Shown here: positions 1 to 64,000 of the stretch, in pieces | How the letters are laid out: the number at the start of each line of letters is the position of its first letter | Numbering within the stretch: position 1 is the stretch's first letter | Assembly (NCBI GenBank): GCA_000002435.2 | Contig: CM018793.1 | DNA from: Giardia intestinalis | Lineage: Eukaryota | Reading direction: 5' to 3' (one strand) | DNA length: 64,000 nt | Translations under genes and position numbers: made by a program | Notes under the pieces: generated by a model | What the model was told of the DNA's origin: nothing | Databases searched by the model: none | The model's input: only the letters and a program-made list of their open reading frames with translations

Positions 1-3000
1 TTTGATCTAGTCCTTTGTGCTCTACGGGGAGACGCCTTTATGTAAGAAAGCTGTTCATTTGGCACGCCGTCTTGGATTTGGTTCCTTTCTTCTCTAGCGA
101 GCTGTCTCTCTTGCCGTTTATATTCTTTTATCCGCTCTGCATATTCTTCTAGCTTTGCAACCAGTGTAGTATTTCTGGCGAGTGCCTTCCGCAGGTTTGC
201 CTTGAGTGCCTGTACCTGAGGGTCTGAGTCCAAGTCCCTGGCGGGGCTTTGACACTTCAATGCATCTGCATTTTTCTGTTGACGGAGGGAAACCTGCTCA
301 TCTTGAAGCTTGGTAACGGTGACCTTGTAGTTTGTAAGGAGCTTGTGCTGTTGGACAGCACCCAGCATCACTTGCTTGAGGAGACGCATAGCCTTGTCTT
401 GAGAGAGTTCATGTAGTTTATGGATCTCTTGTCTAATGTCCTCTATGAATGTGCACGAGTCTTCATAGGTTTTTATTGCGATATCATTGTTCTCTAGTTG
501 TAGCATTTTTATAGATCCTCTTTCTTTTAACTCGGCAAAGCGAGACTTCTGTGTGCTGGTCATATATCTATAAATGCTCGTGTCAGCGACGTTCTTTGGA
601 ATGGTCTGCTGAAGGACGAATTCATCTTTTCCTGTAACCTTATAGCCCGTTAGCTTGCTTAGATTTCTCAGCCTTTCTGTCAGAAAAGAGTCACTCGGCT
701 CTGCGTCACCACGGGTCTCCGGCACTGCTGCTTCCTTCTCGACTATCCCCGTCGGCAGGTTGGTCAAATGCAAGCTCAACTGGGTGTTAGGCGCATCTTC
801 AAGAGCCCCTTGCCCATCCAGTGCATTCACTACATCGTTAACTATATCAATTGCACTTTCTGTAATGTTGAGATTCGGCTTCAACAGGGTCTGTGAGACG
901 TTCTTAGCAGTCTTGTCAAACGGGGATGCTCCTCCGATTCTCGAGTCTATACCCGGATACGGAGATCTTGCAGAGGAGGGTCTGCCAGGACCCGCTTTTG
1001 CATTGGTCATTGGCGTACTTGGGGCATCGGAGGCAGCAGCTTTTGACGCCGCTGTATACATGTTGGGAGCTTGTGGCCCTGTGGTAGGGGGTTGCATGGT
1101 TAAGGTAACATTCTGAGGAATATACCGATATGTTCCCGGAACATCCTGGTAACATTTCATTCGTTGCAACTGCTGAAATTGTTGAAATAATTGGAACTGT
1201 TGAAACTGGTGCATAAGCTCGGCTGATGGCTGTTCTAACAAGTCTAATCCATACAGCGAAGATTGCTTTGGTATTTCCTTCTGTAACACACTCTGTGGAG
1301 TAGTGCTTTGAAACGTATCATGAACGACCTTACTGCCGTCTGCTGCGGCAGAAATACTTATGCGCCTTTCTTGTTTCTGAGTCTGCATGTCAAGTAAAGG
1401 AGTTCCGTTGTTAGTCAAATTATCTGTGGGAGAATTAGAGCCTTGTTGGACGTGGTGCTCTATGGCCACAGATTGAGAGTTGGAAGAATTGTACTGCTTC
1501 TCCATAAATTGCACACTCTCCGCTGGAACGCCAACCTCACTTAAACCAAGCTCGACGCCATCTCCCATGACAACGGCAGGGTCTACCTTGTGCATGTATA
1601 CCAGATCCTTACAGTCCCCGTGAACTCCACAATCAGAGGTATTCTGACTGGTAGTCGTATAGTTGCCAAACTGGACAAGAGTGCTTCTAGTGGTAGTGAG
1701 ATCAGAGAGCACGGGGTCGGACCGAAAATCGTCGGTAGCGGTGTAATCGTGGTAATCATACGTGTTGGTGATAGACTGCCTTATAGAACGTACCGAGCTA
1801 AGGCCACGGTCTCCGCCGGCAGCGCAGACACTACTTAAGGGAAGGCCCTTGATAGAAGATAAGGAAAACGTAGGGGTATTTGAGTCCTTCTCGTCAGGCT
1901 TGACTGTTAATTGCCTGGATTCCGCGTTGCATTCATTTCGTGTTGACATTACTGCGTACTCTTTTTTGTGAGATGACGTAGCAAGCTTAGAAGCTGATCT
2001 TTCATCTGCAGTAATAAAGGCAGACTCTTTTGGTATGGTTGAAGGCAATAAAACCCCGTTGCGGTCTTCTATATCCTCGTACCGCTGCCCAGATGACTGC
2101 GAATTATCTGCTTGATTCTTGAAGCTTAGAGCTAGATGTGACGAAATGAAATTAATAGATGCATCGGTTGACATTTGGGATGCTTTCTGCATCGCAGCGG
2201 TATCCCCCTGTGTATCTATACTGTCAGAAGACTTGGCATTATGTGCTTGAGAATTATACACAACTGAGTTCTTTATTCCTGATAGAGTATGGTCCCTTCC
2301 AGAAAGTTCCGAAGTGATGTTCACGCCCTTATCTTGATGAGCTGTTCCAGCCAGTGCGGCCATCATTTCTTGAACGGAATCCGATAGTGCCACGTTGTCG
2401 TTCTCATCAACGCAGGCGGGAATCCTTTGAGCATGGGAGTATGAAGCACGTGGCTCCATGCCTGTGAAACTTAGGTTCTCTGCTGGCTCTGGCCCATTTA
2501 CGCTCATAAGCGACGAATCCTGTGTACGGTTCACTGCACCGTTGCCCATGTCTATGCCTGTACGAGGATTGACGACCCGTATTGCGAAGGTTGTGCCAGT
2601 GGATGTGTAGTTACTGTGTATCCTATGTGTAACAATAGTTTGCTGGTCGGTGCTAGAGGCGATAGTCAGCGGCGTGCCTTGAGCATTGGGTGGTCGTTCT
2701 TGTAAGTCTGGGGGCTCTGAGACCGGGTAGAGCTCACTCATGGAACTTGTCTTAATTGAGTGCTCTCGAGAAACACCTGTATGCATAGAAACATCTCCAA
2801 GCGTTGACACGTCGTGAATACTGAGACTAGTATATTTCTGTGCATCGGAGGTGCTGCAGTAAGTGGACATAGCAGGATCATAAGGGGTCACACTAGACGA
2901 CAATGAATCTCCAGGTCCTGACGTTTGGGTCAGGGGTGTGCTACCAATGGAGCTCTCTGATTTCTGAGGAGGATTGGCCGGGTTTTTTCGAGCTAAAGCG

Positions 3001-3095
3001 ATATCTTCCACTGTATATGCACGAGCCTTGAGGGGAGGCTTTCGCATTTTCGGTGTAGCCCCTTGTGCTTCCCGACTAAAGGACTTAACACCCAT
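1..3095 (-). CDS. Hypothetical Ser/Thr-rich low-complexity protein with C-terminal coiled coil. Partial: the 3' end runs off the window.
   Basis: Hand translation of the minus strand from the ATG at 3095 (MGVKSFSREAQGATPKMRKPPLKARAYTVEDIALARKNPANPP...) stays open to position 1 (about 1030 aa). There is an in-frame TAA just upstream of the ATG. The track lists no other long minus-strand ORF in 1156-3131, consistent with one long ORF that lacks a stop inside the window. Contains a Q/F-rich stretch (QFQQFQLFQQFQQLQ) and a coiled-coil C-terminus. Confidence 0.5.
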   Translation of the reverse strand, partial: MGVKSFSREAQGATPKMRKPPLKARAYTVEDIALARKNPANPPQKSESSIGSTPLTQTSGPGDSLSSSVTPYDPAMSTYCSTSDAQKYTSLSIHDVSTLGDVSMHTGVSREHSIKTSSMSELYPVSEPPDLQERPPNAQGTPLTIASSTDQQTIVTHRIHSNYTSTGTTFAIRVVNPRTGIDMGNGAVNRTQDSSLMSVNGPEPAENLSFTGMEPRASYSHAQRIPACVDENDNVALSDSVQEMMAALAGTAHQDKGVNITSELSGRDHTLSGIKNSVVYNSQAHNAKSSDSIDTQGDTAAMQKASQMSTDASINFISSHLALSFKNQADNSQSSGQRYEDIEDRNGVLLPSTIPKESAFITADERSASKLATSSHKKEYAVMSTRNECNAESRQLTVKPDEKDSNTPTFSLSSIKGLPLSSVCAAGGDRGLSSVRSIRQSITNTYDYHDYTATDDFRSDPVLSDLTTTRSTLVQFGNYTTTSQNTSDCGVHGDCKDLVYMHKVDPAVVMGDGVELGLSEVGVPAESVQFMEKQYNSSNSQSVAIEHHVQQGSNSPTDNLTNNGTPLLDMQTQKQERRISISAAADGSKVVHDTFQSTTPQSVLQKEIPKQSSLYGLDLLEQPSAELMHQFQQFQLFQQFQQLQRMKCYQDVPGTYRYIPQNVTLTMQPPTTGPQAPNMYTAASKAAASDAPSTPMTNAKAGPGRPSSARSPYPGIDSRIGGASPFDKTAKNVSQTLLKPNLNITESAIDIVNDVVNALDGQGALEDAPNTQLSLHLTNLPTGIVEKEAAVPETRGDAEPSDSFLTERLRNLSKLTGYKVTGKDEFVLQQTIPKNVADTSIYRYMTSTQKSRFAELKERGSIKMLQLENNDIAIKTYEDSCTFIEDIRQEIHKLHELSQDKAMRLLKQVMLGAVQQHKLLTNYKVTVTKLQDEQVSLRQQKNADALKCQSPARDLDSDPQVQALKANLRKALARNTTLVAKLEEYAERIKEYKRQERQLAREERNQIQDGVPNEQLSYIKASPRRAQRTRS

Positions 3096-3131
3096 GAAGC
3101 CAATTTTGGAAAGTTGGATTTACAGGATACG

Positions 3132-3821
3132 TTACTTTAGCGCGCTGAGCCGAAGAGTGTCATCATTTAGGCATGCTTTATGATCGTCGTGTGGTTCGTC
3201 TGGGTGTGTCACTGACTCAGAAACTCCTTCGAGAGACTCTCGCTGGATACCGCACAGGGGCTGTGGGATAGGGTTACCCACAATGGAGGCATACAGAGCT
3301 GTCTGGGTTTCGAGAAGTGAGATGTCCGACTTGTCAAGTCCTTCTTCCAGATCCTGTGGAGTCGTATGGCTCGCTAGTAGCTGCAACTTATCGTAGATCG
3401 GCGACCGTGAAAAGCTCGGCCTTACTACATGCTGGACTGGGCTGGAGAACACCCCGGATCGAGGGGCATCCTGTATGTTCATGCTCTGAGCCTTTTCAAG
3501 TAGCATTTCTCTAGGCTTTGGGTTTTGCAAAAACGCCTCGGCAAGAACTCCATGAGCGGCGGATATACATCCAGAGTAGAGCTCCATATCTATGCGAAAG
3601 CACCAGTAAGCCGACTGCTTGGCAAGGACAGGATTAGCAGACACAAGGGTGTCTATCTCTGTCCGTGCTTCCAGAAGCTGTCTGTTTTTGACCTTGGTCA
3701 CAGCATTGAAGAAGGCGGATAGTATGAGTGGGGGAACTTCTCCCGAGAAGGAGGGAATCTCGAGGAGCTCAATTGCTGGCTCCGAAACACAGGCCCCCAC
3801 GTTGCGGCTGGCACTCAGCAT
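3132..3821 (-). CDS. Hypothetical protein, 229 aa
   Basis: ATG-initiated ORF with ordinary amino-acid composition. It is divergent from the phosphoglycerate mutase gene with a 100-bp AT-rich intergenic region (3822-3924) typical of short Giardia promoters. I recognise no domain. Confidence 0.4.
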   Translation of the reverse strand: MLSASRNVGACVSEPAIELLEIPSFSGEVPPLILSAFFNAVTKVKNRQLLEARTEIDTLVSANPVLAKQSAYWCFRIDMELYSGCISAAHGVLAEAFLQNPKPREMLLEKAQSMNIQDAPRSGVFSSPVQHVVRPSFSRSPIYDKLQLLASHTTPQDLEEGLDKSDISLLETQTALYASIVGNPIPQPLCGIQRESLEGVSESVTHPDEPHDDHKACLNDDTLRLSALK

Positions 3822-3924
3822 CGGCGAATCTTCTACAAGAAAAGCTCTCTGGCTGAAATTAATTTTCAGACAAGGTTCACTGATTAGTTCTAAAAATTAA
3901 TTTCTGAGGAACGCAATAAAATAC

Positions 3925-5694
3925 ATGAGCCCAGGACGCAAGCAGTTGGCATCACACCCTTTCATTAAGAAGGGTCGTCGTCCCGTTGTTCTTTGCATTG
4001 TCGACGGAATGGGCTATGGGCGTGTCAAGGAAGCTGATGCTGTAAAGGCAGCTTACACACCGTTTTTGGACATGTTTCACGCAAAGTACCCCAACACTCA
4101 GCTCTATGCTCACGGGACCTATGTGGGCCTTCCAGATGATACCGACATGGGCAACTCGGAGGTCGGTCACAACTGCATCGGCTGCGGCCGCGTGGTCGCC
4201 CAGGGGGCTAAGTTGGTCAATATGTCTTTGGAGAGTGGGGAGATGTTCAGAGAAGGGAGCGTATGGAGGAAGTGTGTCACGCAGGTGACAGCCAAGAACT
4301 CTACCCTTCACTTCCTCGGCCTCTTTTCTGACGGAAATGTCCACTCCCACATTAACCACTTGTTCAGCATGCTGAAGCGTGCGAAGCAAGATGGAATCAA
4401 GCAGGTTCGCCTGCATCTCCTCTTCGATGGCCGTGACGTTGGCGAGACTTCTGGAATGAGCTACATTGAGAAGTTGGACGAGCTCCTAAAGACCCTCAAT
4501 GGGGCTGACTTTAATTGTGTGGTTGCCTCTGGGGGCGGTCGCATGGTCACGACAATGGATAGATATTTTGCTAACTGGGATATTGTTGAGAGAGGGTATT
4601 TGGCACATATCTACGGATACAGCGTTCATGGAAATTACTACGACAGCATCGCCAACGCATACACTGCCCTCCGTAATAAGGGAGCGATTGATCAGAATCT
4701 CGAAGAGTTTGTTATCAATGACGCAGATGGTAAGCCAGTGGGGGCTGTAGGAGACAATGACGCCTTTGTTCTATACAATTTCCGTGGAGACCGTGCCATC
4801 GAGATAAGTCAGGCCATGGATGCGCTGGCTGGTGGTGATACTGCCGCTTTTAAGGACTTCAATTTATGTTTTGATTTGTCAGGGATTCAGAGGAAGTATG
4901 GAGCACCAAATGTGAAGATATCCCTGCCCAGCAAAATCGCAGCGCCAAAGAACATACTTTATGTGGGCATGATGCTCTATGATGGCGATCTCCACCTGCC
5001 GAAGAACTATCTTGTCAGTCCCCCGAATATTTCGGACACTCTTGATGATTACCTTACTTCCGCAGGCCTTTCCTGCTATGCTATCTCCGAGACACAGAAG
5101 TACGGCCATGTAACATACTTCTTCAATGGCAATCGATCGGAGAAGTTTTCGGAGGAGCTGGACACTTACGAAGAGATCCCTTCAGACAAGGACATTGAGT
5201 TCTCTAAGGCTCCCTGGATGAGAGCTCACGAGATCACAGTTATGACGGAACGTGCGATCCGCGGACTCACCAAGAGGAAGCATGACTTCATTCGTCTCAA
5301 CTATCCTAATCCCGACATGGTTGGACACTGCGGCGACTTTGAGATGGCCAGAGTGGCAGTTGAGTGTGTCGACGTCTGTCTCGGGAGGCTCTACAAGGCA
5401 GTGTGCGACGTCGGCGGCTGTATGGTGATTATTGCAGACCATGGAAACTCTGATGAAATGTATGAGATTGTCAAGGGTGCGGTAAAGCTGGACTCAAAGG
5501 GAAACAAGGTCGTGAAGACTTCGCATTCCCTGAACCCCGTGCCCTGCATCATCATTGACAAGTCCTCCGATGTGCTGGAGTACAAGCGTGAGCTCCGCTC
5601 TGGAAAAGGCCTTAGTTCTGTTGCTGCCACTATCCTTAACCTCCTTGGCTTTGAGAAGCCTGCGGACTACGACGATGGCGTCTTGGTCTTCTGA
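3925..5694 (+). CDS. gpmI: 2,3-bisphosphoglycerate-independent phosphoglycerate mutase (iPGM)
   Basis: 589-aa ORF. N-terminus ...RRPVVLCIVDGMGYG... plus ...NSEVGHN..., ...ADHGN... and the overall alkaline-phosphatase-superfamily iPGM layout. An AGTGAAC polyA-signal motif lies at 5727-5733, downstream of the stop. Confidence 0.88.
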   Translation: MSPGRKQLASHPFIKKGRRPVVLCIVDGMGYGRVKEADAVKAAYTPFLDMFHAKYPNTQLYAHGTYVGLPDDTDMGNSEVGHNCIGCGRVVAQGAKLVNMSLESGEMFREGSVWRKCVTQVTAKNSTLHFLGLFSDGNVHSHINHLFSMLKRAKQDGIKQVRLHLLFDGRDVGETSGMSYIEKLDELLKTLNGADFNCVVASGGGRMVTTMDRYFANWDIVERGYLAHIYGYSVHGNYYDSIANAYTALRNKGAIDQNLEEFVINDADGKPVGAVGDNDAFVLYNFRGDRAIEISQAMDALAGGDTAAFKDFNLCFDLSGIQRKYGAPNVKISLPSKIAAPKNILYVGMMLYDGDLHLPKNYLVSPPNISDTLDDYLTSAGLSCYAISETQKYGHVTYFFNGNRSEKFSEELDTYEEIPSDKDIEFSKAPWMRAHEITVMTERAIRGLTKRKHDFIRLNYPNPDMVGHCGDFEMARVAVECVDVCLGRLYKAVCDVGGCMVIIADHGNSDEMYEIVKGAVKLDSKGNKVVKTSHSLNPVPCIIIDKSSDVLEYKRELRSGKGLSSVAATILNLLGFEKPADYDDGVLVF

Positions 5695-5726
5695 ATACCG
5701 AGGCCTATATGTTTGAAGACTGTCTG

Positions 5727-5733
5727 AGTGAAC
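5727..5733 (+). promoter_or_regulatory. Putative polyadenylation signal AGTGAAC (Giardia AGTRAAY) for iPGM
   Basis: The motif lies about 33 nt after the iPGM stop codon. The Giardia polyA signal consensus AGT[AG]AA[CT] a short distance 3' of the stop is established knowledge. Confidence 0.45.
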
Positions 5734-5814
5734 TTTTCTGTTACTCTGGTTCTAAGACCTGCATACATCTTTGCGGTTGTGATCAAAAACACGAAGAAAA
5801 CAGGAGGAGAATTG

Positions 5815-6648
5815 ATGAATAGCAACATCCCTGTCTCTGGATGGATGCGCTTTGGGGCAAACATCCTGACCATCTGGATCTTCATTCTATGTTACATATT
5901 GGTTCTGAAGCGGCGTAGCGAGTCCTTACTTGCCTCTAAAATGCGAACACTTATCCACATATACTACTTGTTTTCTATCTTATCTCAGGCCTTATTTACT
6001 CGTACATCTATCATAGGCTACTTTATGGGTAAGTGGCTCCAGAATAATACGACAGCGTCCGCGGTCTGGAGCCAGGTTTCTCAGGCGCTCTATACCGCAA
6101 CAAACAGAGTCGTACCATCCCTGATGGTTACCATTGTCATAGTGAGTGCCATCGACGGGCTGAGGAACACGACACTGTGCCAAAAGGCGATGGTTGTCAC
6201 TACTATAATTTACACAATCCTTGTTACTGTCGTTTCTATGGGCACGGTCTTCTGTAAAGATTTTTGCACGGATAAGCCAGAAGTGCGGCGGGGGATCCTC
6301 TATGCTCAGGAGGCACTCACATCTGTGCCCTATATAATCTCAATTGGGATGATATTGATTTTGTTCAGAAAAAGCCAGGAGGTTGCTGAAACAGACTTTG
6401 CAAGGGCTCTCATTGAGGACGACAGAATTGATGACGCCGCCACTGACATGAATAACCGAAAGCGCCAGCTCACGACAATTTTCATTCTAAGAACCATGGC
6501 CATGGTCATTTTGTTCTCCTGGAATATGGCGTGGATCAGCCTCTTCTTCGACACCGCAGAGCCCTCCTGGGTCCCTTATGTGGAGGCAGCCCTTTTGGTT
6601 ATATATGAGACACTCAACGCGACTGTGTTCATTCAGAGGGGAAAGTAG
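5815..6648 (+). CDS. Hypothetical multi-pass membrane protein
   Basis: The track ORF starts at GTG 5728, overlapping the upstream gene's polyA motif. The first in-frame ATG is 5815 (MNSNIPVSGWMRFGANILTIWIFILCYILVL...). There are several hydrophobic segments about 20 aa long, and I recognise no soluble domain. Confidence 0.5.
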   Translation: MNSNIPVSGWMRFGANILTIWIFILCYILVLKRRSESLLASKMRTLIHIYYLFSILSQALFTRTSIIGYFMGKWLQNNTTASAVWSQVSQALYTATNRVVPSLMVTIVIVSAIDGLRNTTLCQKAMVVTTIIYTILVTVVSMGTVFCKDFCTDKPEVRRGILYAQEALTSVPYIISIGMILILFRKSQEVAETDFARALIEDDRIDDAATDMNNRKRQLTTIFILRTMAMVILFSWNMAWISLFFDTAEPSWVPYVEAALLVIYETLNATVFIQRGK

Positions 6649-6731
6649 CACAGATATTTGTGAATATTTTTCAATTTACATCTATAGCGTTTCTCACAAA
6701 TTACAAGTGATAGGTATGTTCTCCAATAAAA

Positions 6732-7763
6732 ATGCCATATTCGCTTTCTGGTGACCTGGGCGGCACTAAGTGCTTTCTTGCCATTCACGACCTCGATGTC
6801 CTGAAGACCGATCCTCGTGCCGCTCCTCTCCTTGAGCACGAGCTCCTTTGCAAAGACTATCAATCTACGGGAGACCTCATCAACGATTTCCTCAAGCGCT
6901 GGGATAGGGAGACGCCCATCGTTGGCTGCCTCGGCGTAGCTGGTCCCGTAACCAATGGACGAGTGTGCATTACAAACTTAGACTGGAACGAGAGCGAAGA
7001 GGAGCTGCAGAACACGACAGGCGTGGGCAAAATGAAGCTTATCAACGACTTTGCGGCCATCGGCTACGGGCTTCTGGCTATCCGTCCTGACGACTATCTC
7101 GACTTTGACGCAAGAAACGGCTCCGTGAGTACCCCTACTGTCGTTCCGGACAACTCGACCGGGATCGTCTCCTACGCAGGTGCTGGGACAGGCTTTGGCG
7201 TTGGATTTGTCGCTGATGGAGTCGCATACGCAGCTGAGGGCGGGCACACGACGTTTTCTCCCATGGAAGCCGAAGACCATGCACTTGCGCAATTCATCAA
7301 GGAAAAGTACAACACGGATCATGTCAGTTTCGAGCGCGTTGTCTCTGGTCTTGGTCTTCGCAATATGCACGACTTCTTCTGGAAGAATTTGAGTGGTCTG
7401 GCGAGTCCTGTGCTCCGAGAACACGTGCTCTCCAGAGACCACGACATCGACATGGGCTTCCTTGCCAAATGTGCGGAGACAGGGGATAAGTATGCACTCA
7501 AGATTTTCAAGAAATTCTTTTACTATTACGGCTTCTACCTTGGCAACATCTGTGTCCTCTTCAGGCCCAAGGATTACTTCATTGCCGGTGGGATTCTGGC
7601 CAAGGATCTCAACCTTGTTTGCGGACCCTGCCGTGAGGATTTCTGTCGTGGGCTGTACACAAAGGGGCGAATGTCCCACCTGCCAAATGGAGTGTCGTTC
7701 CATGTTGTGACAAACCAGAAGCTCGGCATTGTTGGAGCTGCTTATTTCTGTACTAAGATGTGA
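6732..7763 (+). CDS. glk: Glucokinase (bacterial Glk-type, ROK/glucokinase family)
   Basis: N-terminal LSGDLGGTKCFLAI matches the glucokinase phosphate-1 motif (E. coli Glk: LVGDVGGTNARFAL). Length 343 aa, with ...GAGTGFGVG... and ...EGGH... motifs. The start is ATG. Confidence 0.8.
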   Translation: MPYSLSGDLGGTKCFLAIHDLDVLKTDPRAAPLLEHELLCKDYQSTGDLINDFLKRWDRETPIVGCLGVAGPVTNGRVCITNLDWNESEEELQNTTGVGKMKLINDFAAIGYGLLAIRPDDYLDFDARNGSVSTPTVVPDNSTGIVSYAGAGTGFGVGFVADGVAYAAEGGHTTFSPMEAEDHALAQFIKEKYNTDHVSFERVVSGLGLRNMHDFFWKNLSGLASPVLREHVLSRDHDIDMGFLAKCAETGDKYALKIFKKFFYYYGFYLGNICVLFRPKDYFIAGGILAKDLNLVCGPCREDFCRGLYTKGRMSHLPNGVSFHVVTNQKLGIVGAAYFCTKM

Positions 7764-7797
7764 ATTCCTTTCTGTGCCTTGGGCGTTGTGCTAGTAC

Positions 7798-9315
7798 TTA
7801 GTAGTATCCTCCTTCACTGATCAGCTGCGCCTTGGAAACATGTGCAGTTAGTCGTGCAAGCTTTGCTTCTAGTTCTAGATTACGCTGGATAAGTGCCATG
7901 TGCTCTTCCGGAGATACACCCACTCTTGTGGCAGTTGTGACCTGTGCTGAGTCCGCGTGCAAGCCAGCTTTAGAACTATGTGAGTCCTCTGTGCTCAATT
8001 GCCCCAGCTCTTCCTGCAAAAACGACAGACTGCACATGGGTTCAGCAACCTTGTTGTGCAACCCATCGTCCCTCCGACACTGCATAGTGACGGTTGTGCA
8101 AGAGATGGGAGACAATCCTAACGGTGCAAGCGAAAGCGGGGTCTCTTTGTGGAGCTGTCCGAATGACAGGGTGCTGTAGCCATCACTCTCAGCCTTCTTT
8201 AGCCACTCCTCTGTGAGCTCCTGCTTAAGAGAAGGCGTTCTACTTAAATTCATTTGCATACAAGAAGTTTGCTTAGTCTCCTTGACAGACACAGCATAGC
8301 GGTAGTTGTGAGGAAGAATCGTCATGTTCTTCACAGGAAGAGACTCTTTGTTTCTGTATATCTGGAAGCCACCACCAGGAAATAAGGCCATGATTTGCCC
8401 GGTGCTCAATCCAAGGAGCACGGTTTGAGTAACCGGTGATGTATCTAGAGCGGTGAAAGCAGCATCGTCCCCTAGGGTTTCGGGAATATCCAAAACCTTT
8501 CTAATGGGTGTGCCATTGTCAGCTGCATCTCTGAGAGATAGAAGGGTGGATGATAGCTCCGGTCCACCTATGGTAACAGAATATAATGTTTTTGCCGTTA
8601 GAAGGTAAAGAACGGTCCCAGTTGGCCCAATACTGAGAGAAACGGGCGTGTCTGGAGCCAACAGCGACATGGTGGCCTCGAGCTTAAAGCCCCTTGAAGC
8701 CTCTACTAATCTCCACCGGCGTAGATGCCCTTTTTCTGCCATGGAATATAAGGTAATATCCCCTGAGCGAACAAACTTATCAAATCTGACGAAAACAAGA
8801 GGAAAGGCGTGATCTGCATTGAGGGCGATTTGCTGGGGCGATTTGTTTGTATAAATAGCAGTAAGAATATTAGAAAATGACCAAAGGGAAACTGTTCCAT
8901 CTTTGCTTCCTGTTACCAGGTAGTTCTGCCAAATATCCAGAGCTGTGATAGTTCGTGAATGAAGCTGCACAATACCGAGAAGAGCGCCTGTTGTAAGGTT
9001 CCAGATGCCTAGCTGTCCAGAAGTGCCGCAAAGAAGAAGGTAGTCTGCGTCACACCCCTCGGCTCTACCGTGCAACATGGCGATCTCCACGTCAAAGGGT
9101 GCAGTAAACTTGAATTTCGGTGCAGTATTCTCATACGTGAAGAGATATATCAGATTAGGCTTGGTGCGTACACTCACACAGCCTCCAGTGCCAAAGTAAG
9201 CAAAACTGTTGGGTTCTCCCTCTGAATAGGTTGTCTGCCAGTATATTATGGGTCCTTTCGGGTCCCAAAGCATAAGAGACCCTCCAGGAGACGACGTTGC
9301 CAGAGTTACCGACAT
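7798..9315 (-). CDS. WD40-repeat protein with C-terminal coiled coil
   Basis: 505 aa with WD-like units (..LVTGSKDGTVSLWSF.., ..CGTSGQLGIWNL..). The C-terminus ...LELEAKLARLTAHVSKAQL... is predicted coiled coil. Confidence 0.6.
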   Translation of the reverse strand: MSVTLATSSPGGSLMLWDPKGPIIYWQTTYSEGEPNSFAYFGTGGCVSVRTKPNLIYLFTYENTAPKFKFTAPFDVEIAMLHGRAEGCDADYLLLCGTSGQLGIWNLTTGALLGIVQLHSRTITALDIWQNYLVTGSKDGTVSLWSFSNILTAIYTNKSPQQIALNADHAFPLVFVRFDKFVRSGDITLYSMAEKGHLRRWRLVEASRGFKLEATMSLLAPDTPVSLSIGPTGTVLYLLTAKTLYSVTIGGPELSSTLLSLRDAADNGTPIRKVLDIPETLGDDAAFTALDTSPVTQTVLLGLSTGQIMALFPGGGFQIYRNKESLPVKNMTILPHNYRYAVSVKETKQTSCMQMNLSRTPSLKQELTEEWLKKAESDGYSTLSFGQLHKETPLSLAPLGLSPISCTTVTMQCRRDDGLHNKVAEPMCSLSFLQEELGQLSTEDSHSSKAGLHADSAQVTTATRVGVSPEEHMALIQRNLELEAKLARLTAHVSKAQLISEGGYY

Positions 9316-9465
9316 TGATGACTGTTTATTTTAAATCCAACATCGTTGGATGGCTAATTCCACCCGCACTCTGGCCCGTTACTTCTGTGCCACTGTAGAT
9401 TTGCAACAGTTCTCCTAAGGGCCGCGAACCTTGCTCACCAGGAGAGTGCAGCGCTAGCAGAGGCC

Positions 9466-10991
9466 ATGATGGGCTCTGCCGCCACAACGTTACTATTGAT
9501 GCCCCTGTTTGTAGCAAGCGTGCTCGTGGAAGCCTGCCAAACTGGCAAGTGCGAGACGGTCGGGTCCGCTGAGATCTGCACCGAGTTCAACGGCTACGGT
9601 CTCAATCTGCCCTGACGGACGGAGTGTGCATAACGGACAATAACGAGTGCAGCTAAAAACAAGGTGGTAAGTGCACACAGGTTAAGGCTGGATACTTCCT
9701 GCCGTCGGGCGTTAATAATGCGCACGACTCAGTTGTCTGGTGCGGGGATGCAACGGGTGTAACGCTTACTGGCAATAAGAAGTACACGGGCGTGGCTGGG
9801 TGTGGTAAGTGTGAGAAACCCGGTGAAGCACAGGATGGTACTCCCAAGGCCGCCACATGCACTGAGTGCCAGGCAGATAAGTATCTGAAGACAGAATCGG
9901 GGACAGCCTCTTGTGTCAGTGCAGAGGAGTGTAAGGATGGATTCTTCCCCACAGCCGATGCACAAGGCAAGAAGGTGTGTGCTAAGTGCAGCGATACTGC
10001 CAATGGTGGCATAGAGGACTGTGCAAAGTGCTCTCTCAAGGCAACGTCTGCAAGAGCAGGTCCAATGGTTACGTGCTCTGGGTGTGAGACCAAAAGACTG
10101 AGCCCCCTTAATGATGCATGTCTGGAGGAGTGCCCTGCCGGCACATATCCCGATAATCGTGACAGTACCGGCATTTGCGCTTCCTGTCACAATACATGCG
10201 CAAGCTGTAGTACTAACGCAGAAACGTCGTGCACGGCCTGCTATCCAGGGTATGTGTTGAATCGGTCGTCTGGTGACACAGGAACGTGCATAAAAGAGTG
10301 CACGGGAGACTTTATGGCCCACTGCAAGGCCGACGGCTGCTCACTGAACGTCGGAGGCTCGAAGTACTGCGATCAGTGCGAGGATGGGTACGCCCCAGTC
10401 GACGGCGTTTGCACTAAGGTGGCCAGCACAACGAGAGATGCCTCCGGATGTAAGGCAAGTGGCGGGAAATGCACTGAGTGTGGGGCAAACTACGCTCTGT
10501 TATCGGGCGGATGCTACAATACAAATAAGGTCCCCGGTAACTCTGTATGCACGTTATCCGTAGGCGGAAAGTGTACTATGTGCGTAGCAAGTGGAGCAGA
10601 TCCCAAAGGACAAGCCTGTCCTACATGCCCTGATGGTTGTTTGAAGTGTACTGGTAACGTCGGTTCTCAGACCTGTTCTGTCTGCCTTTCTGGATATTAT
10701 CTTTCTACTAATAAGTGCTTTAGGTGTACAGCAGGTGACGGAGCTAGTGCCAACGCAATCACTGGTGTAGAGAACTGCATAAGCTGTGCCCCTCCAACTG
10801 GTGGCAATGGCGGCTCTGTTACTTGCTATGTCAAGAATGATGACAGCACTGGCGACAACACCGGTGGAAGCACGAATAAGAGCGGGCTCTCCACAGGCGC
10901 CATCGCCGGCATCGCTGTTGCAGCCGTCGTCGTTGTCGGGGGTCTCGTCGGGTTCCTCTGCTGGTGGTTCATTGGCCGCAGAAAAGCATAA
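9466..10991 (+). pseudogene. Variant-specific surface protein (VSP)-like gene, apparently disrupted
   Basis: Frame 1 (9466-9615) encodes a VSP-type signal peptide and start of the Cys-rich body, MMGSAATTLLLMPLFVASVLVEACQTGKCETVGSAEICTEFNGYGLNLP, then a TGA stop. The Cys-rich body continues in frame 0 (...TDGVCITDNNECS*KQGGKCTQVKAGYFLPSG... through to 10991), which needs a frameshift near 9605-9615 and reads through an in-frame TAA at 9654-9656. A conserved CTEC looks mutated to CTEF. The C-terminal tail is ...[17 protein letters not shown] rather than the canonical ...CRGKA. The downstream body is full of CXXC motifs, and an AGTAAAT polyA motif lies at 11009-11015. Confidence 0.55.
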
Positions 10992-11008
10992 GTGACGTTT
11001 GCTCAGGT

Positions 11009-11015
11009 AGTAAAT
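11009..11015 (+). promoter_or_regulatory. Putative polyadenylation signal AGTAAAT downstream of the VSP-like gene
   Basis: ggtAGTAAAT lies 18 nt after the stop at 10989-10991. The same ggtagtaaa context follows the second VSP. Confidence 0.45.
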
Positions 11016-12697
11016 GTGTACCCGCACGGGCTGTAGGCTTGTCTATGCCACGCTAGGACCCTGAGTGCAATCGTGCACCACATTCGGGAGACGGAAGGGA
11101 AAGCCCAAGGATGAGTAGTCAGATGACTCTGGAGTCTTACCCGCGCCGTTTTCAGCCGACGTGAGGTGTCTCATTGGATCTGTGTATCGATAAGGCCCCT
11201 CCTGCTCTGACGGATCCTTTTTACCCTAAGAAACCTACCCGCTGTGGGAGCTGCGCCAGGGACAGAGTTCGACGCCCTGTGTAGGACTGCGGTGGCAGAA
11301 GAGCTCATGGGTGATGTACACTGTCACCACGTGCTTGTTTACTCTGCTCCATCAAGGTTGATTTGCCGGCTGCTGTCTGGGTAAATCCGTCAACTATGCG
11401 AGTCACCATGCTAGGCGGTCTCCTTGCTCATCCATCTAGAATCTGGACATCGCATGTAGCGCACTCAGAGCCCGCAAGGCAGCCCACCCAGGCCTGATCT
11501 GTCCGAGGATGGGATGATTGTAGACAGCAAGCGGGGGCTCTCCTCCACTGGTGTAGAGGGACAACTAGGGGCTCCGTGCAATCGTTGCCTCCGTGTCTCG
11601 GGGAGTGCAACGCAAGCTGGAGATCAGACCAGCCCGACGACCAGAACCAGAACCAGAAGCCCGACATCTGGCTCGTCGACAGATGCAAGGCGGTGGGCGT
11701 GGGTGTCATCCAGCAACCGCATGGATACCACAGCGAGAGGACAGAGGCACAGGGACATTCTCAACCATCTACGGGATGGACGGCTCCCCACTCCAGAGAC
11801 GCCAGGAAGGCCCCGCGGGCACCGAGAGTTCTGCCTGGCCCTCACTGTCCTGTGGCAGCCAATGAATACCCAGCAACTGCCCCCTGTCAACCTGTTTCTA
11901 ACCACCAACTGGACCCACTGTGGGACCAGAGTGACTGCGACTGAGAAGGCGTGCTACCCCAGAACCACGGTTGGACGGACACCGAGGGGCAACAGAGGCG
12001 ACTATCATCACTCTCAGAGAGCCACGGCGATAGAGGGCCTACCCGCTCCCAGGGGAAGCAACGACCAAAGATAAATAGCGGCGCTCCCTCATAGCGAGCC
12101 ACGGCCTCATCCACTTCCTATTGCCAAGATAGACTCTCACCGAATCAGGACCGCCAGTGGATCCGAAGCCCCAACGGCTACTGCCGTCGTGACAGGTGGG
12201 TGCATTGTTAAAGAGAATGCAAAGGCCCGCCCTCGCCCGTTGTGAAGCAGGGCCAAGGAGGAGGTCACCTCTAGGGACCACACGAGGCCGTAAGAAGGTC
12301 GGAGCCCCGGGCAGACTGGCGTGCGAGCACTTCTGGAGGCACGCTCGGCCTGAGCACACGCCCGTTGAGCGATCGAAGGAGGCGCCAGGCTCTGGAGTAC
12401 TGATAGAGGAAATCTTTCACTATGCCATCCGCGATCACCCTTCGCCTTTGGGTACGATCAGGAGCTGAGAGAGGCTTGCTTGTGAGACATCTGAACTGCG
12501 CCTGTGGATAGGCCTCGGTGACACAACACCAGAGGCCACAGAGGAGCGCTGGTGTGGTAAGCGACACTACTACTGGATGGAGTGCGCTGGAAGATCCTAG
12601 AGAGGATCCTTGCGGGCTAATTGGCTGTTAAACATTCTTCTCCTGACGTCTCATGTTACTGAGTGAAACACACAAGTAACACGTGAGTCGAGCACCA

Positions 12698-14155
12698 ATG
12701 TTACTACCAGCTCTCTGCTTTTTGATGAGCGGCCTCGCCGCGCAACGCACTAAACAACCCGCGCCCAGCTGCCAGGTCGACAACTGCGAGCAGTGTAACG
12801 CCGACAATGTCCACTGCGACCAGTGCGCAGCGGGCTTCGACCCCAACACCGACAAGACGCAGTGCGTCAGGGCGTGCCAGGTCGACAACTGCGAGCAGTG
12901 TAACGCCGACAATGTCCACTGCGACCAGTGCGCAGCGGGCTTCGACCCCAACACCGACAAGACGCAGTGCGTCAGGGCGTGCCAGGTCGACAACTGCGAG
13001 CAGTGTAACGCCGACAATGTCCACTGCGACCAGTGCGCAGCGGGCTTCGACCCCAACACCGACAAGACGCAGTGCGTCAGGGCGTGCCAGGTCGACAACT
13101 GCGAGCAGTGTAACGCCGACAATGTCCACTGCGACCAGTGCGCAGCGGGCTTCGACCCCAACACCGACAAGACGCAGTGCGTCAGGGCGTGCCAGGTCGA
13201 CAACTGCGAGCAGTGTAACGCCGACAATGTCCACTGCGACCAGTGCGCAGCGGGCTTCGACCCCAACACCGACAAGACGCAGTGCGTCAGGGCGTGCCAG
13301 GTCGACAACTGCGAGCAGTGTAACGCCGACAATGTCCACTGCGACCAGTGCGCAGCGGGCTTCGACCCCAACACCGACAAGACGCAGTGCGTCAGGGCGT
13401 GCCAGGTCGACAACTGCGAGCAGTGTAACGCCGACAATGTCCACTGCGACCAGTGCGCAGCGGGCTTCGACCCCAACACCGACAAGACGCAGTGCGTCAG
13501 GGCGTGCCAGGTCGACAACTGCGAGCAGTGTAACGCCGACAATGTCCACTGCGACCAGTGCGCAGCGGGCTTCGACCCCAACACCGACAAGACGCAGTGC
13601 GTCAGGGCGTGCCAGGTCGACAACTGCGAGCAGTGTAACGCCGACAATGTCCACTGCGACCAGTGCGCAGCGGGCTTCGACCCCAACACCGACAAGACGC
13701 AGTGCGTCAGGGCGTGCCAGGTCGACAACTGCGAGCAGTGTAACGCCGACAATGTCCACTGCGACCAGTGCGCAGCGGGCTTCGACCCCAACACCGACAA
13801 GACGCAGTGCGTCAGGGCGTGCCAGGTCGACAACTGCGAGCAGTGTAACGCCGACAATGTCCACTGCGACCAGTGCGCAGCGGGCTTCGACCCCAACACC
13901 GACAAGACGCAGTGCGTCAGGGCGTGCCAGGTCGACAACTGCGAGCAGTGTAACGCCGACAATGTCCACTGCGACCAGTGCGCAGCGGGCTTCGACCCCA
14001 ACACCGACAAGACGCAGTGCATATCTTCTAGTATCAACAAGAGTAGCGGCCTCTCCACGGGGGCCATAGCTGGTATCTCCGTGGCTGTGGTCGTCGTCGT
14101 GGGGGGCCTCGTGGGCTTCCTCTGCTGGTGGTTCCTGTGTAGGGGTAAGGCGTAG
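12698..14155 (+). CDS. Variant-specific surface protein (VSP) built from tandem 35-aa Cys-rich repeats
   Basis: Signal peptide [16 protein letters not shown]. Then about 12 copies of [35 protein letters not shown] (CXXC motifs). The C-terminus ...[17 protein letters not shown] is the canonical VSP transmembrane domain plus CRGKA tail. An AGTAAAC polyA motif lies at 14175-14181. The track start is GTG 12683, and the first ATG is 12698. Confidence 0.85.
12770..14020 (+). repeat. Tandem repeat array, 105-bp unit, about 11.9 copies, apparently 100% identical, inside the VSP coding region
   Basis: The unit tgccaggtcgacaactgcgagcagtgtaacgccgacaatgtccactgcgaccagtgcgcagcgggcttcgaccccaacaccgacaagacgcagtgcgtcagggcg recurs at 12776, 12881, 12986 ... 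13931. The last copy diverges after 90 bp. Confidence 0.95.
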
Positions 14156-14174
14156 ATTTAGCTGTGACTTAGGT

Positions 14175-14181
14175 AGTAAAC
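14175..14181 (+). promoter_or_regulatory. Putative polyadenylation signal AGTAAAC downstream of the tandem-repeat VSP
   Basis: aggtAGTAAAC lies 20 nt after the stop at 14153-14155. Confidence 0.5.
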
Positions 14182-15184
14182 GCTGTGTGGTCGACATGTG
14201 GGCGGTGTTCTGGCGTGGGTGAGCAGTGGGTGCCCAACGCCTCACACTGGTGGGCTGGGGCGCTGACCCAGAGTTCTAGCGCATGATGCCTGACCTCACA
14301 CCGAGTGGTAGTCGTGCTCGATCTCTGGGCTCCTGCGAATCTCGCATTCCATTGCTCCTGCAAACACGGTAGGAGGCTCGATCTGCGAGGGAGCTCTACC
14401 GGCGCCTGGACAATGGGAGTGTGCCCGATGGGCTGGAGGGACTTCTCAGAGAGACCGAAACGGAGCCCCGAGGCCGGCGCCCAGGATCCCGTGGTTCTAG
14501 ACTGACGTGTACGGTGTCCATGGTACAGAGGCCGTTAGGCTACCTGCTGGTGGAAAGATGGAGCTAGAAGAGGGCTTGACTGCGCTCACTGGTCCATAGA
14601 GAGTGGTCGAACGAGCGTGAGGACAGAGTATGCGTTACCAATGCGGAGCGGCTCTTCTATGAGACAGCGGAGACGTTAGTAAATAAGACTGGAATAGGTT
14701 ACTGTTACCTATATGCAGGAATTCGCCCGTCTCAGAAGGACAAATCGGGTTAATGACTGAGTTATCGGATTGTTAGGAGAGAACCATTGAAATGGAGGTA
14801 GTATGCTGACCATAGCTATAGGTAAGCACAATAACTGCTGATAGAGCAAGCCTAGAGGCAGAGGTAGACACCCTTGAAAGAAAACTCCGTGACTAGGCAT
14901 TGTATATTTCTGAACGTCCACAGGGAAAAGATGTCTAGCCTGCAGTTACACAGCAACGCCCGAGATAGAGAAAGGACTCACTGGATGCACTCTCTGTATA
15001 AAGATATAGATGGCCAGCGCATAGTAAGTCCAGCAGGACGTGCATCCTACTTTATTGACCGTTGACTACTTGTAATGATAAACTAGACGGAAGGTTCAGA
15101 AACACTGCACTAGGTGGTGCTCAGGTGCCAGTTAGCAATCCACCAAGACTTGAAAAGATATGAGATGGGCTGGTATGAATCAAA

Positions 15185-15847
15185 ATGATGCCTGCTTATG
15201 AAGCAACACTAGATGACTGTAAGCACGTGTATCTTCCTGACGAAGACACATTTCTCTTGATAGACACCCTAACAAAGCTCTCTGGGGAACTGCATCCTCA
15301 ATCGTTTGTGGAAATAGGTTCTGGATCTGGTGTTGTCTCTGTGCACATTCTACAGGTTTTCCCTGGGATCCGTGAGGGTCACGCTGTCGATATTTCTCCT
15401 CATGCCGTGGACATGACTCGGCGAACAGCTTCTCTGAATAATGTACCTCTTTGTGTTCACGAGGGATCTTTCTTCGAGCCGTTAGACGCTTACACAAACT
15501 CTTCCAAAGCCACACGATTTGACCTAATAGTTTTTAACCCACCGTATGTGCCTTCTTCGGAGACAGATCCCGCCCTTGGACCACTTGATCTGGCCCTGGC
15601 TGGAGGCAAGAACGGCTCCGAGGTGATGCTTAAGTTTTTCGAGCTTCTTCCCTCTTACTTGGCTCTTGATGGTCATTGTGTCACGGTAGCAATAGAGGAA
15701 AATGATATTGCAGCTCTCGAGCAAAATGGAAAAAGCAAGGGGTTTATAATGAGAATTCTCGCAGAAAAGCGCCTTCAATCCGAACACTTATATATCCTTT
15801 GCTTTTCCTGGGACAAAACCATGCTCTGTTCCAAAAAACTACCATAA
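15185..15847 (+). CDS. MTQ2: eRF1 glutamine-N5 methyltransferase Mtq2 / HemK2 (N6AMT1 family)
   Basis: 220 aa. Conserved blocks relative to yeast Mtq2: VYLPDEDTFLLID (yeast VYEPAEDSFLILD), EIGSGSGVV, LIVFNPPYVP (motif IV, NPPY) and LDLALAGGKNG. Confidence 0.8.
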   Translation: MMPAYEATLDDCKHVYLPDEDTFLLIDTLTKLSGELHPQSFVEIGSGSGVVSVHILQVFPGIREGHAVDISPHAVDMTRRTASLNNVPLCVHEGSFFEPLDAYTNSSKATRFDLIVFNPPYVPSSETDPALGPLDLALAGGKNGSEVMLKFFELLPSYLALDGHCVTVAIEENDIAALEQNGKSKGFIMRILAEKRLQSEHLYILCFSWDKTMLCSKKLP

Positions 15848-15864
15848 CTCAAACAAAAACTCCG

Positions 15865-16524
15865 ATGATTAGGCAGGACGTTCCCTCATACAAACTCTTT
15901 AACTATGCACTGCCACCGGACTACGACCCGCTAGATATACAAGAATTTACTACGGTGTTGCTTGTTGACGTTCTTGCAGCGCATAGAAGAGGCTATAACC
16001 CAGATAAGCTATTGACCATTGGGACAGGGGCTGGCCGCTTGTCCGGGGTATTCTTGCGAGTATACGACGGTCAAACTGTTGCGCTATCTGTTGATAGCAC
16101 ACAAGCATCCCTGTCTGCAGCCGTCGCAGGCCATAACATTAACGGGTATGGTGGACGCTCGGTTTACTGTATTGGGCAAGACCTTTCTGTGCTTGAAAAT
16201 GTGCCAACTGCAGCACGATTCTCTCTGATAGCATACAACCCCTACAACACGGACACCTTGCACCCAGGGAGACTACAGAGACAAGGTAGTGGTCAATCGC
16301 TCCTTGATCAGACTTTAGCAGAATTCATAGCACTGACGGCAGATTACCTAGATGAGAAGGGAAGGGCATTCATAGTCATTGAAACTACTAAAGAATTAGG
16401 AAGACATCAGAGGGCTGCAGGGCAGTTAGGCTTGCACTTCAGAATTGAGGGGTCTCGCCCATTCGAGGGCCACGACTACAGCGTTGTTCTTCTTTCGAGG
16501 CAAAAGACAGATGTATGCGCCTAA
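15865..16524 (+). CDS. Putative class I SAM-dependent methyltransferase, HemK/Mtq2-like paralog with a degenerate NP(P)Y motif
   Basis: The first ATG lies 17 bp after the Mtq2 stop (MIRQDVPSYKLFNY...). Glycine-rich loop LLTIGTGAGRLSG. Motif IV reads LIAYNPYN, that is NPY rather than NPPY. Size and fold resemble the upstream gene. Confidence 0.5.
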   Translation: MIRQDVPSYKLFNYALPPDYDPLDIQEFTTVLLVDVLAAHRRGYNPDKLLTIGTGAGRLSGVFLRVYDGQTVALSVDSTQASLSAAVAGHNINGYGGRSVYCIGQDLSVLENVPTAARFSLIAYNPYNTDTLHPGRLQRQGSGQSLLDQTLAEFIALTADYLDEKGRAFIVIETTKELGRHQRAAGQLGLHFRIEGSRPFEGHDYSVVLLSRQKTDVCA

Positions 16525-16602
16525 CAATCTAGCAACACACAGAAATTGTCAGAGAAGTCACGACATGGATTTTGGCAGCAAAAACGCGGGAAAGATTGCC
16601 AC

Positions 16603-18864
16603 TCAGTTGAAATGCTTTCTCCGTCGTGTTATGGCAAGCTTATGAGCCTCATTGTAGCGACTTATCATTGCTGACCAGTCACATAGAACTGAGGCTCTCT
16701 CTGTCTTGTGCCTAAGGTTAGTGCGTTCTATAGGAGAAAGACGCACGAAGTCTACGAGCATGTTTGCCAAGCGATCTACGCTCTCATGATAGTCTATGTA
16801 CACGCGGTCAACCACTTGGACACCGAACTTCGACATATTCCAACTATTCTTGTCATGCTCGCTGATAATATACTCTATTGATTTCTGATGCAGAATTCTG
16901 TTGCTTACAGCCTTAGAACGAAGCTCGGGCGTTGTTGTCCCGGAAGGAGACGAAGGAGTATCTGAGTCTCGTGGCGAAGCCCCATAATCAGAAACACTTC
17001 CAGAGTGAGGGTATCTCTTTGAGTTCAGGTTGGAGATTGATGTGAGAGAAGCTACGTGATGAAGACGCTCGGATTGCTCAATCACACTCTTGGACCTGTT
17101 CTTGAAGGTATCCCGGGACACCATGGACTCTATGAAGCTTCCGAAGCCACAGAGGTTTGAAACTATGCTTGGCGTGCCTGCACAGCAGCACTCTGGACTT
17201 GTATAGCCCCACGGCTCATACAGAGAACAGAATACACCCAGGGACCCGCCCAATGTGAACTCGTTGTAATCCAGTCCAACGGGACTTGTCTTAGACACAA
17301 ACTCTGGTATCCAGACAACCTTAACACGTGATTCCTTCTGATTAACCAGCCCAAGTTCCCGCATGCGCACAAGAATGGGCTCGGTTGCGTCCTGGAGCGA
17401 TGGGTCGCGCAGAGTATGCGTCATTATGGATGGAAGGTTATTTCGTGAAGCATAAGATTGTTGACAGCGCTTCATCAGGACGATGTCATTTTTACTGAGA
17501 ATGTCGCCTAGAGTAAGCGAAGCAAGATTTTGTGAAAGAGCCGTGTTGGTGAGCAGGTCAACCAAATTTGTGGAGATCTTATTTGCCAACAGTCGGGTGC
17601 AGTCCTTGATCTCTTGCATCAAGGATATCCCCTTGAGAGTGTCAACTTGGTACTGGGAAACTTGGGAAGGGGCGATGATGATACCGACCACTGTGATATC
17701 CTTGTAATCCTCGAGGAGGGGATCTCTGAAGAACCTCTCGTTCAATGAGTGCAGCGCATCGAGGAACATATCATAGCCCTTGTTCTTGTACTCGAGGCGC
17801 CCTGCGGAGAAGATAATGATAGTCTTTTCCGGATTAAAGGTCGTGCCGTAGAAGTGTCCTCTACAAAAGTCAAGAATCTTTCCGTGGTAGTAGCTATGAC
17901 TTGCACCGATGTCGCTTCCCACAGACCTTGCAGAGTCAACGTCCATTCCGTTATAGGTGATCACATCTGGAGTCTTCCCAAGGAAACACTCGGCTTCTCT
18001 GCCCGTGATTTCTGAGACCGTCGTAAACACATCCGCCGTGTGCGCTGCAGCTCGTTCGATACGGTGCTCGACGGCGATCTTGCGTCTGCTGGCCTCCATG
18101 TCCCAGTGACTTGCACACTGGTCTGCGCTCTTTTCCTTTAGTACCTGGAGACAGTCCATAAGGCAGATATTGCCTGCAGAAAGGTGTCGCCCAAGCGTTG
18201 TCGCGTGTGTAGTAAAAAGGAAGTGGAGGTGGTTCTCGCGCTGCCCTGTTTCACAATTACCATTGCGAGAATAGAGGACTTGCGCAACACAACCAATCCA
18301 CTCGTGGGAGTGCATAATCACATTGACATCAGTAAACAGAAAGCTCATGGCATGCGAGACAAAGCACCAGCCCACGACACCAAAGAGAAATGCGTTCCAG
18401 ATGTATGGCTCTCGCTCTCCGAACCCAGGGTTCGGAATCTCCAGATTGCAAGCAGTCCTAAGGATGTTTCGCGCATGATCAATCTTATGTTCGAAATGTG
18501 TTCCTGAATTGTAGATCATCGGAAGGAGAAATACTTGGGGATTGCCGGCGGTGAGCCACCGGCCGTATTTGACCCCCTTGATTCCGTAGCGTGCCTCAAA
18601 GCTGTCAATAAGCTTGTAGAGGATCTCCGATTCCTCATTTCGTTCTGCCTCTTCAAAGTTGGTTGCAAACTTATCATCCCAAGAAAGGTGAGGCCCGACC
18701 ATGAAGTAGTTGTCCCCATATTCATTCACCATCGCGGGGGCCTTTGTGCGGACGACCGTCTCGATACCCCCCACCTTGTGGATGACTTCGTAGCAAAACT
18801 CCATGCAAATGACGTCCCCGGGACCTGGTCCGCCCTCTACGTCGTACATCTGCTCCTCCTCCAT
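16603..18864 (-). CDS. Glycogen synthase (eukaryotic GT3 family)
   Basis: 753 aa. Strong blocks relative to animal and yeast glycogen synthase: MEFCYEVIHKVGGIETVVRTKA...EYGDNYFMVGP (human AWEVANKVGGIYTVLQTKA...WGDNYFLVGP), HSHEWIGCV, FLFTTHATTLGRHL (FTTHATLLGRYL), IERAAAHTADVFTTVSEIT, GHFYG, SLYEPWGYTSPEC (YEPWGYTPAEC). Confidence 0.9.
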   Translation of the reverse strand: MEEEQMYDVEGGPGPGDVICMEFCYEVIHKVGGIETVVRTKAPAMVNEYGDNYFMVGPHLSWDDKFATNFEEAERNEESEILYKLIDSFEARYGIKGVKYGRWLTAGNPQVFLLPMIYNSGTHFEHKIDHARNILRTACNLEIPNPGFGEREPYIWNAFLFGVVGWCFVSHAMSFLFTDVNVIMHSHEWIGCVAQVLYSRNGNCETGQRENHLHFLFTTHATTLGRHLSAGNICLMDCLQVLKEKSADQCASHWDMEASRRKIAVEHRIERAAAHTADVFTTVSEITGREAECFLGKTPDVITYNGMDVDSARSVGSDIGASHSYYHGKILDFCRGHFYGTTFNPEKTIIIFSAGRLEYKNKGYDMFLDALHSLNERFFRDPLLEDYKDITVVGIIIAPSQVSQYQVDTLKGISLMQEIKDCTRLLANKISTNLVDLLTNTALSQNLASLTLGDILSKNDIVLMKRCQQSYASRNNLPSIMTHTLRDPSLQDATEPILVRMRELGLVNQKESRVKVVWIPEFVSKTSPVGLDYNEFTLGGSLGVFCSLYEPWGYTSPECCCAGTPSIVSNLCGFGSFIESMVSRDTFKNRSKSVIEQSERLHHVASLTSISNLNSKRYPHSGSVSDYGASPRDSDTPSSPSGTTTPELRSKAVSNRILHQKSIEYIISEHDKNSWNMSKFGVQVVDRVYIDYHESVDRLANMLVDFVRLSPIERTNLRHKTERASVLCDWSAMISRYNEAHKLAITRRRKHFN

Positions 18865-19267
18865 CGACAGGAATTTTAAAGTTCTTTTTAAATAATATAT
18901 TTAAGCAATTGCAATTTGATGTAAAAGAGGCAAGTTTGCACTTGGCCACCTCGCCTAAGGTTGCACTTATGTAATATGCGAAGCAAGATCTATGAATCCG
19001 ACCAGGCCATAATCGTTTGTACGTTCTGTTTTATCATCTTTGTGTACTAAAGTTTATCCAATACAACTGCTGTCAGATACCATAGGGATGTAAGCGTCCA
19101 CAAGAGCGTAAAGAGACAGCCCATCTCAACTGGTCGCAAACTGCACGGCTGTGTGCCTCCAATTAAAATAGATTCAAAAAAATCTATTAATGGATTGTTG
19201 TAAGAGAAAGAAGTTCTTTGCCCCCGTTGTGACGCATGTGGCAGTAACCTCATCCGCGCGGAAATCG

Positions 19268-28637: not shown

Positions 28638-29846
28638 TCACATATATCGCCGTTGGAAGTTAATGTAGTCACTGGTAGACAAAACAGAACGAGACGACAA
28701 CACTTCACTTTCTTGCTTCGCCTCCTTGTGAAGGTTCCGAGCAATCTCCGTCTTGCGTTCTTTAATATATGCTATCCGCTGCTTATTCTTTCTTCTGAAG
28801 ATCAGGAACTTTGCAAGAAAGTACAGAGTAAGCCCCAGGATGGCCATGGTTAACAGAACAGTCAGGATGATGAGCCCCAGGAGCAGATGTCTCTTAACAC
28901 CCCGCTGAAGTAATTGGGTTGGGGCACAGAGCATCGAAAAAGAGGAGGAGAAAGTGGCATCCTTATTACAGTTGCACTTATAAGTCTGGGTCTCAGAGTC
29001 TAGCGCACAGGATCCATACCCGGTACAAAAGCTGTTGGTTCGGCCGTCAAAGCAAGTGCGAGGAAGGCAGCTGAAGTTGATAGTACTGTGAGTGATTGTA
29101 TAGTAGCTCTCAAAGCCAGGGAGGCACGACCTGCAGAATGTGCCCGTGTACGGATGGTTGCAGGTGCATGTCTTAGTGGCTATGTTGCAAGTACCGTATC
29201 CGTTGCAGACAGAGGGCTGACCTACTCCATAAAAAGTCATAGATACGCACTCCAGAGGATAACAGCTGTTGTTAACATCGGCAGAAGCCTCGTTACATAC
29301 GCAGCTATAAGTTGTAGATCCAGTTGCCCGAAGGTGTGGCTCACAAGTACCATATCCATTGCAGACAACATTTGGATCCAGGGTTTCTGGGTCCAGACAG
29401 ACCTTTGGGACGCAGACAGGAAGAATGCCTGGGGTCGTTTTTTCTATTGCCACGTCTGGGTTGCAGAACCTACACGGTATTCTATTAACATAAGCATCAA
29501 AGCAAACGCAATTCCCGCCCCCGAAGTCCAGCAGGCAATAGCCTCTCCCCCAGCATTCTGTCTTTTCTTTAGTATTTAGGTCTTCGGTGACACAATTATC
29601 GGCAATACACCTTCCATTTACCGATACAAGATAGTCACGAGCGCACAGACACTTGTGGTTGGTGTTATCGCACAACGCCCCCGGGTAGTTGCTGCAAAAG
29701 CTGTCTGTCAAGGGATCGTAGCAGGCTCTGCTCTGGCATATCCCGTCGCGAGCCATATACTTATCGGAGCAAAGGCATATCTCTTCCTTTGTCTGCGGGT
29801 CTGAAATACAACTGCATCCTATCGCGTTTTTCACACATTCACTCAT
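28638..29846 (-). CDS. High-cysteine membrane protein (HCMP, EGF/tenascin-like CXC-rich), single C-terminal TM
   Basis: About 402 aa and roughly 12% Cys, with CXC motifs (GCSCI, CLCSD, CVCFD, CVCNE, CTCNH, CNCNK). One TM segment (LLLGLIILTVLLTMAILGLTLYFL) and a short basic cytoplasmic tail. The track start is TTG 29849; the ATG is at 29846. No N-terminal signal peptide is evident. Confidence 0.7.
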   Translation of the reverse strand: MSECVKNAIGCSCISDPQTKEEICLCSDKYMARDGICQSRACYDPLTDSFCSNYPGALCDNTNHKCLCARDYLVSVNGRCIADNCVTEDLNTKEKTECWGRGYCLLDFGGGNCVCFDAYVNRIPCRFCNPDVAIEKTTPGILPVCVPKVCLDPETLDPNVVCNGYGTCEPHLRATGSTTYSCVCNEASADVNNSCYPLECVSMTFYGVGQPSVCNGYGTCNIATKTCTCNHPYTGTFCRSCLPGFESYYTITHSTINFSCLPRTCFDGRTNSFCTGYGSCALDSETQTYKCNCNKDATFSSSFSMLCAPTQLLQRGVKRHLLLGLIILTVLLTMAILGLTLYFLAKFLIFRRKNKQRIAYIKERKTEIARNLHKEAKQESEVLSSRSVLSTSDYINFQRRYM

Positions 29847-30117
29847 CAAATTAAATGATTAGAGCTTGGACCCTTGTTGAGGCATATACAACGAGCTGCC
29901 CAAAAAACCTGCTGCACCATACGAATGGCTGCTCCGCAGGCCAGTCCAAAACTTTAGAAAAATGCATCGATATAACCGGACGGAAAACTTAGCTATCTTC
30001 GGTACTAGCACCCCAGTATGCTATAGACAACTTTTGACGGATTATCTTGAATGATCACCAAACGACCTACAATAATTCCCTGAATGGCTGTTTTTTTGAA
30101 GTATGGGAGGTTTTTAT

Positions 30118-30351
30118 ATGCAGATCTTCGTCAAGACTCTCACCGGCAAGACCGTCACCCTTGAGGTTGAGCCCACAGATACCATAAACAACATCAAGGC
30201 GAAGATCCAGGACAAGGAGGGAATCCCGCCAGATCAGCAGCGCCTCATCTTCTCCGGCAAGCAGCTCGAGGACAATCGCACCCTCCAGGACTACTCCATC
30301 CAGAAGGATGCCACGCTCCACCTCGTCCTCCGCCTCCGTGGTGGTAACTAA
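30118..30351 (+). CDS. Ubiquitin, monomeric, with a one-residue C-terminal extension (Asn77)
   Basis: [76 protein letters not shown] + N, then stop. It is a single unit with no tandem copies or ribosomal fusion. An upstream in-frame ATG at 30103 would add MGGFY, but functional ubiquitin begins at M1-Q2, so I place the start at 30118. Confidence 0.95.
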
Positions 30352-30453
30352 GTCGGCAGAGTAAATTCATGCCGTGATTGCCACCTGGCCCTGATCGGGT
30401 CAGCGTGTGGAGCGGGTTGGAAGGCGTGTGGCGCTGGCCGTGACTGTTCTCTC

Positions 30454-32649
30454 TCAGCTGTTTAGGCTAGAGGACTGCGTGAGAGGCACACTGCCGTCTT
30501 GGGGCCTGACCGAATGCTCTGGGACGGAGGGGGATTGATCAAGCATTGCTGTTGTCAGAACTGCTGCGTTTGATGGGTCCCTCCCAGCAAAGGGTGCGTT
30601 AGCATGTCGGACTTCCTCTTCATCAGCGGTGATGGGGCGGCTGAGGCAGAAGTCCGCTACATCGGGCGTGATTCCCATATCCCCACTGCGGGCTAGAAGA
30701 ATCTCACTGAAATAGGTGGACAGCCCTACCTTACTGGCCCCAGTTGCTGCTCGGCTTCGATCGATGATTAAACCCATGCTCTCTGTCGAGTCAAGATCTT
30801 GAGCTTGTGTCTTTGCAATATCACTACTTGGTGCTCCCTTGCTCTCAAGAAGTCGAGTAGCAGCTATTTGCTGCTGCCTGGCTGTCTGCTTCATCACGTT
30901 GACGTCTGAAACAAGCATATCTGACTCTACACTTCCAGCCACTGCTTGCAATGCCACCTTCGAGCTGTGCATCTTAAGGGCATGCGGAACGTGCGAACCG
31001 TTGACAAAGTCAGTTGGCCCGCTAGCTGAGACGGGGTTATTGGCTGAAATGGATGAGACTTGGGTGATATACTCCTCTGCCCGAGGAGAAAAGACCACTA
31101 AAGGGTTCTCAGCGTTAGATGCGACGCTACAATCATCCACTATTTCATTTATCCCGCAAATAAATGAATTAATGGATATACTCTGGGAGGTGCTCGAAAT
31201 ACTCTTTGAAAGTTGGTGTGTCTGGTGCGCCGATGATGACAAAGATGGCAATGAGGGTTTGCAGGTTACGGACTCAGATAGCTGTGCATGAAGGGGCATC
31301 GACCAGTCACTTTTCGAGTAGTCAGGTGTTGTCAGAACTTCTATGGATTCGCTCGAGCGGTCAGACGAAATTGACACTGGCACAGATACTGATGCTGTGT
31401 CGGATGCGAATGCAGAACGAGTACTAGAAGGTGCCATAACATTCGTTGTTGGAGAATGAGATGGGCTGGACTGGGCGCTTGCACCAGGGATCAGCACGTG
31501 CGAAGATTGCTCATCAGCTAGAGAAGGTGTTGGGTGTCTGGCGAGAACGTCTGAGAAATTTTCTGGATTGCACGGTTGAGACTTACTGCTTTCTGAGTTG
31601 ATATCAGGCGGACTAGGATTCGGCATCTCAATGATGCTGACTGACTCACAAGAATCTGATTGTTTGGCACTGCGAAGGTGACGCTCATATGCAGATTGAA
31701 AGACGTCTGCTACCTCAGAAGCTACACGCTTCTCAAGAGCAAGCAAAAGGGAAGAATTGGCTAAGTAGCTGTCCTCACTGAGATTACTTTCATGACAGGA
31801 TTGCCTCTTAGATTCTTGTTTTGATAGCTTTGCTGGAGGACTCAAAGATGCATAGGTATGTCTGTCTTGTTTGCTGCTTCCCCTTTCCATCTCTGTCTGT
31901 GATACAGTTTGTACCTGTACTTGTACATGTTGCTCCCGTTTTTGTATGGGCGGAAGCCTGGTCAGAGCTTGAGTTCTATGCTCCATGCGAACTGTCCCAT
32001 AATAGGAAGGAATCTGGCAATCATCTTTGGACCGCGGTGAACTGTGCGAGCTGGCTACGTTAATATGTTCCTTGCTGTCATCAGCTTCCCGAATAGGCAA
32101 GGTCAATGGGAGCTGTGGAGCGGAAGCCGACCCTAGATTGGCTGATTCGTAGTCACTTATGTCCTCTTCTGGCCAGGACATCATAAGGGAGTCTTCCACG
32201 TTATGAATTGCTTGGATCAATGTTGGATGCTGGTGTAAACGCGCAACGTCAAGTACGAGCCGCAGAGAGTCCCTAGCGCTCCTGAGTGTGGACACTATCT
32301 TGAGGAATCGCCTCTTGTATATGTTCTTACGCGCCAGGGTCTCATTATATCGCCTTGTTACCCTTTCAACTTCCTCCTCTACTATCCGAGTCACCTTACT
32401 GGATAGAGCATCAACTTTAGATATGCGAGACAGTGCAAACTGCTTCTCCATAGTGCTAGTCAGCGCTTCTATCTTAGCTCGGAGGCCAGAGTTCTCACGT
32501 TCTAAGGCCTGCATCTGTAGATAAAGAGGGTAGCTCTCATGGGAATGGGTAAAGAGCGAATAAGAGTTAACACCAGTGGCAGCACCAGACACATTATAAT
32601 TCACACCCGCGACTCGGCTCGGATCCTGCATAAGCTGTCCTACGCTCAC
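30454..32649 (-). CDS. Hypothetical Ser-rich protein with N-terminal coiled coil
   Basis: 731 aa. N-terminus LQMQALERENSGLRAKIEALTSTMEKQF... is coiled coil. The remainder is Ser/Pro-rich low complexity. Confidence 0.5.
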   Translation of the reverse strand: MSVGQLMQDPSRVAGVNYNVSGAATGVNSYSLFTHSHESYPLYLQMQALERENSGLRAKIEALTSTMEKQFALSRISKVDALSSKVTRIVEEEVERVTRRYNETLARKNIYKRRFLKIVSTLRSARDSLRLVLDVARLHQHPTLIQAIHNVEDSLMMSWPEEDISDYESANLGSASAPQLPLTLPIREADDSKEHINVASSHSSPRSKDDCQIPSYYGTVRMEHRTQALTRLPPIQKREQHVQVQVQTVSQTEMERGSSKQDRHTYASLSPPAKLSKQESKRQSCHESNLSEDSYLANSSLLLALEKRVASEVADVFQSAYERHLRSAKQSDSCESVSIIEMPNPSPPDINSESSKSQPCNPENFSDVLARHPTPSLADEQSSHVLIPGASAQSSPSHSPTTNVMAPSSTRSAFASDTASVSVPVSISSDRSSESIEVLTTPDYSKSDWSMPLHAQLSESVTCKPSLPSLSSSAHQTHQLSKSISSTSQSISINSFICGINEIVDDCSVASNAENPLVVFSPRAEEYITQVSSISANNPVSASGPTDFVNGSHVPHALKMHSSKVALQAVAGSVESDMLVSDVNVMKQTARQQQIAATRLLESKGAPSSDIAKTQAQDLDSTESMGLIIDRSRAATGASKVGLSTYFSEILLARSGDMGITPDVADFCLSRPITADEEEVRHANAPFAGRDPSNAAVLTTAMLDQSPSVPEHSVRPQDGSVPLTQSSSLNS

Positions 32650-33806
32650 AGAGTGGAGACGCGAGGTATTTTTTCAGAGTCAGCTTTCCGGATTTGAAGC
32701 AGTTTCTTCGTTTCGGGGACAAAGGATACTCCCGCCTGCGTCTTTACTTTGACGCCCTTCGGCTTAATAAACCCTATGCCAACTTCTCCGAATTTCATCA
32801 GCTCTAGATTAGGGGGGAAGGAGGGCGCAGGGTTATCCCTTGGCTCTAAAACAGCAGGGCAATTAGGACACGGGGCTTTGCCAACACCTTCGCTAATCAT
32901 GTGTTGCCGCGGAGCCTTGGTAGGGTCATGAATGCAGACTTGCCGAAGGATCGTCACGGCCTTTGAAGGAACCTCCTCTCTCTTCTGACACGTTGATAGT
33001 AAGATGTTATAGGCAAGACTCAGATTATAGTATTCCGTCATTGCTTTATTATACATCTCCTGAAGCCTAGACTTCTCACAATTTATAGTATCAATCGTCC
33101 TCGTGAGAGCATCGATCTTCTCGGAGTAGAAGGTTTCGCGCAGGGTCTTCTCCATCATCAGCTGCGTCTTCTCATCGCTTAATCTTTGGACTTGCCTAGC
33201 CAGATCGGCTAGTTCTTCTGAGGTGGCGCGAAGTTTGGTCTCAAGCTCCTTATTCAGAACGTTCAGGACCATTAGATCCTCCTTGAGCTCCTTCATCGAG
33301 AGGCCGCGACAGTGCTCACTGGAAGATGCTTCCTTTTCGTCCTTCTCGTTAGAGGAGGCCCGATCGACCCCTTCAAAATGGTGTTGCTGCTGTTGTAGTA
33401 GATGTACTTGGCGCTCATAGTTAGCCATCTTTCCTGCTAGCTCATCTATCTTCTGTGTGTAAGAAGCCTGGGTGACCTTGAGCTGCTCTTGCAAGAGGAC
33501 GACCTCCATGTGTTTCGCCTTTGCATCGGAGAGTGCTGTGATATGCTCCTGCTCCTTGACAGAAAGCTGGCTCTGGAGCTGATGAACCACAGCGTGCAGC
33601 TCTGCCATCCGCTGCTCCGAGGCCCCATGTATTTGCTTGCACTCAACTCGCAAAATTTCGGCCTCGCTACATTTTTCCGCATAGTTCAGTTGTAGCTGGG
33701 CAATAAATCGTTGTGCCTCCAGTAGCTCCTCTTTGAGCTGCGCCGCCTCGATTTTCTGCGTCAGGCTACTGGGCATTTTTATTGCCAAATGCGGGGGTGC
33801 AGACAA
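32646..33806 (-). CDS. Hypothetical coiled-coil protein (a downstream ATG at 33776 is also possible)
   Basis: 386 aa, largely heptad-rich (..ELHAVVHQLQSQLSVKEQEH.., ..LQQQQHHFEG.., ..ELADLARQVQRLSDEKTQLMMEK..). The C-terminus has a CPNCP motif. Its stop overlaps the annotated start of the downstream gene by 4 nt. Confidence 0.5.
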   Translation of the reverse strand: MSAPPHLAIKMPSSLTQKIEAAQLKEELLEAQRFIAQLQLNYAEKCSEAEILRVECKQIHGASEQRMAELHAVVHQLQSQLSVKEQEHITALSDAKAKHMEVVLLQEQLKVTQASYTQKIDELAGKMANYERQVHLLQQQQHHFEGVDRASSNEKDEKEASSSEHCRGLSMKELKEDLMVLNVLNKELETKLRATSEELADLARQVQRLSDEKTQLMMEKTLRETFYSEKIDALTRTIDTINCEKSRLQEMYNKAMTEYYNLSLAYNILLSTCQKREEVPSKAVTILRQVCIHDPTKAPRQHMISEGVGKAPCPNCPAVLEPRDNPAPSFPPNLELMKFGEVGIGFIKPKGVKVKTQAGVSFVPETKKLLQIRKADSEKIPRVSTL

Positions 33807-34603
33807 GACGGGCCTATCTGGAGCTTAACGTTACGAGAGGAGATCTGCTGCTTCTTAAGAGAAAGAAATTCATCTATATCTGTGAAAATATGGTAGGTGA
33901 CGAGCCTGTCGCCTCCTTTCACAACATACAAAAGTGTCTCACTATCTGGAGGCAGCAAACGCTCATCGAAGAGGATGTCTCCATTGATATCCCTCAGCAC
34001 AAACTCTGTAGGACCAAAGGGAAGCGTCTGTGATGTGGAAGGAGCACCAGTCCCTCCCTCTGAAGTCTGCTTTAGTTGCGCACGTAGGTCCTCTTCGACG
34101 GCCATAAGTCTCTGCTTCTCTAATGCTAGTTGATAGATTGTCCGTGCATGCTTGTCTATTTCTGTCTGCATTTCGACAATGCGGCGAAGAAACTCCTCAT
34201 TCTGTTCCTTCAGTACATCCACGTCATAGCTTAACTTTATAGGATCTAGCGCTGGCTCTACAGTGTCACAGTAAAAAGTTCTGTCATACCTATATGCATC
34301 CTTTGCAATGGACTTAGCATACTGTTTAATGATGGGAATATATATCTGGCATTGACTCTTAGTGTGCAACGCAATTTCGGTCTGTACTACAGCAGTTGTT
34401 CCTCGCAGAAACGGTAAACGATCGAGTTCCCCCGTGGAAGTTGCCTTATCAACTGTTGAACCGCAGTGCAAAGAAACAGCAATGCTGGGGTCAATAACAC
34501 ATGTAGAACCATCCATGATGTCATTGGTTTCCGTAACAGCAGAATAATTTTCTTCTACACGTGTTGCCTCCTCAGGCATAGTAGCATTCGTAAGGTTCTC
34601 CAT
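33779..34603 (-). CDS. Hypothetical protein with central coiled coil
   Basis: 274-aa ATG ORF. It contains ..LKEQNEEFLRRIVEMQTEIDKHARTIYQLALEKQRLMAVEEDLRAQLKQ.. I recognise no domain. Confidence 0.45.
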   Translation of the reverse strand: MENLTNATMPEEATRVEENYSAVTETNDIMDGSTCVIDPSIAVSLHCGSTVDKATSTGELDRLPFLRGTTAVVQTEIALHTKSQCQIYIPIIKQYAKSIAKDAYRYDRTFYCDTVEPALDPIKLSYDVDVLKEQNEEFLRRIVEMQTEIDKHARTIYQLALEKQRLMAVEEDLRAQLKQTSEGGTGAPSTSQTLPFGPTEFVLRDINGDILFDERLLPPDSETLLYVVKGGDRLVTYHIFTDIDEFLSLKKQQISSRNVKLQIGPSCLHPRIWQ

Positions 34604-34690
34604 GATGAATTTTAAATTTCCTCTCGGTAGTTTTAGATGGTAACGGCAGGAGCTCCAGTGTACGCCACTAAGCTCAAAAGCAAGCGCGCC

Positions 34691-35425
34691 CTATGTGTAT
34701 CCTTCCTCAATAGAACGATATTGCCCATGCTCTGTGAGAAAGTGTTGAAAGGCATCCGTCTGAACGACGCTTAGTGTGGAACTAAGAAGCTGAAGGTATT
34801 CTGCTAGGCGCTTTCGCCTATCTTCTATGAAAAGGGGGTCATACAGGCTCTGAAATACGGATCTTTGAGGTGGTAGAGAGGGCAAGGGTCCCACCTTAAG
34901 ATCCAGCAAGGTGGCAGCTAGCCGCTTTACATCGTTGAAGCGTCGATAGACCATGTAGTAGCGCTTGTTCGCAGGTAGTTCCGACTTGAAAATCATCCTG
35001 TACTGTGTGTATGGATGGTTCCTGTCCATCATGGTGTGGGGTTGGTCTACAATAACCGCCGTAATGTGGGTGATAGGATTCTGTGGATCGTAGACGGTGG
35101 GCTTGCCCCAAGGAGGAAAGGCACTGGGGATAGCAGATAGCGCCCCCGTCTCTTCGGCCAGTGCATTGGCCCGGACCTTAGCTGCAGACAAAGCTGCATC
35201 GACAGACGCATAGGTTTTTATGTGGTGCAGCGCATGATAAAGAGTGCTTACAATGCTTTCGGCCTCTCGCGAGGTGGCCGTGCCCGCAGAGACCATGCCA
35301 CTGAGCTGATCCACCATGCTCGCAAGCTCTTCATACTCCTCCGGGTGCGACTGTGATATGGCCTCAATATCCGCCCTTAGCGCTTCAAGGGACCCTGCTG
35401 CAAACATGAGTACGTTTTTTATCAT
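34691..35425 (-). CDS. PX (phox homology) domain protein
   Basis: The C-terminal half matches the PX consensus: ...YMVYRRFNDVKRLAATLLD...PLPSLPPQRSVF...DPLFIEDRRKRLAEYLQLL (RR[FY]SDF..L, the PxxP loop, and the E.R...LE.YL helix). Confidence 0.7.
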   Translation of the reverse strand: MIKNVLMFAAGSLEALRADIEAISQSHPEEYEELASMVDQLSGMVSAGTATSREAESIVSTLYHALHHIKTYASVDAALSAAKVRANALAEETGALSAIPSAFPPWGKPTVYDPQNPITHITAVIVDQPHTMMDRNHPYTQYRMIFKSELPANKRYYMVYRRFNDVKRLAATLLDLKVGPLPSLPPQRSVFQSLYDPLFIEDRRKRLAEYLQLLSSTLSVVQTDAFQHFLTEHGQYRSIEEGYT

Positions 35426-35487
35426 TCACACCAAGAAACCTAGACCCCCACAGACTTCGCAGCGTGGAGAGTGGAGCACCAAAGAAG

Positions 35488-37536
35488 CTAGTCCTTATCT
35501 GGCATGCCGCTTCCGCCGATAAACTCTCTTAATAGGCTGAATTTAGGAACAAACTCGCTATTAATGGAAGCAACTTTTTCTAGGAGGGCGATAAGTTGTC
35601 GTGCCTCCTTGTATGCAGAGCTGTCGGGCTTGATCTCACAAAGCAATGGGTAGGCATGCGTGTTAAGGACACATAGCTCATAGTCCAACGCCGTATTGAA
35701 CATGATATCGGCCCTGTGCTGATGGGGATAGATCCACCTATCTTCTCCTACACGCAAATTCTTCAGTAGCTCGATTGTCTTTTCAGCCGTGAAACCGCGG
35801 AAATTGTTGTCGCGCACAATGCGTCTGATAAGGCGACAATCCCTGGAGGAGATCCGCATGCGGTCGTCCATGTTGATGGCAGTGAAGGGAGCAATAAAGA
35901 CCAAGATCTTGTTAGGCAGAGGGATTCTCCTGCTGAGGAGAGGATTGAGAGCGTGGATGCCCTCGATGATGATGATCCCCCTGAAAGGCATTATCATTTC
36001 TATGGTGGATTGCTTTCTTGTACCTGTCCTGAAATCAAAGATTGGGCTGAGAATCTTCTTTCCGCTGATAAGTGCCTCGAGATGATCGTTAAAGAGATCA
36101 AGATCCAGGGCGTTAACATGTTCGAAGTCATAGCTCCCATCCTCTGCCAGTGGGGTCTTCTCCCGGTCAACGAAATAGTTGTCAAGCGAAATGATAAGAG
36201 GTTCGCGGCCCATAACCTTGAGATTATATGCGAGCTTCTTGGCGAAGGTCGTCTTGCCGCTAGAGCTTGGACCTGATATGAATACAACCTTGATCTCCTT
36301 GTCCTCAATGTTAGAGACGGGTGCATAGCAATTAGACACTTCGGCAGAGGTCAGCATACCGGGCTCCACTTCAGAATCCGATGTGCCAGTAGAGCTAGTA
36401 GACACCCTTGCGTCCACTAGCTCCTGTGACATCGTTTTAGAGTCTACCTTGATGCTACGGGAGTTCACACCACTGTCTCCGTCGATTCGGAGACTCATCC
36501 CGAGAGTGTAGTTGGCGGCTCGCGTAGCCTTCTGGTATTGCTGAAGATACTCTCTATTGTTGGCAATTACGTCACAAAGCTCAGCAAGCTTCTTGTTCTG
36601 CATGGTTTCGCAGATTTGGATGAAACTCTTAATCATGCCCTTGTAGCACAAATTGTTCAAGTGCCCGATAGTCCGAACTTTCAAGACGCGGATCCACTGC
36701 GTGTATTCGCTATATACGTCGTGTAACAGTTCATTGGGCTTGAAGGGAATGAGCTCAGTAGGGGAGCGTTTAGATGGGAAGCTTATGACAAACCCATCTT
36801 TGTAAGTATGAAGATCGTAGTACTTAAGAAGACCTGTGACAGGTGCCAGAGGAGTGTGATAAATTTGCACATAGTCGTCGCACCTTACGGTCATCACACG
36901 AACCTCATTGAGGGACTTGAGGAGGGCGACAGAGTTATAGTCCGAGACGCTCTCCAAGGCTGTCTCCAAGTCATTAGCATTCATGGGAATGTTGCTAGAG
37001 ATAGGGCGGTTAGCCTTGATCAACAAGTTCAGCTCCTGTCGCAAATTGGTAACGATCTCTTCCGTAATATGTTTGTCATTGCTGAAAAACATCGATGAAG
37101 CATTTGTTATGCAGACGTCGTGATTAGCATCTTCCTTTGGGCCATGTGCACAGATGTCCGTGGTCTTTATATCCTCCATCTGAAGATTCTTGGAGCTATT
37201 ATCAACGTATAGATAGTAGGAGTGGCCCTGCGAGTGAGAAATCTGAAGTGAGTCTTGGGGGAACAACTCAGACCAGACCTTGCCCAAAGCGAAGATCAGC
37301 GACCTGCGATAGCACTCCGCGCCATCCGTTGTGGCCACAGAGTATGGGACAAGGGTGCAATTAACGCCCACCTTTTCGGAAAGCGAGGTAAGTTCGTTGT
37401 TGACCGTGCAGACGATGAACGGATGCCCATCACTAGGGAATTCGTCTGGGTACATGCGTATGATGTCGTAGATATGCATGCGCGCAAGGACCGTAATGGT
37501 ATGCCCGGTGGGAGTGGTGACCTGAACCGTGCGCAT
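35488..37536 (-). CDS. Uridine/cytidine kinase family P-loop kinase with long N-terminal extension containing a TGS-like (ThrRS/GTPase/SpoT) domain
   Basis: The C-terminal about 250 aa: VVFISGPSSSGKTTFAKKLA (Walker A), SLDNYF, YDFEHVNALDLDLF, PIFDF, IIIEGIHAL, RRIVRD. These are collinear with the uridine-cytidine kinase blocks (SQDSFY, FNFDHPDAFD, PVYDF, VLFEGILAF, RRVLRD). The N-terminus MRTVQVTTPTGHTITVLARMHIYDII...FIVCTVNNELTSL resembles a TGS domain. Confidence 0.7.
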   Translation of the reverse strand: MRTVQVTTPTGHTITVLARMHIYDIIRMYPDEFPSDGHPFIVCTVNNELTSLSEKVGVNCTLVPYSVATTDGAECYRRSLIFALGKVWSELFPQDSLQISHSQGHSYYLYVDNSSKNLQMEDIKTTDICAHGPKEDANHDVCITNASSMFFSNDKHITEEIVTNLRQELNLLIKANRPISSNIPMNANDLETALESVSDYNSVALLKSLNEVRVMTVRCDDYVQIYHTPLAPVTGLLKYYDLHTYKDGFVISFPSKRSPTELIPFKPNELLHDVYSEYTQWIRVLKVRTIGHLNNLCYKGMIKSFIQICETMQNKKLAELCDVIANNREYLQQYQKATRAANYTLGMSLRIDGDSGVNSRSIKVDSKTMSQELVDARVSTSSTGTSDSEVEPGMLTSAEVSNCYAPVSNIEDKEIKVVFISGPSSSGKTTFAKKLAYNLKVMGREPLIISLDNYFVDREKTPLAEDGSYDFEHVNALDLDLFNDHLEALISGKKILSPIFDFRTGTRKQSTIEMIMPFRGIIIIEGIHALNPLLSRRIPLPNKILVFIAPFTAINMDDRMRISSRDCRLIRRIVRDNNFRGFTAEKTIELLKNLRVGEDRWIYPHQHRADIMFNTALDYELCVLNTHAYPLLCEIKPDSSAYKEARQLIALLEKVASINSEFVPKFSLLREFIGGSGMPDKD

Positions 37537-37672
37537 TCAGCTTTTTCTGCGGTTCTGTGCAAATTATTTTAAAACAAATCTTCCTGGCAGGTTAAAATGA
37601 TGAAAAAGAGCATACAGTGTGCAAGGCAAAAATGAAACCTCAACATTAAAAAGGCAAGGTGCAGTGTCCCCG

Positions 37673-39562
37673 ATGTCTGATCAGGAGATAATAGGTGATT
37701 ATCTGCTTGGAAGACAGCTTGGAACGGGTACCTTTGGAAAGGTGAGGGTTGCAACACATATCCCAACAAACTGCACTGTTGCAATCAAGATCCTTTCCAA
37801 GTCCAAGATCACTCAAATGAACATGTGGAGCAAGGTCGAGCGGGAGATCATGATCATGAAGATGGCTCGGCACCCGCACATCATCAATCTCTACGAGGTT
37901 ATTTACCGCGAGGACGACATCTACTTGGTTATGGAGTACGCAGAAGGAGGCGAGCTTTTTTCTTATATTGTGAAGCACAAGCGACTAGACTCTACTACGG
38001 CACGCAAGTTTTTCCAGCAGATCATCTCTGCCCTTAGCTATCTTCACATTAAGGTCTCAGTGACTCACCGGGACTTAAAGCCCGAAAACATTTTACTGAC
38101 TAAGAACAAGCTTATCAAACTCTCTGACTTCGGCCTCTCCAATGTCATGAGCGAGGGGGAGTTTCTCAAGACCTCGTGTGGCAGTCCTAACTATGCGTCT
38201 CCTGAAGTGGTCGCTGGGACCCTATACATTGGCCCTGCAACGGATATTTGGAGTGCTGGGTGTGTGCTCTACACGCTTTTGGTCGGCAGACTCCCGTTCG
38301 ACGACCACTATATGCCTGCGCTATTCCGAAAGATTAAAACAGGAGAATATGTTATACCAGATTATGTGGACTCGGGCGCAGCAGATATGCTTCGAGGGAT
38401 GATGACTGTGGATGTCGATAAGCGCTTTACGATAGACATTATCCGCGCACACCCGTGGTTTACCGTTAACCTCCCAAAGCACTTGCTGATCAGCTTCGAT
38501 AGCGATCCCAGCGACCGAGAGGAGGAGCTCCGGACCACAGATCAGGGGCAGCGCATAGTAGACATGTACAACGCCCTAAATCGGCAGTCCACCATTGACG
38601 ATATAAAGCGCAAATTCAAAGCGGGCCAAACAGACAGTGACACCGTTTGTTATCAGCTCATTCACGACCACATTTTCGATGAGATTATTGCGAGAAGCTT
38701 TGGCATTATCGGCGAACCCGAGAGCAACCCAGCAGGCGCAAACAGATCCATCTTCGACTCATCGTCCCTCTCTGCCCTCGGTAACGTGGCGTCTGGGGGC
38801 TCCGGAGATCACGAGGAGGACGCTATGGATCCTTCTGGTCCAGTGATATCCCAAAATCCGTTTGCTCCTCCTGAGGCAGTTGCACCTGCCAAGGGGCCTC
38901 TTCTACCCTCCCAGGAGCATGAGTTTTCCGGCCTGGTCTTTAACACATACGTTAGAACCCTGCCACCGACGCTTAATCCCGAGGCATCTCTGAGCCCAAA
39001 CGCCCGCAAAGTTGACGGCGCTGAAGCCGTTTCTTCTAATACCGATGATGGGTGCTATAACGATCAAACAAAGGTCGCCAGTGGTGGTTTGACCCTCGCC
39101 CAATTTCGCGACGGTCTCAACGGTTCACTAAGATCTGAAAAGGTTGACAAGAAGAGCATGTTTTATTTTGGCGTCACTGGGTGCAATATAGCAGTCATGC
39201 CTCCGCCGGATATGATGTGTCTCATACTGGAGACGATGCGTGAACTGGGATTCAAGTGGCGCATAGGGGGCTTGAATGCCTCCAAGTACTACGACTCAAA
39301 TATCGGACGTGACACAGTAGTGCTGAAAACAGATACGTCAAAAAAAAGGAACAACTTCTGTGTAGCATTTAAGCTTGTGAACCCTGCGTCTGCCATACAA
39401 AACGACCTGATAATAGGGCTGACACTTTATATTGCAATAGATCAGAGTAATCATGCCAATTATGTCGTTGATCTGCGAATGATAACCGGAGAGCTGAATC
39501 TATTCCTCCACTATGCACAAAGGATCGGGCAGGCCATCACAGAGCACTTTCGGGCGGGGTAG
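37673..39562 (+). CDS. AMP-activated / SNF1-family protein kinase catalytic (alpha) subunit
   Basis: MSDQEIIGDYLLGRQLGTGTFGKVRVATH...AIKIL..., VTHRDLKPENILL, KLSDFGLSNVMSEGEFLKTSCGSPNYASPEV, DIWSAGCVLYTLLVGRLPFDD. These are near-collinear with AMPK-alpha kinase domains, followed by a C-terminal regulatory region. The track start at GTG 37619 was moved to the first ATG. Confidence 0.85.
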   Translation: MSDQEIIGDYLLGRQLGTGTFGKVRVATHIPTNCTVAIKILSKSKITQMNMWSKVEREIMIMKMARHPHIINLYEVIYREDDIYLVMEYAEGGELFSYIVKHKRLDSTTARKFFQQIISALSYLHIKVSVTHRDLKPENILLTKNKLIKLSDFGLSNVMSEGEFLKTSCGSPNYASPEVVAGTLYIGPATDIWSAGCVLYTLLVGRLPFDDHYMPALFRKIKTGEYVIPDYVDSGAADMLRGMMTVDVDKRFTIDIIRAHPWFTVNLPKHLLISFDSDPSDREEELRTTDQGQRIVDMYNALNRQSTIDDIKRKFKAGQTDSDTVCYQLIHDHIFDEIIARSFGIIGEPESNPAGANRSIFDSSSLSALGNVASGGSGDHEEDAMDPSGPVISQNPFAPPEAVAPAKGPLLPSQEHEFSGLVFNTYVRTLPPTLNPEASLSPNARKVDGAEAVSSNTDDGCYNDQTKVASGGLTLAQFRDGLNGSLRSEKVDKKSMFYFGVTGCNIAVMPPPDMMCLILETMRELGFKWRIGGLNASKYYDSNIGRDTVVLKTDTSKKRNNFCVAFKLVNPASAIQNDLIIGLTLYIAIDQSNHANYVVDLRMITGELNLFLHYAQRIGQAITEHFRAG

Positions 39563-39724
39563 GAAACAGTATGAGGCGCACGCATCCTGCTTCCTGCTTG
39601 AGCGTAAAAGCAATCTTAGTAAATTAACTCCTATGCGAACGACAAGATCTGCGCCTCTCCCAGCTGGCAGTGTTTCTGCATCTGTCTAGCCTAGGTCACT
39701 CGACCACCATTAGCCTGCCTGCAG

Positions 39725-40753
39725 CTATTTCCGAAGCGTCTTGGTACCGCAACTCTTTGGGGTCTTCGCCCGGTCCTTCTTCGGGGTCTTTGCTTGTTCT
39801 TTTTTAGAGAGCCTTGGAGTCCTCGGACAGCTCTCTACTTCGGGGACCACCTCAGCGTGTGCAGTTTCTTCAGCGAGCTCTAGCAATGGCAAAGAGTTTC
39901 TCAAATGGTTAGGCGTTGAGCCATCAAAGGGGGTCAGCTGAGCCAGGTAATCTTTACCGTCTATTCTCACTGCGATGTAGTTCTGAGAATACTCAGCCGA
40001 TATATTTTGGCCCCCCGTGCCTCCATCAACGCGATCAGAGTTTGTCCAAGTATCAGGGTGTATCCTGCGACTGTATACGATTGTATCTGCGATCCCTCCC
40101 TTGGCAGGGGGGATGTAGTCAATGAGATAGGTGGACTCACCGTGACCCGGGTGAACAAACGATTTCGGTACAGTAGGTCGTCGATTCGGAGATGCTCCCT
40201 CATTCAGCTCATCAACGCTACTAGAGCGGGGAGCATACGGATTGTCACTTAGGTAGTCCTTGGATGTAACCTGTCTAGAGCCTGTACTGGTTTTAGTCGT
40301 TGCCTCGGTATTGTTGATGAAAGAACTTTGAGCAGCCTTTATAGAGGTTGGCTGGATGGGCAAGGAAGGGCTAGAATTGAAAACGGCAGGATTAGACGAT
40401 ATCTCGACGGGCTTCGACACAGATGAATTCTTCAACGAGGTTGACGCACAGTTTGATTTGTATTCCTCGTCATATTTAGAGCCATGCACACTTGATGCAT
40501 TAAGGACGGCAAGTCCCGATGCAGGGCGGCCGTAGCGGCTTCTCTCACTCTGGTAGGTCGAATAGTAGCTTGCGCTATAGTTCGAATGCAATCTTGACGG
40601 GTCTGATAGGGGCACAACGATGGAGTCTTGACTGTACTTAAGGGTGTACTCTGGCACTGCGCCCTTTACTGCTTCTTTTTTCACTTTAGCGGGGTAACTG
40701 CGAACCGTACTAACGTGGGCAGGTTGTTGTGGTTCTACCTGACTCGAGTACAT
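39725..40753 (-). CDS. Hypothetical Ser-rich protein
   Basis: 342-aa ATG ORF, Ser/Thr/Asn-rich with a basic C-terminus (KKEQAKTPKKDRAKTPK). I recognise no domain. Confidence 0.4.
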   Translation of the reverse strand: MYSSQVEPQQPAHVSTVRSYPAKVKKEAVKGAVPEYTLKYSQDSIVVPLSDPSRLHSNYSASYYSTYQSERSRYGRPASGLAVLNASSVHGSKYDEEYKSNCASTSLKNSSVSKPVEISSNPAVFNSSPSLPIQPTSIKAAQSSFINNTEATTKTSTGSRQVTSKDYLSDNPYAPRSSSVDELNEGASPNRRPTVPKSFVHPGHGESTYLIDYIPPAKGGIADTIVYSRRIHPDTWTNSDRVDGGTGGQNISAEYSQNYIAVRIDGKDYLAQLTPFDGSTPNHLRNSLPLLELAEETAHAEVVPEVESCPRTPRLSKKEQAKTPKKDRAKTPKSCGTKTLRK

Positions 40754-40944
40754 AATTTAATTTTAAACACCAAGGCGCAATTTGCACGCGTTCAACTCCA
40801 TCTTCAAGATAGGAATAAGTGCAGTTACAAGCGCAGCTACTAAGACCAGACACCACGCTGGAGGCTTTCTGAAAATGTTTAGAGGGTGGGTCTGTAACAC
40901 TCTCAACTGGGTGGCTGTTTGAGATAGATTCATGGATAAGGTAT

Positions 40945-43095
40945 ATGCACTATGGCAGGATGGGATGCTTCAGTTTCACCTGTGAGTGCCTGGGAGCCGT
41001 TTTGAGCCAAAATCTAACATTTACACAAAAGAAGTACCCTCTGCTTATGGCCGATTCTAGTATTCGAGAAGCCGTGGCCGAGATTGCTACTAGCAGTGCC
41101 TTAGATGCTGCCACCAGGAAGATTTTAGCTCAGTTTTTGCGTGACTATGACTCTGCTATGGCTGATAATCAGAAACTACGAACATCTCTGCTTTCACAAA
41201 AGAAAGAATGCAAGCACCATGAAGAATATATCGATTCTCTTAAGCACGCCCTATCAATTAGGGTTCATGACTTTGGGTTTGACTCTGAAGCCGGTGTAGA
41301 CGGCTTGATGCTAATAGGTACCCTGAAGAAAAACCTAAAGCAGGAGGTTGATGCACATCAGGATCTCCTCGAGGTTAACAAGGGCCTTGAGGAAAGACTC
41401 GCCAGTTGCAAGCAGACCCTTTCAGAGCTTCTGAAATCGTCTCAGGCTGCTGCAAAGAAGTTGAAGCAGGCACACGAAAAGTTGGACCTTTACGATACTA
41501 AGCTTAATATCTGGGCATCAGACCTGGCTACAGACGCTGACATAGAAAAAATAACGGCCAAGGTCCGTGAGTCTCGTGAGCTCCGAGAAGCCGTGGAAGA
41601 CATTTCTCTGGAGCTTAACATTATTCCAGAGCAGCCAATTTCCAAGCTCAAGAATGATTTGATGAAGACCATCACAGCTATGAAGTTAGCTATGCAGATA
41701 ATGGATAACGAACTGGAGCAAACCAAAGCAGAAAACCAAGATATGACTGCAATCCAGGAGCAGCTTACGAACACTGTTGCAGAGCAGGAGCAGATAATTG
41801 AAGCATCGCGACCAAGCCATGACTCCTCCTATGCTGAGGAGAAGGCCCGGCTCGAATTGATAATAGAAGACCTTAGAAAGGAGATCTCCAGGCTCCAAGT
41901 GGCCAATGAGCAAGTTTCTGGGCAACTTAAGGAGGCTGAGATCCTACTACAACGTCAAACCATTAGTAGCGTAGCAGGGAGAGACTCCTTTGCTGCAGAG
42001 AACGCCACAGATGCCTTGATAAATCACAGCACAAAAAGCGCTTCTAGCTGCTCTTATGGATTAGAGGTCACTGGCTCTGTTGTTAACACATTGGCATCTG
42101 AGTCAGCACCTGCAGCTTGCGCAATGAAGCTATCTGACCTTCAGCCCCGCCAAGAGGAGGATCAGTCGTCAAGGCTTCTCCAGAGTGAGGTGAGGGAATT
42201 TGCTGGACAGATAGATGCTTTGATACAAGAGAATAACTATCTCAGAGAGGACAAGCGTGAGCTAGAGCGACAAGTCGACGATCTACGTCAGATTATTGAG
42301 CACAAAGACATGAGTATTCAGCTCCTGAACGTCAAGGAAGCCAACAGCAAGTCACAGTTAGACGACTTGATCTTGGAGAATGTCCATTTAACGGAGGAGG
42401 TTCAACGAATCAAGCAGACAAGTGCTGCACCGCCCGCCTCAGTGGTAGATGAGCTCCTCAAGGACGAGGTTGCTGACCTTCGAACGCAGATTTCCCTTCT
42501 TGACAGACGGCTTCGCGAAAGTGAAGCTAGGAATAGCACGCTTCTCAGCGCGGTTTCGGGGTACGAGGACGTTCTACAGCAATCTCTTAACACAGTGGAG
42601 AAGCTTGCGAAGGGAGCAGCTCACGACCTAAATCAGGAGTTGGCACATACTAATAAATCGTCATCTGTACTCCCACAGACACTGAGCCAGACACCAGTAG
42701 AAGAGCCGCACCCTCTCTCCATCACAGATATAGCCTCAACAAAACTGTCAGCTATCAATGCAGCTCCAACTGGCGATGATGGACTGGTTGTTAATTATGA
42801 GCTTGGACCGGGAGATCAAATAGACTTACAGGCAACAGAAACAGGTCACAAGCTGAGCGGAGTCATTGGAGGCAATCACATATGCATCACTACCGCTCCG
42901 CTTCACTCAAGCACCAAGGATAGCTCGTTGGTGCACTCCAAGCACGTCTGTGCAAGCATAGCTGAGTCGACAGGGGATGATAGTAGGGGCCAGTCGATCA
43001 AGATGACTGTCGAAAAGATTATTAGCACATATCGCCAATTTGGTATTGACCTTCCCACTTCGATGATGGAACTGGAGGCCGAACTAGGTCTGTAA
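40945..43095 (+). CDS. Hypothetical long coiled-coil protein (start may be the internal ATG near 41047, MADSSIREAVAE...)
   Basis: 716 aa dominated by heptad-repeat sequence (..LEVNKGLEERLASCKQTLSELLKSSQAAAKKLKQAHEKLDLYDTKLN.., ..LRKEISRLQVANEQVSGQLKEAEILLQ..). Confidence 0.5.
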   Translation: MHYGRMGCFSFTCECLGAVLSQNLTFTQKKYPLLMADSSIREAVAEIATSSALDAATRKILAQFLRDYDSAMADNQKLRTSLLSQKKECKHHEEYIDSLKHALSIRVHDFGFDSEAGVDGLMLIGTLKKNLKQEVDAHQDLLEVNKGLEERLASCKQTLSELLKSSQAAAKKLKQAHEKLDLYDTKLNIWASDLATDADIEKITAKVRESRELREAVEDISLELNIIPEQPISKLKNDLMKTITAMKLAMQIMDNELEQTKAENQDMTAIQEQLTNTVAEQEQIIEASRPSHDSSYAEEKARLELIIEDLRKEISRLQVANEQVSGQLKEAEILLQRQTISSVAGRDSFAAENATDALINHSTKSASSCSYGLEVTGSVVNTLASESAPAACAMKLSDLQPRQEEDQSSRLLQSEVREFAGQIDALIQENNYLREDKRELERQVDDLRQIIEHKDMSIQLLNVKEANSKSQLDDLILENVHLTEEVQRIKQTSAAPPASVVDELLKDEVADLRTQISLLDRRLRESEARNSTLLSAVSGYEDVLQQSLNTVEKLAKGAAHDLNQELAHTNKSSSVLPQTLSQTPVEEPHPLSITDIASTKLSAINAAPTGDDGLVVNYELGPGDQIDLQATETGHKLSGVIGGNHICITTAPLHSSTKDSSLVHSKHVCASIAESTGDDSRGQSIKMTVEKIISTYRQFGIDLPTSMMELEAELGL

Positions 43096-43139
43096 ATGGA
43101 GTTAGAGAAAAAATTGAGAATTGAGCAAGGTCCGGGCAA

Positions 43140-43724
43140 ATGTTTTCTACAGCGGATGCCCTCGATATGGGGACCGACACTCAGCTGTCAGGTATCCGCA
43201 CAGACCTAATTAACGCCATGAATGCAAAGCCTCGGTATATCTTGAAGACGAATGCAAATATGGTTTCTTTCAAAGACATCCTCAGCGCCAGTGAGCAGGA
43301 CGGAAGCTACATGTATGCAGGTATTACGAAACCCGCAGACCGACTACTTGTCAGCCGTCTCCAACTTCATGACCAAGCTCTTTTGATTCACTCGGCCCCT
43401 GCACGCATGGCCGGGGCACATGCCATCGTGGAAGTTGCCGGACGGCCGCAAACATATTTCGATCTCAGTCTTCGACGGCAGGCCCATCGGGTTCCGCTCC
43501 GTTATATTCGAGCCTTACGACGAGTAATTCCACTCAAGCTCCTCGTTCAGGTTGGTCGAGAACTTGAGATAGAGCTATTCAGCGAAAAAAGACGACTGAC
43601 GATCGATCAAATTACGGAGGCTCAGTTTATAACATTGCTCAAGTTGGAGGAGAGCAGGGAAGAGGCAGATGGCGAGGCCACTAGACCGAGCGATAGCTCC
43701 TCACATAGCGATCTCAATTGTTAG
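43140..43724 (+). CDS. Hypothetical protein, 194 aa
   Basis: ATG ORF with ordinary composition. It is convergent with the phosphomevalonate kinase gene and overlaps its 3' end by about 24 bp. I recognise no domain. Confidence 0.35.
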   Translation: MFSTADALDMGTDTQLSGIRTDLINAMNAKPRYILKTNANMVSFKDILSASEQDGSYMYAGITKPADRLLVSRLQLHDQALLIHSAPARMAGAHAIVEVAGRPQTYFDLSLRRQAHRVPLRYIRALRRVIPLKLLVQVGRELEIELFSEKRRLTIDQITEAQFITLLKLEESREEADGEATRPSDSSSHSDLNC

Positions 43725-44780
43725 GTATCCATCGAAGGTATTGTCTGTAACAGCGGATGCTGTTATGCAAAGGAATGCATCATATCCTCCTGCTCCGACA
43801 CACATAGCACCCACAACCCTATCCTTGGCCATCAGCAGCTCGATAAGATCTGATATCTCCTTGGGCTCTATCTCTACTCCGTTCTCTGTAGAGAAGGACT
43901 TTTGAGCCTGCCGGTACTCTTGCAGCTGTTTCCGAATATCCTCGACTGAGCTCTTCTGGGCAACGAGGGCATTTATCAGGATCTCCGATGCCTTTATTAA
44001 ATGCTCATATGACTGTGTACTCCCATACGTTGATGTAAGCTTTTGCAGCTGCTTTGTCGTGGAGGTACCTCTATCGAGTTTGTGTTGGGGCTTGAGTAGG
44101 TAGAAGTGGAACTGTGGAAGCGACACTGACAGCGCCTTGGGAAGCTCATCTCCATGGGTTAGTATCTGCAACTGGGGCATGAGAGCAGACAGACACGAGC
44201 CTGACCGTGCAGCGTGGGCCAATTCACACACTTTTGAGTGATATTGACCGTTTTGCCTGTAAACTATTGGCACTTGACTTAGTACAGAAGCAACGTCGTA
44301 CCCGCTTGACTGACCCTGGACCAATAGGCAGCTGAAGTGGGCCAGGACAAAGGTCTCTGCTCCCCTGAGCTCGGCACCGATGCAGCTAGCGAGCTCCACA
44401 ATTGTACCAACAGTTACCATCGCTGATGATCCTATTCCCAGCTTTGCGCCAGGTGGCCTTGACTCCGATGTCCTCACTGTGATTTCCAATCTATCATGTT
44501 TTGTGCGTAGGTATGCTAGGAGTACAAGACAGGCTGTGCGGACAAAAGCGGTCTCGGGGTCCGATGCGGTATAAAGATCGGTCTTCTCAGCAGGAATCTC
44601 GACTGTGATAGACGACGCAGCCCGGGGGAGAACAAGTGTGATGAATCCGCGGCGCCCGGGGCCCACAGACACGATAACGTCCATGGTGGCAGACCTCACG
44701 GGCAGGGCGAGGCCGCAGCCCGCGGGGGCAAGCACTGCGTAGCCGCCGACGGCGAGGGTCTTCCCATGGAGACGCATCAC
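43701..44780 (-). CDS. Phosphomevalonate kinase (ERG8-type GHMP kinase)
   Basis: Collinear with yeast Erg8 blocks: LHGKTLAVGGYAVL (APGKALLAGGYLVL), PPGAKLGIGSSAMVTVGTIVELA (PKTGLGSSAGLVTVLTTAL, the GHMP ATP motif), GQSSGYDVASVL (GKIGSGFDVAAAAY), MCVGAGGYDAFLCI (LIPGAGGYDAIAVI). Confidence 0.75.
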   Translation of the reverse strand: MMRLHGKTLAVGGYAVLAPAGCGLALPVRSATMDVIVSVGPGRRGFITLVLPRAASSITVEIPAEKTDLYTASDPETAFVRTACLVLLAYLRTKHDRLEITVRTSESRPPGAKLGIGSSAMVTVGTIVELASCIGAELRGAETFVLAHFSCLLVQGQSSGYDVASVLSQVPIVYRQNGQYHSKVCELAHAARSGSCLSALMPQLQILTHGDELPKALSVSLPQFHFYLLKPQHKLDRGTSTTKQLQKLTSTYGSTQSYEHLIKASEILINALVAQKSSVEDIRKQLQEYRQAQKSFSTENGVEIEPKEISDLIELLMAKDRVVGAMCVGAGGYDAFLCITASAVTDNTFDGYLTIEIAM

Positions 44781-44839
44781 CTAATGCCACAATTCGGAAT
44801 GAGATATCACACCTGTCCCTTTTCTTGGGCTCAGGGCGC

Positions 44840-44922
44840 GCAACTTTGGCCGAGTGGTTAAGGCGCTGCGTTCAGGTCGCAGTGGGAGTCATCCCGCGTG
44901 GGTTCGAGCCCCACAGGTTGCA
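44840..44922 (+). tRNA. tRNA-Leu (anticodon CAG), class II with long variable arm
   Basis: Hand fold. Acceptor GCAACTT/AGGTTGC with one G-U pair. D-arm GCC-GAGTGGTTAA-GGC. Anticodon stem CTGCG/CGCAG with loop TTCAGGT, giving CAG. A 14-nt variable arm. T-arm GTGGG-TTCGAGC-CCCAC. Discriminator A. Confidence 0.85.
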
Positions 44923-44940
44923 CTTTGTCGCGCGCCACTT

Positions 44941-45375
44941 ACCATTACCTACCATTACCTACCATTACCTACCATTACCTACCATTACCTACCATTACCT
45001 ACCATTACCTACCATTACCTACCATACCTACCATTACCTACCATTACCTACCATTACCTACCATTACCTACCATTACCTACCATTACCTACCACCTACCA
45101 TTCCCTACCATTACCTACCATTACCTACCATTACCTACCATTACCTACCATTACCTACCATTACCTACCATTACCTACCATTACCTACCATTACCTACCA
45201 TTACCTACCATTACCTACCATTACCTACCATTACCTACCATTACCTACCATTACCTACCATTACCTACCATTACCTACCATTACCTACCATTACCTACCA
45301 TTACCTACCATTACCTACCATTACCTACCATTACCTACCATTACCTACCATTACCTACCATTACCTACCATTACC
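44941..45375. repeat. Microsatellite (ACCATTACCT)n, about 43 units and about 435 bp, imperfect in the first third
   Basis: Direct reading. The 10-bp unit is repeated continuously from 44941 to 45375. Variant units near 45021 (accatacct) and 45091-45110 (ccacctaccattccct) shift the phase. The array sits exactly between the 3' ends of two convergent tRNA genes. Confidence 0.95.
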
Positions 45376-45383
45376 GAAAAAAG
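45376..45383 (-). terminator. Oligo-T run (T6 on minus strand), putative Pol III terminator of tRNA-Met
   Basis: The plus strand reads gaaaaaag immediately 3' of the minus-strand tRNA-Met end. A run of at least 4 T is the canonical Pol III terminator. Confidence 0.5.
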
Positions 45384-45456
45384 TGCCTGTGGTGAGGCTT
45401 GAACTCACGACCTATAGCTTATGAGACTATCGCTCTGCCGACTGAGCTACACAGAC
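45384..45456 (-). tRNA. tRNA-Met (anticodon CAT), elongator type
   Basis: The reverse complement GTCTGTGTAGCTCAGTCGGCAGAGCGATAGTCTCATAAGCTATAGGTCGTGAGTTCAAGCCTCACCACAGGCA folds as a 73-nt cloverleaf. Acceptor GTCTGTG/CACAGGC with one G-U pair. Anticodon loop CTCATAA, giving CAT. T-loop TTCAAGC, which is elongator-like. It lacks the A1:U72 and triple-GC features of initiator tRNA. Confidence 0.85.
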
Positions 45457-45514
45457 GTGTCGATCTCACAAAAGAAATAACCTGCGTGCTCTTTCCTGTT
45501 GGATTATTCATTCG

Positions 45515-46096
45515 ATGCAGATGCAAGGGGCCGTCCGTGACGCACAGGCCAAGCCCTGCCGGTTCCACGAGTGCACGGGCTATTGCCGACACGGGACGGA
45601 GTGCCGGAATAGGCACGCGCTCTTCACAGACGGGCGAATGCTCATGCTCCGGAACATCATACCCCGGATCCAGCACAAGGACAAGGCCGAGCTCTACAAG
45701 TTCTACGACCATTGCTTCGAGGACATCTTCCTCCGCCTGGCGCAGCTCGGCCCCATGCAGGACTTCCTGGTAGCGGAGAACACGAACCATCTGGCAGGGA
45801 CGGTCTACGCACAGTATGCAAGCCAGGTGGCCGCGCAAGACGTGGCTTCTAAGCTATCTAATACATACTATGCTGGATTTCCGGTCAAAGCAGAGGTGAT
45901 AGGGGTGGAGAGCATCCATAAGACGCTCTGCAGGGACGAATATGCGTCGGGGAAGTCTGGGAGCAAGTGTGCCCATGGGCTCTCCTGCAGCTTTGTGCAC
46001 AAGTTCTTGCCCCAGCAGAAGATGTGGGAAGACATGAAGCTCCTCCTGGCCCCCAGCCAAAGGCAAGCGGGCTGTAGTCGTACCATTAAGAAGTGA
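45515..46096 (+). CDS. U2AF1: Splicing factor U2AF small subunit (U2AF35-like): CCCH zinc finger - UHM/RRM-like - CCCH zinc finger
   Basis: CRFHECTGYCRHGTECRNRHA (compare the U2AF35 pattern C..G.CRHGD.CSRLH), LMLRNIIP (ILIQNIY), FYDHCFEDIFLRLAQLG...HLAGTVYAQY (HYDEFFEEVF...HLVGNVYVKF), second zinc finger CRDEYASGKSGSKCAHGLSCSFVHK (CRQYEMGEC.RGGFCNFMHLK). Confidence 0.8.
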   Translation: MQMQGAVRDAQAKPCRFHECTGYCRHGTECRNRHALFTDGRMLMLRNIIPRIQHKDKAELYKFYDHCFEDIFLRLAQLGPMQDFLVAENTNHLAGTVYAQYASQVAAQDVASKLSNTYYAGFPVKAEVIGVESIHKTLCRDEYASGKSGSKCAHGLSCSFVHKFLPQQKMWEDMKLLLAPSQRQAGCSRTIKK

Positions 46097-46180
46097 AGGG
46101 ATGAAGGGAAAGTAAAGTGTAAAGCAAAATACAAAAAATAACAGCTCTTCTTAAAATTGGAAACAATTGGCTGCGCTGAG

Positions 46181-49100
46181 ATGCACCACCGCTCTGATTG
46201 CTTTTCCAACGGCGAGTCTTCCATTCATTTTGCGCGCGACGATGGCACTGTAATGAAGTACTCTGCGGAGTACCCCTTTCGGCCACTCGGACTTCTCAAG
46301 ACAGAAACCAGTTCTGGTGATCAGCAGCTCTGTGACATGCGCACTGTTGGAGACACTCTCTTCCTCATTTACATTAAAAAGACAGAACAGCAAGCAACAA
46401 CTATGACTATTGCCAATGATGTTAGTACTAAAATATCAACAATCACCATCATCACTCCTCATCCCGCATCGTCATTCACCATTTCACTTGATGATATGCT
46501 GAATCTACGGATAACCTTTATTAACGTTGACTCCAACGAAGATCGTGTTCTGGCATCCCACCGTGTCCAGATTGACTTACGAGAGCCGCTACTTGAATAT
46601 AATCTCGGGTTTGCGTTTTCCTCAGACTCTGCAGACTTCCATGTTGCACTCCCAGACTTTTATATATGTGATGTTTTAGCAACCAAAGACACCCTGGCTA
46701 TATTGTCGTCGTCATTTGTGATACTTTACAGTCTTGTTGACGGGTCACAAGACCCGATTCAGCTCTTTATTCCGGAAACAGACGTGTCTCGGGTGGATTC
46801 AGGTTATACTACCTTTGGAGGGATACAACATCCGTTGCTTCAGGCCTACAGGCTTTTCTATGTTGGGACGATAATACTTGTCCTCACGCCCAGTTGCCTT
46901 TATCAGATTGAGCACTTCTCTGACAATACAGTCAGTCTCACTGTGGTCTCTAAGATCTCAAATAGGATCTTAGCGTACACGGCAACAGATAGCTTATTTG
47001 CTCTTTGCACTTCTAGCTACACGGTCATGTTGCTGTTCATGCCTCCCGGAGCTGACTACTTGAGCATCAGTGTCTATAACATAGCTAATGATGTCAACAA
47101 TCGCCTTTTTAGTCTTTCTATGGACTACCTCGTCCAGGCTAGTCAGGCAAGTGAAGCAAGCTACCTAGAAAAACTCCCGTCCACCTGGCCAGCCACGCCT
47201 AATCCCCTAGGTCTGGCAATGGACAGGTATATGGACGGGCTTGTGACCAAAAGGTGTGTCAGAAGTGGGACAACTAACATCTTGTCTACATTTCCTTCAC
47301 GGCCTTCTCACAGTAACATCCGCATCTTGCTTGTTCCGCTGCAAGGAAAGGATTCTGTTCTTGTTACATTTGTTCATCTTGCTCCACCGTCTTCTCTTAC
47401 TAGCTCGTCTTCTGACTTTACGGTTGTCGGGTCCTTTATTCATGATCTATCCAGTGAGTCTGAGGGAGCTCGCTTGCAGCGCGTGGAGTCTCTCTCAAAG
47501 GCTGAAGCATCAGCATTTTCTGGTAAAAAGGATTCATTCTTCAAAGATTTATATGGCGGATTTTCCCCCTATGTGAAAATAAAAACCGGACCCGATGCTG
47601 TGGCAGCAATATCTGAGGGGTTATTTATCAATCCTTCTTACTTAAAAACCAAGCCGATTGCTTACTATCTCCACCTCCTTGTTAATATAAATGTTGCTAT
47701 CTGCATCGCGCTATCGAAGTTTCTTGTCACTAATTCTCATTTCAATAACATCAAGATGGTCAAGCATGCTAAGATGAGCATTCTTTACGACATCCTAACA
47801 TTACGGGATGACATGCTGCACCACCTTACTTCGGAATGGAACCACACCGTTGCTTTATCTACTCCTGCAGAGGACCCTCAGACACGCCTCCTGCTTTCTG
47901 CATATGGAAGCCAGGATGTGATGGGCCTCTATAGCCATTTGTATTATAGCCCAACCTCTGATCTTGGCCTTAACCCGCCATCGATTCACTCTGGGAATCG
48001 CTTGTTGACTGTATTTACGGTGGGGTTCACGAGTGGTCTGTCCATCTATGACTTGACGAAAGCACTATTACTTAAAGCAAGCCCTCGGCACTACACCAAT
48101 GCATTTACTACTATCGATACACTATCCCTTGCCGAATACACTTCCTCTTTTAGGCATAACGTCTTCTATGCGGAGTTTCGACTGGTTGCATGGTCGTTGT
48201 CGTCTTCCTACCGCACTACTTTGGGCGGAAGATGTTCTGAAAATATGCCTTGTCTGTCAGATAACTTTTTATTTGACAAGGGACCCCATTCAAAACTGGA
48301 CAAGAAACTGAATTGGCTACCTCTGACCTCGAACTCTGCTGTTCCACACGAGAGCGTTTACCTGGCTGGTGGCACATTACATCACACCATGTTTTTGAGC
48401 TCGTGTCATGTGCCCATGGAGACATCCATTCTCACGCCTTGCCCAGACTCGGTGGTAAGCGACATCAACCAATATGTCGTGAAGCTCCTCTCTGCCAACA
48501 TTAACGCTAGAAACTTTTATCTACCAAGGTTTTTCTATACTGGAATTACTACATCATCCGATGAGGCATCTAAGCGAAGCGTCGAAGAAGGGCAAGCTCA
48601 AACGAGCGCACCCAATGGACCTTCTGTTGATCAGAAGACCGTAAATAAGAATGCCCCTACTCAGAAACTCTATTGCAAGTTTGACCCCATCATTACACTT
48701 CGTGAGTTCACCAGGCGTTTCCTCCCCGACTTTGATCTTCTTATGTCCATTCTCTCATCTCTATTTGGCATTCTTCTAGACGTGGTTCGCACCCAAGGCA
48801 GCAGGGCTAAGTACATACTCCGCATGATTAGTTTGGATACGGTGTTCTTGGAGCTTACGTCTCTGAATGGATTTGGCGGCATGTATTACTTTGGAAAGGA
48901 TCTGGAAGCATCTCCGTACAGACTTAAGCTGCCCTTTTACACGCTAGGACCAGAAGCGTCCGCACTTTTTCCTAGCCGAGGAACTCTTCCTCCTCTATTA
49001 TCAGATTCGGCGCATATCAGCACTGAATATTATCCCTCCCTCTTGCTGACTGGGCTGGTGGCCCAGCTCTTCTTTGAGCTACTGCAGATCTACACGTCTG

Positions 49101-51208
49101 GCATGCTGGCCAGTAACGATTTACTTAACGTTGAAAAGCTAGCAAATGTTACTGAGCACGTCAATCAGGACGCAACGGTAACGTATGCTCTCGGTCCCCT
49201 GGTGCTGAAACAAAATACCCAATCTACGCTTTACACGCCAGCCATGTGCGATGTCGGCACGGCATTCGATGTTCTTTTCAGTGCAACAGCACGGCCATAT
49301 CAAAGGCTCCTCTATTTGAACAACATTCTTCTGAATATCCACTTGCTGGCCAAACTAGACATAGCCCTGGTGGTGAGGACCCTTTACCAGCATTGTAGCA
49401 GAATTGCTGGACACCAGTTCACGATCATCAACCTTCTTAAGATGTACGACTTCTTCTGCCACGCTGCAGAGAGCATAATTGAAAATCCTATGGAGCTCCA
49501 GATAACGCTCAAGGTGCTTCAGGAGAGGTTTGGCACACACATGCAATACTATGATAGCATCTTTGAATCTAATTTGTCCATAAATCAGTCAGATTTCTCG
49601 GAATACATAGCATTTTGCAAAGAAAAGATCCCGCCCTTCTTGCTCCACCTGTATGACAAATCACCAACGAGAGATTATACGATCGTTGTTGAGAGCTTAC
49701 TGTACTCTAATGAAGACCTAATGTATCGGCAGCAAATAGTGGATAGCTATAGGTCCGATCCAGTGTATCAAGCCAAGCTGAAAGAAGACCCTAGTCACCC
49801 CATTGTGCAGCTGAAGGATGCAATTTTGGAGCTCCGGCTGTATCGCAAGTATCGCCTCTCCTGCAACATCACCAAGAATAAGATCCTTTACGGTATGTTG
49901 GAGGCGTGCATGAACGCTACTCCAACTACGCAGACAGTATGCATAACATATGAGAACGACCCTGGCATTGACGGCGGGGGTATCTTTCGATCAATGATTT
50001 CCCAGTGCTTTATGGAACTACTAAATGAGGAGGAGATCCGTGGCTCACCTATTCTTAACATGGTAGAGCATAAGTTGATTCCAGCGTTCCTTGGGTACAT
50101 ACCCCTTGCTAGTTCAGAGGTTGTTCCTCGACTGTCCCAAAAGAGGTCTGCGCTCTACTATCTGGGTAGATTGTTTGCCTTTGCCGTTGTTTATAATGTA
50201 AGATTTCCAAAGGTTTTTGATTCCAGGTTGATCTCATGCCTCATAGGAGGGAGACTCTATCTTGACAACGAGATCAACAACAAATACAAGGCTGAGCGCG
50301 AAAACGATCCCATGTTCAACGTTAACGGAACCCCAGTCGATCTTCTGTATCCAATTAACTCGCAGTTTTACAAAAAGTACTATGGCTCTGCAGACAAACT
50401 CTTTAAGTTTACCCTAGGCAAGCTATATACAGAAGGGCGGGCCAAGGGCTACATCACTGGTCCTCCTGGCAACATGGACGACCTCACCCATCTTGTTTCG
50501 GCCCTTAAAGATATCCCTGACTACAAGGTTCCAGAAATTTTTGATGATATGGCAACCCCAGACTTTGTGGTGTCGACACGGAAGCTGACCGAGACAAAGA
50601 ATTGCGTTCTGAAGTGGGTTATTTCGCTGTTCAATGGAATCAAATCTGGAGACGCCTTTAAAAAGCATCTTTCCGAATTCAGAAACGGATTTAGACAGCC
50701 ATTTGGCAATGCAATGTCACAAAAGTCAGACGAGAGGGTGCAAAAGATATGTCAGCGAATTGATAAGGCGCTTTCAGAGATATCCCTCAATGACTTTGAG
50801 GCTCTCTTTATGGCAGATCTGGAGATAGACCGAGCCACAATTGCAAATATCATCCAGCCATACACTAAGTCAGATCCGTTGGAGAATCTGGGAGAGTCTA
50901 AGCCGAACATTAGAGATCGCAAGAAGGTTCTAGACAATCTGATTTCTTGCCTAAAGCAGGTTATCCTAAACCCCAAATTAATGAACTCAACAAGCCTAGG
51001 AGACTTTATGTATGCAGCCACGGGCAGCAGATACACCATTGGCATAACACTGTATGTCAAGGCACACAACGAAGGGCCCCTTGTCATCTTCCACACATGC
51101 AACAATCTCATTGAGCTGCCGTCCAGTGTCAAGAGCATAGAAGAAATGCACAGAGTTCTGTTATTCAGCATGTATGAAGCAGTTCACGGTGGATTTGGCA
51201 TTGCATAA
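46181..51208 (+). CDS. HECT-domain E3 ubiquitin-protein ligase (about 1675 aa)
   Basis: The C-terminal about 350 aa is a HECT domain: ...YENDPGIDGGGIFRSMISQCFMEL... (the [YE].DPG.D.GG..RE.F block), and the terminal ...LVIFHTCNNLIELPSSVKSIEEMHRVLLFSMYEAVHGGFGIA, where the conserved catalytic Cys lies in HTC[FN]N. The long N-terminal region is unassigned. The track start at TTG 46157 was moved to the first ATG, 46181. Confidence 0.85.
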   Translation: MHHRSDCFSNGESSIHFARDDGTVMKYSAEYPFRPLGLLKTETSSGDQQLCDMRTVGDTLFLIYIKKTEQQATTMTIANDVSTKISTITIITPHPASSFTISLDDMLNLRITFINVDSNEDRVLASHRVQIDLREPLLEYNLGFAFSSDSADFHVALPDFYICDVLATKDTLAILSSSFVILYSLVDGSQDPIQLFIPETDVSRVDSGYTTFGGIQHPLLQAYRLFYVGTIILVLTPSCLYQIEHFSDNTVSLTVVSKISNRILAYTATDSLFALCTSSYTVMLLFMPPGADYLSISVYNIANDVNNRLFSLSMDYLVQASQASEASYLEKLPSTWPATPNPLGLAMDRYMDGLVTKRCVRSGTTNILSTFPSRPSHSNIRILLVPLQGKDSVLVTFVHLAPPSSLTSSSSDFTVVGSFIHDLSSESEGARLQRVESLSKAEASAFSGKKDSFFKDLYGGFSPYVKIKTGPDAVAAISEGLFINPSYLKTKPIAYYLHLLVNINVAICIALSKFLVTNSHFNNIKMVKHAKMSILYDILTLRDDMLHHLTSEWNHTVALSTPAEDPQTRLLLSAYGSQDVMGLYSHLYYSPTSDLGLNPPSIHSGNRLLTVFTVGFTSGLSIYDLTKALLLKASPRHYTNAFTTIDTLSLAEYTSSFRHNVFYAEFRLVAWSLSSSYRTTLGGRCSENMPCLSDNFLFDKGPHSKLDKKLNWLPLTSNSAVPHESVYLAGGTLHHTMFLSSCHVPMETSILTPCPDSVVSDINQYVVKLLSANINARNFYLPRFFYTGITTSSDEASKRSVEEGQAQTSAPNGPSVDQKTVNKNAPTQKLYCKFDPIITLREFTRRFLPDFDLLMSILSSLFGILLDVVRTQGSRAKYILRMISLDTVFLELTSLNGFGGMYYFGKDLEASPYRLKLPFYTLGPEASALFPSRGTLPPLLSDSAHISTEYYPSLLLTGLVAQLFFELLQIYTSGMLASNDLLNVEKLANVTEHVNQDATVTYALGPLVLKQNTQSTLYTPAMCDVGTAFDVLFSATARPYQRLLYLNNILLNIHLLAKLDIALVVRTLYQHCSRIAGHQFTIINLLKMYDFFCHAAESIIENPMELQITLKVLQERFGTHMQYYDSIFESNLSINQSDFSEYIAFCKEKIPPFLLHLYDKSPTRDYTIVVESLLYSNEDLMYRQQIVDSYRSDPVYQAKLKEDPSHPIVQLKDAILELRLYRKYRLSCNITKNKILYGMLEACMNATPTTQTVCITYENDPGIDGGGIFRSMISQCFMELLNEEEIRGSPILNMVEHKLIPAFLGYIPLASSEVVPRLSQKRSALYYLGRLFAFAVVYNVRFPKVFDSRLISCLIGGRLYLDNEINNKYKAERENDPMFNVNGTPVDLLYPINSQFYKKYYGSADKLFKFTLGKLYTEGRAKGYITGPPGNMDDLTHLVSALKDIPDYKVPEIFDDMATPDFVVSTRKLTETKNCVLKWVISLFNGIKSGDAFKKHLSEFRNGFRQPFGNAMSQKSDERVQKICQRIDKALSEISLNDFEALFMADLEIDRATIANIIQPYTKSDPLENLGESKPNIRDRKKVLDNLISCLKQVILNPKLMNSTSLGDFMYAATGSRYTIGITLYVKAHNEGPLVIFHTCNNLIELPSSVKSIEEMHRVLLFSMYEAVHGGFGIA

Positions 51209-51238
51209 AGTAAATTTTCTATCTCCATCCAAAAAAGG

Positions 51239-54200
51239 ATGCATCAGGTAGGCGATCCTTTGCAAATCAACGAGGAGCACAATCACGCTGATGGTATATT
51301 GGCAGAGAAAAAGTTACCATCTCTAGCCTCTTTTCCCGAAGGAATTCCGTCTCTTGGTCAAACCTCGAAGGTACACATAATTTTTCCCGGGTCTCAGCAG
51401 TTCACGGGCTTCATATCTTCTGCGACTATGGATGGTCTTGGATCCTTTGACCTTTCTTCGGAAGCCGTATATCATGGGTTTTTAAAGGACTCTATCCCAC
51501 ACGGTCCCTTTGGCCTTGTTACCATGTCTCAAGGACTGACATATGCGGGCGAGTTTGTCGATGGTAACCTAACTGGCCAATCACTTATCCTCTTCTCCGA
51601 TGGGTCTGCGTTCAGAGGTCAGTTTTCCGAAAACAATGCAAACGGCTATGGAGCAATACGAGTGGTGAGTGCAGGGGTAGACTTTGCTGGCTCGTTTATT
51701 GCCTCTGTCCCCACTGGGTTTGGAGCAATTGGAACGGGGCACTGGCGAAGATACATAGGCAGCATAGGTAGCGCAGAGAAAGAGGCTTGCAGTGTTTACA
51801 TAGGAGACTTTTGTGATGGTGAGCCGGATGGCATTGGGATGTCTATCGTGGCAGGAGCAGATGATCTAACAGGTGCACGCAGATATAACAGATTTTTCGG
51901 GTCGTTTTACGGAGGTGTAAGATCCGGCCCTGGAGTTCTCTATACAGGCAACAATGACATGCTTATTGGCACATTTATCAATGATAAAAAGTCAGGACTC
52001 TTCATGCACATTGAAGGCGCAAGCAAGCAATGCGAATTCAGACTTTATGAAAGTGACGTCTGTCTAAATTCTCACATGCTTAGAGGGGTGTATTTCAAGC
52101 AGCCGTGGATGTTAATGAATATATACTTAGATCTACAAACGATGTGTCCAGAATTAGTGGATATTCGTGCTGCATTTGATGACTTTTTATCTGAGATGGA
52201 CTACTGTCTTTCGTCAGGCCTCGACTCCATCTTCAATGGTCGTAACAATTACAAGAAATCGAAAAAGTATCCTATAATAGACGTGATTCTGGCCCAGAGT
52301 ACGCGGCAGTCTGTCCCCTGTAACACACGGCTAATTACCGACTGTCGTGTGTCCTACCCATGGATCACAGACGCTTTAGCTAGGCATGTTCGCTATTGTA
52401 CGGACACATGGACTACTGTCCATTATGATGCGTATTCTGACCATGATGTAGCCAAAGATAGGCCACAGGATTGCTTAGGCCCTTCAAACAAAGTGCGCTC
52501 ATCGACCCCTACGTCACGGACGGCCAAGAATAACATGGCTCTCAGTGGAGTGACCTCTCGGGCCAGTGAGAGAACTAACGCTTCTCTAGTAAGTTCAAAG
52601 CTTTCTGTCCAACAGTCTGTTTTCATGGACAAGGTGGATAGCCTCAAGTCTTCCTTACTATCCTGCTATGATATCCTTCACTTTATCTTCTGCATTTACC
52701 GGGCCCAGGAAGTGCTACTTCTTAACGAGCATACAAAGATGTTTTCCGATCAGAAGACAGTATTCAGCATTGATGTAATGGCTGAGGAATTGGATAATAA
52801 GGACTCCAAGCCCAGATATCCGATGTCTTCAGAAAGCTGTTCCTGGAAAGTAGGTGCATGTGCAGTTTTTAATCCGCAGCATTGTAAAGGTCTTTTAGAT
52901 AGTGTCCCAGGCCCTTACAAAGACCCAACATCGCCGTTTCTTCTAGGACATGCGGTCAACGAAATGTTTAGCAGTACCGATGAAGGACAGAACTCCACTG
53001 AGTCGAATGAGAAGCGTGAAACAAGCACCCCAGGAGAGGACGCTGAGCACGTCTCAGAGTCCAAGCAGATTAAACAAGGAAAAGAGCAAGAACCGACAAG
53101 GGTTACTCCGGCTCGATGCTTTGGAGTGGATGGTAATTATCGCGCAGGTGCCCTTCTTTCAGATATTGTAGACGTTGACATGTCACGAGCTGCCAAAACA
53201 GTTGCAGGAGCCTCGAGCTATGACAATGAACTCGTCCTGGCTATAATCAAGATTGTAGAGACAAACGAGACTGTTTCCCTATTCACTCTAGAGCGTTTAC
53301 TCTTAGAGTTATTTTGTTCTAACCGCGTGCTTGCAACATACTTCCTTCCCAACTATAAGGAAATACAGAGGATTGTACGAAATATATGCAAGCCGTCAGA
53401 TGAATACTTGATGGCTCGAACACTTGGAATAGACACTGACAAGTATATCTCCAAAAAGCACGATACCGATTTTGAAGGTTTTGTAGAGATAATTATTACC
53501 TTGGCAACGCTGTTAGGTCCACAAGTTTTGGCTTCTGTTAAGACAGATGTTCTGGCCTCTCCAACGAGTCTCTTCAATGTACTAAACACAGGTTCTAAAA
53601 TGACAAGTAACGTTCTTGCAAAAGGCAATGAATCATCGGCGCCGCTGGACAATCTACTGAGGTATATTGTCGTACCATTTGGCAACATGCTATTAAAACA
53701 GCTTACTATTGTCACGCAGAGCAGCGAGAAAGCTCAGTCCATCCTCGAACCTCTGTTTTCTTTCATGCAAAAGGAGGATAAAACAACCAGAGAATGTCTT
53801 AAAATGGTTCTATCAAAGCTAGGCAACCACGATGGACTGATGACAACTGGGGGTCTTGACACAGGCATGACAGACTCCGTACGGATAGGCGCGCTTTCAC
53901 TCACAGCCAAGGGGTCCTCTATGAATCTGCTGAAGTCCACATCGAGCTTGAGTCAATCTAGACTGCAACACAATCCCGACGCAAACATCAAGCGTATGGT
54001 GACACCAATAGCCAGGCTCCGCGATCCATCACGCTCACTGAATCCCTTTGAAAGTGCATTACTAGGAAGTCTCGCCCTAGCCAATCATCTAGTGGACCTT
54101 TTTGTAGCAGAACCGCGAGTCCTGGCGCAGATATACGATGCTCCATTCTATGCAATTAATTCCAAGTTGTGGAGCACAATCATCTCTAGTCCATTCATCG

Positions 54201-55057
54201 TATATCAATACAATCGGCTGTTTTCTACGTTAGAACTAGATAGCAGATCCTACTATACGTACAATACAAATGTAAGCCTCTTGGATGTATTTAAACACAT
54301 TAATGAGGTCTTTCAGACGATATTTGTCCGTAAATTGGACCACGTTGTGGCCGATACCACTGAGAATGACGACGATGATCGATTGTTTTCAGAACAGAAT
54401 AGTACGACAGAGGATGTAGATCACGGTGCGCAAATGTTGGCAGATACACTTGAAGAAGTGGTAGATGGCGAGGTTGTTGAGGAAGATAAGATTGAAAGCA
54501 AATTGTTCGTAGAGAGAGCTGCCCAATGCCTTCTAACGCAATTCTCCAATTACAATATATATACCAGCTCGTTGAGCGACACAGAAAGTAGTGGGCGGGA
54601 AATCCGGTTTGCAGTGCAATCCACAGCTGATGCAGTCAAGGACAGTCTTGATGAAGTTTCTGCATCTTCTAAAGAACAACCATACGTAATTTCATACTCT
54701 GGTACAGATGATCAAATGTATGAAATCGTATCCCAACTGATTGAACACGATGCTACGCCTTTATTATACCTAGTAGCTGTTGTTTCACACTGCTATTGCT
54801 CTGACGCATGCTTTGAGCGAATCATAAAAAGAAGTAGTAAAGAAGGTAGTAGTGAGGGAAGTTTTAACCTCCCCTCGACAGCGGAGTCCAGTGCTCTAAC
54901 TAACTCGATGCTTCTAGCAACAGAAACCTTGAGAGACGAAATCTACGAAGCGGTCGCTGGGACTTTTTTCGCAGATGAAGCAATGCGGTGCCTGATTGAG
55001 TGCATCCAAGGAGCGCATGCCCTCTTAAGGAGATCCAAGGAAGAAGCCAGTGAGTAA
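51239..55057 (+). CDS. MORN-repeat protein (N-terminal MORN repeats, long unassigned C-terminal region)
   Basis: Residues about 70-260 contain repeated Y.G.F..G...G.G 23-residue units: YHGFLKDSIPHGPFGLV, YAGEFVDGNLTGQSLILFSDGSAFRGQFSENNANGYGAI, FAGSFIASVPTGFGAI, YIGDFCDGEPDGIGM, FGSFYGGVRSGPGVLYTGNNDMLIGTFINDKKSGLF. Total length 1272 aa. Confidence 0.65.
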   Translation: MHQVGDPLQINEEHNHADGILAEKKLPSLASFPEGIPSLGQTSKVHIIFPGSQQFTGFISSATMDGLGSFDLSSEAVYHGFLKDSIPHGPFGLVTMSQGLTYAGEFVDGNLTGQSLILFSDGSAFRGQFSENNANGYGAIRVVSAGVDFAGSFIASVPTGFGAIGTGHWRRYIGSIGSAEKEACSVYIGDFCDGEPDGIGMSIVAGADDLTGARRYNRFFGSFYGGVRSGPGVLYTGNNDMLIGTFINDKKSGLFMHIEGASKQCEFRLYESDVCLNSHMLRGVYFKQPWMLMNIYLDLQTMCPELVDIRAAFDDFLSEMDYCLSSGLDSIFNGRNNYKKSKKYPIIDVILAQSTRQSVPCNTRLITDCRVSYPWITDALARHVRYCTDTWTTVHYDAYSDHDVAKDRPQDCLGPSNKVRSSTPTSRTAKNNMALSGVTSRASERTNASLVSSKLSVQQSVFMDKVDSLKSSLLSCYDILHFIFCIYRAQEVLLLNEHTKMFSDQKTVFSIDVMAEELDNKDSKPRYPMSSESCSWKVGACAVFNPQHCKGLLDSVPGPYKDPTSPFLLGHAVNEMFSSTDEGQNSTESNEKRETSTPGEDAEHVSESKQIKQGKEQEPTRVTPARCFGVDGNYRAGALLSDIVDVDMSRAAKTVAGASSYDNELVLAIIKIVETNETVSLFTLERLLLELFCSNRVLATYFLPNYKEIQRIVRNICKPSDEYLMARTLGIDTDKYISKKHDTDFEGFVEIIITLATLLGPQVLASVKTDVLASPTSLFNVLNTGSKMTSNVLAKGNESSAPLDNLLRYIVVPFGNMLLKQLTIVTQSSEKAQSILEPLFSFMQKEDKTTRECLKMVLSKLGNHDGLMTTGGLDTGMTDSVRIGALSLTAKGSSMNLLKSTSSLSQSRLQHNPDANIKRMVTPIARLRDPSRSLNPFESALLGSLALANHLVDLFVAEPRVLAQIYDAPFYAINSKLWSTIISSPFIVYQYNRLFSTLELDSRSYYTYNTNVSLLDVFKHINEVFQTIFVRKLDHVVADTTENDDDDRLFSEQNSTTEDVDHGAQMLADTLEEVVDGEVVEEDKIESKLFVERAAQCLLTQFSNYNIYTSSLSDTESSGREIRFAVQSTADAVKDSLDEVSASSKEQPYVISYSGTDDQMYEIVSQLIEHDATPLLYLVAVVSHCYCSDACFERIIKRSSKEGSSEGSFNLPSTAESSALTNSMLLATETLRDEIYEAVAGTFFADEAMRCLIECIQGAHALLRRSKEEASE

Positions 55058-55287
55058 AAAATTAGTAAGAGCCGAGTATGTCGGAAGGGCTTTACAAGAC
55101 TCTACAGAGAGACCATCGGGCATGTATGCTCTCTCTGGAAGAAGAGGCTAAGGAAAGAAGAGCAGAGTCCATCAAGGAGACCTCCAGTATGCAAAGAGAA
55201 GAGGTGTATGTTCCCTTGGGAAGGCATTTCATCGCTGTCTCTTCTCAGGAGGCAACACAGATATTGAGGACAGTGGACAGGACCCAC

Positions 55288-58200
55288 TCATTCCTCTGCA
55301 AGGATATCGTCTGACTGCTCGCCTAGCCTGTAAACTATGTGTCCCTCTTCTTCTTCGATGATGTATTGCGACTCGTCCGAGAGTGCAGCAAAACTGGAAA
55401 CTACAGAAGCAGGACTATCAAGTGTTACTACTGTTGTTATTTGTGCCTTGCAGAAAGGACAAGCGCTTATGGAAGCGACCATGCACGAGTGACACATAAG
55501 TGCGTGACCGCATGGAACCCCAATAAAGGAGGGCGGTCGAGCCATGCAAACACAGCAAAGTCCCCTGCCTTCAACCAAAAACTCGATGAGCTTTTCATCG
55601 GTATCAATCTCATATATATTGATGCGTTGTGCCTGCGCCTGCACAACGGAATTGTTAGAGTCACTAGGAGAGGTGTCATCCTCCAAAAGGAGATCCAGCA
55701 TGGATTCTAGCAGATCATCTAAAACTAAAATGTCAGCCTGGGCTTCTGCATCTGTCACAAAATCCAGTTGATAAAGATCTAATAAGTCTGTGTTTCTGGC
55801 AACACAATTCTCGTCGTTAACATCTCTACGTCGTTGAGAGTCTATGCGCTGCTGATAGAATGTACGAACACATTCTCTAATCTTTTCATAAAGAATTTTG
55901 ACAGCAACACTCAAAGTGGCCGGACTAGCAACATTAAAAGGAAGCATAGCATGTTCCGTTATTGGATCTACAAACTCATACAGCTCCTGTTCTAACGCAT
56001 ATTCCAATGGTGTCTTACCGTGAAAGTCAATGAGCCAGGCTTCTCTCAGCAAAAATGGAATGACACGACGATTACGGCACTCAATAGCATATATCAGCGC
56101 TGTTCTTCCGCACTTGTCTCTGAGTCCGCTCTCATGGGGAATCAGCTTCTTGGCAGCTCTTACTTGGTCATGTTGCGCGGCATACATTAAAGCCGTGCGA
56201 CCCAACATATCGCACTCTCTACTCTTGCTATGCTTTAATAAAAACTCGATGATTTCTTCGTGACCATTACCTGCCGCCGACATGAGTGGAGTCTGGCCAT
56301 ATGCATTTGGAAGAAGTGGCTCAAATCTGGATAAAAGAAGCACGCTGTCAATAGCTCCTGCCTTTACTGCAATGTGCAACGCATTAAAGTGATCTTCTGT
56401 GAGCTTGTTTATCTCGCGTGGGCAATTAAGAAGTATCTCTACGCAATTGACGTGATTATTCTTAGCTGCACACATCAATGCAGTGCGTCCCTCTAAGTCT
56501 CTAGACCCTGCCTCAGCAAGGGCCAGCACACGAACAACGTTAACGTAGCCTAATGTGGCAGCAATCATTAATGCGGTTGTGTCATCGTATGTTCGAAGCT
56601 CAGCCTCATGCTTCGCCAGTATTGACGCTGCTTCAATTTGATTGTGCTCGGCTGCAAGCATCAGAGCTGTCTTACCATCGTAATTAGTCATCCTTAGCTC
56701 CATTCTCGATGACACTATTCTTGCGACGGTTCTTGCATGGCCATGTTTGGAGGCAAACATAAGTGCAGTCATTCCTTCATTGTTTTGATTCCCTGCTTCG
56801 CGGTCCAATAAGAGATCCACGATGCCATCAAATCCAAAGCGAGCCGCCATCATGAGTGCAGTTTCGCCAGCTAAATTGTACATCCTACTTTCGTGTGGAA
56901 GAAGGATTCTAGTGATATCTAGGTAGCCCCGTTGAGCGGCATGCATCAGTGCAGTCGTTTGATTCCTATCGCAAGCACATGCCTGATGTTCGAGAAGAGC
57001 AGTTACCACGGGACCATGTTTGGCAAGTGCCGCCAGCATGAGTGGTGTTGTGCCATTGGTGTCTGCAATGGATCCTTCCTTTGGTAGCAAAAGCTTTACA
57101 ATCTCAAGATGGCCCCTTTGCGCTGCATAGTGTAAAGCTGTTTGACCCTGTACGTCCGTCAAACCTACCTCAAAAGGAACAAGATCTTCTGCAGCCTCAA
57201 TATTATTAGAGTACGATGCGTGCATTAGTGCGGTTCTACCTCGTGAATCACGCAATGTCGCTTCGTACGGACAAAGCGCCTTAAACCACTCACTATTTCT
57301 GGCTATGACTGCACGCATGAGCAAAGTATAAGATACATCAGCTACAAACGTGAGACTGCCTGGCAAAGCAACCCGGGGTGGTCTCATGAGTTTTCGGCGG
57401 CGACGCACAATGCATGGCCGTATAACTAATCGAGAATTGCTGTGGGCATTACTATGCTGTGAGTCTATATCCGTTTGCATAGTGTGTTGAACATCAGTCT
57501 CTTGCTGAACCAGTGGAATAGCAACATGCTGTGTAAGATATTCCTCGGACGTACCACTTGACGGTGGCTCAATAGACAGTTCGTCAATATCTACAATGTT
57601 AGCCGCTTCTCCCGGATAAATAGTGAAGGAACTATCAGCCAAGTTCTGAGAAGAAGGATTGCTGTCCATCAAAACATCGACCAATAAGGAGCTGATAGTA
57701 TCATTTATTACATCTGTATCATCAGAGGATCTTGTCCTTGGTGATTGTTGGTGATCAACGGCTGCTTGTTGGGGAGAGACTGTTGGGAGCGGAGTTGATT
57801 GTACGACTGGGACTGGAGGACTCATTAGTAGCTCGCTTTCCGGATTCAATCTTTTTGCATTCAAAGATGCATGCTTACATCTAGTTTCAAAACAAGGCGA
57901 TTCTTCATATGATTGGAGCAACTCGACGATATGGTTGTGTCCACGTTCCATTGCAATAGAAAGTGCAGTATCGCCAAATTGCGAAGTAAAACCAGCTTCA
58001 TAGGGAATGAGTTCCTGTGCAGCTAGGGTAAGTCCAGTGAAGGCTGCATACATGAGTGCTGTTCGTCCAAGGTTGTCGCGGAGCCCCGTAGCATATGGGG
58101 CCAAGGAAGAAATTGCTTGATGATTATTCATCACAACAGCGAGCATAAGCGCAGTTTGGCCCGTCCTGGTAGAAATAGTGTATTCATATTCACAAAGGAT

Positions 58201-58452
58201 CTCAACTGCCTGTTGGTTACCGCCAATGACTGCTATCATTAGTGCAGTGAAGTCCTCGTGATTCATGCATGAATGCTCATAGGGAACAAGGTGTTGAATG
58301 GCTAAAAGCTGATTATGACGAACCGCTGTCATGAGCGCCGTTTCGCCTATTTCATTCCGTGACCGTTTGTGTGTGTTAATCATCCTGCAGAGAGATGTAA
58401 GATTCCCTGAAGACGCGGCAATGAACCATGCCGATTCATCTCTCCGCGCCAT
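55288..58452 (-). CDS. Ankyrin-repeat protein with C-terminal RING finger (putative E3 ubiquitin ligase; Giardia 'protein 21.1'-like)
   Basis: More than 20 ankyrin repeats (G.TALM.AA..G.......L...). The C-terminus is LCCVCMARPPSFIGVPCGHALMCHSCMVASISACPFCKAQI, matching the MIB/IAP-type C3HC4 RING consensus C.ICM.....PCGH...C..C......CP.CR..I. The track start at GTG 58467 was moved to the first ATG, 58452. Confidence 0.8.
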   Translation of the reverse strand: MARRDESAWFIAASSGNLTSLCRMINTHKRSRNEIGETALMTAVRHNQLLAIQHLVPYEHSCMNHEDFTALMIAVIGGNQQAVEILCEYEYTISTRTGQTALMLAVVMNNHQAISSLAPYATGLRDNLGRTALMYAAFTGLTLAAQELIPYEAGFTSQFGDTALSIAMERGHNHIVELLQSYEESPCFETRCKHASLNAKRLNPESELLMSPPVPVVQSTPLPTVSPQQAAVDHQQSPRTRSSDDTDVINDTISSLLVDVLMDSNPSSQNLADSSFTIYPGEAANIVDIDELSIEPPSSGTSEEYLTQHVAIPLVQQETDVQHTMQTDIDSQHSNAHSNSRLVIRPCIVRRRRKLMRPPRVALPGSLTFVADVSYTLLMRAVIARNSEWFKALCPYEATLRDSRGRTALMHASYSNNIEAAEDLVPFEVGLTDVQGQTALHYAAQRGHLEIVKLLLPKEGSIADTNGTTPLMLAALAKHGPVVTALLEHQACACDRNQTTALMHAAQRGYLDITRILLPHESRMYNLAGETALMMAARFGFDGIVDLLLDREAGNQNNEGMTALMFASKHGHARTVARIVSSRMELRMTNYDGKTALMLAAEHNQIEAASILAKHEAELRTYDDTTALMIAATLGYVNVVRVLALAEAGSRDLEGRTALMCAAKNNHVNCVEILLNCPREINKLTEDHFNALHIAVKAGAIDSVLLLSRFEPLLPNAYGQTPLMSAAGNGHEEIIEFLLKHSKSRECDMLGRTALMYAAQHDQVRAAKKLIPHESGLRDKCGRTALIYAIECRNRRVIPFLLREAWLIDFHGKTPLEYALEQELYEFVDPITEHAMLPFNVASPATLSVAVKILYEKIRECVRTFYQQRIDSQRRRDVNDENCVARNTDLLDLYQLDFVTDAEAQADILVLDDLLESMLDLLLEDDTSPSDSNNSVVQAQAQRINIYEIDTDEKLIEFLVEGRGLCCVCMARPPSFIGVPCGHALMCHSCMVASISACPFCKAQITTVVTLDSPASVVSSFAALSDESQYIIEEEEGHIVYRLGEQSDDILAEE

Positions 58453-58587
58453 CTTTTTTTTGACCACAGGTGATCGTAGAAAAGATAATACGAGTAGAGC
58501 GCAGCACTCAGACGTACCACGGAGGATTGCCAGTAACCTACAAAGGGATTTCGTGGACCTTAATGTGTGAGGTAAACACTTGGATTA

Positions 58588-61500
58588 CTAGTTTACAACA
58601 ATGACTTTTGGCAAGCTAGATACCGTATTTAGATTCAAGTGTTGTAGTAGGAAACTGCTACTCTTTGTAGAAGTGAACTCTTGCATCAGCGAGGCACGGC
58701 TTGGTGTGTGTACAGAAAACGACCTACATAATGGACTGACCATTTCATCCGTAAGGGATCTCAACCCAAAGCAGCCCGACGATTGCGCGTTCGCTTCTCC
58801 ATCTCTTGTTTTGGGTGGCGAGCTACTTTTACTGCGTATCCTGTTCAGATGTCTGCGGGGACCAGAAAGGAACACTATTTTCTTGTCTAGAAGTGTGTTG
58901 AGATTGGTTCTGGGTGAGACTCTAACTTGCTCAATTCCTGAGATAGTCGCAAGTGTGTCTGTATCACCTTTAGTACCTGCCTCTTTGGCACGCAGTATTG
59001 CAACTATCCCGTCGGGATCCTTCAGATTGAAGAGATGCTTCAACTGCTCAAACTTCTCAGCGGTGGCTATCTTATTCTGCATAATCAATCTGTACCAGCA
59101 CAGCTTCTTCCTGTCTTCGTCTGCATTCTTTGCATCTGCCAATTGCTTACGGATAGATTGAGCACTTATAGAGGGCATTAGTGTTATCTTGCGTAGGTCT
59201 GTGGCACGGAATTCGTGCGCGGTTCCTGTTTCAAGTAAGCAGTAGTAGCTCAATATGAACGTATCGTATGCCTTTGCATAGGACTGTGTCAGTCCCAGAA
59301 GTCCTTTGTATGGCCCTATCGCAACAACAAATACATCGCCTAGCTGAGGATATTTTGAATGCTTCTTGTGAGGTTCTTTAGAAAACAGTGCATCATTTGC
59401 TGAAACACAGGATTTGGCGCTCTTACTTCCTGCGATAGAAGCAGAGAAGACTCTGTATTTTTGTCGATGAGTGGGGAGTTTCAAGAGCTCTTCGCCGTCA
59501 TAGAAATACGGTCTGAGCTTGGTAACCCGCGTGCCTTCTATAAATGGCATGTGGATATCTGTGTCAATATCTGTGTCAGTTTTCCTTAGTAGCGAAGGAG
59601 CAGATTCCTGACGCCTCAGAACGGGAGGTTCACTGGTTATAGCTTGCTTTATCTTATCAGAATCAATAGAGATTCCTTGCTCGGCTATTTCTGCTGTAGA
59701 CAGATATGCAATCGGAGACCATTGGCTTTGAGTGTCCAGATCAATAGCGCGTGTATTAGTAAAGAGTACATTGTTCTCAAGGTCTTCTCTACTCAAATGC
59801 GCGGGTGCAGATTTGGTGCGACATAATGATGAAGTCTCGACGGGTTGTGCTGCACAGCAGTCTGGTAAAATTGGTTGCTTGAGTGAGACATTATTAGGTT
59901 CAGTAGGATTTCTCTTCGCCAGCACAGTGGGTTGATCATCAAGGTGGAGTAGTGAGACATAGTCATTTTGCAAACTGCCTCTAGGGGACATGACAAGCTT
60001 TTCAGCGTGGGGAGTATCTCGATCGTGTTGCTGACAATCAAAAACAGTACTCGGATGAGACAACGGTGCAAGTTGATGGTTGGATCTGCCCGATTGAGAT
60101 AGGGTCATGGTTCGATCGAAAAGCAAGACTTCAGCTGATGATGCTGCCGGGGAACCCAGAACTGAAAGGGGCATCTCATTATAACTAGGATCATTGTTCT
60201 GGAATCTCTTTCTGGGGGCATCGATCGGATCTTCGTCTTGATGATGCATATCTGATGGCACTGGCAAAGAAAGAAACATGGTGCCATCAGTTGTGGAAGA
60301 TGACATACCAGATATTGGTTGATGCGTATTGCGAGAAAGGGGTGTCGATGCACTCTTTGACCTTCCCGAAGAGGTCATGCCACTGGTCGTTGTGCTAACA
60401 GAATATATTGTGCCAAGAAGTGCAAGTGTTTTTGAATCTGCGGGCTCGCTTAGTAGCATATCTTTAAGAGTTTCTGTGGTAGGTTTTGAGATACCGTGTG
60501 CTTCAATAACTGAAGAACCAAGAGTACCATTGTCCTCTTGTGCTTTTGTTATATGTGACGAAGTGTGCTGTTCGATAGTATTGGGCGCTTTTGATGTCTC
60601 ATTCAATGCTTGAAGGATTGTTGGCTGACTTTTAAAGAATGACTCCAGAGGATGATGAAACGAAGATTGCCTCATGTTTTTAGCAATAAGCCTCTGGGGG
60701 TGGTCACCAAGGACCTGCTCAAGATCCAGGGTCTTCCAGTCTGGTTCTAAAATAACGAGATTCGCGCACCTGCAAAGCTTGATGGCACCGAAAAAGGCGA
60801 CGTAAGCATAGTGCATTCCCTGTAAGTAAGCCAGGCCTACAACCATTCCCGTGTTTGAGGAATCTGTGGACTTAACAATAACTCCCACATCGTACTTTGG
60901 ACTATAAAACATGTGGTTAACTGCATGTATTATCTGGTTTTCTAAATCTACCTCATATCGCACTTTGCTTATATCCGTAACTGCAACCCCACATGCTAGA
61001 CATGGGATTTCCGAGGCCAAATGTATGCATGCGCACGTCCTGCAGACAATGTGATCGCAGACAAGACGAACTGGTCTCCGTAGTACACAATGGCACGATG
61101 AACAAAGAAAGCTTAGTGTTGGGAATCGGCGGCAAGTATCACAGAGTGATCGCACCACATATTGATTCCTCTCCTCTTCCTTGATGAGTCGTTCAGCCTG
61201 GGTGTCAATATGAGGGGTAGAGTCATATTTTTGCATTTTTCTTTCTACTTGGAGACTGTACATCTTGGTAGAGTTGCCTGTTGGCCTTATCGCGCTTTCG
61301 CCGAATGCAAAGGAAATAGGAGAGTTGTTGGGATGCATTTCTGGTTGATCAAAATACCATTTAATGAAATCTTTTCTATATTTCAGGATCTTCTCATCTT
61401 GCATGACAAGTTTGTTTCTATAGTTTGGATTAATAAGCGGGTGCGTTGAACAGTATGCCGTGGCTGTTGGTGCTTGTTTAGGCCGCAATCTGTGATGATA

Positions 61501-64000
61501 CTGAAAAGTTAGCACGGATGTTTGTGGATTATAAGTTCTGTGGCGAGGTTCTGCAGCTTTGGGGTACTCAGAGGGACCACCTGAGTGGCAGCCAGTGACC
61601 TGCAGAGGGAGTGCATCATTAGATGCCTGGAAAGAGAGAGGTGAGGACTGCTCTGTCAAATCCTTACATCGTCGTCGCCTAATGAAGTTACTGGCACCGA
61701 GAGGAAGTGGCGGAGAAGACGGCGGGCTTTCACTCTCAAGGAAGCTAGGCTTTTGATGAGAGCTAGGATTTCCGTGCACGTGCCCATACACAAGCATATC
61801 GTACTGCTGCTTTGCTATGTTCCGCTCGTATTGACACCAGTTCCATACGTATACGAAGTCCTTTTGCTCTTCGTCCTTCTGCTTCCTGAGACCCTCTCTA
61901 CGGGCAATAGTAAACTGTGGCTCTAGATCCTTCACCAAGCGTAAGGTTTTATGTGCCATGACACTCATGTTCAGGCCCATCATAAAGAGCTCAGAAGAGT
62001 ATCTTGTTGCACAAAATATGGTACTATCTGTATAGAGATACGACGAAGTTATGTTGCAGATTCCAAAGTTGAAGAACGGACTGCGATGAGATTGAGTCAA
62101 GGAGAGCCCCTCGCCATATCTAAGTGCTGGCCGGAGATCAAAGACGTTGATAGCGGAAATGGTAGCAACATTGTGTACCTCTATATGCTTATTCCCCAAC
62201 AAAATGTGGCAAAACACCTTGGATGGATCATCTAGGAGAATACCGATCTTTGTTTGCGAATACCCTCGCACAACGCACGGAAACCCATAATCTATGAGGC
62301 AATTGAACCATGAAATCTGTTTTCGCATTACATAAACCTTTTCCCAATCTATTGGCGGCATTTGTTTTCTGTTAATATAAGTGGACTGACCAGGTATTCC
62401 TTTGAATTCTCCGTTGCATTGGTTTGACGGCTCATCAAACGGAACAATATGCTCCATAATCTTGCCACAGTCAAAGCAAACCCAATTATTTTCACGACAA
62501 TCCATGTAGCAATTGTAACAGTAATAGTGGCCGCAGAGAGTCCTAACTGGAAAGCGTAGGAGACCGCGGCAGCCAGAGCAGCAAAAGTCTCTGTAGGAGT
62601 ACCACATTGTAAAATCCGTTATAATCCTGAGGAATTTGCGGAGATGAGACGGATAACAGTAGGTTAGGTTGGATGAGAGAAGAGTTGGTCTGTTCTCAGT
62701 ATACGGAAATGAGTAGGCCTGGTCATATAAATTTGTACTGAATTCAGCTGGCGCTGCCTGAGAACCCTTCTCCCCCGTGGAAGAGAGTCCAAGGCTAGAA
62801 TTTCCTCGTCGTGCGGCCGCCTCTATCAGTTTATTTTGAGTTGCAAGTGCCTCTGGCCAGCGTTGGGCTTTTGCTCTTCGGGACGGCATGGCAATTTTGG
62901 ATGATATATCACAAGTAGTGGCTACCTTGCCGGACTGCCCAAGTTCCTCGACCATTTGAGCATGCTGCATGTGAGAGTCAACCTGAAGAGAGAAGGTGCC
63001 AATATTTTCAGAATGTGATGCACGAACATTATATATAGGTGAGCCTTTAAGGTCAGTAGACACCTCATCACAGCAACTAAGCTTCTGCCTAAAAGCCTCG
63101 CTGAAGAAAGGGGCAGGATCTTCGTTAGGTTCAGGAAACCGGAACGAGGAAGCAAGTTGTGCGGTATATGACTTTTCAGCCACGTTAGTGGAATAGGTAA
63201 CCATTTGCGACCCTGTTGTCTTGGGAATAGTAGAGGAACGGGGCTGTGAAGTATGGTTAGGCAACTGTTGCATGCACGCTGCACTATTGGATAAGCCAGT
63301 CTGATTGCTTGAGGTAAATCCCAATAAAGGATCGTTGTCAAAAGAAATAAGATCGTGCTTAACCAAATATACTTCAATTGGCAGACTAGTAACGGGATTC
63401 ATGACAAGTGATGCCACATCAAATGAGAAGTGAGCAGTGCTAACATCAGGCACCTCTTGCTGGGTAGTCAAATTAACAATATGAGTTAATGCTTCAGATG
63501 ACGGTTTTCGTTGCTTGACCTCCTTAAGCTTTAGCTTATAGCGATACAGGACATCTACATTATTATATATGTGTGTCTTTACAGTCAAGGAAAGCGGAAC
63601 AAACTTAGGCCAATGCGGGTGATAGGGGACCTCAATATTCCACTTCTTCTGACGGTGGCAGAAAAGCGCAAACTCCCTGGATGCGGTGTCTGAGACGGTG
63701 CTGGGATCGGTCTTTTCGGCTAAATAATCAAGTGCCTCTTTGACAATACCAGTTAACGAGGAGTGGTTCTGAGTTGAAGACCGACTTTTTTCTATAAACA
63801 ACTCTCTCTCCTGTACAGAGAAATCCCGGATAGGATAGATGCTAGCTAGGGTATGAGTAATATTATCAGGAAGCTTGACTGTTTCGATAGCAGGTGAGCC
63901 GTAGATAACCCTTGTACCTAGAACAAAGGTATTGGGGCGGAATGGTTCTAGCTCACAGAGTCTTCCAATCCAGAGTATTCCGTAGCAGTTGACGCGGACA
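58588..64000 (-). CDS. Giant multi-RING-finger protein (putative E3 ligase). Partial: the 5' end lies beyond the window.
   Basis: The minus-strand frame is open from 64000 to the stop at 58588, giving at least 1800 aa; the track's TTG start at 63801 is an artefact of the window edge. It contains two C3HC4-like RING motifs (CCSGCRGLLRFPVRTLCGHYYCYNCYMDCRENNWVCFDCGK and CDTCRRFPTLSFLCSSCHCVLRRPVRLVCDHIVCRTCACIHLASEIPCLACG). Each is followed by a similar module of about 75 aa. Long Ser-rich linkers lie between them. Confidence 0.6.
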   Translation of the reverse strand, partial: VRVNCYGILWIGRLCELEPFRPNTFVLGTRVIYGSPAIETVKLPDNITHTLASIYPIRDFSVQERELFIEKSRSSTQNHSSLTGIVKEALDYLAEKTDPSTVSDTASREFALFCHRQKKWNIEVPYHPHWPKFVPLSLTVKTHIYNNVDVLYRYKLKLKEVKQRKPSSEALTHIVNLTTQQEVPDVSTAHFSFDVASLVMNPVTSLPIEVYLVKHDLISFDNDPLLGFTSSNQTGLSNSAACMQQLPNHTSQPRSSTIPKTTGSQMVTYSTNVAEKSYTAQLASSFRFPEPNEDPAPFFSEAFRQKLSCCDEVSTDLKGSPIYNVRASHSENIGTFSLQVDSHMQHAQMVEELGQSGKVATTCDISSKIAMPSRRAKAQRWPEALATQNKLIEAAARRGNSSLGLSSTGEKGSQAAPAEFSTNLYDQAYSFPYTENRPTLLSSNLTYCYPSHLRKFLRIITDFTMWYSYRDFCCSGCRGLLRFPVRTLCGHYYCYNCYMDCRENNWVCFDCGKIMEHIVPFDEPSNQCNGEFKGIPGQSTYINRKQMPPIDWEKVYVMRKQISWFNCLIDYGFPCVVRGYSQTKIGILLDDPSKVFCHILLGNKHIEVHNVATISAINVFDLRPALRYGEGLSLTQSHRSPFFNFGICNITSSYLYTDSTIFCATRYSSELFMMGLNMSVMAHKTLRLVKDLEPQFTIARREGLRKQKDEEQKDFVYVWNWCQYERNIAKQQYDMLVYGHVHGNPSSHQKPSFLESESPPSSPPLPLGASNFIRRRRCKDLTEQSSPLSFQASNDALPLQVTGCHSGGPSEYPKAAEPRHRTYNPQTSVLTFQYHHRLRPKQAPTATAYCSTHPLINPNYRNKLVMQDEKILKYRKDFIKWYFDQPEMHPNNSPISFAFGESAIRPTGNSTKMYSLQVERKMQKYDSTPHIDTQAERLIKEEERNQYVVRSLCDTCRRFPTLSFLCSSCHCVLRRPVRLVCDHIVCRTCACIHLASEIPCLACGVAVTDISKVRYEVDLENQIIHAVNHMFYSPKYDVGVIVKSTDSSNTGMVVGLAYLQGMHYAYVAFFGAIKLCRCANLVILEPDWKTLDLEQVLGDHPQRLIAKNMRQSSFHHPLESFFKSQPTILQALNETSKAPNTIEQHTSSHITKAQEDNGTLGSSVIEAHGISKPTTETLKDMLLSEPADSKTLALLGTIYSVSTTTSGMTSSGRSKSASTPLSRNTHQPISGMSSSTTDGTMFLSLPVPSDMHHQDEDPIDAPRKRFQNNDPSYNEMPLSVLGSPAASSAEVLLFDRTMTLSQSGRSNHQLAPLSHPSTVFDCQQHDRDTPHAEKLVMSPRGSLQNDYVSLLHLDDQPTVLAKRNPTEPNNVSLKQPILPDCCAAQPVETSSLCRTKSAPAHLSREDLENNVLFTNTRAIDLDTQSQWSPIAYLSTAEIAEQGISIDSDKIKQAITSEPPVLRRQESAPSLLRKTDTDIDTDIHMPFIEGTRVTKLRPYFYDGEELLKLPTHRQKYRVFSASIAGSKSAKSCVSANDALFSKEPHKKHSKYPQLGDVFVVAIGPYKGLLGLTQSYAKAYDTFILSYYCLLETGTAHEFRATDLRKITLMPSISAQSIRKQLADAKNADEDRKKLCWYRLIMQNKIATAEKFEQLKHLFNLKDPDGIVAILRAKEAGTKGDTDTLATISGIEQVRVSPRTNLNTLLDKKIVFLSGPRRHLNRIRSKSSSPPKTRDGEANAQSSGCFGLRSLTDEMVSPLCRSFSVHTPSRASLMQEFTSTKSSSFLLQHLNLNTVSSLPKVIVVN

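Follow-up and report, generated by a model that had tools for sequence, protein, structure and literature searches.

A tandem-repeat VSP gene of Giardia intestinalis with 11.9 identical 105-bp units, most probably the published vspC5 (vsp90)

The coding sequence at 12698..14155 of the stretch of 64,000 nucleotides analysed here (the window) encodes a VSP whose ectodomain consists of one 105-bp unit repeated 11.9 times without a single mismatch. With a probability of about 0.9 this locus is vspC5 (vsp90) of Giardia lamblia (syn. intestinalis/duodenalis), WB type, assemblage A1, chromosome 5. A Giardia trophozoite is coated by one VSP at a time, out of roughly 130–300 VSPs, and switching between VSPs works by epigenetic or post-transcriptional means, without any movement of genes. 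The vspC5 gene was described by Yang, Ortega, Sterling and Adam (1994, Mol Biochem Parasitol 68:267), cited in Adam et al. (2010, PMC2996952), and published work already covers the gene and its 105-bp repeat, the variation in length between alleles, the caveat about assembly and the immunological rationale. The new points are minor: the length of 11.9 units in this assembly, an orthologue in assemblage A2 with a single unit and only nonsynonymous unit changes, and a predicted module of two hairpins.

The coding sequence, the array and the neighbouring DNA

The open reading frame starts with an ATG at 12698..12700 and ends with a TAG at 14153..14155; the limits given by a first-pass annotation (12698-14155) are exactly those of the coding sequence. 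The following features were assigned:

12698..14155, plus strand: complete coding sequence of the vspC5/vsp90-type VSP, 485 aa and stop (open reading frame listing, Pfam, residue counts)
12698..12769, plus strand: leader, a hydrophobic signal-like peptide and a short linker (sequence; helix at residues 2-14 and a low-confidence linker after it in the AlphaFold2 model)
12770..14020, plus strand: tandem array of 11 full 105-bp units and one 96-bp unit, all identical (Tandem Repeats Finder and a script)
14021..14152, plus strand: VSP C-terminal region, 44 aa (Pfam stretch 444-485, alignment columns, AlphaFold2 helix 467-481)
about 14060..14137, plus strand: predicted transmembrane segment
14138..14152, plus strand: CRGKA cytoplasmic tail
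14175..14181, plus strand: AGTAAAC, a candidate poly(A) signal read from the sequence 20 nt past the stop, which we take to fit the Giardia polyadenylation consensus AGTPuAAPy
12696..12702, plus strand: CAatgTT around the start codon, a candidate VSP initiator read from the sequence and fitting the consensus PyAatgTT (PMC2996952)

The product is composed of a 24-aa leader, a repeat region of 11 x 35 aa plus 32 aa, and a 44-aa tail. The view that the ectodomain is almost all repeat was borne out to the last residue, as all 417 residues from the end of the leader to the start of the tail belong to the repeat. Residue counts gave 75 Cys (15.5%) and 24 CXXC motifs, which agrees with the cysteine-rich ectodomain (about 11–12% Cys) and the frequent CXXC motifs by which VSPs are recognized; the range of Cys content across the VSP repertoire is given in PMC2996952. 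A PyAatgTT element spanning the start codon, as usually found in expressed VSPs other than the downstream members of linear arrays, is present as CAATGTT. A scan for promoters and terminators of the bacterial type, which is inapplicable to a eukaryote, found nothing.

Tandem Repeats Finder reported one array with a period of 105, 11.9 copies, 100% matches, no indels and a score of 2502. By script, the 11 full units represent a single distinct sequence, and the twelfth copy is a unit truncated after nucleotide 96; at both edges of the array the periodicity breaks off at once, with 0 nt of extension. The array begins 72 nt after the ATG and is directly followed at its 3' side by the 132-nt tail. 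A search of the 64-kb window for a 44-nt core of the unit found it 12 times, at a spacing of 105 nt, and at no other place; 100 shuffles gave 0 matches. Each unit encodes 35 aa with 6 Cys and 2 CXXC. The identity of the units and their position in frame, both proposed in the first-pass annotation, are therefore confirmed. The annotation had also expected spurious antisense and alternate-frame open reading frames, and such frames do exist: the minus strand has two, of 479 aa and 513 aa, and another plus frame has one of 420 aa. All of them are periodic translations that read through the stop-free unit, and they were rejected as genes.

The gene stands head-to-tail with a second VSP-type gene:

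10065..10991, plus strand: vsp91 (GL50803_14783-type), the upstream neighbour, 308 aa from the first ATG of the open reading frame 9792..10991, with a tail ending in CWWFIGRRKA

This upstream reading frame (9792..10991, plus strand) lacks an ATG at the 5' end as well as a signal-like leader and an initiator, and its tail reads GRRKA in place of CRGKA; to judge from these sequence features, it is probably a silent cassette or a pseudo-VSP. Its counterpart in the A2 isolate DH has a shortened transmembrane region and a GRRKT tail. On the other side, a glutamine methyltransferase (15185..15847) and, further away, IFT122 (20548..25677) match ATCC 50803/WB proteins exactly (KAE8304885.1/XP_001706727.1 and KAE8304889.1/XP_001706722.1, respectively). 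In the flanks, several short-read contigs show 100% identity to the window, and DH shows 98.8%.

The non-coding DNA between vsp91 and vspC5 (11000..12697) shows only 85% identity to the DH contig L001, with 50 gap openings, compared with 98.8% downstream of the VSP; the VSP neighbourhood is a local hotspot of divergence between the WB type and DH. A further observation concerns seven short-read (Logan) contigs from different runs (L005, L008-L013), all of which end at 15010, about 850 nt past the stop codon of the VSP. Within the window, 14156..15050 has no second copy, and the shared contig end may be due to allelic heterozygosity or to a repeat elsewhere in the genome.

A second repetitive element of the window, a microsatellite of the form (TACCATTACC)x44 at 44940..45375 (97% match), also yields spurious repeat reading frames. 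It fills the gap between two convergent tRNA genes:

44840..44923, plus strand: tRNA-Leu(CAG); the microsatellite starts 16 nt after it
45383..45456, minus strand: tRNA-Met(CAT); the microsatellite ends 7 nt before it

Identity with the published vspC5

The identification was made by matching the locus to the published description of the gene, and it relies on architecture, neighbour, counts, initiator, chromosome and the C5-S family. According to PMC2996952, vspC5 consists of 66 bp of 5' sequence followed by more than 20 (about 25) copies of a 105-bp repeat, which continue up to the conserved 3' end. The table of the same paper lists vsp90 as 'C5' and HT_TR105, on chromosome 5, with the Inr CAATGTT, 7 repeats, 345 aa, 51 Cys and 16 CXXC. 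The row next to it, vsp91 (GL50803_14783), is given as HT, with 308 aa, no Inr, the alternative tail GRRKA and a location on chromosome 5 (PMC2996952).

These values can be reproduced from the window. The architecture follows the formula 24 + 35n + 32 + 44 aa, with 6 Cys and 2 CXXC in every unit and 3 other Cys. For n=7 (7.9 units) the formula returns 345 aa, 51 Cys and 16 CXXC, exactly the values listed for vsp90, and for n=11 it returns the 485, 75 and 24 of the present gene. Furthermore, the upstream reading frame, counted from its first ATG, is exactly 308 aa long and ends in GRRKA as in the vsp91 row. The initiator CAATGTT of the vsp90 row is the one found here.

Additional support comes from the 5' ends of other WB genes. 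The hydrophobic leader is common to annotated WB VSPs: the first 41 residues are identical in a WB VSP of 385 aa (P0003), and the first 21 in another one of 370 aa (P0004), a length that equals the one listed for C5-S2. C5-S1 and C5-S2 presumably belong to a set of vsp genes, already published, whose 5' regions are almost the same. The shared 5' ends of P0003 and P0004 fit the C5-S1/C5-S2 family in the table of PMC2996952.

In sum, the present gene resembles vspC5 (vsp90) in the 105-bp repeat that extends from the leader to the 3' end, in the CAATGTT element, in the chromosome, where we infer a placement of the window on chromosome 5, and in the head-to-tail arrangement with vsp91; it differs in copy number only (11.9 here, 7 in the 2010 table and more than 20, about 25, in the cloned gene). 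One small discrepancy exists, namely 66 bp preceding the repeats in PMC2996952 versus 72 bp after the ATG here, and may reflect the phase in which the repeat is read. The exact 485-aa protein was not found in the protein collection or in the gene-position index, and exact look-ups of P0003, P0004 and vsp91 in that index, aimed at other assemblies with other copy numbers, gave no entry.

Family membership, predicted fold and related repeat genes

The assignment to the VSPs, already made in the first-pass annotation, was upheld by the Giardia VSP profile PF03302 (E=3.2e-37, cutoff 31.4 bits; best stretch residues 444-485) and by the CRGKA tail. A homology search of the protein collection returned 411 matches; 120 of the 120 listed carry PF03302, and among these 120 all with a source name except one are named Giardia VSP. 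In an alignment of 66 VSPs the columns from L452 to A485 are invariant or nearly so, and the C-terminal VSP region of about 38 aa with its transmembrane segment and CRGKA is accordingly present in the window gene. No protein with an identical repeat was found among the matches listed, the full-length query having included the whole unit. The 115-aa DH orthologue described below (ESU39623.1) is contained in the protein collection and is absent from the 120 matches listed, despite a common leader, unit and tail. A word-based candidate step may miss or down-rank such short, close relatives of a highly repetitive query.

An AlphaFold2 model, calculated with the 66-sequence alignment, has a mean pLDDT of 82 and a pTM of 0.28, a low value typical of an elongated rod, in which the long-range geometry is uncertain. 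In the model, residues 2-14 form an N-terminal helix, each of the 12 units has two beta-hairpins, and a stalk of low confidence (448-461) is followed by a helix near the C-terminus (467-481). Foldseek found weak local matches in the PDB to the furin-like repeats Fu1-Fu2 of R-spondin (probability up to 0.97, E about 1e-3) and also, weakly, to the cysteine-rich arrays of LRP2, with TM-scores of 0.08-0.4. The ectodomain is thus predicted to be rod-shaped, its hairpin modules being locked by disulfides and of furin-like/EGF-like type; this is a resemblance of fold type and not a family assignment. What the prediction shares with R-spondin Fu1-Fu2 and the EGF-like arrays of LRP2 are disulfide-rich beta-hairpin modules stacked as a rod; it differs in having no detectable sequence homology to them and low TM-scores. 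A sequence search of the solved structures in the PDB gave zero matches.

From these elements a type I membrane protein can be proposed, with a signal-like leader, an ectodomain made entirely of repeats, a transmembrane helix and the CRGKA tail. According to the model, each module would form two disulfide-locked beta-hairpins (furin-like/EGF-like), so that a rigid rod with about 12 copies of one epitope would result. When expressed, the gene would present a highly repetitive antigen.

The closest relative is the syntenic gene of the assemblage A2 isolate DH, ESU39623.1, which encodes 115 aa on the minus strand of L001 (14655-15002). It lies at the same position, between a vsp91-like gene and the methyltransferase, and has the same residue at 22 of the 24 positions of the leader, the same 14-residue junction and a CRGKA tail. 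However, its only unit is 32 aa long (0.9 copy), and the gene has no junction between units. Since a collapsed assembly normally keeps at least one junction, because junction-spanning reads exist, the single unit of DH is presumably real. A comparable case is vspA6-S1, in which the 195-bp repeat is present in little more than one copy (PMC2996952).

When 12770..14152 of the WB-type window is compared with L001:14655-14957 of DH, the unit is identical at 24 of 32 aa, and 11 of 96 nt differ; 8 of the changed codons are nonsynonymous and 0 synonymous. In the tail, with 86.7% nucleotide identity (18 of 135 nt different), 13 of the changed codons are synonymous and 3 nonsynonymous. The contrast between unit and tail is significant (Fisher p=2e-4) and suggests diversifying selection on the exposed module and purifying selection on the membrane anchor. 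Alternatively, the pattern could stem from gene conversion of the tail from other VSPs.

Arrays of the same kind of module are found in other VSPs. The gene vsp108 (GL50803_102662, XP_001705986.1; P0001) has a similar leader and 105-bp (35-aa) units with the same Cys spacing, the unit being identical at 20 of 35 residues. It differs from the window gene in that its array stops after about 5 units and the next 300 aa or so are ordinary VSP sequence without repeats; the overall identity is 41%. A VSP of the assemblage E isolate P15 (P0002) has 3 units with the same Cys spacing, and 25 of 35 residues are identical to the unit of the window. These shorter 35-aa arrays in vsp108 and P0002 indicate that the module is older than the array described here and was amplified independently in different genes. 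VSPs whose ectodomain is mostly built of many identical tandem units are also represented by vspA6/CRP170 (vsp67) and CRP136 (vsp130). Their units differ from that of the window gene in length and sequence: vspA6 has about 23 units of 195 bp and about 1.3 kb of non-repeat sequence 3' of its array, and CRP136 has 22 units of 120 bp. Alleles of vspA6 are reported to vary in copy number, and its repeat to be immunodominant (PMC2996952).

Status of the gene, copy number and significance

Could the locus be a silent or decaying pseudo-VSP that is never displayed, with the array as neutral, satellite-like DNA in a dead reading frame? In the new WB annotation, pseudo-VSPs make up more than half of the VSP-like sequences (PMC7000408), and the adjoining vsp91 is without leader or initiator element. 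However, the vspC5-type reading frame is intact over 485 codons and has a leader, CAatgTT, CRGKA and a candidate poly(A) signal. The unit changes between WB and DH are all nonsynonymous while the tail protein is conserved (Fisher p=2e-4, as above), unlike the pattern of a dead gene. The name vspC5 presumably derives from the WB clone C5, in which vspC5 was the expressed VSP. Organisms that express vspC5 are discussed in PMC2996952, and altogether a dead gene appears very unlikely. Even less credible is the idea that the protein is not a VSP at all but another cysteine-rich membrane protein of Giardia (HCMP class) or a secreted, toxin-like repeat protein. The unit does match the Pfam family cEGF weakly (E=3e-9, with no single stretch passing), and HCMPs too carry CXXC motifs and EGF-like modules (PMC7000408). 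However, the last 38-44 residues, with CRGKA among them, agree with the VSP profile and with every VSP in the alignment, and a CRGKA tail together with a signal peptide defines a VSP (PMC7000408); it is owing to this tail that an HCMP or a toxin-like protein was rejected.

The number of units is a separate matter, as it concerns the length of the array and not the identity of the gene. The same gene appears in three lengths: 7.9 units in the table based on the 2007 assembly, 11.9 in the window and more than 20 (about 25) in the cloned gene, annotated as 345 aa, 485 aa and more than 700 aa (clone), respectively. The warning of the first-pass annotation that the assembled copy number may be untrue was well founded in view of the 7 repeats (345 aa) of the 2007 table against more than 20 in the clone, and this caveat had already been published: PMC2996952 states both artificial condensation by assembly and allelic variability in copy number. 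It is a serious possibility, although on balance we doubt it, that 11.9 is not the true number, the array having been collapsed by assembly or being one allele of several in a tetraploid cell, with a gene about twice as long (more than 20 units, more than 2 kb). The numbers of PMC2996952 (more than 20, about 25, cloned versus 7 in the assembly-derived table) and its warnings speak for this, and so does the 100% identity of the units, owing to which nothing within the array anchors a short read. Short-read contigs were retrieved around the neighbouring methyltransferase and glycogen synthase; none of them reaches the array, and they are silent on the copy number. On the other hand, the PacBio WB assembly was built at 200x coverage from reads with an N50 of 12.7 kb (PMC7000408). 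If the window derives from that assembly, most reads span the 1.25-kb array, and 11.9 is then probably the true length, at least of the majority allele. Moreover, the clone with more than 20 copies came from another WB subclone decades earlier, and both numbers may be true.

Gain or loss of whole units, as the identical copies recombine unequally or slip during replication, would explain the preserved frame, the perfect identity of the units and the existence of alleles of different length, and could be the reason why about 8, 12 or more than 20 units are found in different sources. The recent expansion or homogenisation put forward in the first-pass annotation is consistent with the single diverged unit in the syntenic DH gene. 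In a tentative reading that is less likely than not, the 11.9-unit array might be a genuine allele of today's WB-C6 line that coexists with, or is descended from, the allele of more than 20 units of 1994 and the 7.9-unit form of 2007, while A2 keeps a single ancestral unit. If this were true, the locus would be a fast length-changing, perfectly homogenised antigen array with a unit under diversifying selection, and the array might be used as a natural clock, or as a marker, of recombination among the four copies of the genome that the two nuclei of Giardia contain.

By means of repeat-bearing VSPs, Giardia can alter the size and the epitope valency of a surface antigen without new sequence. 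Such a change is already established for vspC5, so the window gene adds no new biology in this respect. As the length of vspC5 differs among sources, comparative and proteomic work on VSPs should not trust an assembled copy number. The single-unit A2 orthologue with its exclusively nonsynonymous unit differences is a small, possibly useful pointer to the timing of the expansion and to selection on the module.

Follow-up and report, generated by a model that had tools for sequence, protein, structure and literature searches.

The uridine kinase gene GL50803_8217 of Giardia intestinalis very probably encodes a long-form ribonucleoside kinase of bacterial type, with an architecture inherited whole. 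The ancestor of Fornicata would have acquired the gene in a single event, the donor most likely being Spirochaetota-like, after which vertical descent would have been followed by two disordered insertions in the Giardia lineage. From the N-terminus, the protein comprises the ThrRS N1 domain (TGS), a ThrRS N2-like domain with a dead editing site, a helical linker, a P-loop kinase of the uridine-cytidine kinase (UCK) type and C-terminal helices.

The gene and its domain layout

The window analysed here is a 64,000-nucleotide stretch of Giardia intestinalis contig CM018793.1 (assembly GCA_000002435.2). Within it, a single open reading frame of 682 amino acids on the minus strand fills the interval 35488-37536 exactly, stop codon included, and its product is 100% identical to the "Uridine kinase" of G. 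intestinalis WB. The N-terminus lines up with the beginning of the bacterial homologs in the alignment, and no second member of the long-form nucleoside kinase family was seen in the window. GL50803_8217 is a bona fide, previously annotated Giardia gene, with the following features:

35488..37536, minus strand: complete coding sequence of the Giardia uridine kinase (GL50803_8217 / XP_001706712.1), 682 amino acids plus stop codon (35488-35490), from the list of open reading frames
37339..37536, minus strand: TGS-like beta-grasp, equivalent to ThrRS N1, residues 1-66 (family profile aligned from ThrRS residue 1, AlphaFold2 (AF2) model, 1tje superposition)
36772..37338, minus strand: ThrRS N2-like fold (editing or 'second additional' domain), residues 67-255, catalytic residues replaced, with the conserved motif Y76-R77-R78-S79-L80-x-F82 and C219
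37069..37188, minus strand: insertion 1 of the Giardia lineage within the N2-like domain, residues 117-156, predicted disordered (pLDDT <50 at 129-152)
36559..36771, minus strand: helical linker from the ThrRS-like module to the kinase, residues 256-326, with W281, G291, N294 and E310 conserved in alignments
36307..36558, minus strand: insertion 2, Giardia/diplomonad, Ser/Thr-rich and mostly disordered, residues 327-410 (pLDDT <50 at 348-408)
35692..36306, minus strand: P-loop kinase core of the PRK/uridine-cytidine-kinase type, residues 411-615, with D452 as catalytic residue, E472 and R572 as ribose ligands, and R575 and R580 as lid arginines
36250-36273, minus strand: P-loop G422-T429, inside the kinase core
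35491..35691, minus strand: family-specific C-terminal helical extension, residues 616-682, with the motif S-[IL]-L-R-E-F-I-G-G-S at its end
37537..37618, no strand: intergenic gap of 82 bp, from the uridine-kinase ATG to the GTG (37619) listed as start codon of the divergent protein-kinase open reading frame
37561-37577, minus strand ttgttttaaaataattt: A/T-rich tract and putative core promoter, ~25-40 nt upstream of the uridine-kinase ATG, sequence read directly

The tract at 37561-37577 is a putative core promoter of the uridine-kinase gene, as Giardia promoters are generally short and A/T-rich. The AF2 model of the 682-residue protein has a pLDDT of 86 and a pTM of 0.85. Insertion 1 is missing in at least 90% of bacterial homologs, and in Hexamita, Trepomonas and Dysnectes it is either short or missing, while insertion 2 is missing in at least 90% of bacterial homologs and also in Dysnectes. 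The linker is modeled as three helices (269-284, 290-298 and 302-326) with a pLDDT of ~90, and no separate PDB match was identified for residues 256-326. In the C-terminal extension, S667, E671, F672, G674 and S676 are kept in bacteria and fornicates alike according to the alignments.

The best non-fornicate matches of the protein are all bacterial, a pattern that could also arise from contaminating bacterial DNA or from a sequence inserted into the assembly very recently. The probability of this explanation is negligible, and it is refuted by genomic context and orthologs. The gene has a PX-domain gene on one side and a eukaryotic Ser/Thr protein-kinase gene on the other, with spacers of 62-82 bp, its GC content of 0.48 equals that of the flanks without any anomaly, and a database search found its sequence on 155 contigs, among them one of 4.0 Mb. 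Furthermore, orthologs occur in other Giardia lineages (86-91% identity) as well as in Hexamita, Trepomonas and Dysnectes, and the coding sequence carries eukaryote-specific disordered insertions. The gene is also transcribed, its expression being down-regulated upon encystation (PMC8700996).

The ThrRS-like N-terminal module

Detecting the TGS domain required family profiles and structure, as searches with single sequences gave no significant match. With the Giardia protein alone, Pfam returned no match to TGS (PF02824) at E ≤ 1 and phmmer returned only a weak match to 1tje (E = 0.52), and PF02824 was likewise not matched at E ≤ 0.1 in the Hexamita, Trepomonas and Dysnectes homologs scanned. 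Across 68 homologs, 12 matched PF02824 at E ≤ 0.01 and one exceeded the gathering score, the best match reaching 2.7e-6 and 27.8 bits against a cutoff of 22.2 bits. The family profile, in contrast, matched ThrRS residues 1-199 (N1+N2) at E = 8.6e-30 and the TGS structure of human ThrRS (1wwt) at E = 0.002, and a profile built from fornicates only still matched ThrRS at E = 4.9e-10. In the AF2 model, residues 3-66 adopt a beta-beta-alpha-beta-beta-beta order (strands 3-7, 13-17, 40-45, 48-51 and 60-66, helix 22-28) with pLDDT above 93, and residues 1-66 superpose within 1tje. From profiles and the predicted structure, a TGS-like beta-grasp at the Giardia N-terminus is clear. The TGS-like segment proposed in the first-pass annotation is thus supported by the family profile and the AF2 fold, though not by Pfam on the Giardia sequence itself. 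The extension is, however, more than the TGS domain to which it had been likened, as residues 1-66 are followed by a domain homologous to ThrRS N2 / tRNA_SAD (PF07973) by fold and sequence, in which the editing residues are lost, and then by the linker and an insertion.

In the N-terminal region of ThrRS itself (E. coli 1tje/1qf6 and S. aureus 1nyq), N1 and N2 are attached to a class II synthetase core, whereas the Giardia module is attached to a kinase and has other residues in place of the canonical ThrRS editing-site residues His73, His77, Cys182 and His186 (E. coli numbering). These align with R78, F82, Y226 and L230 in Giardia, and nearly every family member shows comparable changes (His73 to Arg, His77 to Phe, Cys182 to Ala, Tyr, Ser or His, and His186 to Leu or Met), the bacterial majority being Arg, Phe, Ala/Tyr/Ser and Leu. 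The position of ThrRS D180 is occupied by Asp in bacteria but by Gln or Asn in fornicates, which also carry His105 where bacteria have Asn, Asp or Arg. Because the canonical editing residues are replaced, the known route of tRNA deacylation would be closed to the ThrRS-like module.

An active trans-editing (aminoacyl-tRNA deacylase) domain, making the protein bifunctional, is accordingly very unlikely. The module clearly resembles ThrRS N2/AlaX in fold and sequence, and its Arg-rich cleft is strongly conserved (Y76-R77-R78-S79...F82, C219), including the cleft helix with Y76, R77, R78 and S79. Nevertheless, nearly every member has substitutions at four out of four canonical residues, D180 is additionally lost in fornicates, and similar degeneration is seen in the non-enzymatic mL39, which the family profile also matches. 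This mitoribosomal paralog of the ThrRS N-terminal region (13-15% identity) has no enzymatic role and differs from the Giardia protein in being a structural component of the ribosome without a kinase domain.

The N-terminal module is most likely a non-catalytic domain involved in ligand binding, regulation or scaffolding. The first-pass annotation had suggested a regulatory extension, which is one of these options, and a functionally important enzyme, which is a possibility. The TGS domain of RelA/Rel binds the 3'-CCA end of tRNA. It could be speculated, though with low confidence, that the dead ThrRS N1-N2 module senses the tRNA 3'-CCA end or a nucleotide effector and thereby gates the kinase, or that it aids in selecting a substrate that is neither uridine nor cytidine.

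The kinase domain and its substrate

The C-terminal part had been read as a uridine/cytidine-kinase P-loop domain, and this assignment holds. PF00485 (PRK/uridine kinase) matches residues 418-615 with 61.6 bits against a cutoff of 22 bits (E = 1.2e-16), and the P-loop GxxxxGK[ST], the UCK-like fold and the catalytic set are kept. Human UCK2 residues Asp62, Asp84, Arg166, Arg169 and Arg174 correspond to D452, E472 (a conservative change), R572, R575 and R580, which are retained in seven of eight fornicates and throughout the 112 bacterial members. Homology to UCK2 predicts that ATP is held by the P-loop G422-T429, that D452 activates the 5'-OH of the nucleoside, that E472 and R572 hold the ribose 2'/3'-OH, and that R575 and R580 form the lid. 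With the 2'/3'-OH held in this way, the substrate would be a ribonucleoside.

Base specificity in UCK2 and Thermus Udk is set by His117 and Arg176, neither of which is conserved in the long form. His117 is replaced by Gly505 in Giardia and by Gly in all eight fornicates and 111 of the 112 bacterial members, while Arg176 corresponds to Phe582 in Giardia and to His in most bacterial members, with Cys or Tyr in others. Because these base-reading residues are lost, uridine/cytidine specificity goes no further than plausible. Canonical UCKs (human UCK2 1udw/6pwz, Thermus Udk 3asy and E. coli Udk) share 23-29% identity with the Giardia protein and lack the ThrRS module, the C-terminal extension and an insert of ~13 residues before the lid, all three of which are features of the long form.

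Hence, 'uridine kinase' may be an over-annotation, and a different physiological substrate, either another ribonucleoside or a nucleoside-like metabolite, is a minority possibility that carries some weight. Besides the lost base-reading residues, the family-specific insert adjoins the lid and has its own conserved positions (D557 and R561 invariant, N555 near-invariant). The NCBIfam udk equivalog models score the Giardia protein at 97-98 bits, far under their cutoffs of 180 and 220, and bacterial long forms, now named merely 'nucleoside kinase' by NCBI, fall below cutoff too. In addition, a 1985 Giardia study describes uridine as being used chiefly through uracil. On the other hand, the nearest solved relatives in both sequence and fold are uridine/cytidine kinases, and the catalytic and ribose-binding residues agree with UCK. 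Moreover, spirochaetes such as Treponema lack de novo pyrimidine synthesis and are not known to have any udk-like gene besides the long form. Searches of the literature found no biochemical characterisation of the Giardia protein or any long-form member.

Probable bacterial origin and significance

The Giardia protein is colinear from end to end with ~553-residue bacterial 'nucleoside kinases' of at least 593 species in many phyla, including Spirochaetota, Clostridia, Bacteroidota, Verrucomicrobiota, Chloroflexota, Acidobacteriota, Cloacimonadota and Myxococcota. The bacterial loci were retrieved by two sequence patterns, one being the C-terminal S-[IL]-L-R-E-F-I-G-G-S motif. Bacterial long forms (KEGG K00876; Spirochaeta thermophila WP_014624847.1 and Ruminiclostridium cellobioparum WP_027629166.1) differ from the Giardia protein in residing in bacteria rather than a eukaryote, yet they have the same domain order and share the motifs YRRSLxF, GPSSSGKT, FDFxTGxR, LDDxxRI, RLIRRIVRD and SILREFIGGS. 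The kinase halves are 48-52% identical and the N-terminal halves 24-31%, and the Giardia protein is longer because of its two disordered insertions. In the full-length alignment, the shared linker, kinase insert and C-terminal SILREFIGGS place it in the long-form family (COG0441+COG0572 architecture). The fusion had been proposed to be of bacterial architecture, which agrees with this colinearity, and the alignment indicates that it came ready-made, without assembly in Giardia. The combination of ThrRS/TGS and Udk is already on record in databases, where the S. thermophila member is labelled COG0572+COG0441 and 'TGS domain-containing protein'. A TGS domain was reportedly described in the Treponema pallidum uridine kinase by Wolf, Aravind and Koonin in 1999.

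Gene neighbourhoods at 80 bacterial loci revealed no neighbour kept across phyla, the largest real cluster comprising 10 loci. Contexts were shared only within lineages, spirochaetes having an HD-domain gene nearby and some clostridia rpoD-trmK-NIF3.

Searches for eukaryotic relatives covered 5.8 billion proteins, with the 120 best-scoring listed per search. Among the matches listed, the eukaryotes were fornicates only (Giardia, Hexamita, Trepomonas, Dysnectes and two unassigned Logan contigs), and no non-fornicate eukaryote was among the 120 best-scoring proteins in either database search. In neighbour-joining trees with a simple distance correction and a bacterial sample skewed to the best matches to Giardia, fornicates were monophyletic with a bootstrap of 100, Dysnectes branching first, then Hexamitinae and then the Giardia group, and monophyly was recovered from the separate halves as well (100 and 96). 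Fornicates grouped with Spirochaetota with a bootstrap of 90. This signal stems mainly from the N-terminal half, which alone gave 84, whereas the kinase half alone gave donor bootstraps below 10. A split with a bootstrap of 100 separates the long form from canonical Udk/UCK, and human UCK2, the sole eukaryotic UCK reference, joins E. coli Udk and P10 Udk on the side opposite to Giardia. The kinase phylogeny suggested as a check by the first-pass annotation thus sets the protein apart, and by both tree and architecture it is not a canonical eukaryotic UCK (UCK1/UCK2-type or UCK-UPRT fusion).

Rooting is where a vertically inherited eukaryotic UCK, with an N-terminal extension gained in Giardia, would find its support. 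The outgroups human UCK2, E. coli Udk and P10 Udk attach to the long fornicate branch with bootstraps of 56-66, which at face value makes fornicates the deepest branch of the long form. This root was rejected, as it breaks fornicate monophyly and its bootstrap drops to 13 when Dysnectes is the sole fornicate and the long diplomonad branches are removed, the pattern of long-branch attraction. A vertical origin is highly improbable also in view of the N-terminal 345 residues, which are homologous to the bacterial proteins (328 residues aligned, 31% identity, E = 2e-53 by BLAST), and of the kinase half, whose identity is 51.5% with a Spirochaetota protein versus 29% with E. coli Udk and 23% with human UCK2. 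The split from canonical UCK/Udk and the absence of non-fornicate eukaryotes among the matches listed argue in the same direction. Since the outgroups do not settle the root within the family, the direction of transfer rests on taxonomic distribution, for which lateral transfer from bacteria is the best reading. The gene had earlier been named a candidate for such transfer, and the confinement of its eukaryotic matches to fornicates and their link to Spirochaetota strengthen that candidacy. A literature search found no report of GL50803_8217 as a lateral transfer and nothing relevant on TGS-uridine kinases. A rumen-ciliate 'uridine kinase' is a candidate for horizontal gene transfer (Epidinium EST AM053453).

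The gene would represent a clean case of a multidomain gene that entered from bacteria a single time and was thereafter passed down within Fornicata. For specialists this changes little, because the gene is annotated, the architecture is recorded in databases and acquisitions of bacterial genes are commonplace in diplomonads. The points of real interest are the role of the conserved, editing-dead ThrRS-like module and the true substrate of the family. If the module is a sensor, nucleoside salvage would be coupled to translational or nucleotide status, and a sensing or substrate-selection role would give the family, present in more than 590 bacterial species, a function shared with Giardia and absent from humans. 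Finally, Giardia lacks de novo pyrimidine synthesis, and a salvage kinase whose bacterial architecture has no equivalent in humans could reasonably be considered as a target of selective inhibitors or as an activator of nucleoside-analogue prodrugs.

The gene and its surroundings

The uridine kinase gene is a single open reading frame (ORF) in the ORF list of the window, spanning exactly 35488-37536 on the minus strand and encoding 682 aa. The encoded protein shows 100% identity to "Uridine kinase [Giardia intestinalis ATCC 50803 / WB]" (XP_001706712.1, UniRef A8BIZ7), a protein present on 155 contigs, the longest of 4.0 Mb. The gene carries the id GL50803_8217, and its expression drops mid to late encystation, as for other salvage genes (PMC8700996). 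The following ORFs flank or overlap it.

34691-35425, minus: PX-domain protein, 244 aa; downstream neighbour, 62 bp away
37619-39562, plus: Ser/Thr protein kinase, 647 aa (Pkinase 6.6e-72); divergent neighbour, 82 bp between listed ORF starts
35953-36276, plus: overlapping ORF (105-108 aa), antisense
36000-36326, minus: overlapping ORF (105-108 aa), same strand, other frame
37255-37572, plus: overlapping ORF (105-108 aa), antisense

Both flanking genes are eukaryotic, and their proximity (62 and 82 bp), together with a GC content of 0.48 that is the same as in the surroundings, rules out contamination; the gene is a resident Giardia gene. Spacers of this size are typical of compact Giardia gene spacing. 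The three overlapping ORFs are most likely spurious, and antisense ORFs over the homologous gene also occur in 15-24 bacterial loci.

Distribution and phylogeny of the long-form family

The Giardia protein is colinear over its whole length with bacterial proteins of ~553 aa, and this long form was found in at least 593 prokaryotic species when one genome per species was scanned, bearing out the bacterial-type architecture proposed in the first-pass annotation. The phyla include Spirochaetota, Clostridia/Bacillota, Bacteroidota, Verrucomicrobiota/Kiritimatiellia, Chloroflexota, Acidobacteriota, Cloacimonadota, and Myxococcota. The kinase half is 51.5% identical to a Spirochaetota protein, compared with 29% for E. 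coli Udk and 23% for human UCK2, while the N-terminal half shares 31% identity with bacterial proteins over 328 residues (E=2e-53). The Giardia protein differs from the bacterial ones by two insertions (residues 117-156 and 327-410), which match the only regions that the AlphaFold2 model predicts with low confidence and that are presumably disordered; Hexamita and Trepomonas have shorter versions, and Dysnectes has neither.

A database of 5.8 billion proteins was searched twice, the second time with a fornicate-only profile, and both searches gave an identical set of eight eukaryotic clusters (three Giardia lineages, Hexamita, Trepomonas, Dysnectes, and two Logan contigs), followed in both rankings by Spirochaetota proteins; no other eukaryotes were among the 120 best-scoring proteins listed in either search. 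In the cluster of the free-living diplomonad Hexamita inflata (P0006), several near-identical gene copies have different accessions and lie on different contigs, which suggests a recent paralog expansion. A Giardia-group homolog of 688 aa and 44% identity (P0005; L083:3001-5067, Logan run SRR31929897) has kept the N-terminal module, yet has no Pfam PRK match and has lost most kinase catalytic residues (equivalents T429A, D452E, E472A, R507A, R575G, and R580K); it may be a diplomonad pseudokinase or a gene copy in decay.

In a bootstrapped neighbour-joining tree of 111 full-length sequences (552 columns), fornicates are monophyletic (bootstrap 100) and branch in agreement with organismal relationships, with Dysnectes first, Hexamita and Trepomonas next, and then the Giardia group. 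They form a clade with Spirochaetota (90), in which 11 of 11 labelled genome loci are Spirochaetota, and the next groups outward are Verrucomicrobiota/Kiritimatiellia (87) and Acidobacteriota/Myxococcota (83). When the halves were treed separately, each recovered the fornicates as monophyletic (100 and 96); it is the N-terminal half that ties them to the spirochaetes (84), and nothing on the donor can be read from the kinase half alone. When human UCK2, E. coli Udk, and P10 Udk are added as outgroups, a 100% split separates them from the long-form family. They join the diplomonads' long branches (56-66%), with fornicates no longer monophyletic, but the attachment falls to 13% with Dysnectes as the only eukaryote kept and moves to Rikenellaceae (11%) without eukaryotes. 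We read this attachment as long-branch attraction and take no root from it; the direction of transfer therefore rests on taxonomic distribution, the family occurring in hundreds of bacterial species from many phyla but in a single eukaryotic lineage. On this basis, the suggested lateral transfer is the favoured reading.

The kinase half and the N-terminal module

Pfam PF00485 (PRK/uridine kinase) matches residues 418-615 (E=1.2e-16), and the nearest solved sequences are the uridine kinases 9y3v (P10) and 3asy (Thermus) plus human UCK1/2. AlphaFold2, run on a 120-sequence alignment, gave a high-confidence model (pLDDT 86, pTM 0.85). In UCK2, D62 is the catalytic base, while H117 and R176 read the base.

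UCK2 residues and Giardia equivalents (HMMER alignment and family conservation table)
K33: K428, kept
D62: D452, kept
D84: E472, conservative change
R166: R572, kept
R169: R575, kept
R174: R580, kept
H117: G505, lost; Gly effectively invariant across the long-form family
R176: F582, lost; His, Cys, or Tyr in other members

The family also has a ~13-residue insert ahead of the lid helix (D557 and R561 invariant, N555 near-invariant) and a C-terminal helical extension whose last motif is SILREFIGGS. Given these features and the kept catalytic residues, the protein looks like an active ribonucleoside kinase with putative uridine/cytidine specificity. With the NCBIfam udk equivalog models it falls well short of the cutoff, and NCBI labels the bacterial relatives only "nucleoside kinase".

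A TGS-like N-terminus had also been proposed, with a plain domain search as its refutation test. Taken literally, that search is negative, as Pfam finds no TGS domain in the Giardia sequence alone at E≤1 and the phmmer match to ThrRS is marginal (E=0.52), while family profiles and the model are positive. The family profile matches ThrRS residues 1-199/201 (8.6e-30 for S. aureus 1nyq, 2.2e-27 for E. coli 1tje, 3e-26 for 1qf6), mL39 (~1e-8), and the isolated human ThrRS TGS domain 1wwt (0.002), and a profile from seven fornicate sequences only still matches ThrRS (4.9e-10). Pfam TGS is matched by 12 of 68 homologs and tRNA_SAD by four, bacterial members are matched by NCBIfam thrS, and the model folds residues 3-66 as a beta-grasp, with an alpha/beta domain after it. 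The extension therefore consists of three parts.

Residues 1-66: TGS (profiles and model)
Residues 67-255: N2 editing-like domain (profiles and model)
Residues 256-326: conserved helical linker

E. coli ThrRS editing-site residues, Giardia equivalents, and bacterial members
H73: R78; Arg in 108/112
H77: F82; Phe in 107/112
C182: Y226; variable (A/Y/S/H)
H186: L230; Leu or Met
D180: Q224; Asp in 108/112

With the canonical editing residues replaced, the module is thus predicted to be editing-dead, as is mL39. A retained binding function is nevertheless argued for, because C219 and the cleft helix (Y76-R77-R78-S79-L80-x-F82) rank among the protein's best-conserved positions. Within the N2-like cleft, two substitutions are particular to fornicates: residue 224 (36865-36867), equivalent to ThrRS D180, is Gln/Asn in fornicates, and residue 105 (37222-37224) is His in 7/8 fornicates, giving rise to an HSxGH motif, and Asn/Asp/Arg in bacteria.

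Function and wider context

The best-supported reading is a putative ATP-dependent ribonucleoside 5'-kinase of pyrimidine salvage that carries a ThrRS-derived, non-catalytic module. No literature was found on the biochemistry of the Giardia protein or any long-form member, and the functional importance claimed earlier is not established. In published work, the TGS domain of RelA/Rel touches the tRNA CCA end, so that a role in sensing tRNA or nucleotides is conceivable by analogy. Bacterial gene neighbourhoods (80 loci) gave no consistent functional clue. In some Clostridia (L021:1257-3943, L006:5568-8079), the long-form kinase lies just downstream of rpoD-trmK-NIF3, trmK being the tRNA m1A22 methyltransferase gene, or beside RNHCP-domain and U32 peptidase-family genes; such tRNA/RNA-related neighbours occur in only 4-7 of the 80 loci.

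The Giardia gene is already annotated and the composite architecture already in databases, the Spirochaeta thermophila homolog being recorded under COG0572+COG0441 and K00876 with the NCBI name "TGS domain-containing protein". The first definition of TGS in 1999 reportedly noted the domain in Treponema pallidum uridine kinase. Diplomonads have often acquired genes from bacteria. No literature naming GL50803_8217 in particular as a transfer was found, so two details may be new, the picture of a single acquisition across fornicates and the map of the dead editing site; neither defines a new kind of thing. An EST of the rumen ciliate Epidinium ecaudatum (AM053453, 'uridine kinase') is listed as a bacterial HGT candidate (PMC1413528, supplementary file 2) and, if of the same long form, would mean that a second anaerobic eukaryote had received the gene independently.
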